Below, piece by piece: positions 1 through 64,000 of a stretch of 64,000 nt of DNA (positions are counted from its first letter, which is position 1; every line of letters begins with the position of its first letter). Origin of the DNA: Candidatus Doudnabacteria bacterium (GTDB lineage Bacteria > Patescibacteriota > Doudnabacteria > UBA920); contig JAEUSF010000002.1 in assembly GCA_016788665.1 (NCBI GenBank), positions 6,006-70,005 of the forward strand, given 5' to 3'. Below the pieces are notes generated by a model, which did no database searches, was not told the DNA's origin, and was given only the letters and a program-made list of their open reading frames with translations. The translations under genes and the position numbers were made by a program.

Positions 1-716
1 ACTTTTTCGAGCACCGGCAACACATCTTGCACGGAAGAAATTTTCTTGTCAGTAATTAAAATATAGGAATCTTCCCACACGGCTTCCATGCGCTGAGTGT
101 CGGTTACCATGTAAGGATTCACAAAACCTTTGTCGAAACGCATACCCTTTACCACTTCTTTTTCAAGACCTGTAGTCTGACCTTCTTCTACAGTTATCAC
201 ACCTTCATGCCCCACCTCTTCCATTGCTTCAGCAATTAACCTGCCTACTTCTGGGTCCAAAGAAGAAATGGTTGCAACTTGCTCAATACCCTCTTTGCCT
301 TTTACTTCGGTCTTAATTTTCGACAAAGCTTCTACCACATACCTTACAGCCTTATCCATACCGCGCTTTAAGTCATTGCCGCGGGTCGGATAACGCCTAA
401 GCATTTCAAAACCTTCCTCAACCATTTTCTGAGCAAGTACTGTTGCTGTAGTTGTACCGTCTCCAGCGGCTTCGTTGGTTTTATTTGCAACTTCCTGAAT
501 AAGCGAAGCTCCTACATTTTCAAACTTATCTTCCAGCTCAATATCTTTAGCCACTGTAACACCGTCGTCAGTAATTGTGGGGCTACCAAAACTCTTGCTT
601 AAAATAACTGCTTTGCCGGTGGGACCTAAAGTCACCTTTATAGCATTGGCTGCTTTATCTACTCCGGCCTTTATTGCCTGCTTGGCTTCAAAACCATATT
701 TTATAATTTTGCTCAT
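1..716 (-). CDS. groL: Chaperonin GroEL, N-terminal part; gene continues past the window start
   Basis: Reverse translation gives [12 protein letters not shown]...[11 protein letters not shown]...[20 protein letters not shown], a typical GroEL N-terminus; it lies downstream of groES on the same strand. Confidence 0.9.
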
Positions 717-855
717 AAATCTTATTTTAAACTTTAATATCCGAGTATCAAACTACAAACATAAACAATTTTTAATATCCAAAGCTCAGGACTATCTGAT
801 ATTTTGAATTTGGATTTTTTGGAATTTGTTGTTTGATATTTAGAATTTAATAATC

Positions 856-1161
856 TTATTCTACTAACGCTAAAATATCTGAATCGTCTTTTTCTTTACC
901 TACATACAAAATTTTATATTCAACCTTGATACCAGATTCTTCCACCTCTATTTCATCGCCTGCATATTTTCCAAAAACTACCGTATCCCCAACTTTTAAA
1001 CCCAAAGCAGAAATTTCATCTCCGTTACCCAAAGCCACAATTTTACCTTGTGCCTTTTTTTCTTTATCGGCAGTGTCTGGCAAAACTATCCCGCTTTTAG
1101 TAACCTCTTCCATAGAAGATTGCTTTACCATCACCCTGTTGCCTAAAGGTTTTACATTCAT
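856..1161 (-). CDS. groS: Co-chaperonin GroES
   Basis: MNVKPLGNRVMVK...GDTVVFGKYAG, the GroES/Cpn10 fold signature; immediately upstream of groEL. Confidence 0.9.
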   Translation of the reverse strand: MNVKPLGNRVMVKQSSMEEVTKSGIVLPDTADKEKKAQGKIVALGNGDEISALGLKVGDTVVFGKYAGDEIEVEESGIKVEYKILYVGKEKDDSDILALVE

Positions 1162-1291
1162 ATAAGTCCTTTCTTACCTAGCCACAAAATTACTAATTGA
1201 TACTAAAATACAAAATCTGTTTCATACTTTAGTATTCTATGGTACTTGAGTAGCTATAAAAATTAATTTCCTTACCTATTTTAATATCGTC

Positions 1292-1318
1292 TTATCACTC
1301 TGTCAAGTAGAGTGATAA
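1292..1318. promoter_or_regulatory. CIRCE-like HrcA operator variant (TTATCACTC-N9-GAGTGATAA)
   Basis: Perfect 9-bp inverted repeat with a 9-bp spacer, about 130 bp upstream of the groES start; the consensus is TTAGCACTC-N9-GAGTGCTAA and here the G is replaced by T. Confidence 0.6.
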
Positions 1319-1339
1319 GGTACTTAACACTTCGATGCG

Positions 1340-2107
1340 ATGCTGTATAATACCACTATGAATACATCCTATCAAACTCCAAGCCAGGCTGAAAATTTTA
1401 ATAATTTTCTAGAATCGGCCGACGGCAAATTTCAAAAAGAACTGGTATTCAACCAGGTAACCGCCTCTTTAAAAGACACCTCTTCAAAAGCTAAAATACT
1501 GGACTTGGGCTGCGGCTCAGGCTGGCTAACTAACCAACTAACACTCAAGGGGCACCAAGCAATAGGCTGCGACGCTGGGAAGGCGCAAATTGAATTAGCT
1601 AACAAACTCTACCCTGAAAATAAGTTCTTAGTAGCCGACCTGCAAAAAGCATTACCATTTCCGGAAAATGAATTTGACGTAATTATTACCAGCCTTGTCT
1701 TGTGCGACATAGAAAACCAAGCTGCGGCACTCAATGAAATTTTCAGAATTCTAAAACCAAACGGTAAATTCGTTAACATAATACCAAACCCCTACTATAC
1801 CATGCCCGTAACTGCGTGGAAAAAAGGGTTTTGGGGCAGACTTTTTAAGCAAAAGCCCAGGCCCACACTGTCTCCTTACTTCAGCTTCTTAGACTCGCCG
1901 CGGGAATTTAAGTGGCGTGGTAACATAACGAGGCGCTTTCACACCTTAAGTGAACAAATAAATCACATTCTTATAGCCGGATTTATTTTAACGCGTTTCA
2001 AAGAGCCTAGATCAGAAACCGACACAAACAAATTCAGCCGCCAGTACCAGGTCTACCGATTCCCCCTTTACCTGGTTATTGAAGCAAAAAAACCGTCACC
2101 TGTATGA
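1340..2107 (+). CDS. Class I SAM-dependent methyltransferase
   Basis: LDLGCGSGWLT motif (SAM-binding motif I) and an acidic loop motif ..DVIIT..; followed by hairpin terminator 2093-2118. Confidence 0.7.
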   Translation: MLYNTTMNTSYQTPSQAENFNNFLESADGKFQKELVFNQVTASLKDTSSKAKILDLGCGSGWLTNQLTLKGHQAIGCDAGKAQIELANKLYPENKFLVADLQKALPFPENEFDVIITSLVLCDIENQAAALNEIFRILKPNGKFVNIIPNPYYTMPVTAWKKGFWGRLFKQKPRPTLSPYFSFLDSPREFKWRGNITRRFHTLSEQINHILIAGFILTRFKEPRSETDTNKFSRQYQVYRFPLYLVIEAKKPSPV

Positions 2108-2118
2108 CGGTTTTTTTA
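2093..2118. terminator. Bidirectional rho-independent terminator between convergent genes
   Basis: CCGTCA cctgta TGACGG stem flanked by an A-run and a T-run. Confidence 0.5.
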
Positions 2119-2127
2119 AAATCAAAT

Positions 2128-3048
2128 TTATTTCATGTCTAAAAAAAATTTGTCTAAAAGTTGCACATGCCTGCTTTCAGGATGAAAAGAAAGTTCGTCG
2201 GAAGTTATAAAAGTAAAACGGTCTTGTTTTATGCTCGAAATTTCTACACGTTTTAAAAAATTTTCTAACCACTTTCCAAACCTATTAGTCAATAACTTCT
2301 CTATAAATTTCTGCGCAACTTTTGGAGCCCCATACACAGTTTCTGCTGCCTGAAAATTAGGGAAGAAAAGCCTTATCCAACCAAAGTTATTATTTTGAAA
2401 TTCGGCAACCACCCGCTCACCCACAACTGGCCTAAGCCTTGCGTACTCCATTGCTTTATATAAGTTTTTTTCTCTATCAACAGTTTTTGGTCGGGCAAGA
2501 TAATGGTTTAAACAAAAACGATTTTTAGTTTTTAATTTATAACGTCTTACACCAAAAATTTGAAAGTACAAGGAAACCAAAGTACGAGCAAGCCATATAA
2601 AACCCTTCTCGGTAAATATAAGCAAATCTATATCGGAGTTTTCTTTTTGCTGTCCCAATGCTTGACTGCCACCTATTGCGACGCCTCTGACAAAAGGAAT
2701 AAAATTCAAAAAGTTCAAATACCTCCTAATCATTTTTTCTCTCTTAAACCCATAAAAATAATTCTCAAGTCTTTGCTCTATTATTTTTTCCCGGCCTTTT
2801 AAACAGTAATGCCCATGCTTTTGCTCAACCTGAGACAAAAGTTCAGTCTGTAAACTTATCATAACATCAAACAATTTCGTTTTTGATGAAAAACTTTGAA
2901 TTTCGCCCACTACTTCATGTTGACTATCTATAACCTGCACCAAAAGCTCTTTGTCGCCCAATAAAAATTTGTGCAATTCAAAAAGCGTCAAAGGAGTATC
3001 CTGAAGGTCAAAAAACTTTAAAGTGTTTAAAATACGTTGGTTTAACAT
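2128..3048 (-). CDS. Nucleotidyltransferase-domain protein
   Basis: GGSQALGQQKENSDIDLLIF matches the minimal NTase GS...DxD motif. Confidence 0.5.
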   Translation of the reverse strand: MLNQRILNTLKFFDLQDTPLTLFELHKFLLGDKELLVQVIDSQHEVVGEIQSFSSKTKLFDVMISLQTELLSQVEQKHGHYCLKGREKIIEQRLENYFYGFKREKMIRRYLNFLNFIPFVRGVAIGGSQALGQQKENSDIDLLIFTEKGFIWLARTLVSLYFQIFGVRRYKLKTKNRFCLNHYLARPKTVDREKNLYKAMEYARLRPVVGERVVAEFQNNNFGWIRLFFPNFQAAETVYGAPKVAQKFIEKLLTNRFGKWLENFLKRVEISSIKQDRFTFITSDELSFHPESRHVQLLDKFFLDMK

Positions 3049-3156
3049 AATGCGATACTGATTAACTGATTCAAGCGGACGATACAGATAAAATACTAAT
3101 AGAAAAATCTGTACTATGAATATCGTCGGTATTAAAATCCGTTGATCCGTACCATG

Positions 3157-3396
3157 TTACTGTATTAATCCACTCACCCCACTCAAATTACTAATACTAC
3201 TGACTACCATAGGAATTATTAGGAGCATTGCCAAAAGAGGTAAAACCACCAAAGCGATAGTTATATACAACTGCCACTTCATGTAATTTTTTGTTTTTCG
3301 ACTGTTGTCTAAAATTTCCAGCAACATTTGATCTTGCGTCATCGATGTATTCTGCTCCTTCGAAGTTTCAACGAAGGAGGATTGATTTGTTTCCAT
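3157..3396 (-). CDS. Small membrane protein, hypothetical
   Basis: ORF with one long hydrophobic helix; no recognizable family. Confidence 0.3.
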   Translation of the reverse strand: METNQSSFVETSKEQNTSMTQDQMLLEILDNSRKTKNYMKWQLYITIALVVLPLLAMLLIIPMVVSSISNLSGVSGLIQ

Positions 3397-3510
3397 ATTT
3401 TTTTCTGATCTATAGATTAGTACAGATTTTTAGATAACTACAGGTTCGCACTAAACTAATTTCCAAGCTACCTGAAGGTATCAGTATATCTGTAAAATAC
3501 CTGTTGATCT

Positions 3511-4437
3511 TTATTTCTGACAGCTAGGACAATAGCTGCCCGTCCTACCCCCAACTTTTATCGACTCTATAATTGTACCGCATTTTTTACACTTTCGCCC
3601 CCTCTTGCCATAAACAAAGTGATATTTGCCCATTTGCCCGACACTGCCATCTGTTCTAACAAAATCCCCAACACTTGAACCCTTGGCTTGTATGCCTTTT
3701 AAAAGCACGGGCTTAATGTATTTGTAAATATTACTTAATTCATAATTCTTAATACCTACAGCTTTCCTGTTTGGCCTCACCCTAGCATGGAACAAAATTT
3801 CATCGCTATAAATATTACCGATACCCGCCACCACTTTGTTGTCCATTAAAATTTCTTTTATCTGCCTCCGATTATGTTTTTTCACGGCCGTGAAAAAACA
3901 TAATTCCGTAAAATTTTTATTAAGTGGCTCTGGTCCAAATTCTTGCAGTTCCCTAACCTGGCCCATTTCTTTGTCATGCACCAATTTCATGTATCCAAAC
4001 TTCCTTACATCGTTAAAATATAAAACACTGCCGTCAGTAAACTTAAAAACCACATGCGTGTGCTTAGAAGGCATTTTTACCAGAGGCGCATGAGGCTTGT
4101 TCAAAAGCCTATAAAAACCTTGTGTCCTTTCCTGCAACTTAGCATCTTCAAAAATAAACTGCCCTGTCATTTTCAAATGCACAAGCATACTCCATGACCC
4201 CGACAAATTAAAAATCAAAAGTTTTGCTCTTCTTGTAACCGACACAAATTCTTTTCCCTTAATCGTTCCTATAAACCTCTTTACCTTTTCTACCTCAATT
4301 TGCCGCTTAGGAGACAAAGTTGCAGGTCCTACACCAACCATTTTAGGGGAATTTACAACCACAACTTTAACAAGCCGCCCTTTAAGTTTTTTATTGAGTT
4401 CCCTAACCACTGTTTCGACTTCTGGAAGTTCCGGCAT
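3511..4437 (-). CDS. mutM: Formamidopyrimidine-DNA glycosylase (Fpg/Nei family), with an internal insertion
   Basis: N-terminal MPELPEVE catalytic motif and a C-terminal CxxC...CxxC zinc finger; 308 aa versus about 270 typical. Confidence 0.85.
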   Translation of the reverse strand: MPELPEVETVVRELNKKLKGRLVKVVVVNSPKMVGVGPATLSPKRQIEVEKVKRFIGTIKGKEFVSVTRRAKLLIFNLSGSWSMLVHLKMTGQFIFEDAKLQERTQGFYRLLNKPHAPLVKMPSKHTHVVFKFTDGSVLYFNDVRKFGYMKLVHDKEMGQVRELQEFGPEPLNKNFTELCFFTAVKKHNRRQIKEILMDNKVVAGIGNIYSDEILFHARVRPNRKAVGIKNYELSNIYKYIKPVLLKGIQAKGSSVGDFVRTDGSVGQMGKYHFVYGKRGRKCKKCGTIIESIKVGGRTGSYCPSCQK

Positions 4438-4578
4438 AAAATTTATAAACTTACAAAATAATTCACTTAACTAAGGATCAAACTAAGTTAACTTACAAAC
4501 CCTTACCCAAGCCAACCATGTTATATTTTTTCCACTATTTTATGTTACAATAGTAACATTAACCCGCAAACTGAAAAG

Positions 4579-6093
4579 ATGTCAAACAACTTTTTACTCG
4601 CAATACCCCATAATTTCAGCCAGGAAGACTCCGAAATATTAGGGAGAGCTTTTGAGTTTGCAAAAAAAGCGCACCACGGGCAAAAACGAAAAAGCGGAGA
4701 AGAATATTTCAGCCATTCCCAAGCTGTAGCTGTTATTTTAGGACAAATATTTCCAAACGTTCCAACCCTAACAGCCGCTCTTTTACACGACATCCCCGAA
4801 GACACCCAAATTACGCTAAACAAAATAACTCAGGAATTTGGTTCGGAAGTGGCACATTTAGTAGACGGGGTAACAAAACTTGGCAAAGTTCGCTTCCATG
4901 ACAGTACGGATAAATTTTATGTAGAAAATTTACGCAAACTTTTTATTGCCACTAGCGAAGACATACGTGTGATACTTATAAAACTTGCGGACAGGCTGCA
5001 CAACATGCGAACGCTAGAATTTTTGGCCCATGAAAAGCAACTCAAAATTGCTAAAGAAACTTTAGAAATGTATGCCGCCATTGCGGCACGACTTGGCATA
5101 AGCTCATGGAAAGACGAATTGGAAGACTTGGCCTTTAAAGTAGTCTACCCTAAAGAATATGCCGAAACAAAACAGCTTTTAGATGAAGAATCAAGCAAAC
5201 GGGATCAGAGCATAAAGGACGTAAAAAAACATTTAGAGAGCTCACTTAGAACCGAAGGCGTAAAGTTTTTGGAAATCTCAGGTCGGGTTAAAAGAGTCTA
5301 TTCCCTGTTCAGAAAACTTCAGAAATACAACGGTGACTTAAGTAAAATCTATGATCTTTTCGCTTTACGAATTATAGTTCGTTCTACCGCTGACTGCTAC
5401 ACTGTTTTAGGCTTAGTTCATAGACACTTTCAACCCATGCCTGGTCGCATAAAAGACTATATTTCCACTCCCAAACCAAATGGCTATCAAAGCATTCACA
5501 CCACGGTTTTTGACACATCGGGCCGCATATTCGAATTTCAAATTCGCACAGACCTAATGCACGAAGAAGCCGACAGAGGCATTGCAGCGCATTGGTTTTA
5601 CAGCGAAGAAGGAAAACCAGAAAGCGCCACCGCCTTTAGAGCGCCTTGGGTAAAAGAACTCAGGGCATGGCAAGACGAAACAACAAACGCCCAAGAATTT
5701 TTAGATGCTTTGAAAATAGATTTTTTCCGAGACCGCATTTTTGTTTTTACCCCCAAGGGTGACATAAAAGACTTACCCGTAGGGGCAAGTGTTATAGATT
5801 TTGCTTTCTCTGTTCACACGGACCTGGGCTTTCATATGATGGGAGCAAAAATTAACGGCAAAATGGCCAGTATTTACGATGAGCTTTACAAGGGCGACGT
5901 AATAGAAATTATAAAAAATAAAAACCCTGTAAAAATCTCCCGCGACTGGCTTGAATATGCCCACACATCCAACGCCCGCAACAAAATTAGGCACTACTTA
6001 CAAGAGAATGACAAAGGCATCATGCGACGTATAAAGGAATTAAAGCTCTCCGACTTAAAACCAACCCTACCTACATTTTTCAGAAAAAAATAA
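4579..6093 (+). CDS. rel: Bifunctional (p)ppGpp synthetase/hydrolase Rel (HD + synthetase + TGS; no ACT domain)
   Basis: HD motif AHHGQKRKSGEEYFSH...LLHDIPEDT; synthetase motif GYQSIHTTV; TGS domain at the C-terminus. Confidence 0.85.
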   Translation: MSNNFLLAIPHNFSQEDSEILGRAFEFAKKAHHGQKRKSGEEYFSHSQAVAVILGQIFPNVPTLTAALLHDIPEDTQITLNKITQEFGSEVAHLVDGVTKLGKVRFHDSTDKFYVENLRKLFIATSEDIRVILIKLADRLHNMRTLEFLAHEKQLKIAKETLEMYAAIAARLGISSWKDELEDLAFKVVYPKEYAETKQLLDEESSKRDQSIKDVKKHLESSLRTEGVKFLEISGRVKRVYSLFRKLQKYNGDLSKIYDLFALRIIVRSTADCYTVLGLVHRHFQPMPGRIKDYISTPKPNGYQSIHTTVFDTSGRIFEFQIRTDLMHEEADRGIAAHWFYSEEGKPESATAFRAPWVKELRAWQDETTNAQEFLDALKIDFFRDRIFVFTPKGDIKDLPVGASVIDFAFSVHTDLGFHMMGAKINGKMASIYDELYKGDVIEIIKNKNPVKISRDWLEYAHTSNARNKIRHYLQENDKGIMRRIKELKLSDLKPTLPTFFRKK

Positions 6094-6101
6094 AGTACTA
6101 T

Positions 6102-6136
6102 AAAAACCCGCCCCTTGTATATAAAGGGCGGGTTTT
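6102..6136. terminator. Bidirectional terminator between rel and ndk
   Basis: AAACCCGCCCC ttgtatata AAGGGCGGGTTTT. Confidence 0.6.
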
Positions 6137-6149
6137 CACTACTCACTAC

Positions 6150-6653
6150 TTAGTATGCTATTGTATTTTTCGTATATCCTGGCTTATGCTCGTGTAACTC
6201 TTCCGGAGCAAACCATACTTTTATTTCTTCTACAGCTTCAGCACTGGAACCAGAAGCATGAATAAGGTTATAAACTCCTATGCTCTTACTGTCAGCGTGC
6301 TTAAAAGAGACATGCGAATAATCGCCTCGTATAGTCCCTGGCGCTGCAGACTTAGGCTCTGTTGAACCAACCATCTTCCTAACCAGCTCGACCGCTTCAA
6401 CGCCTTCTAAAGCTATGGCAACAATAGGGCCAGAGCTTATCATTTCTATCATTAAATCTCTAACTTTTTGGCCACGCCGTATTGCCAAATCTTCAGTATA
6501 ATGTTTTTCGGCATGCTCTTTCTTTGGCCAAAGCATTTTTAGTCCGGCAATTTTTAAACCAGCTCGTTCAAAACGATGAATTATCTCCCCTACCAGCCCC
6601 CTGTCTACCGCATCTGGCTTTAACAAAATTAAACTTTTTTCTATAGTTTCCAT
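6150..6653 (-). CDS. ndk: Nucleoside diphosphate kinase
   Basis: ETIEKSLILLKPDAV...NLIHASGS, including the active-site His region. Confidence 0.85.
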   Translation of the reverse strand: METIEKSLILLKPDAVDRGLVGEIIHRFERAGLKIAGLKMLWPKKEHAEKHYTEDLAIRRGQKVRDLMIEMISSGPIVAIALEGVEAVELVRKMVGSTEPKSAAPGTIRGDYSHVSFKHADSKSIGVYNLIHASGSSAEAVEEIKVWFAPEELHEHKPGYTKNTIAY

Positions 6654-6654
6654 G

Positions 6655-6720
6655 TTAGCTTGCAGCTTGTAGCCTGTAGCTTGTAGCCGGACTACCGGCT
6701 ATTACCTACTTCCTACCCGC
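6655..6720. repeat. Tandem degenerate 7–8 bp repeats (CTTGTAGC x3, then CTAC-type heptads) containing the hairpin TAGCCGGACTACCGGCTA
   Basis: Direct reading of the sequence; related to the heptad repeats listed elsewhere. Confidence 0.6.
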
Positions 6721-6727
6721 TGATTGA

Positions 6728-7504
6728 TTATTTAATTATCTTAACACTTGTCATAACAACCGCTTCTTTAGGCCTTCCGTCAGTCGGCCCCATTTGAGGA
6801 ATTATTTCTACTTGCCCAATTTTATCTACCACTTCTATACCAGAAGCAACCTTACCAAAAATAGTATAACTAGCAGGAAGAGGAACATCCCCTAACATTA
6901 TAAAGAATTGACTTGTGTTGGTATTAGGCCCCCTGTTTGCCATAGCTAGCACGCCCTTAACATACCCTTTTTTATATAGTTCAGAAGCAGGATTTACTTC
7001 GTCTGCAAACTCACCGCCAAATGCACTTTCCCCGCCCGCGCCTGTACCAGTCGGATCACCGCCCTGAATAACAAACCCTTTTGCAACACGGTGGAAAGTC
7101 AAGCAATCAAAGTACCCAGCATTAGCAAGCCTCAAGAAATTCTCTACCGTTTTTGGCGCATCCTTTTCATAAAACTCTAAAGTAATTTTTCCAAATCCAG
7201 CAACATCCATCTCTACGGCCCTAGCAGAAATAGAAACTTTTTCACTAGTCAGCTTACTTTGATCAAAATTCCTTTTACATGCCCCTTGGGCATTATCTCC
7301 CGCAACCTGGCCCTCGCTTGAATTTGCAGGAGCAGAAGCAGCCGGTTTTTCTTCACTCATATTTTCATTTCCTTCAGTATAGCTTTCCGTGTTGGCATTA
7401 ATGGGAGCCTCGGACGCCTTATTTTTTGTCCGCATAAAAAACACTGTACCAGCAAACAGAAGAGCTACTATTAATATAACTATGCTTAAAGTTTTATTAG
7501 TCAT
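6728..7504 (-). CDS. Peptidyl-prolyl cis-trans isomerase, cyclophilin type, with N-terminal membrane anchor
   Basis: FHRVAKGFVIQGGDPTGTGAGG cyclophilin signature; N-terminal TM helix. Confidence 0.85.
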   Translation of the reverse strand: MTNKTLSIVILIVALLFAGTVFFMRTKNKASEAPINANTESYTEGNENMSEEKPAASAPANSSEGQVAGDNAQGACKRNFDQSKLTSEKVSISARAVEMDVAGFGKITLEFYEKDAPKTVENFLRLANAGYFDCLTFHRVAKGFVIQGGDPTGTGAGGESAFGGEFADEVNPASELYKKGYVKGVLAMANRGPNTNTSQFFIMLGDVPLPASYTIFGKVASGIEVVDKIGQVEIIPQMGPTDGRPKEAVVMTSVKIIK

Positions 7505-7577
7505 TTTATTAGACTTTTAATTTTGTACTTTCTGGCTTTAGATGTAATAATTTCAAGCCAAAGCCATAAATAAAAGA

Positions 7578-9020
7578 TTACCATACTTCTTCCATGGCTT
7601 CAACTTTTTTTGTTTTTTCTTTTAAATACAAATATATAACGAAAACCAAGCCATAAAGCAACAAAAATGTTAAAGGGCTAATTTGCAATTCCAAGCTCGC
7701 AAACCGCCATGACGTTAAAATCCCTGTAGCCAAAATTATATACTTCAGAAACAGCCCTGCCAGAAAACCAAAGCCCGGTCCAAAAAATGGAGTTACGCTC
7801 AAAAACCCGACCCCCATAACAAACGGAACAAAAGGCAAAACAACCAAGTTGGCCAATACGGCCACCACACTTAAACTGCCGAACTTAAAGAGCAATAACG
7901 GCAAAGTAGCAACAATTGCCGAAAAAGTGGTTAAAAATATATTTTTTACACCTTTTGCTGCGGTCCAAAAATTAGTTAACTTATTTAAAACAGGAACACC
8001 ATAAACAATACCAACTGTAGCCAAGAAGGATAATTGAAAGCCTACATCCCAAACTAAAATTTTTGGGTTTTCAAAAACCATCACAAAAGCAGTAAATAAA
8101 AGCGCAGGAGCTAAGTTATATAACCGACCAGAATTAAAAGCTACGAGCAATAAAAAACCCATTATAGCCGCACGTACGACCGAAGCAGAAGCACCTGTTA
8201 AAACAACAAAGACTAAAATACACATAACGGAAAGCCAAAAAGTCCGCCTACGCCCAATAAACCAAGCCGCGTAAGATAATCCGCCGATTATAATTGAAAT
8301 GTTATAACCCGATACTGCCACAATATGCGACAGCCCGGCTCGCTTAAACATGTCATTTAAACTCTCTGACATACTTCTTTTCGCCCCAATAAGTATACCC
8401 AGCAATAACCCGCTTTCAGGTGCCGCAACATTCTCTTCCACTTTTTTTGAAAAGCTAGATTTTATTTTTAAAATATATTCTTTTACCAGATTTTGCTGGT
8501 GGCTGCGTAATATTAAAATCTTCGGGCGATTAGAAAGAGCGTATATATTTCTCATTTCCAAATAACCTTTATAATCAAAGTCTGAAAAATTTTCCGCTTC
8601 TTCTATTTTTCCATTTACCACCACCTCATCTCCGTAAAAAAACTCCTGCGCCAGGCTTGTGGTAACTAAAATATTTTGTGCGTAATTTTTTGGCCTTATC
8701 GTCAAAAGCTGCTTATCGGCCCTAATATCAGGCTCTTCAAAAACATAACCCTCCAATATTCGCCTACTTCCCAATATATCTGCAAAGCCGTTTTCCACAA
8801 AAGCAGAATTTAGCCTAAACATTCCACTAAGCAAAAAAATAAAGCAAATGCACAAAAAACCAAAAAAACTTTGCTTATAAAAATACAAAACCGCGGCCAA
8901 AGCCGCGGTAAAACCAATCCCAAAATACACATACAAGTCTTCAATCAAAAACAGCGACGCCGTCCAAACTCCCAATAAAAAACTAATCACTATCCAAATA
9001 AATTTTTTACTCTTTGACAT
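7578..9020 (-). CDS. comEC: ComEC/Rec2 competence channel protein (competence domain only)
   Basis: Polytopic membrane protein with the ...LSHIVAVSGYNISII... ComEC motif. Confidence 0.75.
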   Translation of the reverse strand: MSKSKKFIWIVISFLLGVWTASLFLIEDLYVYFGIGFTAALAAVLYFYKQSFFGFLCICFIFLLSGMFRLNSAFVENGFADILGSRRILEGYVFEEPDIRADKQLLTIRPKNYAQNILVTTSLAQEFFYGDEVVVNGKIEEAENFSDFDYKGYLEMRNIYALSNRPKILILRSHQQNLVKEYILKIKSSFSKKVEENVAAPESGLLLGILIGAKRSMSESLNDMFKRAGLSHIVAVSGYNISIIIGGLSYAAWFIGRRRTFWLSVMCILVFVVLTGASASVVRAAIMGFLLLVAFNSGRLYNLAPALLFTAFVMVFENPKILVWDVGFQLSFLATVGIVYGVPVLNKLTNFWTAAKGVKNIFLTTFSAIVATLPLLLFKFGSLSVVAVLANLVVLPFVPFVMGVGFLSVTPFFGPGFGFLAGLFLKYIILATGILTSWRFASLELQISPLTFLLLYGLVFVIYLYLKEKTKKVEAMEEVW

Positions 9021-9234
9021 ACCTTATTTCAAAAACTTTTTGTTTTGATTTTACACCTCTTAGTAAAATAATGTTATAAGCTTTCGTTTTAAAAAATTCT
9101 GCCAAAGCTTTTGTAACCGCGTCATTGGCCCTGCCTTCCAAAGGCTGCTGCCTTACATAAACTTTCAAACCCTTTGCAGTCTGTTCTACCTTTGTTTCTT
9201 TAGCATTTGCTCTAACCTCAACTGTAATTTTCAT
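9007..9234 (-). CDS. DUF167/YggU family protein
   Basis: 75 aa, MKITVEV..ANAKETKV......LKVYV...P..G.AN architecture. Confidence 0.55.
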   Translation of the reverse strand: MKITVEVRANAKETKVEQTAKGLKVYVRQQPLEGRANDAVTKALAEFFKTKAYNIILLRGVKSKQKVFEIRYVKE

Positions 9235-9276
9235 ACGCTTTTTAGTTCTCTAGTTTGAAATTTGTAATTTGAAATT

Positions 9277-9933
9277 TCAATAATCTATCCCTCTCTGCGC
9301 CAATATGCCTTTGTAGTACGGATGCTTTATCATACACATCTCTGTAACCAAATCGCATTTGTCCAAAATTTTGGGAAACTTGTTATGGCCTGTTATAACT
9401 AAATGCTGAAGAGGTGCCTTCAAGTCTATTATATCTAAAATATCCCGCTCTTCAAGCAGCTTGCTTTCCAGGGCTGAAATTATTTCGTCTAAAATTACTA
9501 ACTGATACTTACCGCTGGCTATAACCTCCCGGGCGCGGCCTAAGCCTTCCAAGGCTGCCCTCACGTGAATTTCCTTTTCTTTTTTATCGCCCAAAATACC
9601 CACAAACCCCGCCCCCATCTGCTCATTATCTATACGACCAACTTTGGACGAAGTATTTAAGTTATTTAGAAAATCAATTTCAGAAGAAACCGGCCACTCG
9701 CCTTCTTTTATATTTTCCTTCGAAGCCCCCTTCGCTTTTACAAACTGCAAAATACACACGTTCATACCAGCCCCGGCCGCACGAATTGCCATACCCATAG
9801 CCGCTGTCGTCTTGCCTTTACCGGCCCCTAGGTAACAAATAACCAACCCCTTTGGCTCGTCACTAAAAGTTGTAGGCGTCTTAATTTTTTTAATGGGTGA
9901 TTTTTTGGTTTTTTTGGGCATATGGTTTTGCAA
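9277..9933 (-). CDS. Cob(I)alamin (corrinoid) adenosyltransferase, CobA/CobO/BtuR family
   Basis: GAGKGKTTAAMGMAIRAAGAGMNVCILQFVKA P-loop and a C-terminus ending GIDY as in Salmonella CobA. Confidence 0.8.
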   Translation of the reverse strand: MQNHMPKKTKKSPIKKIKTPTTFSDEPKGLVICYLGAGKGKTTAAMGMAIRAAGAGMNVCILQFVKAKGASKENIKEGEWPVSSEIDFLNNLNTSSKVGRIDNEQMGAGFVGILGDKKEKEIHVRAALEGLGRAREVIASGKYQLVILDEIISALESKLLEERDILDIIDLKAPLQHLVITGHNKFPKILDKCDLVTEMCMIKHPYYKGILAQRGIDY

Positions 9934-9977
9934 TTCTTTTAAATAAAGTTTAATATATTTACTAGAAAGGAGGCTAA

Positions 9978-10232
9978 ATGCCTCATCAAATATGGTGGCT
10001 CATGGGAATCCTAATTGGGCTGGCAGTAGGGTTTTTCATGTTCCTGTTCGGAAAGGAATTCGGCAATTGGGTTTATGCTATAAACCCCGTATCAGCAGCA
10101 ATCCTCTGCCTGATTTGCCTGCTTGCAGGCAGACAACATGGCCTTGCTACGCTTCAAGAAGCGGAGATGTACTCAATTCTGATAGCAGCAGTCGGCAGCA
10201 TTTGCGTACCAATAATACTCACCGATAACTAA
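9978..10232 (+). CDS. Small two-helix membrane protein, hypothetical
   Basis: Hydrophobic 84-aa ORF. Confidence 0.3.
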   Translation: MPHQIWWLMGILIGLAVGFFMFLFGKEFGNWVYAINPVSAAILCLICLLAGRQHGLATLQEAEMYSILIAAVGSICVPIILTDN

Positions 10233-10300
10233 CCCTAGCTTTGGTTAGTTTTTTTATTACCAAAGAGGCCGGCTTTAGTAGCCGGCCTCTTTTAAAATTT

Positions 10301-12988
10301 TTATCCACATTTACTATACCCGCATATTTCGCATTTCATACAACCTTCGGCAAAAATCATCATATTGGCACAAGTAGGACACACAGGAGCATTACCTAAA
10401 TTTGCAATGCTTATGCGCTGGGTCTTTTGAGTAAGCGTTCCGCCATTTAAAGGAACTTGTTTTTGTGACAAGGTTTCAACAACCTTTTCTTGGACTTCTT
10501 CGACCTTAGCCACGACGGGCGAACCACCAAGTTCCTGAATTTTCTGGGAAGGGTCGTTCTCTGGCTGCATTTTCGGCAAAGTTAGCTGCTGCTGTCCACG
10601 CTTGATATGTTTTTCCAAAATTTTTGCCACTGCATCCGGCAAACTAAATACCATACCCTCTTGAGAAAAAGAAACATCCGGCCCGCGTATACCCTTAAGT
10701 TGTGTAATAACTTCTTCTATAGCAATATTAGACCTTAAGGCCAAAGAAATAAGTCTGGTTATGGCTTCGGTCTGGGCACTAAAGAATCCACCCGCCTTCC
10801 CCATTTGTGCAAACACTTCAAATGGTCCATGAGGATCTTCGTTTATAGTAACGTACAAATTTCCGTAAGGCGTATTTATTTTATAGGTTATGCCTAGCAT
10901 AACGTCAGGCCTCTGCCTCGGTGCTATTTTAATTTGCACATTGTCACCAGAAACAGACATAACTTCCTGAATTCGGCTTTCAGTTACAGCCGCTTGTGCT
11001 GCAGCGCTTTTTTTGCTTTCTACCTGTTCTGCGGCGTCTTTGCCAAGCTTTTTATGGTCCGTAGCCAAAATCTGCTCATCCCTGCTGCCGTCCCTATAAA
11101 TAGTTCCGCCCTTACAACCCAAGTCATACATAAGCGTATAAAGCTGCTTAGTCTGTTCTATGCTGTATTCGGAAGGAGCATTAACGGTTTTAGAAATAGC
11201 AGAATCCGTCCATCTTTGCACAGCAGCCTGCACCCTTACATGTTCTTCAGGGGCTAGACTCATGGCAGTGGCAAAATATTTTGGCAACTCAGTCGCTTGG
11301 GGGTTTTTATCTAACCAATCTTGGGCAAGCTTAATTTTTTCCTCATGTACGCCAAGACGAGACTTCCTGTAATACGTCCAAGAAAAGAAAGGTTCAATTC
11401 CGGTTGAAGTACCCACCATAGTGCCTACAGTACCGGTCGGTGCCTGCGTCATAATTGTCACATTTCTTATACCGTATTGCCTGACAAGATCTCTTATATA
11501 TTCAGGCATTTTTTTCATAAACCCGCTTTCCAAAAATCTGGCGGCGTCAAACTTTGAAAAAGCACCCTTTTCCCTTGCCAGCTCAACAGAAGTTTCATAA
11601 GCAGTCACTGCTATAAACTGGTACAGCTTGTCTATAAAATCTACAGCCTCCGGACTTCCATATCTAAGTTTTTTATAAATCAACATTTCGGCAAGACCTA
11701 TAGTACCCATACCAACTCTGCGCTCACTCATTTGCTGGTTTTTGTTCTCTTCAAAGAAATACGGCGTAGCATCAATTACGTTGTCCTGAAATCTAACTGC
11801 GTACTGTACTGTAGTTTTAAGCTCGTCCCATAAAATTTCGCCCGATTCTTTATTTATATGCTTTGCTAAATTCACATGACCCAAATTACATACACCCCAT
11901 GCCGGAAGAGGCTGTTCCCCGCAAGGGTTTGTGCAAGGCAAATGAGAAAAATACCACGAATTAGAAAAGTAATTTGCTCGGTCAATAAAATACATTCCTG
12001 GCTCAGCACTAGACCAGGCGGATTCAATTATATTTGTCCAGACATCTTGCGCCCTTACAGTTTTATGCTTTATAACTTTTCCACCCATTTCTTTCCATTT
12101 TGACATATCTCCATCCCAAAACTGCTCATACAAAGGGTCGTGCGGATCCGGGAAAACCAAATCCCAAGGCCTGTCATTCTTGACCGCTTCCATAAAATCA
12201 TCGGTAATTCCAACGCTAATGTTCGCATTGGTAATTTTACCGGCTTCTTTTTTAGAATTTATAAAATCAACCACATCTGGATGCCACACGTTTAAAATAA
12301 GCATCAACGCGCCTCTTCTTGACCCCCCTTGTTCAATTAAACCGGTAACAAAGCTATACAACGAAGCCCAAGAAACAGAACCTGAAGAACGTCCATTTAC
12401 TCCCTTAACATAAGCGTAGCGTGGCCTTAGTGAAGAAACGTTAATACCAACACCCCCGCCTCTGGACATAATTTCGGCCATTTGCCCCAAAGTATTAAAT
12501 ATTCCATGGCGACTGTCTTTTGGAGATGGTATAACGTAGCAATTATAAAAAGTTAAATTTTGACCGGTACCAGCGCCAGTAAAAATACGCCCAGCTGGTA
12601 CATATTTCCAGTCATCCATAAGTCCGCGAAATTTTACTTCCCATTCCTTTTTCTTTTCCTCTGTTTTTTCAACACTGGCAATATGGCCTGCTATACGCTC
12701 AAACATTTCTTCCGGCTTTGTTTCGAGCGGCTTGTCTATATGCTCTATTGCTCTGTGCTCCAATTGACCGTCACGCATACGCACGTCAACTTCCTTTTTT
12801 TCCAAATCCAAATTTTCTATAATACCAATTTCCCTTTGCCCAGTTTTAGGATTGACCAAAACCACAGCCAAATCACCCACTGCCAAAGTGGTTCGCTTTA
12901 CATCTTTTACCGCATAGCGGTCCAAAAAGATTTTTTCGCCAAGTTCAGATAAGGCATTCTTAGTTCGTGTTTGCAAATTTTCTCTCAT
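10301..12988 (-). CDS. nrdJ: Adenosylcobalamin-dependent (class II) ribonucleotide reductase
   Basis: NPCGEQPLPAWGVCNLGHVNL active-site region and a C-terminal Cys-rich zinc ribbon; 895 aa; adjacent to nrdR and the cobalamin adenosyltransferase. Confidence 0.85.
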   Translation of the reverse strand: MRENLQTRTKNALSELGEKIFLDRYAVKDVKRTTLAVGDLAVVLVNPKTGQREIGIIENLDLEKKEVDVRMRDGQLEHRAIEHIDKPLETKPEEMFERIAGHIASVEKTEEKKKEWEVKFRGLMDDWKYVPAGRIFTGAGTGQNLTFYNCYVIPSPKDSRHGIFNTLGQMAEIMSRGGGVGINVSSLRPRYAYVKGVNGRSSGSVSWASLYSFVTGLIEQGGSRRGALMLILNVWHPDVVDFINSKKEAGKITNANISVGITDDFMEAVKNDRPWDLVFPDPHDPLYEQFWDGDMSKWKEMGGKVIKHKTVRAQDVWTNIIESAWSSAEPGMYFIDRANYFSNSWYFSHLPCTNPCGEQPLPAWGVCNLGHVNLAKHINKESGEILWDELKTTVQYAVRFQDNVIDATPYFFEENKNQQMSERRVGMGTIGLAEMLIYKKLRYGSPEAVDFIDKLYQFIAVTAYETSVELAREKGAFSKFDAARFLESGFMKKMPEYIRDLVRQYGIRNVTIMTQAPTGTVGTMVGTSTGIEPFFSWTYYRKSRLGVHEEKIKLAQDWLDKNPQATELPKYFATAMSLAPEEHVRVQAAVQRWTDSAISKTVNAPSEYSIEQTKQLYTLMYDLGCKGGTIYRDGSRDEQILATDHKKLGKDAAEQVESKKSAAAQAAVTESRIQEVMSVSGDNVQIKIAPRQRPDVMLGITYKINTPYGNLYVTINEDPHGPFEVFAQMGKAGGFFSAQTEAITRLISLALRSNIAIEEVITQLKGIRGPDVSFSQEGMVFSLPDAVAKILEKHIKRGQQQLTLPKMQPENDPSQKIQELGGSPVVAKVEEVQEKVVETLSQKQVPLNGGTLTQKTQRISIANLGNAPVCPTCANMMIFAEGCMKCEICGYSKCG

Positions 12989-13043
12989 ATATTTGTATTT
13001 TTAGTTTATTAGATTCCGATCCTTATCTACCAGATCTTATCCT

Positions 13044-13120
13044 AATCTGCGAATAACTACGGATAAAATAATCTGTAAGCATTCGTAGATCCGGATTGTA
13101 ATATCTGTAAATTCGGATCG
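13044..13120. promoter_or_regulatory. Three imperfect direct repeats (AATCTGYRA...) plus inverted repeat ATCTGCGAAT/ATTCGTAGAT in the nrdR–nrdJ intergenic region; candidate NrdR operator
   Basis: Direct reading; position is upstream of nrdJ; match to the NrdR-box consensus is weak. Confidence 0.3.
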
Positions 13121-13126
13121 GACTTT

Positions 13127-13573
13127 TTATAATTTATTAAGCTCCTCTTTAAACTCTTCCAAGTCCTCAAACTTCCTGTAAACTGCCGCAAACCTTATAT
13201 AAGCAACTTTATCTACTCTCTTTATTTTTTTCATTACTATTTCCCCTATATCACCACTTTTTATCTCGCCATCTTTGGCTTTACGCTGAATTTCTAGCTC
13301 AATTCCCGAAATTAGCTTTTTTACTTCATCATCACTATGAGGCAATTTTTCAAATGCCCGCCTAATACCTCTTTCTAACTTATCTTTGCTAAACAATTCT
13401 TTTTTACCGTCTTTCTTAACAACCGTCATTCCCAAAATTTCTATTTCTTCATAAGTACTAAATCTAAAGCCACATTTTTCGCATTCCCTGCGCCTTCTTA
13501 TAGCGCTACCCTCTTCAACAGGCCTGGAGTCTAAAACCTTAGTATCTTCATTTGTACAATTTATGCATTTCAT
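13127..13573 (-). CDS. nrdR: Transcriptional repressor NrdR
   Basis: MKCINCTNEDTKVLDSRP...CEKCGFRFSTYE zinc ribbon plus ATP-cone. Confidence 0.9.
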   Translation of the reverse strand: MKCINCTNEDTKVLDSRPVEEGSAIRRRRECEKCGFRFSTYEEIEILGMTVVKKDGKKELFSKDKLERGIRRAFEKLPHSDDEVKKLISGIELEIQRKAKDGEIKSGDIGEIVMKKIKRVDKVAYIRFAAVYRKFEDLEEFKEELNKL

Positions 13574-13652
13574 TGAATTTTGTTGGTGTTTTTACCCAGA
13601 AAGGGATTTTAAAGGAGTTTTTATTTCTCTACATCTAGTATATCGCCGCTTT

Positions 13653-13679
13653 TATATAATACTACAGGTAGTATTATAT
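13653..13679. promoter_or_regulatory. Palindrome TATATAATACTA-cagg-TAGTATTATAT, about 80 bp upstream of nrdR
   Basis: 12/11-bp inverted repeat containing TATAAT in both orientations. Confidence 0.35.
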
Positions 13680-13810
13680 GCCTAATTTAAAAAATACTGA
13701 AAAAATCTAGAAATTCTTTTAAGCAACTAAAAGTTATCCCCAAACTTACCACAGTTTTAACCCCACAGCACCCATCGCTGGGTTAAAAAGCCTAATTTTG
13801 AGTAAAATAA

Positions 13811-13834
13811 AACCTTGTTTACAAACAAGGTTTT
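13811..13834. terminator. Rho-independent terminator (AACCTTGTTT aca AAACAAGGTT)
   Basis: 10-bp perfect stem, directly after the stop of the 13838-15142 gene, flanked by A/T runs. Confidence 0.7.
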
Positions 13835-13837
13835 ATT

Positions 13838-15142
13838 TTACTTCATAAAGTCTGCAATCTCTTCCTCAACCAGCGGGGCAGGAAGCCCATAAGCAAGGCT
13901 ATTTAAAAGCTTTATGCTATGAACATTATCGCTCCCCTCTGCTACAGGCGGCAAACTAACGCCCGAAAACGGATTGCTGGTCTTCCCGTCTATAAGAAGC
14001 TTTATGAAAAAATTGTATTTGGGTAAGTCAACAAAATCCTGTTTCTTCAAAGGATAAAACTCTTTGGAAAGACTCTCGGCATCTTCTGCTCCAATTTCAA
14101 AGGCCATTAAAGTCCCCACGTTACCCAATACCGCTTCCTGCATTTTTACAGGCAATTGAGCAAAATACTGGTTGGTTAAATGCACACCCAGCCCGTATTT
14201 TCTTGACTCAGAAAGCATACTAGCAAAAGCATCTGTAACCATATTCTGGAACTCGTCCACATACAAATAAAAGGGGTAACGCTTCTCGGCAGGCACAGCG
14301 CTTCTTTTCAATACCGCTGCCTGTAACTTAGCCACCAAAATTAACCCCAGCATCTGCGCATTCATGTCGCCCAACTTACCCTTTGACAAATCTACCAACA
14401 AAACTTTTTCACCGTCTAAAATTTTCTCAAAACTAAAAGACGACTTCCTTTGCCCAATTATATTGCGCATAAGTCGATTGTTCAAAAAATGTCCGAACTT
14501 GGAAGTGAAGTAGTTTAGCATTTCAGATTTATGGAAGTCTGAAGTACTAGCCATTTGTTTTTGCCAGAAATCCTGCACCATCGGATCTTTTACATACTGT
14601 CTTTTTTTCAATTCAAACCTTTTATCAATAAATAGCTTTGGAATCTCTAACAAGCTACCACCCTCCGGACCGGCCATGACCGTTAAAGCAGCTGACCTAA
14701 GCCAGTGCTCAAACTGAGGACCAATAACACCAGTTTTTTCTGGGTCAAAAATTTTATAAAATATTTCTATAACTTGTGCGACTAAAAAATCCCTCTCCCT
14801 TTCTTCGGAAGCCTCAAGCAAATTCAGCCCAAAAGGATTCTCGGCATCCGAGGGGTCAAAAAGTATAACATTTTCCATATGACTTTTGGGTATTCTTTTT
14901 AAAATCCACGAAATAGACTCTCCGTGCGGATCAATAAAACATACTCCCCGATGGTTTAAAATATCCTGCAAACACATATTCTGAAAAACAGTGGATTTAC
15001 CCACCCCGGTTTTACCCAGCATATACATATGCCGAAGCCTATCCTGATCTTTTAGCAAAATAGGAGTCTCGTTCCCTCTATATATATTTGTTCCAAGTTG
15101 GACGGTCATAAGAAAATTAAAAATGTAAAATGATGAATGCAA
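13838..15142 (-). CDS. P-loop ATPase of the VirD4/TraG/TraD (T4SS coupling protein) superfamily, lacking an N-terminal membrane anchor
   Basis: Walker A LGKTGVGKST followed by FIDPHGE, and a Walker B-like YLYVDEFQN; TraG-D_C-like layout. Confidence 0.45.
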   Translation of the reverse strand: MHSSFYIFNFLMTVQLGTNIYRGNETPILLKDQDRLRHMYMLGKTGVGKSTVFQNMCLQDILNHRGVCFIDPHGESISWILKRIPKSHMENVILFDPSDAENPFGLNLLEASEERERDFLVAQVIEIFYKIFDPEKTGVIGPQFEHWLRSAALTVMAGPEGGSLLEIPKLFIDKRFELKKRQYVKDPMVQDFWQKQMASTSDFHKSEMLNYFTSKFGHFLNNRLMRNIIGQRKSSFSFEKILDGEKVLLVDLSKGKLGDMNAQMLGLILVAKLQAAVLKRSAVPAEKRYPFYLYVDEFQNMVTDAFASMLSESRKYGLGVHLTNQYFAQLPVKMQEAVLGNVGTLMAFEIGAEDAESLSKEFYPLKKQDFVDLPKYNFFIKLLIDGKTSNPFSGVSLPPVAEGSDNVHSIKLLNSLAYGLPAPLVEEEIADFMK

Positions 15143-15197
15143 AATGCAAAATTAATGCAACAATAAATAATTCTGCATTCTCAATTGTAACTTCTGC
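15121..15197. repeat. Heptad-period degenerate tandem repeats (AAAATGA/TGAATGC/AAAATGC...)
   Basis: 7-bp periodicity, direct reading. Confidence 0.5.
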
Positions 15198-15202
15198 ATT
15201 AG

Positions 15203-15511
15203 TCATCTTTCTCCAAAAAACTTCTGGTCAAAAAAGTAGGTGCTTAATACATTTGAATACCGAGCCCGCACAGCATCTTCTGCATTCTGCAAATTTAGTA
15301 ACTTTTCCAAAGTTTTCTTTTCGGTAAGCAACTTTTCCTCCACCTGATGAAAAAGCTTTAGGCTCAACTCATTTTTCAAGCTTGAAAGCTCCAGAAAGCG
15401 TTTTTTGTACAAAGCAGTTACCTGTTCTTGGTCTAAAGCACCCCTTGTGTAAACAACATGGCCTTCCCCTTTTTTATTATCGCTGACAGATTTTATTATT
15501 TCGTTGTTCAT
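15203..15511 (-). CDS. Hypothetical coiled-coil protein; overlaps the downstream Clp-like gene by 4 nt
   Basis: ORF; the overlap suggests translational coupling. Confidence 0.4.
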   Translation of the reverse strand: MNNEIIKSVSDNKKGEGHVVYTRGALDQEQVTALYKKRFLELSSLKNELSLKLFHQVEEKLLTEKKTLEKLLNLQNAEDAVRARYSNVLSTYFFDQKFFGER

Positions 15512-17166
15512 TGAAGTAATTTTTGAGTAATTAAATTTTCACAAACTTCTTCGACAAAACGCTTCACCGGCCTTGCTCCAAAACGAGGATCCGCCATTTG
15601 TTGCAGTTTGGCCTTTAAAGCCTCACGACTGACATTAAACTTTATTTTATGCTCGCTCATTCGCTTCTCGATTTTAGCAATTTCCAAAAGCGCAATATCC
15701 GTAAGGTCTTCTGCGCTCAGAGGCTTGTAAACCAGAATTGCGTCAAACCTATTTATAAATTCCATTCTCAAATACTTTAAAAGAGCGGGTATAATCTTAT
15801 GTTTTAAAAACTCTTCACTATGAACGTCTTCGCCCTGTTCCACTCCCTCTAAAATTTCTTGCACTGCCATATTGGAAGTTGCCACAATTATACCCTGGCT
15901 TAAATCAACCACCTCGCCTCGAGCGGAAGTAATGCGCCCGTCATCTAAGATCTGTAAAAAAATGTCAAAAATTTTACTATGGGCTTTTTCTATTTCATCC
16001 AACAGCAAAAGACTGTACGGATAATTTTTAAAATGGTTGGTAAGCTGCCCGCCCTCTTCATACCCTACATAGCCCGCAGGACTGCCCAAAAGCCTGGACG
16101 TGTCGTGAGGCTGGCTAAATTCCGACATATCTACCCTTAAGAAATTTTTGTCGGAGCCGTACAAATTTTCCGCCAAAATTTTCGCTGTTTCGGTTTTACC
16201 TACGCCTGACGGACCCAAAACCAAAAAGGAGCCGAGCGGCTTATGCTGAGTACGTAACCCCAACGCCGCACGAGTTATAACCGAAGTCATTTTATAAATT
16301 GCATTTTGCTGACCCACCACTTTAGACACCAAAACACTAGGTAAATTTTTAAGCATTTCTTTATCGTCGCTTCCTCTGTTTAAAGGCACCCCTGTTTTCT
16401 CTGTTGCAATTTTTTCCACCAAACTTTTTTCAATAAAGGGCGTTTGTATATTTATGCCTTTTGCCTCTGCCACACATTCGTCTAAAAGCTGAATTGCGCT
16501 TTTTGGCATTTGTCCCAAAACCGGAAAACGCTTGCAAATTTTTAAAATCATTTCCAAAACCCCTGGCTGCAAATCAACCGACTTTGAAAACTTCTCAAAA
16601 TAATTTTTCAAAATATCCAGCTGCTCAGTTTCAGACAGTCCTTCAAGTTTTAAAATCTCAAAATGGCTTAAGAAATGACTTTTGTTTGCTCTAAGCCACT
16701 CCAACTCGTCAGGCTGCATTGTTAAAACCATACTAATATCATCTTTGAAAAACAAAGGCTTGAGTACAGTATTCCAATTCTGCAAAGCCTGCGGGTTTTG
16801 GTATATCATTTCACCAAAGCTGTCCAAGACCACAATTGTGTCTTTAAGGGAATTAAAAGCCTCCTGATAGACCTGCAAAGATGTCGTGGGCAGCTGGCCA
16901 ATCTTTTGCAAAGTTCCAGAATCAAGCATGACCATTTTTTTCTTTAAAAACAAAGGACTAGGTGCGGCTATTTGAGCCCAAGCAAAAACCAACGAAGTCT
17001 TGCCTACGCCGGAAGGTGCGGACAATATGACATTGTGCTGCAAACTTCGAAGCAAAATTCGGCTTAAACGATCACTTTCTTTACCAAAACCAAAAACCTT
17101 AGGCAAACGATTAAATTTGCTTTCCAATCTCAGATCAAAATATCCAATTTTAGAAAATTCTATCAC
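15508..17166 (-). CDS. Compact two-domain AAA+ ATPase of the ClpA/ClpB/ClpC family (short D1, complete D2)
   Basis: D1 Walker A SAPSGVGKTS; D2 GPSGVGKTETAK...LLLLDEIEKAH...SNMA sensor region. Confidence 0.6.
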   Translation of the reverse strand: MIEFSKIGYFDLRLESKFNRLPKVFGFGKESDRLSRILLRSLQHNVILSAPSGVGKTSLVFAWAQIAAPSPLFLKKKMVMLDSGTLQKIGQLPTTSLQVYQEAFNSLKDTIVVLDSFGEMIYQNPQALQNWNTVLKPLFFKDDISMVLTMQPDELEWLRANKSHFLSHFEILKLEGLSETEQLDILKNYFEKFSKSVDLQPGVLEMILKICKRFPVLGQMPKSAIQLLDECVAEAKGINIQTPFIEKSLVEKIATEKTGVPLNRGSDDKEMLKNLPSVLVSKVVGQQNAIYKMTSVITRAALGLRTQHKPLGSFLVLGPSGVGKTETAKILAENLYGSDKNFLRVDMSEFSQPHDTSRLLGSPAGYVGYEEGGQLTNHFKNYPYSLLLLDEIEKAHSKIFDIFLQILDDGRITSARGEVVDLSQGIIVATSNMAVQEILEGVEQGEDVHSEEFLKHKIIPALLKYLRMEFINRFDAILVYKPLSAEDLTDIALLEIAKIEKRMSEHKIKFNVSREALKAKLQQMADPRFGARPVKRFVEEVCENLITQKLLQ

Positions 17167-17238
17167 CTTTTTTTATCCCTTCCATCTTCTTACAATTATT
17201 TTCCCAGCTCCATGTTATAAGCTCCATGTTACATGTTA

Positions 17239-19956
17239 CTACGCCACCATACTAACTGCGGCCGAGCGAGCAGAATCTACTTCTGCTATATCTGCTAAAT
17301 TACCTGCCGTATAGCCCGCTCTCCTTGCACGCCTCAAACCCTCATAAATATTTTTAAGTCGAACATTAGACTCATTTGGCTTTTTTATTTCCGTTACTTG
17401 TTTTGGACGAGGTGCATTTTCTATGTTTATAATTTTTGCTTTTGATCTTGCTGCAAAAAATGCTGGGCGAAACACCGGCTTTGACCTTGTTGCCACTCTA
17501 GGTGTGGCCATTCTCGGTTTAAAAGCCAAAACCACATTTTTAGCTGCTGAAATGTTCGGTCTAGACCTTACAGTTCTCTGAGCCGGCTTAGCTAGCACAA
17601 GCTTACTTAAAAGTTTTAATTCTTGCTTTACAGGAACTATTTTCGACTCATCCAAGCTCTCTTGTCTTGCTTCCCTTATACTTCTAACCCCTTGTCTTTG
17701 TGAATATAAATTACCGACAGGCTTCACAATCCTAGTTTGTACTTTCTGTTCTTTTTGCCTCAGCTGTCCTTCTGGCTTAGCACCCAGAGCTTTAATTGCG
17801 CGAATCTCTTGGCTCAATGTTCTTGCCTCAGGTAATTTTTTAGGCATAAAGACTTCTGTTCTAGATCCTTGTGTTCTTTCAATTCTTTCAGGCAAAATTT
17901 CTTTTGACTTACTTGCAATTTGTGACTTTAAACTCTGAAAAGGTTCAACAACCTTTGCTTCCAATTCTTCCGCCACCAAACTTGGAACTTCTACTAAATT
18001 TTGAATTGCTGATTCTATCTCAGCCAAAGCCGCATCCGGCTGCGCTTCTATAAGCCGCTCCTCTAGGCTAATACCTAGTTCAATATCTTCTACTGCTTTC
18101 TGATTTAACTCCCCGCCTTGAACTTCTTCTTGCTCCGCAGCTTCAACCTGCTTAATTTCTATAGCTTCTGCCGGAACTTCTTTGGCATCCTCTACCAAAG
18201 CAGGCTCTAGCAGCGCTCCTTCCACATCTTCTGTTGGAGCCTCGTTTTGTATTACCCGATTCTCCGCTGCCTCCATAAGGCTTATTTGGACTTCTTCTGC
18301 ATAGGACTCATTATTAACTTCACCCGCTCCCAAAACCGAAGCGTTGGCATCTTCTGTCTTCAAAACAACTCCCGACAGTACCGTTTCGGTCTTTACCAAC
18401 TCTTCTTCGCCGGAGCCTTCTGCTACTGTTTGGATTTCAATAGGCAATATATCTTTCTTTTTAACTTCCAAAGCTGCTTCAAAAATATTATTTTCCTTAG
18501 CTACCAAAACATCTTCCACATTTTCCGCACCATATTTTTTTATATCTTCTTGAGTTACCTCGTTACTACCGAAGTCACTCTCAGCGTTTAATTGCACAAC
18601 CCTCTCTTCTGATGGCAAATTTTCTGCACTTTCTTTTAGGCTTGTAGCCATATCTTCTTCTTGTGTTATAACTTCTTGTTCTGCCAAGTTATTGAAATCC
18701 GCAAACTCTGCCAAAGTAACACGTTCTGAATTCTCCCTCTCTGCCGCCTCGCCGACCAATTCCGCCTTGCCTATATCTCCATCTTCCTGATCACTTAATG
18801 TAATAACGCCTTCTGCCGTGATTTTTAATTTTGTAGGTTCTCTTAGTTTTTCTACACTTGCTTTAGAGGCCGAAACTAAAGCCTGCTCGGTTTTAATTTT
18901 TTGGAAAGCTGGTTCTGCTGGAACTAATGCTTTCACATTTTGCCTTACAGCTTTGCTACCTGGCTTAGCTTCTGCTTTTTGAACTACTTGCATTGCTGCC
19001 ACAGCTACTAACTCAACTTCCCTACCTTCCGCCAAAGTAATACCACTTTCCGCTAAATTCTCGGCTTGGCTTTTTTCTACAACTTGACCTGCTTCAAAAG
19101 CAACAGAGGGCTCAGAAGCAAACAATTCCAAAAAATTCATTTCTTCTACCGGCTTTGTCTCAACGTATATACCTGCTTTCTGCTCAGGTTCTTTAGCAGA
19201 CATAAAATTAACTACACCAAAAGCATTCTGCTCTTTTTCAACCGCTTTACTTTGGGTATTAAATAATCCTTCCCAAAAAGTATCTTTGGCAGCCGCATTT
19301 TGTTCCAAAGCCACAGAACTTGTAAAAAGAGCAGGTGTTATGTCTATAACCGTATCTCCATGCCTATGCGTTAAGTCTTCCGAATCTTCGTCGTCCATAT
19401 CTTCCATAACCTCCTCCAACAAACTTCTGACAATATCTTCTTCTGATGGCTTTGGCTTTAACTCATAGGCCTTAAAACTTATCTGCCCCTTTTCGTCCGC
19501 AAAGTAAACCTCCCTAACCAAATTCCCGGAAAACCTGTCCATATATTCTACGGTAGACCAGCCTTGGCTGAACAACTCTTCAACAATTTGCGAATGCCTA
19601 AGCCCCTCTTCACTCCCCTTAAGGCTTTCGGTCAAAGAAGCCTCCTTACCCTCAGGATCTTTATAATGCCACTCTTTAGACCCGGCCTTTAAAAAATTTC
19701 CACTAGTGGCAGAAAATGTTTCTTGCCAATCTTCACCTTTAGGCGAATTATCTGCCACGACTTGATCTAAGGAACTATACGAAAAAGCATCGGCTTTTTT
19801 TTTGCCTGTCTGATCAGGGTCGTCAACACCATAGGAAACAGGATCGCCTATATGCAAACCTGGATCCGAGTCACCAAACCTTGGGTTGTCTATTGGATTG
19901 AAAGGAATTTCTCCGGACATAAAAACCGCCTCTCCCGAGACGGCAAAAAACACCAA
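17239..19956 (-). CDS. Large acidic low-complexity protein (Glu/Ala/Val-rich) with a basic Arg/Lys-rich C-terminal tail
   Basis: 905-aa ORF with no signal peptide and a very acidic body; the final 200 aa are strongly basic. Confidence 0.5.
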   Translation of the reverse strand: MVFFAVSGEAVFMSGEIPFNPIDNPRFGDSDPGLHIGDPVSYGVDDPDQTGKKKADAFSYSSLDQVVADNSPKGEDWQETFSATSGNFLKAGSKEWHYKDPEGKEASLTESLKGSEEGLRHSQIVEELFSQGWSTVEYMDRFSGNLVREVYFADEKGQISFKAYELKPKPSEEDIVRSLLEEVMEDMDDEDSEDLTHRHGDTVIDITPALFTSSVALEQNAAAKDTFWEGLFNTQSKAVEKEQNAFGVVNFMSAKEPEQKAGIYVETKPVEEMNFLELFASEPSVAFEAGQVVEKSQAENLAESGITLAEGREVELVAVAAMQVVQKAEAKPGSKAVRQNVKALVPAEPAFQKIKTEQALVSASKASVEKLREPTKLKITAEGVITLSDQEDGDIGKAELVGEAAERENSERVTLAEFADFNNLAEQEVITQEEDMATSLKESAENLPSEERVVQLNAESDFGSNEVTQEDIKKYGAENVEDVLVAKENNIFEAALEVKKKDILPIEIQTVAEGSGEEELVKTETVLSGVVLKTEDANASVLGAGEVNNESYAEEVQISLMEAAENRVIQNEAPTEDVEGALLEPALVEDAKEVPAEAIEIKQVEAAEQEEVQGGELNQKAVEDIELGISLEERLIEAQPDAALAEIESAIQNLVEVPSLVAEELEAKVVEPFQSLKSQIASKSKEILPERIERTQGSRTEVFMPKKLPEARTLSQEIRAIKALGAKPEGQLRQKEQKVQTRIVKPVGNLYSQRQGVRSIREARQESLDESKIVPVKQELKLLSKLVLAKPAQRTVRSRPNISAAKNVVLAFKPRMATPRVATRSKPVFRPAFFAARSKAKIINIENAPRPKQVTEIKKPNESNVRLKNIYEGLRRARRAGYTAGNLADIAEVDSARSAAVSMVA

Positions 19957-20410
19957 AGGTTTTTTCCTGCTCGGGAACTTTAAACCTATTTGGCGACCAG
20001 ACTTATACCCACTAAATCCACGAGATCAATTTTAGATCTGCGTATCAGCGAATAATCACTGTTGCGGCACAGTTTCGGAATTTAACCACTATTATTTGTA
20101 ATTTTATATTCAGCTTTCTTCTGCGTACCCCGCCAGCAGGCGAATCCGCGAGATTCTTGCGTTCACAAATTTATAAACGAACCAACGCAAGGCAACCGAA
20201 TACATTTTACTTACACCTCAGTAGTAGTTTTCACCGAATTCCCCAAATAAGCTTTTTTATTTTTAACGTATGAGTATTATATACCCTAAACCCCGTCTGT
20301 CAATTTTTTATGAATTCGCCCATACCCAACCTCAGCACACTTAACAACAATTTTTTAATATCTAACTTAATACTTTTATACTATTCGAACGAATAAAATT
20401 AAAGGTAAGC

Positions 20411-20454
20411 AAAAAACCCAAAATAAAACTCCCGGGGGCACAGCCGGGAGTTTT
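20411..20454 (-). terminator. Rho-independent terminator (CTCCCGGGGGCACAGCCGGGAG plus U-run)
   Basis: GC stem followed on the minus strand by TTTTATTTTGGGTTTTT; just after the stop of the 20482-21048 gene. Confidence 0.7.
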
Positions 20455-20481
20455 AAATTTATTTCGCAATTCTTATTTACA

Positions 20482-21048
20482 CTATTCTATTAGCAACTTA
20501 TATATGCTATCCATTAAACCACCTTCTTCTTTATACTGAGAACTTTGTATACTTGCACCTGCTACCCTACCAGTGTAAGAAGGAGTCTCCAAAGCAGAAT
20601 CTTCAAACCCCAAAGCATAGGCCATGCCGCTCTCCTCGGCTAGCCATGAAATGTTGCTTGCATACACAGCATAAGTTTCCTCCGCAGGCTCCACAATAGT
20701 TGCCTGAACAAACTTACTGTAGTTAACCGCACCATTGTCTATAGCAGCAACAACGTTCTCCATAGAAAATGGATCAGAAAGCTGGGTATAGGTTTGTGAG
20801 AAACTAGCGTCTGACATAGAAACTGCGACCATAAAAGCTAACGAGAACATAGCTGCTCCAAGTAACCCAAAAACTTTGCCCGGAGTTTCTACGTTCAAAG
20901 CATCGTGTAGAAATTGATTCATATTTTTATTTTGGTTTTTGTACAAAGCTTGGTTGTACCCAGAATTTTTGCTGTGCAAAAATCTGTACAAAAAAGAAGT
21001 ATTCGCGCGTCGACTCCTTTTTTTGGCACGAAAAAAACTTTGTTTCAA
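20482..21048 (-). CDS. Hypothetical membrane protein (TTG start in track; true start uncertain)
   Basis: Basic N-terminus then a TM helix VFGLLGAAMFSLAFMVAVSM. Confidence 0.4.
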   Translation of the reverse strand: MKQSFFRAKKRSRRANTSFLYRFLHSKNSGYNQALYKNQNKNMNQFLHDALNVETPGKVFGLLGAAMFSLAFMVAVSMSDASFSQTYTQLSDPFSMENVVAAIDNGAVNYSKFVQATIVEPAEETYAVYASNISWLAEESGMAYALGFEDSALETPSYTGRVAGASIQSSQYKEEGGLMDSIYKLLIE

Positions 21049-21236
21049 ACTTAATTATTGATTTGTTTTTTGTGGCTCTAAAAAATTTTGTTTTAAAGCC
21101 TTTTTTGTTTCAATTCGTACATTCTTTTCGCACACTTGCGAAATCGACCTTTAGAATATTACGTTACATACATTATAGCACAGCTACAGAAAAAAAGCAA
21201 ATGATCTGCAGGACACAAAATTAAAACACTACCGAT

Positions 21237-21290
21237 GCCTACAGAAATCTAATCATATTTAGATTACTATATTTCTGTAGGCATCACGTA
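21237..21290. terminator. Long hairpin (15-bp perfect inverted repeat GATGCCTACAGAAAT) downstream of ftsZ
   Basis: Direct reading; U-rich tract follows on the minus strand. Confidence 0.5.
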
Positions 21291-21317
21291 GTGTATTTTT
21301 TTGTAGTTCTCGTAGTA

Positions 21318-22511
21318 TTATTTCATTTTCTTTCGAATGAACGCAGGGATCTCCAATTCATCTTCAGAGTCACCACTTGTTGCACTTGCCGCGGGTTCAG
21401 TTGGCGGTGTTGCCTGTACCGGACGAGGGTTAAACATTGGCTTCCTTACTTCCAACGGAGGAGGGGGCAAATTTACCGGCGCTGTTTTTGCTTCAGGCAT
21501 AATATGCCGTTTTTCTTCCTGACTCAAAATTGCAATCGGTCTTTTACTTGACTCGTCAAACCCGGTAGCAATAACTGTAATCCTAATTTCATCGCCCATG
21601 TCTTCGTCTATAACGGTACCGAATTTAACTTTCGCATCTGGGTCTATACTCTTGGTTATAACTTTGGCAGCTTCGTCTATTTCAAACATACCCAAATTGG
21701 AACCACCTGTTATGTTAAACAGCACACCTTTAGCTCCGTCTATAGCAAGCTCGAGCAAAGGAGAATTTATGGCCAAGCGCGCGGCTTCCTGAGCTCTGTT
21801 CTCCCCGCTTGCTCTGCCAATTCCCATAAGAGCTGTACCAGCGTCTTGCATTATACTTCGCACGTCGGCAAAATCTGCATTTACAATTCCGTGTGTGGTA
21901 ATTAAATCTGAAATACCTGCGATACCCTGTCTCAATACCTCGTCGACTGTTTTAAAAGCATCTACCAAAGAAGTCTTTTTGTCTATTATCTGAAGTATGC
22001 GGTCGTTCTGAATAGAAATTATTGCATCTACTTTGTCCTTTAAGTTGTCATAGCCCACCTCTGCAACTTCCTTTCTCTTAGACCCTTCAAAAGTAAAAGG
22101 CTTGGTAACCACAGCTACGGTTAAAATTCCTTTATTCTTTGCGAGCTCGGCTACTATTGGAGACGCGCCAGTACCGGTTCCCCCGCCAAGTCCGCAGGTA
22201 ATAAAAACCATATCGGCATTGTCTATAATGTCTTCCAAATCTTCGACGCTTTCTTCTGCAGCCTGACGTCCTAATTCTGGGTTCATTCCGCTACCCAAAC
22301 CTTTAGTAGCGGTTTTACCAATATGAACCTTTTTGTCTGCCTGGTTGTTATGCAAAGCCTGAGAGTCTGTGTTTATAGCCACAAACTCTACGCCTTTTAT
22401 ACCAAGTTCGGACATGCGATTTACAGCATTGGTACCGGACCCGCCAATTCCTAAAACTTTAATTCTGGCAAAACTTTCAATTTTTGGTTTAACTTCCATT
22501 GTTTTTTTCAT
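21318..22511 (-). CDS. ftsZ: Cell division GTPase FtsZ
   Basis: [13 protein letters not shown]...[15 protein letters not shown] tubulin signature. Confidence 0.95.
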
Positions 22512-22784
22512 GATGATCTTTATAAAGAATTATACCCAATAAGTTATGCACTTGCAAACTTTACAGCTTAAATACAAGCCTTTAATGAAAATTTAAAATA
22601 ATAAAAAGCCAGCTTTCAAAGATGCTCGTTTGGTAGCTTGGCTTTTTGTTTTTGCTGTTAAATTTTAACAGAGAAATGTTTTTGCTTTTGTCTAACTATA
22701 ACATACTCATAAAATATTGCAAACTACTTACCAAAAAGGGAGCCTAAGCTTACAGCAAAGACTCCCTTTTAACAACTAACCGTT

Positions 22785-23069
22785 TTAGCTATTTTGAATG
22801 CGGCTTTTTAGCTCGGCTTGTTCCAAAGCTTCGCCAGCGTTAGCGGCTACTTTCTTTAAAGCCTTTAACTCCTCTATGGCCTCGTCCAGAAAAGCGAGCT
22901 CAATTTTATTAAACGTGTTTTCACTCTGCACATGTAGCATGGTTAAATCAAGCAAAATTTTGCCTGCTTCCTTTTCAGAAACATCGGAACTCAAAAAAAC
23001 TTGCAAAACACTTTTTGCCTTTTCTATGTCCCCGTCTTCTAGAGCCTGTTTTAAATCTTGAATTTGCAT
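22785..23069 (-). CDS. Small acidic coiled-coil protein, hypothetical
   Basis: ORF followed by the hairpin terminator AAAGGGAG...CTCCCTTT (22735-22775). Confidence 0.45.
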   Translation of the reverse strand: MQIQDLKQALEDGDIEKAKSVLQVFLSSDVSEKEAGKILLDLTMLHVQSENTFNKIELAFLDEAIEELKALKKVAANAGEALEQAELKSRIQNS

Positions 23070-23070
23070 T

Positions 23071-25176
23071 TTATAATTTTGCCTTATAGGCTTTTAAAAC
23101 TATCGCCAGGGCTTTTTCACCCGGCGAGCCCTTTTTGTAAACATCTATTAAACCTTCCAAAACTTCATTTTTTACTTCAAGATACCTAGGACTCGTCGCC
23201 GTATCCCCCAACGCTCTTTCTATAGACATCATTTGGAGCTTGAGTTTTTCTATAGTCGTACTGCCTTTTTTAAACTCTTTAAAACCTTTCACCATTTCTC
23301 TGGTAGCTACAATCATTACAAGTTCTTTGGCGTCCTTTTCTAACTGGTCATATTCCCTACCCCCTCCATAGTCCTCTCCTGCGTCAAAGTACTCTACTCC
23401 GGAACCGTCACTTTCCTCAAAAGCCGAATCTAAACTTTGCCAAGCTTTTAAAGCCTTTTCTAAAGAAGCATCCGGCTCGGTTAAAACTTTTAGGTTTTGC
23501 CTAAATTCCTTTCTAACTTCTGCTATAACCTGCCTGGTCTCTTCTGCTTCGTTAAATAAATACCTAGTTAAACTTTTGAGCTTTAGCTCCATAGCAGCTT
23601 TTTCCTCAGACGCATTTTGCAACTTTTCAAGCTTCCTTTCCAAGCCCGCTACTTTACCTAGGCTTTCAGAAAATACTGCCTCCGCCTTTTCCATTGCAAC
23701 TTTATGTCTTTGGTCAGGACTCTCTTTCCTAAAACTCTTCCATGCGCTTACAGGACCCTCGTTCCTAAAACTCTTCCATGCTCTTGCCAGCACGTTTTTA
23801 CCAGAAAACTCTTTGGACTGCCTGTATAGCCTTGCGCCCTTCTGAACACTGTTATTTCTATACTCAGTTTCTATTCTATTTCCCACTTTACTTACATTTT
23901 TATACAAGTCCTGAAGACTCCCAAAACCAATGTCGTCCCTATTCGCCAAATCGTTTAAATCTTTAATGCGGCCAATATCGGCCGGGTTCCTTAACACTGT
24001 TGAAATTTCCGCCTTTAGTCTATATGCGTCCTCCAGAGAATTCCAAACGCTTCGGGGACCACTAACTCGAGCAACACCACTAAACCCCCTAAGCGACAAT
24101 TTGCGCACGTCGTCCAATTTTTGATTCAGCTTAGTAACCTCCTCACCACTTTCAGGGTCGGCATAATCAACCTTACTTAACTGTTCGCTAATACCTCTTC
24201 TGTACTCACCCAGCAAATCTTCGGACATGCCTCCGGCCGCATCAATCGCCTCGTCAAAATTTTTCATTATTCCCGCCGCAGCTTCTAAACTGAATTTTTT
24301 TCCGGTATCTAGCTTAGCGACCGCTTCGACTTTATTTTTTGCTGCCTGCAAATAGTTCTGCAGTTCATCTGTGTTCATTCCTGCTTCTGCAAACACCTCG
24401 GCTCTTTTTTCCACCACTTCCAAATACCGCCCATATTGTTCGGCATTTTCCTGTGCCGTTTTTACAGACTCCAAACCAGCTTTTTGCATTTCTGCTTCTA
24501 CTATTTTAAATTCGGCAGAAAATTGCCCCAATGCCTTTTCACCCCTCACTATGGCATTGAAGGCATTATTTTCGGCTTCCAGAGTAGTCTTTCTTTCTTC
24601 CGCGCTTCCTAAACTTTCTTTTGAGTCTATAAGTTTACTTTCCAAACTATCTTCAGGCTCCATGGCTGAAAGCTCTTCCTGCTTAGCTTTTATTGCCAAA
24701 GGCAGCTTTTCATAATCTTCCAAATCCTGATTTATTATTTTAAGCGCCTCTACTCCTTCGTTTTGGACTCTTTCCATTAAGCCCTGCTCCAAACCTTTTA
24801 GCTGTTCAGGCTTTAGCTTTACGCTTGTGTCCTTTAAAATTTTTGCTTGTAAAATTTCCCCAAGCTTTTTACTTGCTTTAGGTATTTCTTTAAAAGCCTC
24901 AAAGCGTTCCTTTACTAATTTTTCATCTGCCTCGTCCATATCTAAAACCTCGGCATCTGGAAAACCAGCCAAAAACTCCGAAAAGCCAGGCGTATTTAGC
25001 GCGGTCTCCATAGAGAAAGCCCCGCTCTCTACAGCAGCGTGCTCAGTTTCGGAAGAATGATTTGTTTTTGTTTCAGCTTTATGGCCATGACCCTTAGACT
25101 GCCTAAACGAAGTTAAGTCTTGGCCAAACTTTGAACCGGTAACCGGCTCGCCATTTATTGCAGTTATATTTACCAT
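23071..25176 (-). CDS. Large coiled-coil protein, hypothetical; contains an internal tandem duplication (AWKSFRNEGPVS/AWKSFRKESP)
   Basis: 701-aa ORF with heptad-rich K/E/L composition; stop abuts the start of the next gene. Confidence 0.5.
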   Translation of the reverse strand: MVNITAINGEPVTGSKFGQDLTSFRQSKGHGHKAETKTNHSSETEHAAVESGAFSMETALNTPGFSEFLAGFPDAEVLDMDEADEKLVKERFEAFKEIPKASKKLGEILQAKILKDTSVKLKPEQLKGLEQGLMERVQNEGVEALKIINQDLEDYEKLPLAIKAKQEELSAMEPEDSLESKLIDSKESLGSAEERKTTLEAENNAFNAIVRGEKALGQFSAEFKIVEAEMQKAGLESVKTAQENAEQYGRYLEVVEKRAEVFAEAGMNTDELQNYLQAAKNKVEAVAKLDTGKKFSLEAAAGIMKNFDEAIDAAGGMSEDLLGEYRRGISEQLSKVDYADPESGEEVTKLNQKLDDVRKLSLRGFSGVARVSGPRSVWNSLEDAYRLKAEISTVLRNPADIGRIKDLNDLANRDDIGFGSLQDLYKNVSKVGNRIETEYRNNSVQKGARLYRQSKEFSGKNVLARAWKSFRNEGPVSAWKSFRKESPDQRHKVAMEKAEAVFSESLGKVAGLERKLEKLQNASEEKAAMELKLKSLTRYLFNEAEETRQVIAEVRKEFRQNLKVLTEPDASLEKALKAWQSLDSAFEESDGSGVEYFDAGEDYGGGREYDQLEKDAKELVMIVATREMVKGFKEFKKGSTTIEKLKLQMMSIERALGDTATSPRYLEVKNEVLEGLIDVYKKGSPGEKALAIVLKAYKAKL

Positions 25177-25278
25177 GTATTTATAATAGTATAAATTTAT
25201 TTTAAATTCAAACCAAATCTAAACAGCTTTTATATAACAAATTAATATGGTATAATTTATACAAATATAAACACATTT

Positions 25279-26799
25279 ATGAAACAAAAAATATATAGTT
25301 CTGTACTAACCTTACTGTTCTTTTTTAATATCTTTGGCATCCTAGGCCAACCAGCAGCGGCACAAACTTTTTGCCAATTTAGCATAACAAGCTTTGAGGC
25401 TCAAAACACTTCGGCCACCGACTATAGCACAGTAAACAAAAACAGCTCGGTAAAAGTTTTTGTTAAAAGCAGCTTTGACCAAGTTTGTGTTAAACCATAC
25501 ACAGTCGTTTACACCTTCCAACTAAAAACCAAGTCTGGCTACACAACAGTACAAACAAAAGAATTTACCCCTCCCATAAATACTTCAACCCATGACTTTA
25601 ATTTCATTTACGACCTAAGTTCTTTTTCGGGCTGGAATAACTTATCGGATAATGCGAAACTTGAATACAGCCTTACTGCTTCTGGAAAGTCAGGAGCTGT
25701 ATCCAGACCCTTTGCAAATACTAATACCTGGGGCAAATTTTTAAATGTTACCGGATCTAGCACCGGTGGGACAACTCCAAGCGGTACCGGCAATCTTTCT
25801 ATGCAGCTTGCTGTAGACAAAGCCGAAGCATTAACCGGCTCTACTTTATATGTAGATATTAAAGTGAACGGAACTGTTACAGACCCGCTAGCGATACAAA
25901 AAAAATATAAAATATTAACCTATGTAAACACAAAATGGGTTGGACAGTTCAGGGACCTTACCTCCACACAACTGACCCAATCAAAAACCCAAGAAATAGT
26001 AGTGAATACAGAAAACGGATTTAAAGCTGGTGCAAATACCATACGGGTAGAAGCATACAACCAAGATACGAACACTCTAATTGCTCAAGCAAGTTTAAAT
26101 ATTTCTATGCCAGGAGCAAGCTCTAACTCTTCTCCTACTGTTAGTGTATCCCCAACAAAATCTTCTTATGCATTAGGTGAGACTATTACTTTGCAGTTTC
26201 AAAATCTTCCCAGTGGAAGAGTTGGAGTAATTACAATAAACAATGCAGTAGACAAAACTCTGCCCCAACAAAATAACTTCCCTATCGAACTTTCGACAAC
26301 TAACGGCTTTAACGATAAAAGCAATAACAACATTTTAATTAAAATTTCCGACAGCTCAGGTGCGCCGGTAACTTTAGACAAAAGTTCGCTAACTATTCCT
26401 ATTGGCATACAAGGTGCGCAGACCAATTCATCAAGTACACCAGGTACAACCGGAGGAATTCCAACTCTTAGTGAAACTTTAGTTAACCCTCTGCCCTGGG
26501 ACGGACTTTTAGAAACTTTCTTAGGTATAACCAAAGGCTTGTTAGCCGGCTTAGCTATTTGGGCAGTTATAGCAATTATAATAGCTGGCTTTAGAATGGT
26601 TCTCGCAGCTGGCAACGAAGAAGCTATAGCTACTGCCAAAAGGTCTATAACTTGGGCTATTTTAGGTTTAGTTGTAGCCATACTTTCTTTTAGCATAGTG
26701 GCCATAGTCCAAAACTTACTCAACGTAAAAATAGAGCAGTACGACCCGCGTCCAGTTACTGGTTACGAACAAACTCAAGAACCAAAAAACTTAAGTTAA
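25279..26799 (+). CDS. Secreted Ser/Thr-rich surface protein with a C-terminal TrbC/VirB2-pilin-like two-helix hydrophobic hairpin
   Basis: Signal peptide MKQKIYSSVLTLLFFFNIFGILGQPAAAQ; C-terminus GLLAGLAIWAVIAIIIAGFRMVLAAGNEEAIATAKRSITWAILGLVVAILSF. Confidence 0.5.
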   Translation: MKQKIYSSVLTLLFFFNIFGILGQPAAAQTFCQFSITSFEAQNTSATDYSTVNKNSSVKVFVKSSFDQVCVKPYTVVYTFQLKTKSGYTTVQTKEFTPPINTSTHDFNFIYDLSSFSGWNNLSDNAKLEYSLTASGKSGAVSRPFANTNTWGKFLNVTGSSTGGTTPSGTGNLSMQLAVDKAEALTGSTLYVDIKVNGTVTDPLAIQKKYKILTYVNTKWVGQFRDLTSTQLTQSKTQEIVVNTENGFKAGANTIRVEAYNQDTNTLIAQASLNISMPGASSNSSPTVSVSPTKSSYALGETITLQFQNLPSGRVGVITINNAVDKTLPQQNNFPIELSTTNGFNDKSNNNILIKISDSSGAPVTLDKSSLTIPIGIQGAQTNSSSTPGTTGGIPTLSETLVNPLPWDGLLETFLGITKGLLAGLAIWAVIAIIIAGFRMVLAAGNEEAIATAKRSITWAILGLVVAILSFSIVAIVQNLLNVKIEQYDPRPVTGYEQTQEPKNLS

Positions 26800-26803
26800 A
26801 AAT

Positions 26804-26880
26804 ACCATTCAAAAAACCATGTTCTACCCTCACCTAACCTCTCCCTGGAAAGGGAGAGGAATAAGAGAGAACATGGTTTT
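26804..26880. repeat. Compound hairpin: 21-bp perfect inverted repeat CCATTCAAAAAACCATGTTCT enclosing inner hairpin CTCTCCCTggaaaGGGAGAG
   Basis: Direct reading; sits exactly at the low-GC/high-GC junction. Confidence 0.7.
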
Positions 26881-26987
26881 TTGAATGGGGGCAAAGCGAA
26901 GTCTGGTTAGACCGCTTTGCCCGAGTTAAGGTGCGCGCGCATTGCTCGTGGGTGCACGAGCCTGCGCCGCCTTCATAGTCAAGTACG

Positions 26988-27656
26988 TCACGGGAGCTTA
27001 CCCTTGGGCCCAAAGGCGAGCCCGTGAGCGTTGCCTTCGGGATAGAACAACACATCGCCCCGAAGCCCATACTCCCCCCAAGCCTTTTTATTTGCGATGT
27101 TGTGTCCGTCCGCAAACATAGGCTTAAGGTTTGGGTCATGCCCTTTCAGGTAGACCCTTTTACCGTCTGGTCCTACGAGGTAAAGCTTTACCTCGTAGTC
27201 GTGCAGCGAGTTCCGGTACGACCGAGGCAGTACCAGAAGAATGGGCTTGTTCGGCTCGCATTTGTCGAGCTGTGTGAGATACCGAATTTCCCCCTCTATC
27301 TGCTCCGCCGGGCACACGTCCCGCAGCGCCAGCTTGGGATCGCCAAACTTAGCTTTGTCGGCCTCCAGCCTCAGGGTTTCTGCCGCGTAGGTTTCGACGG
27401 CCTTTTGCGAGTTGCCTTTTAAGATTTCACTTTTCACACTCTTGGTCCGCTCGGTAAAGCGATCCTGCAGAGCGCTGTTCACGTCCCGCTGGCGGTTTTG
27501 ATGCGCCGGCACCATAGGCACCTGCGAACGAAAATCCCTCCAGACCGTATAGAGACAGTAACCTATTAGCAATGCAATGATAGTTCCACCGATGACAGGC
27601 AACTTATCCTCAAGCCTATCCCAAAACCCTTTCTTATGAACCACTTCCGTCGACAT
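26988..27656 (-). CDS. Island protein E: single-pass membrane protein with C-terminal globular domain, unknown function
   Basis: Start ATG overlaps the stop of the upstream gene (TAATG); TM helix LPVIGGTIIALLIGYCLYTVW; high-GC codon usage. Confidence 0.5.
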   Translation of the reverse strand: MSTEVVHKKGFWDRLEDKLPVIGGTIIALLIGYCLYTVWRDFRSQVPMVPAHQNRQRDVNSALQDRFTERTKSVKSEILKGNSQKAVETYAAETLRLEADKAKFGDPKLALRDVCPAEQIEGEIRYLTQLDKCEPNKPILLVLPRSYRNSLHDYEVKLYLVGPDGKRVYLKGHDPNLKPMFADGHNIANKKAWGEYGLRGDVLFYPEGNAHGLAFGPKGKLP

Positions 27657-28633
27657 TAGTGTCCTCCTCCATGTCCGTGCGAAGTCTTTTTCCCGAGCCG
27701 TCCCAGCATTAGGATGACTAAAATTGCAATTACCGCATACCCGATGTTCAACGGGTCGTCCCAGCTGATGTACCAATCGGGCAACGACAAGCTGAAGTTC
27801 CAGTTTTGGCTAATCATGCCTCGGATCGAGTAAAACCCGACCGCAGCCATGCTGGCCACAATCAGAACCTTGGCGAACCAGTTGTCCGCCCAAGATAGCG
27901 CGACCAAGCTCACAACGACTGTAAGCAGTAGCCACACTATGTGTGGCATCCCAAGTGGTGCCGGTAAAGGCCCTTTCGGCGCTGGTGGCACCTCAGGTCC
28001 TTTTACCATAGTCATCAAGTCTGCGTGAACCCCGTCGGCGGTTTCAAGCCGCGGACGAAGTTTTGCGAGCTCGGTGCGGAGCTGTTTTTCGGTTAGCCTT
28101 CCTGCAGCGTACTGCTGGTAAAGCTTTAACGTTTCCGCTCCGACCTTGTCACCGAACTGCTCTGCAAGGAGTTCGTTGGTAACAAACAGCTTCTTCCGAG
28201 CCGGCAGGTTCGCCGGTTCGGCTTGTGCCGCGGCATTGAGCAATGCCTTTTCTTTGGCGTTGCTTGCCGCGCTTCCAAGCGCGTCGCTCTGTTGGTACAG
28301 AGCAGTAACTATGGCCTTGTCCACTTCGAGCCACAGCTGTGGCACGAGCGAGACAAGCCAGAATAACATAACCTTGGTTGCCCACGACGCCCACGCGTCG
28401 TGGTTGTTACTCAAGACTCGCGCCAGCATGGAAAGCGCGAGCGCGAGCGGCAAACCCTGCTGGACGGCAACAACCGCCCAAGCGCTCTGCGTGTGTCCTA
28501 CGAAGTAGGCACACGCGACCAGCATGAGCAGCAGCACGAGCCACCACTCTTTCAGAATCTGCATAGGGTTAGCACCGGTCCCGGTGGGAGCCGGCGCGGG
28601 GGTCGTTGCGGTCGTGTGAGCGTGTTCGCTCAT
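27656..28633 (-). CDS. Island protein D: polytopic membrane protein, unknown function
   Basis: At least six hydrophobic helices; ends GHGGGH; GC-rich. Confidence 0.5.
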   Translation of the reverse strand: MSEHAHTTATTPAPAPTGTGANPMQILKEWWLVLLLMLVACAYFVGHTQSAWAVVAVQQGLPLALALSMLARVLSNNHDAWASWATKVMLFWLVSLVPQLWLEVDKAIVTALYQQSDALGSAASNAKEKALLNAAAQAEPANLPARKKLFVTNELLAEQFGDKVGAETLKLYQQYAAGRLTEKQLRTELAKLRPRLETADGVHADLMTMVKGPEVPPAPKGPLPAPLGMPHIVWLLLTVVVSLVALSWADNWFAKVLIVASMAAVGFYSIRGMISQNWNFSLSLPDWYISWDDPLNIGYAVIAILVILMLGRLGKKTSHGHGGGH

Positions 28634-28642
28634 GCAAGCCTC

Positions 28643-30145
28643 CTAAAAAAGTGGTTTCAAAAACGGGAAGTACCGCGTTAACACATGGCCGACCAGGTTC
28701 ATAGCTACCTCAACCATGATGTCCTTCTCAATAAACTCCCGCCACGATTCCCGGCCAAGCGGCGCAGGCCTCGCGTGTGGCTTGTGTTCCGCGTGTTCTT
28801 CAACTGGGGGTTTCTCTCCTACGTTTTCACCGTTTTTCTTACGGTATACGACGTAAACTCCTTCATATTTTCGCCGTTCAGCGACAAGCTCTACGGCTTC
28901 CCGCTTGTGGGCGAACCTTCCCTTTGCGGCCGCACTGGCTTGCCCTACCTCATCGGCAAGACAAACCGGAACCCAAAAAATCCAGAACAATATCCAGTAA
29001 AGGAGCCAGAAGCCCACGCGGGCTAAAGGCCGTCCTTCATGTATGGCGCGAAATGGGATAACAATAGCCACCGCTTCGGAAAGCAGCGACGGTTTACCCG
29101 TCTTTTTAGCTTCGGGTTTTAGAGCCGGCAAGCTGTCCGGTTCCTCCGAAAAGGACCCGAGTTGGCTTTCCAGTGCCTTGCGGCGAGCATCCTGCTTTTC
29201 GCGAGGCGATGCCGAATTCTCGACTACCGTCTCTTCCTGCGTGCCGCGAGGGTTAAAGAGCAAGCTCAGCAACCCATACGACATGTAGAGAGAACTCCAA
29301 ACCCCGAGCCAGAAAATCAGGCCTAGGAGTTTGTTGTTGTTCCGCCGCCACTTTTCACCACACCAAGCATAAAAACCCTGCTCTGCATGGTGACCGTGAT
29401 GGCCAGCATGCCCTGCGTGTCCACCATGCTCATGAGCATGGCCATGGAGAACAGCCGCTACGTTCAGGTCGAGCATGTCTGCCCGGTGAACGTATACCGT
29501 TTCCTCGCCGTTAACCTGGAACCTGGAACTAAAAGTTCCTTGTTCCGAGGTTGCAATTCGGGTGCCGCTAAAAACAACGTCGGCCTTACAGCCAACACCG
29601 TCTTCAAACGTCTGCCCTTCCAGGCTCCATGCGTCTTCGGTCCCCGACACGGGGACAAAGCGAGTGTAGAGCGCGTAAACCGGGTCGGAGGACTTTGCAG
29701 CCTTAGGCTTTTCAGCCGTTGGCGGCACTTGTCCGGCCGCAGAACCTGCCGGTTGTTCTTCCGGCAAATCTGCAACGAACTCATCGGCGCCGAGCTTGAC
29801 GCCAACTTTTTTTAGCGCCTCTTTTTTATAGGCGCTTAAGTCAATGCCCGCTACCACCCCTTCTCCGTCTACCACTGAGAGAGTATAAACCTCTCCCCCA
29901 GTCTTGGACGGGTCTGGAATGGAATAAGCGCAAGGATCCGATGCCGGACCAAAGCACAAGGGGAACTCATGCGTCTGTCCCTGTCCGTTCAGGTAATACT
30001 TCACCCGAACGATTAGGGAAGACATTGTTCCCGAAACAAACAACCTTAGGTCCTTTTTTGGACCCTGATGCTGTTGCTGCTGCGGGTTTCCGCCTCCTCC
30101 TCCACCACCACCACCTGTGCGGTTGCGGTTTTGATTATTTCTCAT
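28643..30145 (-). CDS. Island protein C: membrane protein with poly-Gly/Gln N-terminus and a His-rich metal-binding-like segment (HGHAHEHGGHAGHAGHHGHH)
   Basis: Internal Met with GGAGGA SD 9 nt upstream; TM helices after the His-rich segment. Confidence 0.5.
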   Translation of the reverse strand: MRNNQNRNRTGGGGGGGGGNPQQQQHQGPKKDLRLFVSGTMSSLIVRVKYYLNGQGQTHEFPLCFGPASDPCAYSIPDPSKTGGEVYTLSVVDGEGVVAGIDLSAYKKEALKKVGVKLGADEFVADLPEEQPAGSAAGQVPPTAEKPKAAKSSDPVYALYTRFVPVSGTEDAWSLEGQTFEDGVGCKADVVFSGTRIATSEQGTFSSRFQVNGEETVYVHRADMLDLNVAAVLHGHAHEHGGHAGHAGHHGHHAEQGFYAWCGEKWRRNNNKLLGLIFWLGVWSSLYMSYGLLSLLFNPRGTQEETVVENSASPREKQDARRKALESQLGSFSEEPDSLPALKPEAKKTGKPSLLSEAVAIVIPFRAIHEGRPLARVGFWLLYWILFWIFWVPVCLADEVGQASAAAKGRFAHKREAVELVAERRKYEGVYVVYRKKNGENVGEKPPVEEHAEHKPHARPAPLGRESWREFIEKDIMVEVAMNLVGHVLTRYFPFLKPLF

Positions 30146-30563
30146 ACTTGACTTTCCTCCTACGGAAATGTCAAAGATCTCTTCTTGAGCGGTAAGTAAA
30201 CCGGTCTCAAGGATTCCACAAAAGTGGAATATCACCTTACGGTGAGTAAAACCTTGTAAAAGTGGTGCCCAATGTAAAACCCCGCTTTTTAGGGCGGGGC
30301 AAAACATTAGAATTTACAAGGTTTTGCCCACCACAAGCAAAAACATAAAAATATTCAATTATTTAATTTTTTAAACTAGCTAATTGCTGTAAATAAAATA
30401 ATTTTACTTACACCACCCAACTAATTCATGTATTGATTTTTCACTTACTACTTACTACGAGCTACCAGCTACTAGCTAGAAAATGGGGGGAAAGTTTATA
30501 AGCTCTCCCCCGCCTTTGTTATGTGTCTCCCGCCCTGTCCGTAGACAGTTTGGGAGAAAAGCG

Positions 30564-32165
30564 TTACTTCTTCGTGACAGGCAGATTCCAGGTTTGGATC
30601 TCTGCCTGGACTTCCTGCGCCTTGGTGGCCGCGTCGGGGTTGACGAGCGCCGTCTTTGGCGGCGTGTCTTTCCCAAGCAACCTCTTCTTACCCGGCTCCA
30701 CCACAAATGTGGTGTTACCGATTCCGGCAACAGCTTCAGCGAGCTTGACGGTTTCACCCGCCAGCTTGCCAAGACCCTCGCCGACAGGCTTAACCTCTTC
30801 GCGAACAATCTCCTTCACCCGGTCTTCCGACACGCCTTCCGACATGCCGTCAACCTTAGCCTGGAGAGCGTCAACCTTCTTTTGAGCCGCCTCGGCCTTC
30901 GCCTCGAGGAGCTTGTAACGCGTGTCTTCGAAGACCGCTCCCTTCACTCGCTTTTCGCGAGCCTGTTCAATCGCCGCAATAGCTTCCTTGCTCGTCCCCG
31001 CTTTCGAGGACGAAAGGAGCTGGATGAGTTTATTGTAATCCAGACCAAGCTCCTGGGCTTGACCCAACAGATACGACCTGAACAACTTCTCTTCGCCGGC
31101 GTTTCCGCCCACCATCTGCTTAATTGTGACCGCCATGCGGTCACGACTAATCCATTCGCCTGCAGAAACAATTTCCAAGGAAGCTTCCACTTCCTTGCCG
31201 TCGATTTTAACGGTGGGGTAATCACGCTTGGCGCCCGAAGACGCCTTAATCTTGAAACTAAATCCGCCGGGAACCGTTTTGACATCGGTAACAGCAATAT
31301 TGCTGTCCACGACCTCAATCGTCTTCCCGACAACACCTCGGCATACCATGGCGATTTCAGTTCCATCATCCGGAACTGCGTTGTTACGATACTCAGGGTC
31401 ACCGCAAGTGACCTTCGGTCCGGCAGCACGAACATCCGCCACCGCTCCAAACAGGAGCAGCAGAGCTACTGCGTGAGACGCCATGCCCTTTGCGGCACCC
31501 TTGCCCTTGCTCTTAATGAGCGAAAGGCCCATGAAGACAACAAAAATAATAAACGCTCCGATAGCTCCATACTTCAACAAAGAAAGCACGGCGCTCACCT
31601 GCTCAGACAAGTCCTTGACCTGCTTTTGCAGATCCGCGACCTGCTCCTTCCCAGCAGGACCTGCAAAGAGGGCCCGGATCGCATCTGCCCTGGTCTCTAG
31701 GCTTTCCAGCCGAGAGTCCAAGTCGTCCAGGTTGGTCTTCTTCTCAACCACATGGACTGTTATCTCACTCTCCCCCTCAACTTTAGGCTCGGACGAGTCC
31801 GAAACCTTGACCTTGAGGGTTATATCCCCGGCCTTGTCCGGCTCCACCACCAACTTATACTGGTCGGCGTGGTCCCCGACCGCCTCGAGTTTTGCCCCGA
31901 CGGAATCGGGGTCAACCGACGCGGACAATGTTGCCGTGTAGGGGGCCTTACCCCCCTTGATCGCAACGGTGACCGACGCCGGGCCACGGCTGGCCTCGAG
32001 TGTCCCGAACTCGGGGACGCTGACGGTGAGACCACCAACCGCCGGAGCAGCGGGCGCCTCCTTCGAAGCGCCAGCAGCCTTACGGCTACGCTGGGCAAAC
32101 ATTTTGTCAGTCGAGCCCGCGAGAAACGCGAGCGTTAGAAGCAGAGAAAAAACAAAACGGGACAT
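30564..32165 (-). CDS. Island protein B: large secreted/membrane protein, unknown function
   Basis: AAGGAG SD then MSRFVFSLLLTLAFLAGS signal peptide; internal TM helix; Ala/Val/Lys-rich. Confidence 0.5.
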   Translation of the reverse strand: MSRFVFSLLLTLAFLAGSTDKMFAQRSRKAAGASKEAPAAPAVGGLTVSVPEFGTLEASRGPASVTVAIKGGKAPYTATLSASVDPDSVGAKLEAVGDHADQYKLVVEPDKAGDITLKVKVSDSSEPKVEGESEITVHVVEKKTNLDDLDSRLESLETRADAIRALFAGPAGKEQVADLQKQVKDLSEQVSAVLSLLKYGAIGAFIIFVVFMGLSLIKSKGKGAAKGMASHAVALLLLFGAVADVRAAGPKVTCGDPEYRNNAVPDDGTEIAMVCRGVVGKTIEVVDSNIAVTDVKTVPGGFSFKIKASSGAKRDYPTVKIDGKEVEASLEIVSAGEWISRDRMAVTIKQMVGGNAGEEKLFRSYLLGQAQELGLDYNKLIQLLSSSKAGTSKEAIAAIEQAREKRVKGAVFEDTRYKLLEAKAEAAQKKVDALQAKVDGMSEGVSEDRVKEIVREEVKPVGEGLGKLAGETVKLAEAVAGIGNTTFVVEPGKKRLLGKDTPPKTALVNPDAATKAQEVQAEIQTWNLPVTKK

Positions 32166-32732
32166 GGACCACTCCTTGTGAACTTGAACAGAATTCAGAG
32201 GGGACGCCTCTGGCTTTGGGACAAATGGCGTCCTCTGCAAAAAAGTTTCAAGCACGCAATTTTACAGCCGACACTTAGTCAAATGTAAAGTGCGCTAAAA
32301 TAAAAACCTTTTTGCAAAGGACCACCACCTTCCACCTAACATCCGCAAAATCTGCAGCTATCTGCGTATCTGCGAATTGTAACGCTTTTAATCCTCCTAA
32401 TAAATTTATTTAATGTACAAGCCCGAATAGAAATTCCAGGCTCATATCTTTAGCTAAAACAAGCCAATTAGCTAAAAATATGAACCAAGCTATATATAGT
32501 ATTAAATTGACATATAATTATACTAGATTTGACCTAAAAAGTCAATATTTAGTCTGTTTATTGCTCATATTTAAAGCAAAAAAAATTTTCACTCCCTATT
32601 TTATAGCCGAAAACAGGCCATGGATGCATATACACCCATGGCCAAAATGCCTTAAAAGGCTAGTTGTACAAGGAGAGTGGCTTTTGCCTTTTTTGAGTAG
32701 AAAGGCATGTTCGCACGCAGATACTAAAATCT

Positions 32733-33590
32733 TTAGGTTTCGGGAGGGGGTTCTTCTGGAGATACTACGTTTCTTGTGGGCTTGTTTGCCCTAACGGTCT
32801 CCTCCCCACTATACCCGCTTGGAGGCTGTTTGCGCCGCGCCTTTTTATACCAAGGCCCAAACTCTTCTTCACCGTACCCGGTCTCGTTAAACTGCCTATA
32901 CTTGTAAGTCCACTGAAGCCTGCCGCTCCGCCAAAGCCAAACTATCATTCCAATCGTGCTCAGCAAGAGCAAAATTCCCAAAAGCCAAACGGTATTTCCA
33001 CGGCTCCACCGCACATTTTCAAACGGCTTCTTCCAGAGAGGCGGACGCTTTGGGGCAATAGGTTTTTTTACCACACCCGAACCCGCCAAAGACTCCAGCC
33101 GGGAAATTTCGGTCCTCTGGGCTATAACCTCTTTGCCCAAAGTACCTAGCTGTGCTCTTAAAGAAGCAACTTCTGCTTCCAAAGCATCAACCTTCCGCTC
33201 AAGCCCCCGCATTTTAAGCCCGCCGTCTTCTTCCGGCTTAACCAAGCCCGCCGTTCTGCCTCTTATGTTTCTTCCAGAAGCAGAAGAATGGCGCGCAAAG
33301 GCACCAAGCTCCTTCAAAAGCAGTTTGGCGGTTAAGCTCTGGCTTGGCTTTGCGTCTTTGGGCAAAAGAAAAAACTTGTTATGCAGTTTGCGGTAAAGTT
33401 TCGGGTCAAGCACACGCCCGTTTTCATCCTGCAAGGCATAAAGCAAATAAACGCTCTTGCCCGCCCGATTTAAATCCGCCATGGGTCCGTACTTGCTTGC
33501 TGCTATCCGCTCGACGTTGTGAGCAAAAACCTGAAACACGCACACCAAAAGTCCCAACACTGCACACCGCACTGTCCTTGTAACTAACAC
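32733..33590 (-). CDS. Island protein A: signal-peptide protein with coiled-coil and C-proximal TM helix (GTG start)
   Basis: AGGAGG SD 9 nt before GTG; MLVTRTVRCAVLGLLVCVFQVFA signal peptide. Confidence 0.5.
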   Translation of the reverse strand: MLVTRTVRCAVLGLLVCVFQVFAHNVERIAASKYGPMADLNRAGKSVYLLYALQDENGRVLDPKLYRKLHNKFFLLPKDAKPSQSLTAKLLLKELGAFARHSSASGRNIRGRTAGLVKPEEDGGLKMRGLERKVDALEAEVASLRAQLGTLGKEVIAQRTEISRLESLAGSGVVKKPIAPKRPPLWKKPFENVRWSRGNTVWLLGILLLLSTIGMIVWLWRSGRLQWTYKYRQFNETGYGEEEFGPWYKKARRKQPPSGYSGEETVRANKPTRNVVSPEEPPPET

Positions 33591-33724
33591 TTTTACTTGC
33601 CTCCTTAGAATTTTTAAAGCCTCATTTTTTGCGGCCTTAGGCTTTGACGCATTATTTAAAATGCGTCAAAACCAAAAACAGCCAACTTTCAAATTAGAGA
33701 GTAAGCCCAAAACCTTGAATATAA

Positions 33725-33750
33725 ATTAAAACCACTCTATTTTTAGAGTG
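33725..33750 (-). terminator. Rho-independent terminator after ftsA (ACCACTCTA ttttt TAGAGTGGT)
   Basis: 9-bp perfect stem followed on the minus strand by TTTAATTTATATT. Confidence 0.65.
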
Positions 33751-33767
33751 GTCTTAAAGAAAAAACA

Positions 33768-35015
33768 TTATGGCAATAAAGATTTAAGCCAACGCTTGGC
33801 TTTTTCTAGTGCGGGATTTTTCAAAAAAGCACCCAAGGAATTTTCAAGTCTTCCACTCGAAACAGTTCCATACTTTTGGCCCCACAAAACTAACCCCACC
33901 GCTGTAGCAAAAGCAGGTTCGCTAACCCTGTCTATAACCGTTTCTACGTTTTGACTAACGCCCAAAGCCGAAGGAAGGCGCAAATGCTTTTTGGCAAAGT
34001 CTACCACCCCGGGCAAATGGCTACCCCCGCCCGTTAAAACTATACCCGCTGGCAATTTCCCGTCTCTATTTATGCGTTTTAATTCCGCAATAACACGGTC
34101 GAAAATTTCTTCCAGCCGGGCTTCAATTATTTCCACAACCAAACCTCTTAAAGTGGTCTGCTGTTCAGACTGGTCTATTTGGTTTAAGAAGATTTCTTCG
34201 TTTTTATCTATAGCCTTTATATCGCAGTGCCCATACAACAGCTTTACCTTTTCTGCCGTTTCAATACTTGTCCTAAGCCCTATGGCAATGTCGTTGGTCA
34301 TATGCTGGCTGCCAATTGGGATAATTGAAGTATGCATTAAATCACCCTCTTCGTATACAGAAACTGCCGTAGTACCCGCGCCCAAATCTACCACACAGAC
34401 CCCCAAGTCTTTTTGTCTTTTACTTAAAACGCTTTCGGAAGCCGCTAAAACGCCCAGAACCAGCTCATTTATTTCCAAGCCCGCCTGCATAACGCAACGG
34501 CTTAAGTTTTTTATAAATGGGCTACCCGCCTGCACAATTATACTTTCGACTTCTAAACGAATACCACTCATACCAGCCGGATCTTTTATACCACTCTGGC
34601 CGTCTAGAGTAAAACTTTTTGGAAAAACGTGTAAAACTTCTCGGTTAGAAGGTATAGATATTGCCTGGCTGGCATCTACCACCCTAACAATATCTGCTTC
34701 GGTAATTTCGCCATCAGCTCTAGAAACTGCTATGACCCCATGGGAATTCTGGGACGTAACATGACTGCCTGAAACAGAAATATTTGCCGAATCAACTGGC
34801 ACACCTGTCATTCTCTCCACCCGTTCCAAAGCAGTAGAAATACAAGAAACCGCCTCCTCAATGTCCACCACCACACCTTTCCTCAGACCAGCCGAAGGAA
34901 CCTCGGCCGCACCTATAATTTGCACACTCAAACCGTCAGGCTTCACTTTGCCCTGAACAGCCCTAATATGACTAGTGCCTATGTCGAGACCTGTAATGTA
35001 TGATTCTTTTGCCAT
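33768..35015 (-). CDS. ftsA: Cell division protein FtsA
   Basis: Actin-like ATPase, ITGLDIGTSHIRAV...; 415 aa. Confidence 0.85.
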   Translation of the reverse strand: MAKESYITGLDIGTSHIRAVQGKVKPDGLSVQIIGAAEVPSAGLRKGVVVDIEEAVSCISTALERVERMTGVPVDSANISVSGSHVTSQNSHGVIAVSRADGEITEADIVRVVDASQAISIPSNREVLHVFPKSFTLDGQSGIKDPAGMSGIRLEVESIIVQAGSPFIKNLSRCVMQAGLEINELVLGVLAASESVLSKRQKDLGVCVVDLGAGTTAVSVYEEGDLMHTSIIPIGSQHMTNDIAIGLRTSIETAEKVKLLYGHCDIKAIDKNEEIFLNQIDQSEQQTTLRGLVVEIIEARLEEIFDRVIAELKRINRDGKLPAGIVLTGGGSHLPGVVDFAKKHLRLPSALGVSQNVETVIDRVSEPAFATAVGLVLWGQKYGTVSSGRLENSLGAFLKNPALEKAKRWLKSLLP

Positions 35016-35046
35016 TCAAAAGATGGAATTAGGAAGTAAGAATTAT
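35005..35046. repeat. Heptad repeat leader (GGAATTA GGAAGTA AGAATTA TGAAGTA) abutting the ftsA start; near-identical to the 45672-45704 element before topA
   Basis: Direct comparison: TTACTTCATAATTCTTACTTCNTAATTCCAT is shared. Confidence 0.7.
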
Positions 35047-35078
35047 GAAGTAAAAATTTACAACATAAACTCACAAAT

Positions 35079-35522
35079 TTATTTTAGTTTTTCTTTCAGT
35101 ACCTTTGCCAAGCTTGCACCGTCGGCATTATTGCCCGCCTTTGCCTTTAAAACTCCCATGGCTTTTCCAAAGTCAGCCGCGATAAAGCCACCTTCCGCAA
35201 TAACAGCGTCAGCTATTTTGCCCAATTCTTCTTCAGACATTTGGGGTGGTAAAAATTTAGACAAAATTTCCGCTTCTGCTAGCTCTTTGTCCTTTGCTTC
35301 CACATTCCCACCCTTTTCAAAGCCCTGCGCCGCTTCTTTACGTTTTTTTATTTCTGAACGGACCAAAGCCAAAATTTCATCTTCCCCCAAATCTTCAACC
35401 ATTTTAGAAACCTTCTCATTTTGAATACGGGTTTTTAAACCGCGTAAAACGCCCACCGCCACTGAATCCTTGGCCTTCATGGCAGTTATCATATCTTTTT
35501 CTATTTGTTGTAATGAAATCAT
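35079..35522 (-). CDS. GatB/YqeY domain protein
   Basis: MISLQQIEKDMITAMKAKD... family N-terminus (internal Met chosen); downstream of rpsU as in many bacteria. Confidence 0.7.
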   Translation of the reverse strand: MISLQQIEKDMITAMKAKDSVAVGVLRGLKTRIQNEKVSKMVEDLGEDEILALVRSEIKKRKEAAQGFEKGGNVEAKDKELAEAEILSKFLPPQMSEEELGKIADAVIAEGGFIAADFGKAMGVLKAKAGNNADGASLAKVLKEKLK

Positions 35523-35539
35523 GTTTATAATTTCAAATC

Positions 35540-35600
35540 TCAAATTACAAACTTCATCCGCCATTGGAGGATGAAATTTGATATTTGGAATTTGTTATTT
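35540..35600. repeat. Imperfect 26-bp-arm inverted repeat built from heptads (GAAATTT GATATTT GGAATTT GTTATTT)
   Basis: 21 of 26 arm positions pair; lies between rpsU and yqeY. Confidence 0.55.
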
Positions 35601-35850
35601 ATCTTCTGCCAAACCTTCTGGTCGGCACTATTAGCTTACCTTGTTTTTTAAGCTCTTCTTTTTCTGCTTTAATTTGGGCTCTTCGGCGCGCAGCGACTCT
35701 TTGTAAATTACGGGACTTAGTGCTCTGGAAAAAACGAGTTTTTCTGGCACGAATAAGCACGCCGCTCTGCTGGATTTTGCGGTTAAATCTTCTTAACAAG
35801 CTGTCGAACGATTCGTTGTCTTTACGTTTTACTTCTACCAATCTACTCAC
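35599..35850 (-). CDS. rpsU: 30S ribosomal protein S21
   Basis: MSRLVEVKRKDNESFDSLLRRFNRKIQQSGVL... Confidence 0.8.
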   Translation of the reverse strand: MSRLVEVKRKDNESFDSLLRRFNRKIQQSGVLIRARKTRFFQSTKSRNLQRVAARRRAQIKAEKEELKKQGKLIVPTRRFGRR

Positions 35851-35954
35851 ACTCCTTTCAAAAGTGAGGAACAGGTTTAGAACAAATTCCTAAATACAAT
35901 TCCCGGTAGGTTAAAAATCTTCAATTATTATAAAATAATTTTAGTTTTTGGTCA

Positions 35955-36062
35955 AATATGCTTACTGGAGTTAGGAATTTGGAAGTAGGAATTAAAAACA
36001 CCTTCATAATATGAAGGTGTTTAGTACGAACTCCTAACTCCTAACTCCTAATTCCAACTTCT
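35955..36062. repeat. Compound element: perfect hairpin AACACCTTCAtaatatGAAGGTGTT flanked by (GGAGTTA)n/(AACTCCT)x3 heptad arrays in inverted orientation
   Basis: Direct reading. Confidence 0.65.
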
Positions 36063-36073
36063 TGACTCCAAGC

Positions 36074-36409
36074 CTATTCTGGCAGCTTCTTTCCTCCCAG
36101 CAAGTGCAAGTGCAAGTGCGGAATAACCATACCCCCGTCGCGTCCGACATTAAATATTAACTTATAACCCGTCTCCCCAACCCCGAATTTCTCTGCCATT
36201 TCCTTAGCTGCAAAAACCAGTTTTCCCATAAGCAGCTCGTCTTCCGGCTTTGTGTGATGCACGGAAACAATATGTTTTTTAGGTATGGCCAACAAATGCA
36301 CAGGGGCTTTGGGTAAAATATCGCGTATAACAATCAGGTCATCATTTTCCAGCAACACCGGCGCTTCAATAGTTTTATTTACAATATTACAAAATACACA
36401 ATCTTCCAT
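36074..36409 (-). CDS. HIT-family nucleotide hydrolase
   Basis: Histidine triad HLHLHLL. Confidence 0.8.
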   Translation of the reverse strand: MEDCVFCNIVNKTIEAPVLLENDDLIVIRDILPKAPVHLLAIPKKHIVSVHHTKPEDELLMGKLVFAAKEMAEKFGVGETGYKLIFNVGRDGGMVIPHLHLHLLGGKKLPE

Positions 36410-36461
36410 TTTTTTGCTTACCAGCTGACCTGCTTATAAGCTTGTCAGCTATTAATTTTGC

Positions 36462-37760
36462 TTAACGACCAAGTCTTTTTTTAACCTCTTCTACTATTTT
36501 ATCATAAGAAATTATTTCCTGCATGCCGCTTTTTACATCACGCAGTATAACCATTTCTTCCACCGCCTCTTTCTGACCAATTATCAAAGCTATTGGAGCC
36601 TTTTGCGCCTCGGCAGCTTTCAGTTGATTCTTTACTCCCACATGGCCAAAGTTGTCATACACTACCACCTTGCTCATAGTCAGATCACGGAACAATTTTA
36701 ACGCACGCTTAGCCGCCAATTCCCCCAAAGGAACCAAAAAAACTTCAGACAAATTTTCCTGTTCAATTAGCACACTTGTCGAAACCACCAAACGCTTTAA
36801 AACCAACAAGCTGCCAACAAAGCCAAAACAACAATAGTTTTTTCCACACAAATTCTGAATTAAGTCGTCGTGATATCCGCCTTCACCCAAAATTACAGTT
36901 TTATCTTCAACTTTATATTTAATAGCAAAATTTGTCCTGCTGTGACCAGCCGCTCCGGCATAAAGCGGGTTTAACTGGTAAGCTATGCCTAGTTCATCTA
37001 AGGCTTCCAAAATATTTGTAAAGTGCTTATTAGAATCTTCGCTTAAAAAGTCCAAAACCGTAGGCGCTTCCGACACAACCGCTCGGCAGTCCAACCTGTC
37101 ACAACGAAGCACATTAAGCGGCCTATTTTGTAAATGCACATGACAAGCGTCACACAAATCCAGCTTCCTATTCTGCAAAAATTCACCCAAACTTTCCTGA
37201 TAAACCTTCTGGCAATTTGCATCACCAATATTGTTTATTTCCAAAATAGCTTCGTTAAGCCCTAAAGATCTTAAAAGCTCCCACACAGAAGCAATGACTT
37301 GCGCTTCTGCTAAATGTCCAAAATTCCCAAAAATCTCCATACCAAATTCCAAATCCTGCTCAACTATACCCTGGTTATGGTCTAACTTGCTAACAAAACC
37401 GCTATAATGGAATTTCTGAAAACTACCCTGTTCAAATAGCTTATGCTCATAGTAGGCTCTGAGCAAGGAAGGCAGAATACCACTCCTAACGGCAATATTT
37501 TGGCTCTGAGAAAGCGAACAGACCTGTTTAAACCTGTGAGGCCTTTCCCTATAAAACTGCTCGTATAATCTCAGCTCTTCCAATACTGGCAACTCTGCTT
37601 TAGAAAAGCCATATATATTGCACACTCTTTGAAATTTTCTCAGTATAGCATCATCTAGCGGGTCAGAGCCTGCTAAAATATCTGCCGAACCAGGCAAACT
37701 ACCCACTTTTTTTGGTACATATGCAGATGCTGTGCTGAAATTTTTTTTCGGTCTACCCAT
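36462..37760 (-). CDS. Class II aminoacyl-tRNA synthetase-like protein, divergent histidyl-tRNA synthetase family, with a HisRS/ThrRS-type anticodon-binding domain
   Basis: C-terminal ...PIALIIGQKEAVEEMVILRDVKSG... HGTP-anticodon-like domain; N-terminal catalytic motifs are degenerate. Confidence 0.45.
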   Translation of the reverse strand: MGRPKKNFSTASAYVPKKVGSLPGSADILAGSDPLDDAILRKFQRVCNIYGFSKAELPVLEELRLYEQFYRERPHRFKQVCSLSQSQNIAVRSGILPSLLRAYYEHKLFEQGSFQKFHYSGFVSKLDHNQGIVEQDLEFGMEIFGNFGHLAEAQVIASVWELLRSLGLNEAILEINNIGDANCQKVYQESLGEFLQNRKLDLCDACHVHLQNRPLNVLRCDRLDCRAVVSEAPTVLDFLSEDSNKHFTNILEALDELGIAYQLNPLYAGAAGHSRTNFAIKYKVEDKTVILGEGGYHDDLIQNLCGKNYCCFGFVGSLLVLKRLVVSTSVLIEQENLSEVFLVPLGELAAKRALKLFRDLTMSKVVVYDNFGHVGVKNQLKAAEAQKAPIALIIGQKEAVEEMVILRDVKSGMQEIISYDKIVEEVKKRLGR

Positions 37761-37860
37761 AGTTGTTTTTTAATCCTCAAAAAGAGGCCTTTTGAAGCTT
37801 AATCCTTTAACATTAAACTCTTAAAATTCTTTAATAGCGAAAATAAATAATAAGAGCTGA

Positions 37861-38604
37861 TTAATATGTAGCGCCTCTAATAATACCAAAATCCTCTACG
37901 GGCAAAACCCTCAAAAAGACCCTACCAACAATATCTTCTTTGGGCAAAACTCCCCACACCCTTGAATCGGACGAAGCGGGACGATTGTCGCCGAGCACAA
38001 AATACTCTTCACTGCCCAAAGTCAGTTTTCCATTTTTTCCAATAATACCTTGTGTCTGCAAATTCTCGGGCAAATAAGACTCATCGAGTTTGTAACCGTC
38101 TGGATGTTCTTGGTTATAAATAAATACTCCACCTTGAAATACCTGCACGGTTTCACCCGGCAAGGCAATTACTCTTTTTACAAAATATTGGCTCGTATCC
38201 TTCGGGTACTTAAAAACCAAAACCTCTCCCCTTTTAGGTTCTTCGCCTTTTTTTAAGTTTATCGAACCCACTTTCCAGTTCGAATAAGTAAATCTGTCTA
38301 CTACCAGGTAATCCTTGTCATGAAAACTTGGATACATAGAAGACCCAGACACAACAAACGGCTCTGCAACAAAAAGCCTAAAAGGTGCGGTTATTAAAAA
38401 AGCAATAAGAAATATTTTGAACAAATCCCAAAAAAAACCCGCTACCGAAGTGCCTGACTCGGGCGGGACAGACCCCCCAGATCCAGATGTTGATGAAATT
38501 TTTGTATTTGTTTCTTGGGAGTTCATATTTTTTATTAAATAAAGATACCTAATTTTAACAATATTTCCAGCGTAGTCAAGAGCCAGACTGCAAAAAAACC
38601 ACAA
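37861..38604 (-). CDS. lepB: Signal peptidase I (S26)
   Basis: SGSSMYPSF catalytic Ser box; ...VLGDNR...SDSR box. Confidence 0.8.
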   Translation of the reverse strand: MWFFCSLALDYAGNIVKIRYLYLIKNMNSQETNTKISSTSGSGGSVPPESGTSVAGFFWDLFKIFLIAFLITAPFRLFVAEPFVVSGSSMYPSFHDKDYLVVDRFTYSNWKVGSINLKKGEEPKRGEVLVFKYPKDTSQYFVKRVIALPGETVQVFQGGVFIYNQEHPDGYKLDESYLPENLQTQGIIGKNGKLTLGSEEYFVLGDNRPASSDSRVWGVLPKEDIVGRVFLRVLPVEDFGIIRGATY

Positions 38605-38750
38605 TTTTTCTTTTTCCGGTTAATGAATGGTTGCAAATACAACAATTACCGACGGCTTGTTATTAAAAAAACACCTTAAAACGCAATCTTGAGCTGTGCT
38701 TAGTTGTTATAGAGCAACCATTCAACATTGCCCTCAACGCAGTAAAGAAA

Positions 38751-38827
38751 TGGTGGACCCGACTGGGCTCGAACCAGTGACCTCGCCGATGTGAACGGCG
38801 CGCTCTAACCAACTGAGCTACGGATCC
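38751..38827 (-). tRNA. tRNA-Val (anticodon CAC), CCA encoded
   Basis: Manual cloverleaf: acceptor GGATCCG/CGGGTCC, D arm GCTC-AGTTGGTTA-GAGC, anticodon loop TTCACAT, T arm ACTGG-TTCGAGC-CCAGT. Confidence 0.8.
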
Positions 38828-39038
38828 GTTTATTTTATATAGACTCAAAAGATCTTCAAGTACATACCGCTCATTTGACTCCGGATTACCGAATTTTTTC
38901 AGACCGAATATAAAACAGTCTCATTTTAACAGGGTAGTCACAAACAGAGTTTTTATATTATAATAACAGGGCGCTACTTAATCAAGATATTGCATTTACA
39001 AGCTCGCTCTCAATATCGCAACACACTAAACTTAAACC

Positions 39039-40448
39039 ATGCCGCCCTTAGATTCCATACAAAAAAATAAAAAGTTTTCCTCCCCTCTAATACAATCGGC
39101 TTTCGCAGCACCAATAAAAAAACCTAAGCCGCAAAAAAACCGATTTTTAAAGTGGATGACACTTTTTGTTATTGCCACCGCTTTCTTTTTAGGTGGAACC
39201 CTTCTGCTTAAAGCCTACGGCCTCAGTGAAAAAATATTTGTCGGCAAAACCTTTACCTTTTGGGGACAAGTCAAGCAAATAGTTTCAGGCGACGAACAAA
39301 AACTCGTAGGCGAAGACTTGGGCCAAATCAATATTCTACTGCTGGGCGTGGGAGGCGAAGGGCACGAAGGGCCTTACTTAACCGACACAATGATGCTTGC
39401 ACAAATCCGGCCAGATATTGGCACTGTAAGCCTGACATCCATCCCTCGTGACTACCAAGTCACCCTGCCAGAAAACTTTGGAAAGCAAAAAATAAATGCC
39501 GCTTTCGCCCTAGGCTATGGCGGCAAAGAAATAAAAAACTTTGAAAAAGGTGGTGACTGGGCAAGGCAACAAGTTGAAAAATTGTCAGGCCTAAACATCC
39601 CCTACTTCGCTTTAGTAGATTTTTCCGGCTTTGAAAAAGCAATCGACGAAGTAGGAGGTATTCAAGTTGATGTTGAAAAAACATTTACCGATTCCGAATT
39701 CCCAAATAATTCACTAGGTTATTTACCCCCACAAACTTTCAAAGCAGGTCTCCAACAAATGGACGGAAAAACCGCTCTCATTTTTGCCCGCTCCAGACAC
39801 GGCAACAACGACGAAGGATCTGACTTTGCTAGAAGCAAACGACAAAAGAAAATAATTGAAAGCTTTAAAGAAAAAACATTGAGCTTAAACCTCATAAGTG
39901 ACTCTGGGACCATAAACAAACTAATTGAAGTTTTTGCTAACCACTTCCACACAAATCTTTCGCCTGCAGAAATTTTTAGACTTTATAAACTTAGCAAAGA
40001 AGGTAAATTAAATTCCATACTATCTTCCAGCTTAGACCCGGAAACCAAGTTGGTATGCGACGGTAAGGACCCAGATACAGGCGCATACATAATATTCCCC
40101 TGTTTCGGAAAAAATATTTCTGACATACAAACCTTTTTTAAAAACAGTTTTTCTGCAGGCCGGGTATCGGCCGAGGGGGCCAAAATTTGGCTGGGCAATT
40201 CTACCACAGACACAAAAAAATATGACCAGGCATACAAACAACTCACAGAGGCCGGAGCTATAGTTTACCAGGTGGGTTACAGTAAAGATTTTTTGCCCAA
40301 AACGGTAGTGTTTCAAGCTAATAAAAAACCCGCGACCGTGGAATTTATACTTAATATTTTAAATGCAAAGGAAGCAACCATCCCACCCAAAGACATGAAC
40401 ATCGACCCCGAAAAAGTTGATATTGTGGTAATATTGGGAGAGAACTAA
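39039..40448 (+). CDS. LytR/CpsA/Psr (LCP) family cell-envelope phosphotransferase
   Basis: N-terminal TM; ...INILLLGVGGEGHEG...TDTMMLAQI...SIPRD... LCP core. Confidence 0.75.
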   Translation: MPPLDSIQKNKKFSSPLIQSAFAAPIKKPKPQKNRFLKWMTLFVIATAFFLGGTLLLKAYGLSEKIFVGKTFTFWGQVKQIVSGDEQKLVGEDLGQINILLLGVGGEGHEGPYLTDTMMLAQIRPDIGTVSLTSIPRDYQVTLPENFGKQKINAAFALGYGGKEIKNFEKGGDWARQQVEKLSGLNIPYFALVDFSGFEKAIDEVGGIQVDVEKTFTDSEFPNNSLGYLPPQTFKAGLQQMDGKTALIFARSRHGNNDEGSDFARSKRQKKIIESFKEKTLSLNLISDSGTINKLIEVFANHFHTNLSPAEIFRLYKLSKEGKLNSILSSSLDPETKLVCDGKDPDTGAYIIFPCFGKNISDIQTFFKNSFSAGRVSAEGAKIWLGNSTTDTKKYDQAYKQLTEAGAIVYQVGYSKDFLPKTVVFQANKKPATVEFILNILNAKEATIPPKDMNIDPEKVDIVVILGEN

Positions 40449-40453
40449 ATTAT

Positions 40454-41839
40454 ATGAAAAACACCAAACCAATTGTGGCAATAGTAGGTCCCCCAAATGC
40501 TGGCAAGTCCACCTTGCTAAACAAAATCGCAGGCGGGCAAATAGCCGTAACCAGCGAAGTGGCTGGTACTACGCGCGACAGGCAATACACCGAAGTTTTA
40601 TGGAACGGACGGGCTTTTACCCTGGTGGACACAGCGGGACTTGACCTGGGCGCAGAGGGCGAACTGGAAACCAATGTGCAGAAACAAATTGAAAAGGCTG
40701 TAAAAGAAGCCGATCTGTTGGTTATGGTTGTCGACAGCAAGGAACCCGCAACAGCTCTTGACCATAAAGTTTTAACCACCTTTAGAAAACTTAAAACCAA
40801 AAAACTGCTGGCCATTAATAAAGTTGACTCCCCTAAAAGGCTAGAATCTTCCATAGAAACCTTCAAGCGTTTTGGCATAAAACCTGTTTATGCGGTTTCG
40901 GCCGTAACTGGCAGAGGCATTGGCGATTTGTTAGATGCAATTTTAGAACTTATCCCCGCTTCCACCGAAACCGACGAGCAAACAAACAAAGGCATAGCAG
41001 TGTCTATTGTAGGCAAGCCAAACGTTGGCAAATCCAGTCTTTTTAACAACATACTAAAAGACGAACGTGCTGTAGTTTCGGCCATACCAGGCACTACCAG
41101 AACAGCAATAGACGACCATATTGTAATAGACGGAACAGATTTTACTTTTATAGATACTGCGGGTCTAAAGAAAAAAGATCATCGTCAGTCAAAACCTGAT
41201 GTATTTTCTACTTTTCAAACCTTTAAAGCCATACGCCGCTCTGATGTATGTCTGCTGGTTATAGACGCCACGGAAGAAATAACCGTGCAGGACCAGCGCA
41301 TTGCCCGGGAAATATTGGACATGCAAAAAGGATGTGTAATTATTTTAAGTAAAATAGACAAATTTTCTCAGTCTGAAAAAAAGCTTGAAATTACCAAGCG
41401 CGCAGCCAGAGACGGAAAAAACCAATCCGACAACGAGTATGGAAATTTACAGGACTATGTCAGTCACCACTTTCCTTTCTTATGGATGTGCCCGGTATTC
41501 TTCGTTTCTTCCTTCACGGACGAAGGTATTACGGAAGCCCTAAAGGCAGTTAAGCCTATTTATGAAAAAAGAAACAAAGTTATAGACAACCAGACGCTGA
41601 GCGAATTTTTAGCCAGTAAATTAAAGACCAACCCTCCCAAACTCCTGCGCGACCAAAAACCGCCCAAAGTCTTCTCCTTAAAACAACTTGATTCCAACCC
41701 TCCGACTTTTGAGCTTCTAGTCAACCACCCCGCCGCAATATCATTGCAGTTCAGAAAATTCTTAGAAAATTCTATGATTAAAGAACTCGATTTCTGGGGA
41801 ACCCCAATAAAACTACACTTAAAGAAAAAAATTGGATAA
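40454..41839 (+). CDS. der: Ribosome biogenesis GTPase Der (EngA)
   Basis: Two tandem GTPase domains (GPPNAGKST and GKPNVGKSS) plus a KH-like C-terminus. Confidence 0.9.
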   Translation: MKNTKPIVAIVGPPNAGKSTLLNKIAGGQIAVTSEVAGTTRDRQYTEVLWNGRAFTLVDTAGLDLGAEGELETNVQKQIEKAVKEADLLVMVVDSKEPATALDHKVLTTFRKLKTKKLLAINKVDSPKRLESSIETFKRFGIKPVYAVSAVTGRGIGDLLDAILELIPASTETDEQTNKGIAVSIVGKPNVGKSSLFNNILKDERAVVSAIPGTTRTAIDDHIVIDGTDFTFIDTAGLKKKDHRQSKPDVFSTFQTFKAIRRSDVCLLVIDATEEITVQDQRIAREILDMQKGCVIILSKIDKFSQSEKKLEITKRAARDGKNQSDNEYGNLQDYVSHHFPFLWMCPVFFVSSFTDEGITEALKAVKPIYEKRNKVIDNQTLSEFLASKLKTNPPKLLRDQKPPKVFSLKQLDSNPPTFELLVNHPAAISLQFRKFLENSMIKELDFWGTPIKLHLKKKIG

Positions 41840-41968
41840 ATAAAAAGCCCCAAGATTTGCTAAATGCAAACCATGGGGCTTTTTTGTAAACCAACCCAAA
41901 ACCACCTACTACAAACGAAGTCATACAGTACGTACGGACTCCCCTTGTTGTTATGCTATAATACGAAC

Positions 41969-42541
41969 ATGAAAATTATAGTTGGCCTAGGCAATCCGGG
42001 AAAAAAATACGAGCTCACCCGTCACAACGTCGGATGGAAGGCTTTGGAATACATAATTTCAAATTTCAAACCAGCCCGAACTGTCGGTCATGGCGGGTTT
42101 CAAATTTCAAAATCTGAAAATAAATTTAATTCCGAAATAGCAGAAGATACAACCGGCGATGTTAAAATTATTTTTGTAAAACCGCAAACGTTTATGAACC
42201 TCTCGGGTTCGGCAGTAAGCGAAATTATAAATTATTATAAGATAAATACTCAAAACGACCTACTTGTAATTCACGACGAAATAGACCTCCCATTGGGCTC
42301 TATAAAGTTTACCAAGTCTTCTTCTGCTGCCGGGCACAACGGAGTCAAGAATATAATAGAAAATTTGGGTACACAAAACTTTTGCAGAATCCGGATAGGC
42401 ATAGAGTCCCGCAGCTCACGCGAACAAATCCCCACCGATGCATTTGTTTTACAAAATTTCAGCGAAGAAGACTTAAAAAAACTTAGCAACGATGTATTCC
42501 CCAAAACCCAAACCGAAATTGAAAAATTTTTAAGCTTATAA
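41969..42541 (+). CDS. pth: Peptidyl-tRNA hydrolase
   Basis: MKIIVGLGNPGKKYELTRHNVGW; terminator hairpin 42544-42575. Confidence 0.85.
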   Translation: MKIIVGLGNPGKKYELTRHNVGWKALEYIISNFKPARTVGHGGFQISKSENKFNSEIAEDTTGDVKIIFVKPQTFMNLSGSAVSEIINYYKINTQNDLLVIHDEIDLPLGSIKFTKSSSAAGHNGVKNIIENLGTQNFCRIRIGIESRSSREQIPTDAFVLQNFSEEDLKKLSNDVFPKTQTEIEKFLSL

Positions 42542-42576
42542 AACCACAATCCTTTAAAAGATCGTGGTTTTATTTT

Positions 42577-42611
42577 GAAATTTGATATTTGGCATTTGTA
42601 ATTTGATTCGC
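42577..42611. repeat. Heptad repeat element (GAAATTT GATATTT GGCATTT GTAATTT), near-identical to the one at 35567-35594
   Basis: 23 of 24 nt identity with the 35571 copy. Confidence 0.65.
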
Positions 42612-42878
42612 AAAAAAATGCCAACTACTTAAATAAAAGACCTAAAAAAAACTTTAGGCCTTAACTTAAGTAGTTGTGTATATTACCCTACCTGCAAGTG
42701 AGAGCATAATAGCAAACGCTACCAGTACTCTACTTGATGCTATGAGCAAGTGTTAGGAGGGATGTCACCTGCTTTCGCAACTTGCAAATAGGGAAATAAA
42801 CACAAACACACATAACTAATTTTCCTGATAAAACATTATATACCTTTTTAAGGTAATTGTCAAGCCTAAATACCAATT

Positions 42879-44003
42879 TTGCTTTTATTTATGCGGCAAA
42901 ATACAAAAAATTCACAAAATGCCCTATTTTTACACGGCCTAAACCTAATGCCAGAACTAGGCCCTGCGAGGCTAGTTAAACTTTCCTCAACATTTAGTGA
43001 ATACGAAAAAATTTACGGGTCCAAAGAAGAAGAATTAATCGCAGCCGGCTTTGAACAAACATTGGCGAAAAAAATTTTAAACCACCTAAAAACCATAAAC
43101 CTAGAGGAGGAAGCCGAAAAACTTTTTAACGCCAACGTTTCTCTGCTTACCCCCGAACACAACAACTACCCAAAGCTTCTACGGGAAATACCAAAATTTC
43201 CGCCCTTACTCTACACAAAAGGACACATGAACACCGAAGAAGAATTGTGCATTGCGGTTGTCGGAACACGACAACTTACTAACTATGGACGAGCAATCAT
43301 ACCCGACTTAATAGGTCCTATTGTAGAAAAAGGCATTACTATAGTTTCCGGTCTTGCGTTTGGAGTAGATGCCGAAGCTCACAAACAATCAATTTCAAAA
43401 CAAAAGCGAACAATCGCCGTTTTAGGTGGCGGGCTAGACAACTCAAGTATTTACCCAAAACATCACCAATTTTTGGCTCAGCAAATTTTAGACTCCAATG
43501 GTGCCCTCATAAGCGAGTATCCATTGGGCACCCCTAACTTTAAACAAAATTTTGTTGCTCGCAATCGTATAATTTCGGGCCTGAGTGTAGCTACAATAGT
43601 GATTGAATGCAGCTTAGACAGCGGAAGCCTTATAACTGCTAATCATGCTTTGGAACAAAACCGTCAGGTATTTGCCGTACCAGGACCTATTTACGCACCC
43701 ATGTCCAAAGGCCCTAACAACCTAATTAAAATGGGAGCAAAGCCCATAACCTTAGCATCCGACATTTTTGAAGAACTCAACTTGGAAAATTTGGAGCAGG
43801 AAAAAGAAAACGCTACAATTTTTGGAGACACACCCACTGAAACATGCATATTAAAACTTTTATCTAAAGAACCGGTCAATATAAATTCCATAATAAAAAT
43901 TTCTGGACTCTCACCCTCGGAAACAACCTCTGCACTAACATTTTTAGAAATTAAGGGAAAAGTTAAAAACTTGGGCGGACAGCAGTATATACTATCCCGA
44001 TAA
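42879..44003 (+). CDS. dprA: DNA processing protein DprA/Smf
   Basis: ...VVGTRQLTNYG...SGLAFGVDAEAHK... Rossmann-like DprA core. Confidence 0.85.
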   Translation: MLLFMRQNTKNSQNALFLHGLNLMPELGPARLVKLSSTFSEYEKIYGSKEEELIAAGFEQTLAKKILNHLKTINLEEEAEKLFNANVSLLTPEHNNYPKLLREIPKFPPLLYTKGHMNTEEELCIAVVGTRQLTNYGRAIIPDLIGPIVEKGITIVSGLAFGVDAEAHKQSISKQKRTIAVLGGGLDNSSIYPKHHQFLAQQILDSNGALISEYPLGTPNFKQNFVARNRIISGLSVATIVIECSLDSGSLITANHALEQNRQVFAVPGPIYAPMSKGPNNLIKMGAKPITLASDIFEELNLENLEQEKENATIFGDTPTETCILKLLSKEPVNINSIIKISGLSPSETTSALTFLEIKGKVKNLGGQQYILSR

Positions 44004-44035
44004 CACGCCAAATGCGATTGTGGTAAAATAAATCC

Positions 44036-45268
44036 ATGAATAAATACCATAAAATAATTTTAGCAATTTTATTTACCCTTGCCGTGCTTTTAGGCTTGGC
44101 TCAAAGGGAGCAAGACCCTTACATAAAAGATTCCGCCCTGAACTTTAAATCCGATTCCGAAACAGGCTCTGCGCTTTACAAATATATTAAATCCGCTGAA
44201 GACTTAGCTCAAAAAAAACAACCTTCCATAAAAAACGACCTTGATTTCTTGGCCGTTGGCGACATCATGCTTTCACGGAACGTTGCCGGAACTATAAAAA
44301 AATCCGGTGACCCGCTTCTCCCTTTTTCAGGCATGAAAGAAATTTTGAACTCCACTGACTTTAATTTTGGCAATTTGGAGTCTCCAATCTCAGGCAGCAA
44401 CGCTTTTAACAACACGGGTTCTTTGGTCTTTAACGCACCCACAACTTATACCACGGGTTTATATAAATATAATTTTCAAGTTTTAAGCCTGGCAAACAAC
44501 CATGCTCTGGACCAAGGCGAAAAAGGTTTGTTTCATACTTTAGATTTTTTAAAAGAAAAAGGAGTTAAGACAGCAGGAGCAGGAAAAAATTTAGAAGCAG
44601 CTTGGCAGCCAGCTGTTGTTGAAAAAAACGGGATTAAAATTTGTTTTGTTGCAGCTTCTTATTCTTCGGTTAATGACAACGGAAAGGCGGTTAATGATTT
44701 TGTCGCCCGAATTCAAGACATTAAAAGTCTTAAATCCTCTATTGTAAATATTAAATCTAATTGCGACTTTGTTGTTGCAACCATGCATGGGGGCACAGAA
44801 TACATTACAAAACCTAACCAAACCCAAATTGATTTTGCACACGCCGCAATAGACGCTGGAGCAGACATGGTTATAGGCCACCACCCTCACTGGATACAAA
44901 CCATAGAACGCTATTGTCCCAATAGCGCAACCATATCGGACCCCCCATCTCCCTTTAGGGGAGAAGGGGCGGGGGATGAGGGTAACAATCCATGCCCCAC
45001 CCCAAAACTAATTTTCTACTCACTTGGCAACTTTATTTTTGACCAAATGTGGAGCCAAGAAACACGCGAAGGCCTGGCGTTAAAAATTAAGGTGTCAAAA
45101 ATAAAAAATCAAAATGAACTCCAAGGACCCAAGGTTGCAGCTGTTTTAGAGTCGGTAGAATTAATACCGGTCATAATAGATAATTACTCAACCCCGAGAC
45201 CTGCAAATGCGGAAGAAGCAAAAAAAGTCTTAGCCAAAATTGGCGAAACAAAAAATATATTAAAATAA
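44036..45268 (+). CDS. CapA/PgsA-type metallophosphatase family protein with an in-frame low-complexity insertion
   Basis: LAVGDIML..., HGGTEY, GHHPHW motifs; about 25 aa of GC-rich inserted segment at 44925-45000. Confidence 0.6.
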   Translation: MNKYHKIILAILFTLAVLLGLAQREQDPYIKDSALNFKSDSETGSALYKYIKSAEDLAQKKQPSIKNDLDFLAVGDIMLSRNVAGTIKKSGDPLLPFSGMKEILNSTDFNFGNLESPISGSNAFNNTGSLVFNAPTTYTTGLYKYNFQVLSLANNHALDQGEKGLFHTLDFLKEKGVKTAGAGKNLEAAWQPAVVEKNGIKICFVAASYSSVNDNGKAVNDFVARIQDIKSLKSSIVNIKSNCDFVVATMHGGTEYITKPNQTQIDFAHAAIDAGADMVIGHHPHWIQTIERYCPNSATISDPPSPFRGEGAGDEGNNPCPTPKLIFYSLGNFIFDQMWSQETREGLALKIKVSKIKNQNELQGPKVAAVLESVELIPVIIDNYSTPRPANAEEAKKVLAKIGETKNILK

Positions 45269-45661
45269 AAAAGGCTTCCTTACAAAGCCTGCAAATTCAG
45301 AAGCTTACCACTTCAACAAACGCGTCCAACACCACAACGACGCCCTCAGGGTGACGTGCTGCCAAAGCAATTAGAAAGGCTAAGCCTAGAAGAAGACCTA
45401 GACTGAGCAAGAAATCCCTGCTCATTAAATATTCCTTCATCTTTCCCCCTAATTATACTCTACGAGTGAGGTAATAATGCGTGCCCAGATTTTATCACAC
45501 ACCCAAACAAAAAAACTCACCAAGCCCAACAACACACCTGCCACGGCCTTGTCATGGAAAAATTATAACAAATAATAGTGTTCTGTAAATATTTTATACA
45601 AAAATTTTGTCGGGTGTTTGACAAATATTTACCGAATCAGTAGAATCACTTTTGTACTTGT

Positions 45662-45704
45662 TGAAAATTCTTACTTCATAATTCTTACTTCATAATTCCA
45701 TTCC
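45662..45704 (+). repeat. Heptad repeat leader (AAAATTC TTACTTC ATAATTC TTACTTC ATAATTC) abutting the topA start
   Basis: Perfect 14-bp tandem duplication; shared with the ftsA leader. Confidence 0.7.
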
Positions 45705-48011
45705 ATGTCCAAACCTCTAATAATAGTAGAATCCCCAACCAAAGCTAAAACCATTAGCCGTTTTTTAAGCGGGCAGTACCAGGTAGAAGCCAGTATGGGC
45801 CATGTGCGAGATTTACCCAAAAGCAAAATTTCAATCGACGTAAAAAATAATTTTGAACCGACATACGTTATTCCCCCTAAAGCCAAAGAAATAGTGGCAA
45901 AGCTCAGGAAAGATGCAAAAAATGCCCCCTCTATAATATTGGCAACTGATGAAGACCGCGAAGGCGAAGCTATTTCATGGCACCTTGTTCAAGCTTTGGA
46001 CTTGGGCGATGAGGCCGAGATTGCAAAGGGCAAGGAAGACAGACGCATAAAGCGTATAGTTTTTCACGAAATAACCAAACCTGCTATAGAAGCAGCTTTA
46101 AAAAACCCACGCGACTTAGATTTAAATTTGGTAGACGCTCAGCAAGCCAGGCGAGTACTGGACAGATTGGTAGGCTACGAACTCTCCCCTTTTCTTTGGC
46201 GTAAAATTCGCTACGGCCTTAGCGCCGGGCGTGTTCAGTCTGTTGCAGTTCGGTTAGTTGTAGAACGAGAACGTGAGATTCAAAATTTCAAAACAGAAGA
46301 ATACTGGAGCATAGAAGCTAAGTTGTCTAAAAAAGAAAATGATGCGAAAATCTTTACTGCAAAACTGCATGCAATTGGCGAAAAAACTGTTGGAAAAATG
46401 GACCTCAAGAACGAGCTTGAGGCAAAAAAAATTACTGCCGACTTAGAGGGCGCCACTTACACAGTAAAAGACATTCAACAAAAAGAGGTAAAACGTAATC
46501 CAGCTGCTCCATTTACAACCTCCACACTTCAGCAAGAAGCTGCTAGAAAACTAGGCTTCAGTGCCAAACAAACCATGATGGTTGCTCAAAGGCTATATGA
46601 GGGTGTTGAACTAGGCGAAGAAGGTCACCAGGGTCTTATTACTTACATGCGTACAGACAGTTTAAATTTAGCCGCTTCAGCTATGGAAGCTATTAAGTCG
46701 CTGGTAACGGAAGAATTTGGAAAAGAGTACGCTTTAAGCGAACCCCGCCACTTTACCAACAAAAGCAAAGGCGCACAGGAAGCCCATGAAGCCATTCGTC
46801 CTACAGACGTCATGCGAAAGCCTGAGGACGTAAAAAAGTATTTGGATAGCAGCCAATTTAGGGTATATAGCCTTATATGGAAACGCACTGTTGCCTGCCA
46901 AATGGCTCCAGCTGTTTTAGAACAAACCGCAGTAGATATTCTGGCTACCAGCCACAATCTACCAGCTACAAGCTATGTCTTCCGTGCTAACGGACAGACA
47001 ATAAAGTTTGACGGGTTTATAAGAGCTTACACAGAAGGCCAAGACGAAAAAGCGGAAGACGAAATTGAAGGCGTATTACCCGAACTTTCTTTGGAAGAAA
47101 TATTAAAGCTACACGAACTCTCCCCTCTCCAGCATTTCACCGAACCACCCGCCCGATATAGCGACGCTACGCTAATAAAAGCTCTAGAGGCACACGGCGT
47201 AGGACGCCCTTCGACTTATGCACCCACCCTTTCTACCATCCAAGAACGTGGCTATGTTACCAAAGAAGAAAAAAAATATAAGCCCACTGAAGAAGGTTTT
47301 TTGGTCAACGACATGCTAGTAGAAAACTTTCCTGAAATCGTAGACATTAACTTCACTTCTCATATAGAAGAAGGTTTTGACGACATCGCCGAAGGCAAAA
47401 TAAAGTGGGTAGAGCTAATGAAAGAATTCTATGAGCCTTTCAAGCAACATTTAAAAGAAAAAGAAGCATCGGTACAAAAGGAAATTATAATTTCCGAAAC
47501 TCCGTGCCCGCACTGCGGAAAAATGATGCATATAAAATTCGGCCGTATGGGAAAATTCTTAGCTTGCCCGGAAGAAGGCAGTAAAGTAACCTTGCCAATG
47601 CCGGAAGAGGCCGCACAAATAAAAGCACTCGAAGAAAAAACAAAAGGCGAAAGATGCCCAATTTGCGCAGGGCCCATGGACGTAAAGCGAGGCAGATTCG
47701 GTTTTTTCCTTGGCTGCGCAAACTATCCGAAATGTAAAGGCATAAGCAAAATTTGGGACAAAACTGGCTTTAAATGCCCTAATTGCAAAACCGGTGACAT
47801 TGTTGCAAGAAAATCACGCGGGCGCGGAAAACCTTTTTGGGCTTGTAACCGCTTCCCCGACTGCAACTTTATAATGAACAAGGCCCCTGAATCCGAATCG
47901 GATCTTGAGGCAGCCTTAAAACACTGGAAGGAAAACCCACCCAAACCAAGAAAACAATATAAAAAATCCCAGGAAGCGGGATCCGGCTCCTCGGGAAAAA
48001 AAACAGAATAG
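45705..48011 (+). CDS. topA: DNA topoisomerase I with C-terminal zinc-ribbon repeats
   Basis: TOPRIM IIVESPTKAK...; multiple CxxC...CxxC ribbons at the C-terminus. Confidence 0.9.
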   Translation: MSKPLIIVESPTKAKTISRFLSGQYQVEASMGHVRDLPKSKISIDVKNNFEPTYVIPPKAKEIVAKLRKDAKNAPSIILATDEDREGEAISWHLVQALDLGDEAEIAKGKEDRRIKRIVFHEITKPAIEAALKNPRDLDLNLVDAQQARRVLDRLVGYELSPFLWRKIRYGLSAGRVQSVAVRLVVEREREIQNFKTEEYWSIEAKLSKKENDAKIFTAKLHAIGEKTVGKMDLKNELEAKKITADLEGATYTVKDIQQKEVKRNPAAPFTTSTLQQEAARKLGFSAKQTMMVAQRLYEGVELGEEGHQGLITYMRTDSLNLAASAMEAIKSLVTEEFGKEYALSEPRHFTNKSKGAQEAHEAIRPTDVMRKPEDVKKYLDSSQFRVYSLIWKRTVACQMAPAVLEQTAVDILATSHNLPATSYVFRANGQTIKFDGFIRAYTEGQDEKAEDEIEGVLPELSLEEILKLHELSPLQHFTEPPARYSDATLIKALEAHGVGRPSTYAPTLSTIQERGYVTKEEKKYKPTEEGFLVNDMLVENFPEIVDINFTSHIEEGFDDIAEGKIKWVELMKEFYEPFKQHLKEKEASVQKEIIISETPCPHCGKMMHIKFGRMGKFLACPEEGSKVTLPMPEEAAQIKALEEKTKGERCPICAGPMDVKRGRFGFFLGCANYPKCKGISKIWDKTGFKCPNCKTGDIVARKSRGRGKPFWACNRFPDCNFIMNKAPESESDLEAALKHWKENPPKPRKQYKKSQEAGSGSSGKKTE

Positions 48012-48040
48012 TATAATAATAGATCACCTTTTAAAGATGT

Positions 48041-48078
48041 TAAAGATGGGAGTCTTCTGGAAGACTCCCATCTTTTTT
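48041..48078 (+). terminator. Rho-independent terminator after topA
   Basis: AAAGATGGGAGTCTTC tgg AAGACTCCCATCTTT followed by TTTTTTT. Confidence 0.7.
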
Positions 48079-48083
48079 TAAAC

Positions 48084-48123
48084 CCGAAAAAAAAGATCAT
48101 CTTTGCGCGATGCAAAGGTGATC
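48084..48123 (-). terminator. Rho-independent terminator (minus strand)
   Basis: AGATCATCTTTGC gcgat GCAAAGGTGATCT with T8 on the minus strand. Confidence 0.55.
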
Positions 48124-48168
48124 TTTGTTACATTAAAAGGCAATAAAACCCAAGCTTTTATAAAACAG

Positions 48169-48366
48169 CTAATTCTTTATGGAGTAAGAAGATCCTAATG
48201 GAGCCAAGGCATCTATTTCAACCTGAGTTTTATATTGTTCTATATAAATTAATACAAAAGCAGCAATCGCCAAAGCCACAACCAAAAACAAAGTCCAGTG
48301 CAAATGCTTCCGAGGATGAGTGTCTATATACTGGGGAAATGGTTTTTTATTTGTTTGTTGAACCAT
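48169..48366 (-). CDS. Small single-TM protein, hypothetical
   Basis: 65-aa ORF with a hydrophobic helix, upstream of the minus-strand terminator. Confidence 0.3.
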   Translation of the reverse strand: MVQQTNKKPFPQYIDTHPRKHLHWTLFLVVALAIAAFVLIYIEQYKTQVEIDALAPLGSSYSIKN

Positions 48367-48439
48367 TGGTTTTTAGACAATTAATTATTACTAAATATAT
48401 TATATCAAAAATTATACATTTACCAAACGGTTAAAGCAG

Positions 48440-49678
48440 CTAGTCATTGCGACCAAATATTTTAACTTGAAAAGCTACATAATAGGCTGCCCTCACCCAT
48501 CCGTAAAAGTTGCTTAAATACCTCATGTGAGCAAGCGCTCTTATAAAATAAGCAAGCTGACCTTTAATATAAAAACCATTATAGTCCATAATCGCCCACC
48601 TGCCTCCCAAAGTAACAATAAACCCATGAGATTTTGGCTCAAAAACTTTGGGTTGCTTATTTTCCATAATTGAAGGCAAGGCCTCTGCTAAATATTCGGC
48701 TTGCTCAATGGCATCTTGAGCACTTTGAGGCACTGGCCTTCCGTCCTTTTGCAATACCCCGGCCAAGTCACCAACCGAAAAAACATTTGAATAATTCCGT
48801 AGCTGTAAAAACTGGTTTACTTTAAAGCGCCCTTTGCTGTCCAATTCCACGGGCAATGTAACGCTTAGGCTCCTTGCCCTAACACCCACAGTCCAGATTA
48901 AACAATCATATGCTATTTTTTCTCCTGACATAAGCTCTACAAACTGCTGGCTTACGCTGGCTATTCTTCCGGAAAACATAACCCTCACACCTATTTCCTG
49001 AAGCCTCATAAAGGCATCGCGGCTCAAATTCTTTGAAAACCCTGGTATTAGAGCACCGGCGGCCTCAACTACCAAAATTTCAACTTTTTCCGGCGGATAA
49101 TTATATTTCCAGCACAAAATATTTTTCAATTTGTTCAACTCACCCGCGACCTCACAGCCGGTATAACCTCCACCTGCAACCACAAACCTTAAATTCTTTT
49201 TCGTCATGTCCTGCGTATGAGCCTGGAAAGCAAACTCTATTCTGTTTCTTAACCTAAGAGCGTCTTCAAAAGTTTTTAGAGGTACGCCAAAGTCCAAAGC
49301 CCCCTGAACTCCAAGATCATCTGCCACCGAACCAGCCGCCAAAACTAAATAATCATAAGCCAAGTTTTTACCAGCCAACTGTAAATTGCAACTTCGCAAG
49401 TCAGCGCTTTTTACCTCTGCCTGAACAAAGCTTACGCCTATTTTATCCAAAATTTCTTTCACTGGAAGGGTTATGCTTTTTTGCAACTGTTTAGTGGTGA
49501 CAAACTCTTCTTCTGAAGTCGCCGCTTCATACAAGTCAAAAGTTAAAAGCTGATAGTCCCGCTTATCTACTACAGTAATTGCAATATCTTTACGATTTTT
49601 AAATTTTTGTTTCAGTTTCACCGCCGACAAAAGCCCTCCGTAGCCAGCACCCACAATGACGATATGTTTATTTGACAT
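48440..49678 (-). CDS. FAD-dependent NAD(P)H dehydrogenase/oxidoreductase (NDH-2 family)
   Basis: N-terminal IVIVGAGYGG FAD Rossmann motif and a second GGGYTG NAD Rossmann motif. Confidence 0.7.
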   Translation of the reverse strand: MSNKHIVIVGAGYGGLLSAVKLKQKFKNRKDIAITVVDKRDYQLLTFDLYEAATSEEEFVTTKQLQKSITLPVKEILDKIGVSFVQAEVKSADLRSCNLQLAGKNLAYDYLVLAAGSVADDLGVQGALDFGVPLKTFEDALRLRNRIEFAFQAHTQDMTKKNLRFVVAGGGYTGCEVAGELNKLKNILCWKYNYPPEKVEILVVEAAGALIPGFSKNLSRDAFMRLQEIGVRVMFSGRIASVSQQFVELMSGEKIAYDCLIWTVGVRARSLSVTLPVELDSKGRFKVNQFLQLRNYSNVFSVGDLAGVLQKDGRPVPQSAQDAIEQAEYLAEALPSIMENKQPKVFEPKSHGFIVTLGGRWAIMDYNGFYIKGQLAYFIRALAHMRYLSNFYGWVRAAYYVAFQVKIFGRND

Positions 49679-49802
49679 GTTTGTCTTCTAAAAAATTCCT
49701 ATATCTCATATTATAGCACGTTAAAAGGCTACCAAATTACGAAAATTATCGAACTACAATATTTTAATTTTTGTATATTCGCGCACTTCGTAATTTTGTA
49801 GC

Positions 49803-51062
49803 CTATTCATACCTCATAGCTTCAACAGGATCTAATTTAGAGGCTGCTCTAGCCGGCAAAACTCCAAAAATCATACCTATGCTTGCCGACACCCCAAACC
49901 CAATTGCAATTGAGTACAAAGGCACGGAAAAAGTCCATGCCAAATTTGCTGACTTAGCTATTAAAGAAACAATCCACCCAAGGAAAGCACCCGCCAAAAT
50001 TCCCATTATCCCTCCCAAAACTGTTACTAAAACCGACTCTATTAGAAACTCATTTAAAATATCGTTTTCTTTTGCACCAAGCGCCTTTTTGAGCCCTATC
50101 TCAGACGTTCTTTCAGTTACTACAACATACATAATGTTCATAATACCCACACCGCCCACAATGAGGGCAATTGCAGCTATGGCTATTAGCAAGATTGTTA
50201 TACCATTAAATATTGTATTAAAAGTATTTAAAGCATCTGCCTGAGTCTGAACAAAAAAATCATCTTTGTCGGGATTATCTGCGTCTATGTTGTGGTTATG
50301 CCTCATAACCAACCGAATATCTTCCGCTGTCGCTGCTGCCAAATCCTGATCCTTAACTTCGACTATAGCAAAAAGCAGATAATCTATACCCAAAAGTTTT
50401 TTCTGGGCTGTATTTATAGGCATGTAAATTACACTGTCTTCATTTCCGCCCAGCCCTCCCCTTGGTTCATAAACGCCAATCACCTGAAAATTCAATTCAC
50501 CTATTCTGACCAGCTTGTCTAGAGGGTTTTCGTCCCTAAACAAATCTTCCGCTAACTGGCTGCCCAAAATAATTACCTGCGCCCCGCCCGTATCTTCCGC
50601 CATGCTGTAAAAACGGCCCTTGGAAAGCTTGCCTTTATCTATGTCAAAACGAGAAGATGAAGCACCGTACACAATGACATTTTTGGCCGTATTTTGGTAA
50701 GAAGTAACCTTTTGCCCCACCACCATACCGTACGCATTTTTTACGTTTGGCAACCTTTTTATATCTTCGACATCGCGGTTTTTAAAGCTGGTTATAGCGA
50801 CCGGTGAACGGGCACGACTCTGGTCGTTACTCGCGGCACCCGCTCCTCTATTTTTTGTTGTTGGCGGTACACGAGTCTCTACAAAAAGGGTATTTGTGCC
50901 AAAAGCTTCCAACTGGGAATTAATTAAACTTCTAAAACCTTCCCCTGCTGACAACACTAAAATAACCGTTGCAATACCAATTACAATACCCAAAGTGGTA
51001 AGCATGGTCCTAACCGGATTTGAACGCAGAGCTTTTATAGATTGTATGAAAGCAGTAAACAT
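49803..51062 (-). CDS. ABC transporter permease, MacB/FtsX family
   Basis: N-terminal TM, large periplasmic domain, C-terminal FtsX 3-TM bundle. Confidence 0.8.
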   Translation of the reverse strand: MFTAFIQSIKALRSNPVRTMLTTLGIVIGIATVILVLSAGEGFRSLINSQLEAFGTNTLFVETRVPPTTKNRGAGAASNDQSRARSPVAITSFKNRDVEDIKRLPNVKNAYGMVVGQKVTSYQNTAKNVIVYGASSSRFDIDKGKLSKGRFYSMAEDTGGAQVIILGSQLAEDLFRDENPLDKLVRIGELNFQVIGVYEPRGGLGGNEDSVIYMPINTAQKKLLGIDYLLFAIVEVKDQDLAAATAEDIRLVMRHNHNIDADNPDKDDFFVQTQADALNTFNTIFNGITILLIAIAAIALIVGGVGIMNIMYVVVTERTSEIGLKKALGAKENDILNEFLIESVLVTVLGGIMGILAGAFLGWIVSLIAKSANLAWTFSVPLYSIAIGFGVSASIGMIFGVLPARAASKLDPVEAMRYE

Positions 51063-51160
51063 AAAATTTCAAATACCAAATTACAAATTTCAAATAAATA
51101 TTAAACTCTCTAATTTCCAATTTCTAAGTAATGCATTATATTTGAAATTTGAAATTATTA
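51063..51160. repeat. Heptad-period degenerate tandem repeats (AAATTTC AAATACC AAATTAC AAATTTC ...)
   Basis: About 14 consecutive heptads between the two permease genes. Confidence 0.65.
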
Positions 51161-52420
51161 TTCGTATCTCAACGCTTCTATAGGGTTCAGTTTTGAAGCT
51201 TTGTATGCGGGATACAATCCAAAAATAACTCCAGTTAATATAGAGACTCCGACAGCGAGTAAAATCGAATTAATAGATATATAGAAAGACCAGTCGTAAC
51301 CCAACGCTCCCATAAGCAGCGAAATTAAATAAGCCACCACCGCCCCAACAACTATACCAATTACGCCTCCCAAAAAGGTCAACGACCCGGCTTCAAGCAA
51401 AAACTGGTTTCTTATGGCTCCATTGCCAGCCCCAACAGCCTTTCTGAGCCCTATCTCCCGGGTTCTTTCCGCAACTGTAACCATCATGATATTCAAAATT
51501 CCTATTCCGCCTACCACCAAAGCCACCGCAGCCATGGAAGTTAAAAATATTTTCAACGCATTGGTTATAGTGGTAAGAATATTGGCCGCATCGGCAATGC
51601 TTCGAACGGTAAAGTCGGCGTCTACATCTTTTTTAATTCTGTGTCTCTCCATTAACACAACTTTTATGTCGTCGCGCGTACCACTTACGTTCTCCGCCTT
51701 ATCAACTTTTACATTTATTGCCTGTAAATGCCGTATACCCAAAAGCTGCTTTTGCCCAATGTCTAAAGGCATGAATATTTGGTCGTCCATATTTTGGAAA
51801 AAAGCACTCCCTCTTTCTGCCACCACTCCAATTACCCTAAGAGGAATTCCTATACTATCCCCCACCCTTACCTTTATAACTTGTCCTATTGGGTCTGCGC
51901 CACTTTGACCAAATAATTCTTCGGCAACATATGAGCCGAGGACAACCACGTTGTCATTACCCTCACCCTCCCTTTGGTCAAAAAACCTGCCCGCCTCAAA
52001 CTCTATTGTCGTAACCTGCGGATATGTATGTTCTGTACCGGTAAAATAAGTGTCGAGCTCCTGATTCTGCCAAGAGACAGAAACGCTTCCCTGCACAGCT
52101 GCTGTAACAGCAGCTGCGTTAGGAACGCGCGAACTATCGCGTATAGCATCAGCATCTTCTTTAGTTAAGGTAGTTACTACAATACCAAACACTTGTGAAG
52201 GAGGCCCCTGCTCGTCACTCTTTCCCGGCTGTACTGACAACAAATTGGAGCCCAATTTAGTAACTTGTCCAACGACTAAAACCTGTGCTCCGGCACCCAA
52301 TGCCATTATTACAATAACACCAGCCACGCCAATAACAATACCCAGTATGGTTAAAAACGACCTACCTTTGCGAGCCAAAAGAGTACGGAACACTAATTTT
52401 ATTGTGGCTAAAAAATTCAT
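51158..52420 (-). CDS. ABC transporter permease, MacB/FtsX family (paralog)
   Basis: Same architecture as 49803-51062. Confidence 0.8.
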   Translation of the reverse strand: MNFLATIKLVFRTLLARKGRSFLTILGIVIGVAGVIVIMALGAGAQVLVVGQVTKLGSNLLSVQPGKSDEQGPPSQVFGIVVTTLTKEDADAIRDSSRVPNAAAVTAAVQGSVSVSWQNQELDTYFTGTEHTYPQVTTIEFEAGRFFDQREGEGNDNVVVLGSYVAEELFGQSGADPIGQVIKVRVGDSIGIPLRVIGVVAERGSAFFQNMDDQIFMPLDIGQKQLLGIRHLQAINVKVDKAENVSGTRDDIKVVLMERHRIKKDVDADFTVRSIADAANILTTITNALKIFLTSMAAVALVVGGIGILNIMMVTVAERTREIGLRKAVGAGNGAIRNQFLLEAGSLTFLGGVIGIVVGAVVAYLISLLMGALGYDWSFYISINSILLAVGVSILTGVIFGLYPAYKASKLNPIEALRYE

Positions 52421-52479
52421 TTAGTCTAAAGTGAGTGCTAAGAAATCAGTATTAAGATTAGCAAATTTATTTCATAATT

Positions 52480-53196
52480 CTATTTAACCAGCTCTCTATC
52501 ATCACTGGCTATTGTTCTATTTTTTACCTTTTCGTCGCTTACCAAAAGCCCATCTTTCAAACGTATAATTCTTTTTGCGTGATTGGCCGTGTCCATTTCA
52601 TGAGTAACCAAAATTATAGTTCTGCCTTCATTATTAAGTCTTTGCAAAATACCCATAACAGCATTACCGCTCTTACTATCTAAGTTACCGGTTGGTTCGT
52701 CCGCAAAAATTACTGCCGGATCACAAACTAAAGCCCGAGCTATGGCAACACGCTGTTTTTCACCACCGGAAATTTGATTGGTATAAAATTCTAATCTATG
52801 TCCCAGCCCCACTGCTTCCAAAGCAGCTTTAGCCAACTTGTCATGATCTTTCTTCTTACTATATATAAGTGGAAGCTTTACGTTGTCTAAAACTGTAGTT
52901 CGAGCAAGCAAATTAAAAGCTTGAAACACAAAACCTATGCGTTCATTTCTAAGCTCGGCCAAATACTCATCTTCAAAACTTTTTGTGTCTTGCCCCTCAA
53001 AAAAGTACTCACCTCCGGTTAGCCTGTCTAAAAAACTTAAAATATGCATTAAGGTGGATTTACCGCTACCGGAAGGGCCCATAATTGCCACAAACTCTCC
53101 TTTTTCAACATTAAAAGTCATGCCGTGCAAAACCTGCGTAACGACGTCTTCGTTTATATAGTCTTTCTTTAAATCTTTGATTTGAATTAAACTCAT
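52480..53196 (-). CDS. ABC transporter ATP-binding protein (MacB/LolD-like)
   Basis: Walker [13 protein letters not shown] signature LSGGEKQR, Walker B IIFADEPT. Confidence 0.9.
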
Positions 53197-53262
53197 TAAG
53201 TTAAAATATAATATGTAAATATACCCGTATTATAGCTTAAAATCACTAATTTGCCCAAAAAA

Positions 53263-53290
53263 ACCGGAGTAAATATACTCCGGTCGCTAA
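53263..53290 (-). terminator. Rho-independent terminator (CCGGAGTA tatt TACTCCGG plus T7)
   Basis: 8-bp perfect palindrome with a T-run on the minus strand. Confidence 0.7.
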
Positions 53291-53320
53291 AGTAGTACTA
53301 CGTGCCCGCTTTAGCTCGGG

Positions 53321-53362
53321 CTAAATCCACGGCAAGCTATCCATATCCCAAGCAACGTTCAT
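53321..53362 (-). CDS. 13-codon mini-ORF MNVAWDMDSLPWI with a strong SD (AAGGAGGT, 6-nt spacer)
   Basis: Direct reading; below the ORF-track cutoff; followed by hairpin GCCCGAGCTAAAGCGGGC and the terminator. Confidence 0.3.
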   Translation of the reverse strand: MNVAWDMDSLPWI

Positions 53363-53401
53363 GGGAAACCTCCTTTCTTATCACTCTTCGGCCAATAACC
53401 A

Positions 53402-53578
53402 TTACGATACCGAGTCCGATTTCCCATCCAACTGCTGAATAGGACCGATAATTTTTGACTTCGCAGCAAAATACTGCATAGTTGCTTGCTGGATAGTAAA
53501 GCCACACTTTCGGCAAATTAGCCTGTCACCAGACTCTTGCAGTTGCACGTCCTGACAATTGACGCACACACCTTCCAT
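53402..53578 (-). CDS. Small zinc-ribbon protein, 58 aa (CxxC-x13-CxxC); unannotated
   Basis: AGGGGG SD 6 nt upstream of ATG; MEGVCVNCQDVQLQESGDRLICRKCGF...; coordinates may be off by 1. Confidence 0.45.
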   Translation of the reverse strand: MEGVCVNCQDVQLQESGDRLICRKCGFTIQQATMQYFAAKSKIIGPIQQLDGKSDSVS

Positions 53579-53611
53579 TTGTCACCCCCTGCCAAGATTT
53601 ATCACAAACAA

Positions 53612-53642
53612 AAACTCCCGGGGCTTGAGCCCTGGGAGTTTA
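53612..53642 (-). terminator. Rho-independent terminator (ACTCCCGGGGCTTGAGCCCTGGGAGT), sequence-related to the one at 20428
   Basis: Stem followed on the minus strand by TTTTTGTTTGTG. Confidence 0.6.
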
Positions 53643-53775
53643 AAGTCAAGCCGTTTGCTTAACTCAAAATTTCCAGCCTCAAGCGCCTGGGGGTAAAATA
53701 AAACCAAAAATTTTGAGTCAAATTATTCATTTCCGTAATTATAGCAATTATATTCACTCTGTCAAACTCGCTATC

Positions 53776-55011
53776 TTACATACCCTGCTCTTCCTTGGGC
53801 ACAACCACAGAATAAATAGTCGGCATGGCCAAATTCATACTTTCCTTTAAAGTCATTTTTTCAGCCCTCAAAGAAAATTCCTGGTACAAATCTTTACCTT
53901 TTAAATATAAATCCATAGCAGAAACTAAGCCCTCAAACACCAAAGTGCTTTCACCAAAATTCTTTGTTGGAACAGGCTTCACTTTTAAAGCCAACTCTTT
54001 TTCACCCATTTCTTCGAGCATACTTATAAACTTGCTTTTAACATTACTTAACCAAGTTGTCTGAGTAAAACCACCCACACACGCAAAACCAGTCAATAAA
54101 AAGACTACAAAATACAAAGGACTAGAAGGATAAATTTTTCTTGCCTTAAGTAAACCAATTATATCTTCCGGCAAAACCTTTAAAGGCTCTCTACGACCTT
54201 TTGCATCTATACCCCAAAACATATATGTATGTTCTTCATGTAAATATTTTTTCCACAAAGACTGGCCCTTTTCCGAAAAAACTAACCTAGTCAAAATATG
54301 ATTAGGATTTTTAAAAACCTCCAACAAATAATCGGCTGCCACACTTTCAACGGGCAAAAAAATAGTTTTGGGAGCTGAGGGAAAAACTTTCTGCCAAAAT
54401 ACATTACTTGCCTTGCAGGCCTGGAGAGAAAAACTTAACAAGTCAGTATCTACTAAAAAAGCTTCGGCGAACCTTCTTCCCAATTCCCCATGCTTTTCTT
54501 TAAATTTTTTTATATCTTCCGCTTTTTTTGAAGGGGCGTAAAAAACCGGCTGGGTTTTTAGCCTGTCTGGGAAAAACGAAAAGCGCCTCTGCTCACTATT
54601 TTCGTGAAATATAACCGAACCAGACCAAGACGAAGTATTGTTTAGCGACACACTTTCGCAAGAAAACAACACCGCAAATTCATGGGTATTAAAGTGCAAA
54701 GTATAAATAACATCGGCGTTCAAAAAAATAGGATGCCCCCACAAACCCAAATGCCCGACAGTAGAAACCAAAGGGTTGGCCCGCAATTGCTCAATGCATT
54801 TTTTTGCAAGATCGGGCCCATACAAATTCTGTAGCCATTTTTCAACAATTTTCAAAAACACAGCATCGGGTTCAGCCTTTGAAAGCTCCCAGCCTTCCTG
54901 TATATATTTTTTTAAGGACCAGTCGCCAAAATTTTCTTCTATTTCTCTTAATACTGGTCTTTTATTGAACACCGCCTCCCTCATACGGTCTAGATTTCGA
55001 GAGTCTGTCAT
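53776..55011 (-). CDS. Hypothetical protein
   Basis: 411-aa ORF; no recognizable motifs. Confidence 0.5.
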   Translation of the reverse strand: MTDSRNLDRMREAVFNKRPVLREIEENFGDWSLKKYIQEGWELSKAEPDAVFLKIVEKWLQNLYGPDLAKKCIEQLRANPLVSTVGHLGLWGHPIFLNADVIYTLHFNTHEFAVLFSCESVSLNNTSSWSGSVIFHENSEQRRFSFFPDRLKTQPVFYAPSKKAEDIKKFKEKHGELGRRFAEAFLVDTDLLSFSLQACKASNVFWQKVFPSAPKTIFLPVESVAADYLLEVFKNPNHILTRLVFSEKGQSLWKKYLHEEHTYMFWGIDAKGRREPLKVLPEDIIGLLKARKIYPSSPLYFVVFLLTGFACVGGFTQTTWLSNVKSKFISMLEEMGEKELALKVKPVPTKNFGESTLVFEGLVSAMDLYLKGKDLYQEFSLRAEKMTLKESMNLAMPTIYSVVVPKEEQGM

Positions 55012-55481
55012 AAGGAATAATATTATAGAACAAAGACTTTGGGCTGTGTAGATATTAAGGCAAGTTTAATAATTTTGGCTATAAATAAGCACACAAAATA
55101 CAAAGCCATTTGCAAAGGGCCGTCCTATTTTAAGAGGACAGCCATTTGCTTAAGTCACGTTTTATCTGTCGGCTTCGATCAAGCCGCCAAGACAAAATTA
55201 ATATCCCAAACTGTGGAATTTTAATTTTGGTGGGTTCGGTGGGTATCCTTTTTCCCCCGAACTTTCCACCACTCGCAAGCTCGTGGTACCGGAAAGCTCT
55301 CCTCCAAAAGCCGGCAAAAATCATTGGTTAGTGGGGATCGGTCACCTCACGCTACTCTCCTCATCCCTTCGGGAATCGTCGAGTGACGCTGCGGCGACCC
55401 CCGCCACTATTGAAAGCTGCGCTCGCTCGCTTTCAATTCCCGCCTAAAGGCGGGACCATTCCTTTTCGATCCCCTACCACC

Positions 55482-55518
55482 AAAAGAAGTCATGCAATTG
55501 AATTGCATGACTTCTTTT
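55482..55518 (-). terminator. Perfect 18-bp-arm palindrome immediately 3' of tRNA-Lys (AAAAGAAGTCATGCAATT g AATTGCATGACTTCTTTT)
   Basis: Direct reading; followed by TTTTGG on the minus strand. Confidence 0.6.
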
Positions 55519-55593
55519 GGTGGGTTCGGTGGGGATCGAACCCACGACAAACGGCTTAAAAGGCCGCTGCTCTACCAACTGAGCTACGAACCC
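55518..55593 (-). tRNA. tRNA-Lys (anticodon TTT), CCA encoded
   Basis: Manual cloverleaf: acceptor GGGTTCG/CGAACCC, D arm GCTC-AGTTGGTA-GAGC, anticodon loop CTTTTAA, T arm GTGGG-TTCGATC-CCCAC. Confidence 0.8.
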
Positions 55594-55687
55594 ACATATA
55601 TGTATTTCCTAGCTATTTTACATAATTATAGCTTTTTTAGCAAGAGTTAAGCGTTGTCCACAAATAATTTGGTAAATAAATTAAATT

Positions 55688-56185
55688 ATGGTATATTTAT
55701 ATAAAAGTATGTTACAAAAATATAAAAATAAAAATTCTGGCTTTACCTTAATAGAAATTTTAGTAGTTGTTGCAATTATTGCGCTTTTAAGTTCCATAGC
55801 TCTCATAGGCCTTATGTCGGCCAGGGAAAAATCCCGAAACGTTAAAAGACTAGGGGACATGACCCAAATGAATACGGCTTTAGAATTATATAATGCACAA
55901 AATAAAGGCTACCCTCCTTCTGTTAACGGAGTACCGCAAGGCATGACACCTACATTCCTAACAGGATTACCCCGCTCCCCTATTCCTCCCGACGGATTTT
56001 GTGACATTACCAGCAATCCTGCAGGCCTTCCATCTAACGATTATTATTACACTCCCACGGGAACCTCAAGTCTTATAAACGGTGTAACTGTATGGTCAGA
56101 CTACATTTATTACTTTTGTCTAGGCGGCCAAACCGGCAACTTTGGCCCTGGGCTTAGAATACTTACACCAAAAGGTGTCAGATAA
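55688..56185 (+). CDS. Type IV pilin-like protein (prepilin-type N-terminal cleavage/methylation domain)
   Basis: KNSGFTLIEILVVVAIIALLSSIAL class III signal; terminator 56190-56232. Confidence 0.75.
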   Translation: MVYLYKSMLQKYKNKNSGFTLIEILVVVAIIALLSSIALIGLMSAREKSRNVKRLGDMTQMNTALELYNAQNKGYPPSVNGVPQGMTPTFLTGLPRSPIPPDGFCDITSNPAGLPSNDYYYTPTGTSSLINGVTVWSDYIYYFCLGGQTGNFGPGLRILTPKGVR

Positions 56186-56189
56186 ACTT

Positions 56190-56232
56190 CATCTAAAACC
56201 GCCTTCTTCTAATTTAGGAGGCGGTTTTTTGA
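56190..56232 (+). terminator. Rho-independent terminator after the pilin gene
   Basis: AAACCGCCT ...loop... AGGCGGTTTTTT. Confidence 0.65.
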
Positions 56233-56285
56233 CAAAATCGGCAAATAGCTTAAACTACCTATAAATAATTATTTTCCTTAAATAT

Positions 56286-56651
56286 ATGAAAAATAAGCAA
56301 AATCTAGTTATAAGCGCAGTTATAGTAGTTGCTTTAATAGCAGCTTGGCAATTAGGTAAAACCCCAACCACAAGCACCAGGCAAAATAATCAGTCAGATA
56401 AAAATATAGAGCAAACAAATTCTGCTTCTGAAAAATCAGACCCCAAAGAAAACAATAACAAAAAAACTTGGACAGGAAGCTTAAAAGCTTCTGACAACCT
56501 AAGTAAGGGCGTGTATATATTAAACGTCGAAGGCAAAAATATTTATATAAAAACCAGCAGAGACTACTCCTCCCTTTTAGACAAACAAGTTATGGTTACC
56601 TACGAAGGAACCCTAGAGAGCTTTAAACTAGGCGACATAACAGCAAAGTAA
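56286..56651 (+). CDS. Small secreted/anchored protein, hypothetical
   Basis: N-terminal TM or signal sequence; Asn/Lys-rich. Confidence 0.4.
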   Translation: MKNKQNLVISAVIVVALIAAWQLGKTPTTSTRQNNQSDKNIEQTNSASEKSDPKENNNKKTWTGSLKASDNLSKGVYILNVEGKNIYIKTSRDYSSLLDKQVMVTYEGTLESFKLGDITAK

Positions 56652-56695
56652 CTTAAAAAGACTAGGGTATTATATATTTTTGGGAATTTAGCATT

Positions 56696-57583
56696 TTGCA
56701 GCCTACAATGTTATTAGAATCTTTTAAAACAAACTGGGATTTTGAACTTCTCGATACAGGCGACGGTTACCGCCTTGAAAAATGGGGAGACGTGATTTTA
56801 ACGCGGCCTGACCCACAAATAATATGGCCCAAAAGCTTACCCGAGGAAGAATGGCAAAAATCCTGGGCAATTTTCAAGGCAGGGGGAAAAGACGAAAAAG
56901 GTCAGTGGGAAATAAAAAAAACCCTTCCTAAGCCTTGGCATATAAAATTTCAAAACGTTAAATTACTCCCCAAGCTTTCCCCGTTTAAACATACCGGTAT
57001 TTTTGCCGAACAGGCGGCACAATGGGAATGGATGCTCAAGCAAATTTCAAACCCTCTCCCAAAGCCAAAAATACTAAATTTGTTTGCATACACCGGCGGC
57101 GCCACTATGGTTTTAGCAAAAGCAGGCTGCCAAGTAACACACGTAGACGCGTCTAAGCCCTCCATAACCTGGGCAAATGAAAATTACACTTTAAATAACC
57201 TACCAAAGGACTCGGTAAGATGGATGCTAGACGACGCGGTCAAGTTCGTTAAACGTGAACTGAAACGCGGAGCGAGCTACGACGGCATTATTATGGATCC
57301 TCCAGCTTTTGGGCATTCCCCTTCCGGCAAAACTTGGAAATTTAACAACGATATTCCAGGCTTGCTAACCGACTGCATAAACCTGCTTACTCCAAGTGCC
57401 CTATTCTTGCTTATAAATGCATACGCCACCAACTCGTCCGCCCTTGCATTACAAAACTTACTGGAAGACAAAATAAAAAACCGACCCGGAAAGGTCGAGT
57501 TTGGTGAATTGTGTTTAGAACAAAAATCTAGCCGCAAAATATCTACGGGAATATTTACCCGCTGGTCTGCGGAAGGAAAATAA
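56696..57583 (+). CDS. Class I SAM-dependent methyltransferase (RlmI/RlmK-like rRNA methyltransferase C-terminal module)
   Basis: LNLFAYTGGATMVLAKAG...THVDAS... and IIMDPPAFG motif. Confidence 0.6.
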   Translation: MQPTMLLESFKTNWDFELLDTGDGYRLEKWGDVILTRPDPQIIWPKSLPEEEWQKSWAIFKAGGKDEKGQWEIKKTLPKPWHIKFQNVKLLPKLSPFKHTGIFAEQAAQWEWMLKQISNPLPKPKILNLFAYTGGATMVLAKAGCQVTHVDASKPSITWANENYTLNNLPKDSVRWMLDDAVKFVKRELKRGASYDGIIMDPPAFGHSPSGKTWKFNNDIPGLLTDCINLLTPSALFLLINAYATNSSALALQNLLEDKIKNRPGKVEFGELCLEQKSSRKISTGIFTRWSAEGK

Positions 57584-57646
57584 CAAAGTTAAATTATTTC
57601 AAACCTCGTACCCTAATCAAGAATTCATAATTCCAGCTTTTTGGTT

Positions 57647-58027
57647 CTATTTTGACGGCTCTAAATACGACATAGCATGATTATAAATTTCGTCCAAGCT
57701 CAAAGCCCCTTTAGCCAAAAACTCTTTAACTCCTTTTTGTAAAAAAGCTTCCCTTAAATCCGGTTTGTCCAAGTTAGTTAAAATTACCACAGGCACGTCA
57801 GCCAAACCAGGCTGGCCTTTTAAATATTCCAAAATTTGCATACTGCCATCTTCAGTGGTCAATAGTAAATCTAACAATACTAGTTCAGGAGTAAAACTCT
57901 TTAAAATTTCTAGTGTTTCTTCTGCGGTACGGGCTGTCTTTACCGAAACATCGAAACTCGAAAAACGTTTTTCCAAAGTATTTAAAATTAGCTTATCGTC
58001 GTCTACTATTAAAATTGAATGCTTCAT
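57647..58027 (-). CDS. Stand-alone response regulator receiver domain (CheY-like)
   Basis: ILIVDDD...LVLLDLLL...T....K REC motifs; internal Met chosen as start. Confidence 0.7.
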   Translation of the reverse strand: MKHSILIVDDDKLILNTLEKRFSSFDVSVKTARTAEETLEILKSFTPELVLLDLLLTTEDGSMQILEYLKGQPGLADVPVVILTNLDKPDLREAFLQKGVKEFLAKGALSLDEIYNHAMSYLEPSK

Positions 58028-58031
58028 AAAT

Positions 58032-58571
58032 TTATATTTCCGAGCTATCACCTACAAATTTTCCCAGGGCTACCAAATATACAACTGGCAAAACCAGCCA
58101 AACAAAGGCAGATGAAGGATGTAAAAATATAGTTCTAATAAGCAAACTAAAGCTTTCTTGCACACCTGCAGGCAAGAGACCCAAGACTATGTTTATAAGC
58201 AGCCCAACCTGCAAAAATGCAAAAAATAATCCAAAGAACATGGAACTCATATGCCTGTGATCAGCCGAAGTTTTAAAAACAAACCTACCCAAAAGTAAAA
58301 ACAAGACCAGAAAAATAGCAACAAAAGCAGACAACTGCTGAAGAGAAGCTAAAGCGCTAGGTAATCTTTGAGAAAAAGTTTCAGCTAAAAACGGTGCCTC
58401 CAAAACCAACAATTTTGCCATATAAACCGATATTAATATGTTTATTATCCTTCCGCGCCCCGCCGCAAAAGCATAAAAAACGCTAGCCAAAACCCAGGCA
58501 CCTAAAATAAACAAATCCCAAGTTGGGGTTTGCCAATTAAAACTCTTAACTAAATTCAAAATTTCTGACAA
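58032..58571 (-). CDS. CvpA-like small polytopic membrane protein
   Basis: Four hydrophobic helices; N-terminus resembles the CvpA family. Confidence 0.35.
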   Translation of the reverse strand: MSEILNLVKSFNWQTPTWDLFILGAWVLASVFYAFAAGRGRIINILISVYMAKLLVLEAPFLAETFSQRLPSALASLQQLSAFVAIFLVLFLLLGRFVFKTSADHRHMSSMFFGLFFAFLQVGLLINIVLGLLPAGVQESFSLLIRTIFLHPSSAFVWLVLPVVYLVALGKFVGDSSEI

Positions 58572-58648
58572 AATTTTATTTTAATGGACTTTTAAGCTAA
58601 CTGTATTATACCATAAAATCCTTAAAATAAAAACAAAAATTAAACAGT

Positions 58649-59803
58649 CTATAGATTACCCTTTATGCTTTCCCAAAAACCTTTGTCTACTTCCACTACC
58701 TCACCCCTTTCGTCTGCAAGTTTTTTTAGGAGCTCCTTCTCTTTCTTAGAAAGCTTTTGAGGTACGATAACGCGCGCAGTCAATAACAAGTCACCTCTTC
58801 GTTCGGCATTTACATAAGGCACGCCTTTTTCCTTTACCTTAAACACTGTTGCACTCTGCGTTCCTGAAGGCACCTTAAGCTCAATATCACCATCTAAAGT
58901 TTTAACCAATATTTTTGCCCCCAACGCGGCTTGGGTAAAACTTATTGGGAGATCCTTATGCAAATTAAATCCGTCTCGAGTAAATTCTTTACTAGGTTTT
59001 ACATTTATGAACAAATACAAATCTCCTGGGCTCGACCCTCTATATCCAGCCTCCCCCTCCCCCATTACTCTAACCCTCTGTCCGTTATCTATTCCAGCAG
59101 GAATTTTAACCGAAATTGTTTTATCTTGTCGCTTTAAACCATTGCCTCCGCAAGCCTGACACGCTATTTCAGGAACCTTTCCAGTACCTTCGCATCTTTC
59201 ACAAACAGTTCTGGATTGTACGGTTCCAAAAATAGTCCTACGCGCTGCCACTACTTGACCCGAACCTTTACAAATAGCACACGTAATAAGCTTGCTTCCT
59301 TCAGAAGCCCCCGACCCTTCACATACTATACATGTATCCTTTTTTTCCAATGTAACAGTTTTTTCCACACCAAAAACAGCTTCCTCAAACGCAATACTTA
59401 AAGACATTTCTAAATCTATTCCACGATTCCTGCGCGAAGTAGCCTCTTGCCTTCCACCAAAAAAATCACTAAAAATATCGCCCAAGTCATCGCCAAACCC
59501 CCACGAACCGCTTCCACCGCTAAAATCAAAACCTTCAAATGGACTTTGTCCATTTGAAGCACGCGCCTGAGAGGCTGCTTCCCAGTTGCTGCCATACGTA
59601 TCGTAGGCCTTCCTTTTCTGGTCATCTCCCAATACCTGATACGCTTCATTTATCTCTTTAAATTTATCTGCGTTACCATTGCCCTTGTCAGGATGAAACT
59701 CATGGGCCTTTTTTCTAAAAGCTCGCTTAATTTCCTCCTGAGAAGCACCTTTGGGGACCCCTAAACTTTGATAAAAATCTTTTGTCATATGGTAAGACGC
59801 CAA
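58649..59803 (-). CDS. dnaJ: Chaperone DnaJ
   Basis: J-domain HPD motif (FHPDKG), G/F region, four CxxCxGxG zinc-finger repeats. Confidence 0.9.
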   Translation of the reverse strand: MASYHMTKDFYQSLGVPKGASQEEIKRAFRKKAHEFHPDKGNGNADKFKEINEAYQVLGDDQKRKAYDTYGSNWEAASQARASNGQSPFEGFDFSGGSGSWGFGDDLGDIFSDFFGGRQEATSRRNRGIDLEMSLSIAFEEAVFGVEKTVTLEKKDTCIVCEGSGASEGSKLITCAICKGSGQVVAARRTIFGTVQSRTVCERCEGTGKVPEIACQACGGNGLKRQDKTISVKIPAGIDNGQRVRVMGEGEAGYRGSSPGDLYLFINVKPSKEFTRDGFNLHKDLPISFTQAALGAKILVKTLDGDIELKVPSGTQSATVFKVKEKGVPYVNAERRGDLLLTARVIVPQKLSKKEKELLKKLADERGEVVEVDKGFWESIKGNL

Positions 59804-59871
59804 TATACAAACCTTACGCGAATGATGCGAATACCAGCGACATTCGCATGAATTTATAATTTTGCGTCGCT

Positions 59872-60201
59872 TTATTTAAAATCTATTTTATGGTCTGGTC
59901 TAACTTCCAATTGAATAGTCCCAAACTCTTCCTCATACTTTTTTAAGTTTTCTTCCATCGCCCTCAACATCCTTTTAAAATGAGACGGCGACAAAACTAT
60001 GCGGGCAGAAAGACTTCCTGCTGGCGGAACAACGGTAAAGAAATCTATAACAAACTCTTCGCCAGTATGAACGATTTGCGCCTGATTAGCATATATACCT
60101 TTTAAAGACTCGGGACTAGCCTGAACAGGGATACTTTTTTGCTCTGAATTTTGCATTTTATTTTCCTTATTAATTACCCTACTACTTAAACATACCTGCA
60201 A
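59872..60201 (-). CDS. DUF3467-like small protein, hypothetical
   Basis: ORF; true start probably the internal MQNSEQK. Confidence 0.4.
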   Translation of the reverse strand: MQVCLSSRVINKENKMQNSEQKSIPVQASPESLKGIYANQAQIVHTGEEFVIDFFTVVPPAGSLSARIVLSPSHFKRMLRAMEENLKKYEEEFGTIQLEVRPDHKIDFK

Positions 60202-60919
60202 TTACACCAGCCTGTTCAATTTCAGAATCACAATAAGCCGAAGGAAGTACGCTAGCATTAAATAAAACAGCTCGCCCTGGTTTTTGAACATCTGACTGCA
60301 TAATACAATTGGCATTTTTATGCTCAGTCAAACCAATCTGCAACCCAAATTGGTTAAGCATTGCTCCTGCCATATACTCCCTAAGCGCTTGTCTATATTC
60401 CGCGGTTAACTCCTTCAAAACCTTGTCGGAAACCAATATCCCGAAATCCTTAAACGCCTTTGCCGGACCTTCTGCCGAGCCTTCAAAATCACCTGCATAA
60501 ATAACAAACAAACTACCTTGATTGTAGCGCTTATGTCTCCTATATTTGGAAGATAACTCGTCCAACTGGCTCGCATTTACAAATTTGCTATCAAAAGTAT
60601 CGACATTTACTAGAATAGTTTTTTTACCGGTTATCCTTTCGACCTCCAAAACAAACTTTCTTAATGCTTCTTCATTTGCTTCAAAACCACGAGCAACTAA
60701 GACCTCCACCACAATGGAGTCTGTGGAAAAATATTGACCACGAGCATCACCCACATTATCTAAACCAAGACTCCAGCGCCAAAAGTCAGACTTGCCCAAA
60801 CTGTACCGGTTTGTCTGGTTAAAATAACTACCCTTTGGCCCCATGGCTTCGTAGCGCAAATATCCGAACGTACTACCAATAACCAGTATTATAAGCAGAG
60901 CAAAAATTTTGTAGGACAT
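60182..60919 (-). CDS. Membrane-anchored hypothetical protein
   Basis: N-terminal TM helix; 245 aa. Confidence 0.45.
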   Translation of the reverse strand: MSYKIFALLIILVIGSTFGYLRYEAMGPKGSYFNQTNRYSLGKSDFWRWSLGLDNVGDARGQYFSTDSIVVEVLVARGFEANEEALRKFVLEVERITGKKTILVNVDTFDSKFVNASQLDELSSKYRRHKRYNQGSLFVIYAGDFEGSAEGPAKAFKDFGILVSDKVLKELTAEYRQALREYMAGAMLNQFGLQIGLTEHKNANCIMQSDVQKPGRAVLFNASVLPSAYCDSEIEQAGVIAGMFK

Positions 60920-61002
60920 ATAGTGAGTAACGCGTTTCCCAATTCAAAATATTGAATTTTAAAATTGAGGTTTTATTTTAATTTCAATTTTATATTTGGC
61001 GC

Positions 61003-62886
61003 CTACTTAACTTCTTTATATTCAGCGTCCACTGCCCCCTGCTGACCTGCCTGGGGGGTATCCCCACCGTTTGGAGCCTGGCTGCTTTCGCCCTGTGGCT
61101 GCTCGGAAACTTTTTCTGCGCCTGCCTGTGAATACATAGCCGCGCCGACTTTCTGAATAGCGGAAGATAATTCGTCCATAGCTTTCTTTATTGCCTCAAT
61201 ATCCTCTTTATCTTTTACATCTTTTAAAGCTTTAATTTTTTCTTCTACCAAAGCCTTGTCTTCAGCTTTAGCTTTATCACCAGCATCCTTTATAGTCTTT
61301 TCAGAAACGGCTATTAAGGTATCTGCCTGATTTCGAGTATCAACAGTTTCTTTTCTTTTTCTGTCTTCTTCCGCATGTGCCTCTGCCTCTTTTTTCATTC
61401 TTTCAATCTCATCCTTATTTAAATTAGAAGAGCCTTGAATAGTGATTTTATTTTCCTTACTAGTTGCTTTATCTTTTGCCTTTACAGTCAAAATGCCGTT
61501 AGCGTCTATATCAAAAGTAACTTCTACTTGGGGAACCCCTCTAGGAGCTGGTGGTATACCATCGAGTATAAAATGTCCTAAAGACTTATTATCCTTAGCG
61601 AACTCACGCTCACCCTGCAGCACATGAACTTCAACCGAAGTTTGATTGTCCGCAGCTGTAGAAAACACCTGGGACTTTGAAGTCGGTATAGTTGTATTTC
61701 TGTCTATTAAAGCCGTGCGAACTCCACCCAAAGTTTCAAGACCTAGGGTTAAAGGAGTAACATCTAATAACAAAATTTCCTTGCCCTGGACATCTCCGCC
61801 CAAAATTCCAGCCTGTACAGCCGCACCTTTAGCAACAGCTTCCATGGGATCCACCCCACGTTCAATCTGCTTGCCTATAAACTCTTCTACAAACTTTTGC
61901 ACGGCAGGCATCCGGGTAGGTCCGCCTATTAGAATAATTTTATCTATATTTTGAGGAGTAAGTTTTGCATCTGACAAGGCCTGCGTTACAGGTGCCCGCA
62001 TTCTTTCTACAATAGGCTTAACCAACTCTTCCAACTTTGCCCGAGTAATTTTAGTTTGCAAATGTTTAGGACCGGAAGCGTCTGCAGTAATAAACGGCAA
62101 ATTAAGATCAGTCTCCATAGTGGTAGAAAGTTCTATTTTAGCCTTTTCCGCAGATTCCCTTACGCGATTCATCGCCATTTTATCGGAAGTAATATCTACA
62201 CCATTCTGAGTTTTAAATTCTGTTGTTATAAAATTAATTAAAGCAGCATCCATATCCTTACCACCCAACTGAGTGTCACCACTGGTGGACAGCACTTCAA
62301 AAGTCGCCTGGCCATCATGCTCGCCAAAGTCCATTATGGTTACATCCAAAGTTCCCCCACCAAGGTCAAAAACTAAAATCTTTTGATCCTTACCAGTTTT
62401 ATCGAGGCCATAGGCAAAAGCCGCAGCTGTCGGCTCATTTATAACACGCACAACTTCAAGACCGGCTATTTCACCTGCGTTTTTTGTTGCCTGTCTTTGT
62501 GTATCATCGAAATAAGCCGGAACAGTTATAACAGCCTTAGCAACAGGTTCTCCTAAAAAACTTTCCGCATCTTTTTTTATTTTCTGCAAAATGAAAGCGG
62601 AAATCTGCTCCGGACTGTACTCTTTACCGTTTATGTTATAACGGAAATTTGTACCCATTTTACGCTTCGCTTCGTAAATCGTTCCCTCTGGGTTTGTAAT
62701 TGCTTGGCGCCTAGCCGGCTCACCAACCAAAAGCTGCCCTTCTTTGGTAAAGGCCACATACGAAGGAAATGCCTTACCACCTAGAGAAGTTCCTTCAGCA
62801 GCCGGAATCATAACCGGACTTGCTCCCTGCATAACAGAAGCGGCGCTATTACTTGTACCTAAATCTATTCCAATAATTTTTGCCAT
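61003..62886 (-). CDS. dnaK: Chaperone DnaK (Hsp70)
   Basis: [10 protein letters not shown]..., DLGGGTLDV, ...[11 protein letters not shown] signatures. Confidence 0.95.
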
Positions 62887-63012
62887 AAAATTTTCCTTTT
62901 ACAGACCAATGAATTTACACGAATCTACAGATTCTATTTTTCATAGGTCTAATTAAAATCAATTTGTATACTTATAGTTATTAATTTAAATTTTAAACTC
63001 CATGAGGTTACT

Positions 63013-63306
63013 TTATAATTCTTCCACTTCCATTTCCCTAAACTCGTTTAAAGACTTTCCTATTATATTTTTACTTGAAAGCATTTTTTTAAAAACTACA
63101 AATTCACTTTCGTACTTCTCGTCCAATCTCACAAAAACATTGCCTTCGCTATTATCAGCCTGTCTTTCGACGTGCAAAATTATTTTGCGTTTATTTAAAA
63201 TTTTACTGGTTATAATACAATCGTCATAACTGAGCACTTTTATGCTCTTTGGCTTATCTTCCCATTCCATTATCTCTCCCACCAAAAACATATCTTTCAC
63301 TTTCAT
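63013..63306 (-). CDS. Hypothetical protein between grpE and dnaK
   Basis: 97-aa ORF. Confidence 0.4.
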   Translation of the reverse strand: MKVKDMFLVGEIMEWEDKPKSIKVLSYDDCIITSKILNKRKIILHVERQADNSEGNVFVRLDEKYESEFVVFKKMLSSKNIIGKSLNEFREMEVEEL

Positions 63307-63372
63307 AACGTTTCCCTTTAAGTCCGTCTCGTTCCCGTAAAGGCGGAAGATTAATTAAAAAATTTTACTAAT

Positions 63373-63912
63373 TTATTCACCACTTTCAATAGTCTTCTTG
63401 AATATTGTTACTTGCGTTGGCCTTATAACTTTTCCGTTCAACTCAAACCCTGTCTGCATCTCCTCCGCAATCATTCCATCTGCTTCACCTTCAATTTCCT
63501 TTATAGCCTCGTGAAAATGCGGGTCAAACTTTTTACCAACTGCTTCAATTTTCTTAACACCCAGTTCGCCCAACGCCTGGTCAAGCTGCATAAGAATTCC
63601 TTTTATTCCCACCTGCCAATTCTCATAAGCCTTACTAAACTCTTTTGTTTCCTCACTGCCCACCGTCCACTGCCCACTAACAACCGGTATATGCTTTAAA
63701 GCTTTAGCCAAAGTATCCAGGGTCGGAAGCAATTTTACTACCGTGACCTCTTTAGCAAACTCCAACATTTCCCTATTTTCCCTTTCCTTTTGCTTTTTAT
63801 AGTTCTCAAAATCCGCCTGTGCCCGGCGCCAACCATTCATGGCTTTTTCAAGCTCATCCTTTAAATTCTTTTGATCTGAACCTTCTTCATTTTGCTGTTC
63901 TTCGTCGGACAT
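63373..63912 (-). CDS. grpE: Nucleotide exchange factor GrpE
   Basis: Coiled-coil N-terminus and GrpE C-terminal beta domain; positioned upstream of dnaK. Confidence 0.8.
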   Translation of the reverse strand: MSDEEQQNEEGSDQKNLKDELEKAMNGWRRAQADFENYKKQKERENREMLEFAKEVTVVKLLPTLDTLAKALKHIPVVSGQWTVGSEETKEFSKAYENWQVGIKGILMQLDQALGELGVKKIEAVGKKFDPHFHEAIKEIEGEADGMIAEEMQTGFELNGKVIRPTQVTIFKKTIESGE

Positions 63913-63920
63913 ATGTCGAA

Positions 63921-63990
63921 ATTTAAATATTAAATATTAAAATGACAATTCCAAATTAAAATTCTTAATTTTACTTTGTCATTTTCAGCT
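63921..63990. repeat. Heptad repeats (AAATATT x2 ...) containing the inverted repeat AAAATGACAA-N27-TTGTCATTTT upstream of grpE
   Basis: Direct reading; this is not a CIRCE. Confidence 0.5.
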
Positions 63991-64000
63991 TTGACCCGCC

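Follow-up and report, generated by a model that had tools for sequence, protein, structure and literature searches.

Prophages and genomic islands insert chiefly at tRNA genes, and repeats of the tRNA tail in the adjoining DNA are routinely taken as leftovers of such events. Among the described systems, mycobacteriophage Ms6 integrates in the T loop of a tRNA-Ala gene (PMC1762012), Islander-type islands and the logic by which they are recognised have been presented (PMC4383910), integration positions within tRNA genes have been sorted into sublocation classes (bioRxiv 10.1101/2020.11.02.365908), and the concept of CIME is the one used in ICEberg 2.0 (PMC6323972). Our literature search returned generic papers of this kind on tRNA islands and CIMEs and none on gene-less modules with inverted T-arm and tail copies. 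At the locus described here, what separates the tail repeats is a module without genes, conserved and structured, which recurs across phyla and whose ends always match the tRNA.

The locus lies behind a tRNA-Lys(UUU) gene in the window, i.e. the whole stretch of 64,000 nucleotides from a Candidatus Doudnabacteria bacterium that was analysed. We call antiT the inverted copy of the T loop and the T-stem 3' strand of the tRNA. On the basis of the D-block homologies and of the position of unit A between the tRNA and D material, positions 55150-55523 are best read as a compound, partly deleted array of tRNA-tail modules, composed as follows.

55518 to 55593, minus strand: intact tRNA-Lys(UUU) gene with CCA encoded (ARAGORN; Rfam RF00005), anchor of the array
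55477 to 55523, minus strand: 47-bp palindrome, terminator-like hairpin with 23-nt arms and a 1-nt centre
55465 to 55474, minus strand: antiT, GGGGATCGAA on the minus strand, reverse complement of tRNA positions 54-63 (10/10)
55341 to 55464, minus strand: core of unit A, three GC-rich hairpins (fold prediction)
55324 to 55340, minus strand: 3' strand of the unit A closing helix, CGATCCCCACTAACCAA, in a 17-nt helix with 55467-55483 (76%)
55248 to 55315, minus strand: 3' two-thirds of a D-block core, conserved long hairpin (BLAST and alignments A1 and A4)
55225 to 55247, minus strand: tail copy from T loop to CCA plus AAAA, att-like, closing the D unit (22/23 to 55515-55537)
55193 to 55229, minus strand: second hairpin, 16-nt arms, 88% (alignment A1)
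55150 to 55180, minus strand: truncated start of a further D-block, antiT remnant GATCGAA plus GCCGACAGATAAAACGTGACTTAA (BLAST)

From the tRNA outwards, the order is palindromic hairpin, unit A, D unit without its 5' third, tail copy, hairpin and the truncated start of another D unit, after which comes the promoter of the 411-aa gene (TACACA-17-TATAAT). The tRNA-Lys(UUU) gene reported by the initial annotation at 55518-55593 on the minus strand was called again by ARAGORN and by Rfam RF00005 (75.8 bits; start at 55518 or 55521). The adjacent palindrome, described there as perfect and 37 bp long, is perfect and in reality measures 47 bp (23+1+23, arms 55477-55499 and 55501-55523, 100% complementary), 37 bp being the portion outside the tRNA. 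Its stem takes in the terminal CCACCA of tRNA-Lys and an A-tract/U-tract, and a homologous hairpin, showing compensatory changes, stands behind tRNA-Lys(CUU) in locus L046. Two of the three partial tRNA copies that had been noticed were confirmed at or near the positions given. The direct copy matches at 22 of 23 nt over 55225-55247, 19 nt of which are exact, 290 bp from the tRNA 3' end, and this 19-mer of the tRNA tail occurs twice in the window at up to 3 mismatches vs 0.03 expected, so that the repeats align beyond chance. The inverted copy placed at 55467-55490 corresponds to TTCGATCCCC at 55465-55474, which complements the tRNA T loop/T stem (55531-55540) without mismatch. The copy placed at 55327-55349 was revised: its exact match to the tRNA is limited to GTGGGGATCG and it is better seen as the 3' strand of the 17-nt helix. 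The block indicated for 55225-55593 is present and the feature in fact reaches down to about 55150.

The antiT forms both the start of unit A, which spans 55324-55483 between the tRNA and the D-block material, and the 5' strand of its closing helix. The predicted hairpins of unit A include CCCGCC-UUUA-GGCGGG and AUUGAAAGC...GCUUUCAAU, and BLAST against all fetched loci gave no homologue of its core. The 3' strand of the closing helix (55324-55340) resembles the tRNA tail minus the acceptor strand and matches, in opposite orientation, the 'linker+antiT' of L036 (20 nt, 95%). The D material has clear relatives: 55219-55315 matches the cores of L046 (85% identity, E 2e-23) and L036 (78%, E 2.5e-16), which sit behind tRNA-Lys(CUU) and tRNA-Lys(UUU), respectively, in two Doudnabacteria-like genomes. 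The hairpin at 55193-55229 is equivalent to the post-tail terminator of L036 and L046, with a similar loop (CAGTTTGGGATA vs CAGCTGGTCTGG). Downstream of the tail copy and this second hairpin, 55150-55180 corresponds to the first 31 nt of the D core (97% to L036, E 3.5e-8; 90% to L046). The D family comprises three members (window, L036, L046); a metagenome scan with a D-block 20-mer added none and returned a single chance match in purine-rich DNA.

The DNA between the repeats had been described as GC-rich and structured, and it is: GC content is 0.48-0.60 across 55200-55500 vs 0.20-0.37 in the adjoining spacer, and the block folds at -116 kcal/mol on the minus (tRNA) strand (z = -5.1 against shuffles), more stably than on the opposite strand (-98.8 kcal/mol). 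No credible ORF was found inside 55150-55517. The neighbouring genes encode a pilin-like protein and a protein of 411 aa; the latter is 100% identical to a MAG protein from Candidatus Doudnabacteria (CPR), is conserved in block-free relatives and gave no Pfam domain. The neighbouring window proteins showed no integrase domain, and tblastn with 14 tyrosine recombinases, a search of limited sensitivity, detected no integrase gene in the window.

The window instance, a decayed example of a module class, is of value for having led to that class. Members were collected by scanning GTDB (one genome per species) for TTCGATCCCCACC, a 40-70-nt gap and GGGGATCGAA. The scan returned 45 loci vs about 0.5 expected by our own arithmetic (596 Gb, both strands, 31 gap lengths); a few of these correspond to coding sequence or to two convergent tRNAs. 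In 28 of the 45 loci, a 14-nt tail copy composed of the T-stem 3' strand plus the acceptor 3' strand lies at most 300 nt downstream of the antiT, and this copy was absent from the search pattern. The tRNAs of the scan loci are Ala, Lys, Met, Thr, Asn and Leu, a census which is biased because the pattern held one T-arm sequence fixed. A scan of every tRNA in the fetched loci showed that tRNA-Gln(CUG) in L010 and L040, which has a different T arm (GTTCGAATCC), has the same layout behind it: a hairpin, then an antiT (AAGGATTCGAACCT or AGGGATTCGAAC) and, past the core, a tail copy, both matching tRNA-Gln itself. Altogether, about 30 modules were found behind tRNA-Ala, -Gln, -Lys, -Met, -Thr, -Asn, -Leu and -Arg genes, in CPR bacteria, Clostridia (Oscillospirales), Nitrospinota and others, and modules were found only behind tRNAs. 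Among viral contigs (IMG/VR), a scan with the GAAT-type T arm located modules at provirus ends (L058, L064, L066 and L067, the last being of high GC with tandem units), and the GATC-type pattern gave no match.

As read from the sequences, these modules have a common layout: hairpin, antiT, multi-hairpin core and a tail copy beginning inside the T loop. Briefly, a complete module consists of (i) a hairpin that includes the tRNA 3' end and is often an intrinsic terminator, (ii) the antiT of the local tRNA, (iii) a GC-rich core of 60-220 nt with 2-4 hairpins and (iv) a direct copy of the local tRNA tail starting within the T loop. In nearly all cases, the antiT has its inner edge at tRNA position 53/54. 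For the tail copy, the starting position is 61 in the window and ranges from 55 to 61 elsewhere, 57-58 being the most frequent; the direct repeat is 16-60 nt long. Just 5' of the tail copy lies a short Watson-Crick complement of the local acceptor strand.

The tRNA-derived ends fit whichever tRNA precedes them. The C2 core is common to tRNA-Gln (L040) and tRNA-Ala (L024 and L048), and its ends differ, each set fitting the local tRNA; conversely, several unrelated core families occur at the tRNA-Ala(GGC) locus. In five loci (L008, L014, L038, L044 and L047), CCA is not encoded in the tRNA gene and the tail copy also lacks it, so the copies derive from DNA or from a primary transcript and not from mature tRNA; an origin by reverse transcription of mature tRNA was rejected on this ground. 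Modules are also stacked in tandem arrays of 2.1-2.2 units, every unit starting in the T loop, with periods of 119 bp (L038, units 100% identical), 171 bp (L012, 96%) and 194 bp (L017, 94%).

The same locus was compared in relatives, and both empty and occupied sites were found. The closest one (L001), whose neighbouring protein is 87% identical, carries upstream of the 411-aa gene an intact tyrosine-integrase (Phage_integrase) gene and a small ORF, then a tRNA-Lys 3' fragment outside any intact tRNA. This displaced fragment is followed by a hairpin, the antiT GGTGGGGATCGAA, a GC-rich core of about 140 nt and a second tail copy; a third tail copy is degenerate with a native-looking trailer, and near-identical native trailers follow two of the three copies. 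The integrase island is at least 10 kb long and its repeat starts at tRNA position ~56, block repeats starting at 55-61. The sequences of three relatives of this integrase (L051-L053) end short of the tRNA-proximal side of the island, and no relative was found in viral contigs. Since this island sits at exactly this position, the site is a genuine integration hotspot, as the initial annotation had suspected. Its description of the repeats as att-like likewise agrees with a direct repeat that begins in the T loop, a canonical integrase sublocation. In a relative of about 50% identity (L002), the order is tRNA-Lys, plain terminator, pilin gene and 411-aa homologue; L036 has the same order with a D-block inserted between the terminator and the pilin gene, so that L002 and L036 form a pair of empty and occupied sites. 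A second relative at 50% identity (L003), like L002, has no block at the same tRNA. Within the ~8 kb fetched around the loci, the same 14-recombinase tblastn identified integrases only in L001/L051 and, just beyond the tRNA-Gln block of L040, a 93-aa C-terminal remnant.

Conservation of structure was then considered. Over 27 non-identical blocks, the mean MFE z-score is -3.5 vs dinucleotide shuffles. Ten Clostridial cores of families C1 and C2, including the tRNA-Gln copy, were gathered in alignment A3, in which 98% of the cells of 25 proposed pairs are standard pairs vs 40-53% when partners are slid by 1-3 columns; eight pairs are altered on both sides, and the covariation score was reached by no shuffle. 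One-sided changes giving G·U or U·G amount to about 15 cells on the tRNA-sense strand and at most 2 on the antisense strand. In alignment A4, the long hairpin of the D family keeps its pairing through three double-compensatory changes among L036, L046 and the window. The generic marks of a structured RNA are thus present, compensatory changes in both alignments and a strand-specific G·U pattern in A3, and show, at the level of sequence comparison, that selection acts on the secondary structure of module cores, in the tRNA-sense strand. The sense-minus-antisense folding energy is -3.9 kcal/mol where composition predicts -2.2, a slight excess only, so the strand call rests mainly on the G·U pattern.

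In family C1, mean pairwise identity is 0.96 for the tRNA and 0.92 for core plus tail vs 0.63 and 0.59 for the flanking hairpins (baseline ~0.5), and the D core is more alike between genomes (0.86) than its two tRNA-Lys isoacceptors (0.79). Several short motifs are shared, on the sense strand, by cores that are otherwise unalignable with one another: GTGAG in 11 of 24 core families (reverse complement 0), GAGCG in 13 (reverse complement 1) and AAGCGA in 7 (reverse complement 0). A cross-family covariance model was dropped because MAFFT aligned the three-hairpin CPR family (alignment A2) too poorly. No promoter-like site was seen between the tRNA and the blocks in the window, and the post-tRNA hairpin has no U-tract in L016, L038, L044 and L047.

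The block corresponds to no known family among those searched. Rfam 15 at gathering scores returned tRNA only for the window and 18 block-bearing loci, and searches at permissive thresholds, run on the block of the window (up to E<=10) and on that of L036, gave no family beyond tRNA. BLAST of the window region against phages yielded tRNA matches only, and that of a Clostridial core against phages and plasmids yielded nothing. Individual candidates were discarded on specific grounds: RNase P RNA, SRP RNA, 6S RNA and T-box (no model match, no conserved motif), retron (no reverse transcriptase gene), IS110 bridge RNA or omega RNA (no adjacent DEDD recombinase or TnpB/IscB gene), small ORFs (frame broken by indels; SD-like GGAGG with no conserved ORF after it), a K-turn at the closing helix (motif inconsistent between blocks) and an H-type pseudoknot pairing antiT with the tail and the acceptor complement with the acceptor strand (connecting loop too short).

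We propose, with moderate confidence and from sequence comparison, that the modules are integrase-less, T-loop-anchored, CIME-like mini-elements which yield a putative structured read-through RNA. The observations behind this proposal include the recurrence of the module type behind many tRNAs in several phyla, the fit of the tRNA-derived ends to whichever tRNA precedes them, the repeat boundaries in the T loop, the stacking beside genuine integrase islands and the variation of unit number. The modules would occupy the T-loop att position of tRNA genes as mini-insertions. Units would be gained and lost by recombination between tail repeats, recombination or slippage being sufficient for both, and removal of a unit would restore a clean tRNA plus hairpin. 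T-loop-specific tyrosine integrases acting in trans, like that of L001, may move the modules, and read-through from the tRNA promoter would transcribe them into structured RNA, as sequence pointers suggest. Hairpin-templated (quasi-palindrome) correction is a candidate process for keeping the antiT matched, and gene conversion between paralogous blocks a candidate for swapping cores. Several points count against this proposal or are left aside by it, among them the rarity of integrases near the blocks, the slight strand excess in folding energy, the small D family and the bias of the census mentioned above. A unit of 119-190 bp makes a very small double-stranded circle to serve as attP substrate, and a classical attP model accounts neither for the antiT nor for ends that re-match a new tRNA around the same core. 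The acceptor-strand complement 5' of the tail copy has no explanation in the proposal, and the sequence just 5' of the tail copy is unlike the T-stem 5' strand, contrary to what is expected of an integrase core site.

Other readings were weighed against the same data. If the locus were a resident, non-mobile ncRNA gene, i.e. a chromosomal structured RNA co-transcribed with the tRNA, the tail-copy ends would share tRNA 3' processing and termination signals and form a closing helix, their match being maintained by gene conversion or quasi-palindrome correction. The sense-strand structure, the strong conservation of the core against its flanks, the sense-only motifs, the lack of a separate promoter in the window and the way the antiT arm extends the terminator palindrome all agree with such a gene. 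The block is missing from the same tRNA in L002 and L003, however, the D core is closer between genomes than its tRNAs are, unrelated core families share one tRNA-Ala(GGC) locus, and arrays as well as truncated copies are a usual trait of selfish or mobile DNA; we consider this reading unlikely, though of appreciable weight. The small tRNA-derived ncRNA evoked by the initial annotation stands for the two ends, which are tRNA-derived, and fails for the core, which is not. Plain scars, in which successive integrations and imprecise deletions at a tRNA hotspot leave att repeats with functionless junk between them, would account for a direct repeat beginning in the T loop, for the integrase island and the three tail copies with native trailers in L001, and for the visibly rearranged and truncated array of the window. 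They do not account for cores nearly as conserved as the tRNA next to hairpins that are not, for compensatory and sense-strand G·U changes, for one architecture and size class across phyla and tRNAs, or for the identical units of L038. The inter-repeat DNA falls into module families, conserved and structured, that are met again behind many tRNAs of other phyla, so the earlier suggestion of integration and excision scars is not supported as a full account, and we give it a rather low probability. The blocks could instead be tRNA-programmed RNAs rather than passive hitch-hikers, with a conserved multi-hairpin scaffold and two end segments re-written for each tRNA, the 5' one antisense to the T loop and T stem and the 3' one a sense tail copy. 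They could then act in trans on the tRNA or its gene, e.g. by guiding or blocking recombination at attB, or could capture or monitor the tRNA 3' half. We hold this to be doubtful, with a low probability.

A palindrome-driven replication artefact, in which template switching at the terminator hairpin duplicated the tail both in inverted (antiT) and in direct orientation and the cores are incidental, is very unlikely. It would fit an antiT that continues the terminator inverted repeat and covers 16 nt of tail in L043, a window palindrome that is perfect over 47 bp and the terminal hairpin loops of L017, 'flipped' between units, but it leaves unaccounted for both the conserved cores common to several genomes and tRNAs and the near-constant inner boundary of the antiT. 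Finally, a decayed tandem tRNA array (one of the options of the initial annotation), a tRNA pseudogene or a permuted or standard tmRNA is extremely improbable. Tail copies are present, and the permuted-tmRNA model, whose gathering score is 47, gives 24.5 bits in the window and 18.7 bits in L036. This sub-threshold match merely covers the real tRNA T arm, the hairpin and the antiT; ARAGORN calls neither tRNA nor tmRNA in the block, and the acceptor 5' strand, the G3:U70 pair and the tag reading frame of a tmRNA are all absent. No tRNA-model match was obtained in 55225-55517 at E<=10, and the cores are unalignable with tRNA 5' parts, so the block is not a decayed tRNA array.

Should the modules prove mobile, no smaller riders of the tRNA-integration pathway would be known; they would form a loose integrase equivalent of MITEs and make the automated mapping of islands more difficult. 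Should they instead be functional RNAs, they would represent a widespread unannotated RNA class tied to tRNA loci, CPR bacteria included, whose non-coding RNAs are poorly known.

Compared with the described systems, the modules are closest to T-loop tRNA islands and prophages, with which they have in common that the tRNA is intact, that its 3' end recurs as a displaced direct repeat beginning in the T loop, that copies are stacked in tandem and, in L001, that a real integrase island lies at the same site. By the Islander logic, the window has the displaced 3' fragment as a direct repeat (22/23 nt, 290 bp apart) with its start at position 61, in the T loop, which is a canonical sublocation like the anticodon loop and the 3' end, and no integrase inside the element. 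The modules differ from these islands by their size (119-290 bp, with neither integrase nor other gene), by the presence of an inverted copy of the T arm and of a conserved, RNA-like core, and by ends that re-match different tRNAs while the core is unchanged. They resemble CIMEs in being gene-less, bounded by att-like repeats, in tandem with an integrase element (L001) and presumably helper-dependent; attL/attR-like boundaries are kept, and integration and transfer genes are absent. CIMEs, however, are kb-scale decay products of ICE or IME at one site, whereas the modules are about 0.1-0.3 kb long and form conserved families behind many tRNAs, with structural selection at the RNA level and a putative mobilization.

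With MITEs and REPINs, the modules have in common a small size, a non-coding and hairpin-rich sequence, inverted-repeat bounds (antiT and tail) and multi-member families. Their terminal repeats, in contrast, are not element-specific, since they are copied from the local tRNA, which is the target, and differ where that tRNA differs; their direct repeat is variable (16-60 nt) and not a fixed short target duplication as in MITEs, and no parent IS or transposase is known for them. IS110 bridge RNA and the omega RNA of TnpB/IscB combine a structured scaffold with variable segments that match a DNA target. The modules would be similar in a 'works-like' sense only, as a scaffold with one antisense and one sense segment to the tRNA gene; their matching segments are terminal and pair with each other, and a guide function is conjectural. 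tRNA 3' external transcribed spacers are short, unstructured and located inside operons, with no tail repeats and no multi-hairpin core, and the E. coli 3'ETS-leuZ sRNA sponge is a non-coding RNA produced from a tRNA transcript downstream of the tRNA. The modules, in their proposed form, would likewise be RNA from a tRNA transcript, to which tail repeats and a multi-hairpin core are added. Considering these likenesses and differences together, we file the modules as tRNA-gene-anchored integrative DNA, belonging to none of the tested families.

The order of genes around tRNA-Lys is not the same in the window and in two of the loci compared with it, namely L002, a relative without blocks, and L036, a locus with the same gene order and a D-block, as seen from the placement of the pilin-like gene:

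window 55688-56185, pilin-like gene, upstream of tRNA-Lys, in divergent orientation
L002 5335-5919, and also L036, pilin-like gene, downstream of tRNA-Lys and on the same strand

Since this gene differs in both position and orientation between the window and L002 and L036, a rearrangement of the tRNA-Lys locus took place next to the array of the window. Between this array and the promoter of the gene for the 411-aa protein, two copies of a 10-nt direct repeat, AGCCATTTGC, were found at window 55104-55149, one on each side of a terminator-like hairpin, GTCCTCTTAAAATAGGAC. The conserved 1.1-kb spacer that follows the 411-aa homologue in L002 contains a "tRNA-???" with a 2-nt anticodon (ARAGORN, 7486-7561), and its window counterpart (about 53200-53776) contains a small zinc-ribbon ORF (53402-53578).

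A GC-rich and hairpin-rich non-coding stretch of roughly 300 nt is conserved in two relatives, including L001, the closest one, immediately upstream of the tyrosine integrase:

L001 2680-2980, non-coding stretch
L051 9690-9990, non-coding stretch

This stretch, for which no Rfam match was obtained at the gathering score, may represent a leader or else an associated RNA. An RNA of a known family was located about 4 kb away from a tRNA cluster that carries a block, in a MAG labelled Saccharibacteria:

L014 4435-4555, LOOT RNA (RF03000, 89 bits)

At L025 (5321-5540), the tRNA-Lys(CUU) gene has no encoded CCA (…CCCA TAA), whereas the tail copy found downstream of it has …CCCA CCA.

Repeats were also observed beyond the blocks. 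In the IMG/VR contig L064, a 26-nt unit is repeated five times in tandem immediately 3' of the block, each unit being composed of 15 nt of tRNA tail and a spacer, TAAGCGAAGCT, which includes AAGCGA, the motif enriched in block cores. At four loci (L006, L032, L048 and L066), short GC hairpins form a series beyond the second hairpin, with (T)ATATCATCA after every one of them, and inverted GATGATATAC comes next. As L066 is located within a predicted provirus of 48.5 kb, these runs may belong to the end of a prophage, as arm-type sites or iterons. Finally, in L003 (4633-5090), a block-free relative, and in L004, the ORF of a GIY-YIG endonuclease separates an intact tRNA-Lys from a 36-nt copy of its 5' part, an arrangement that looks like a homing-endonuclease insertion having duplicated part of the tRNA.
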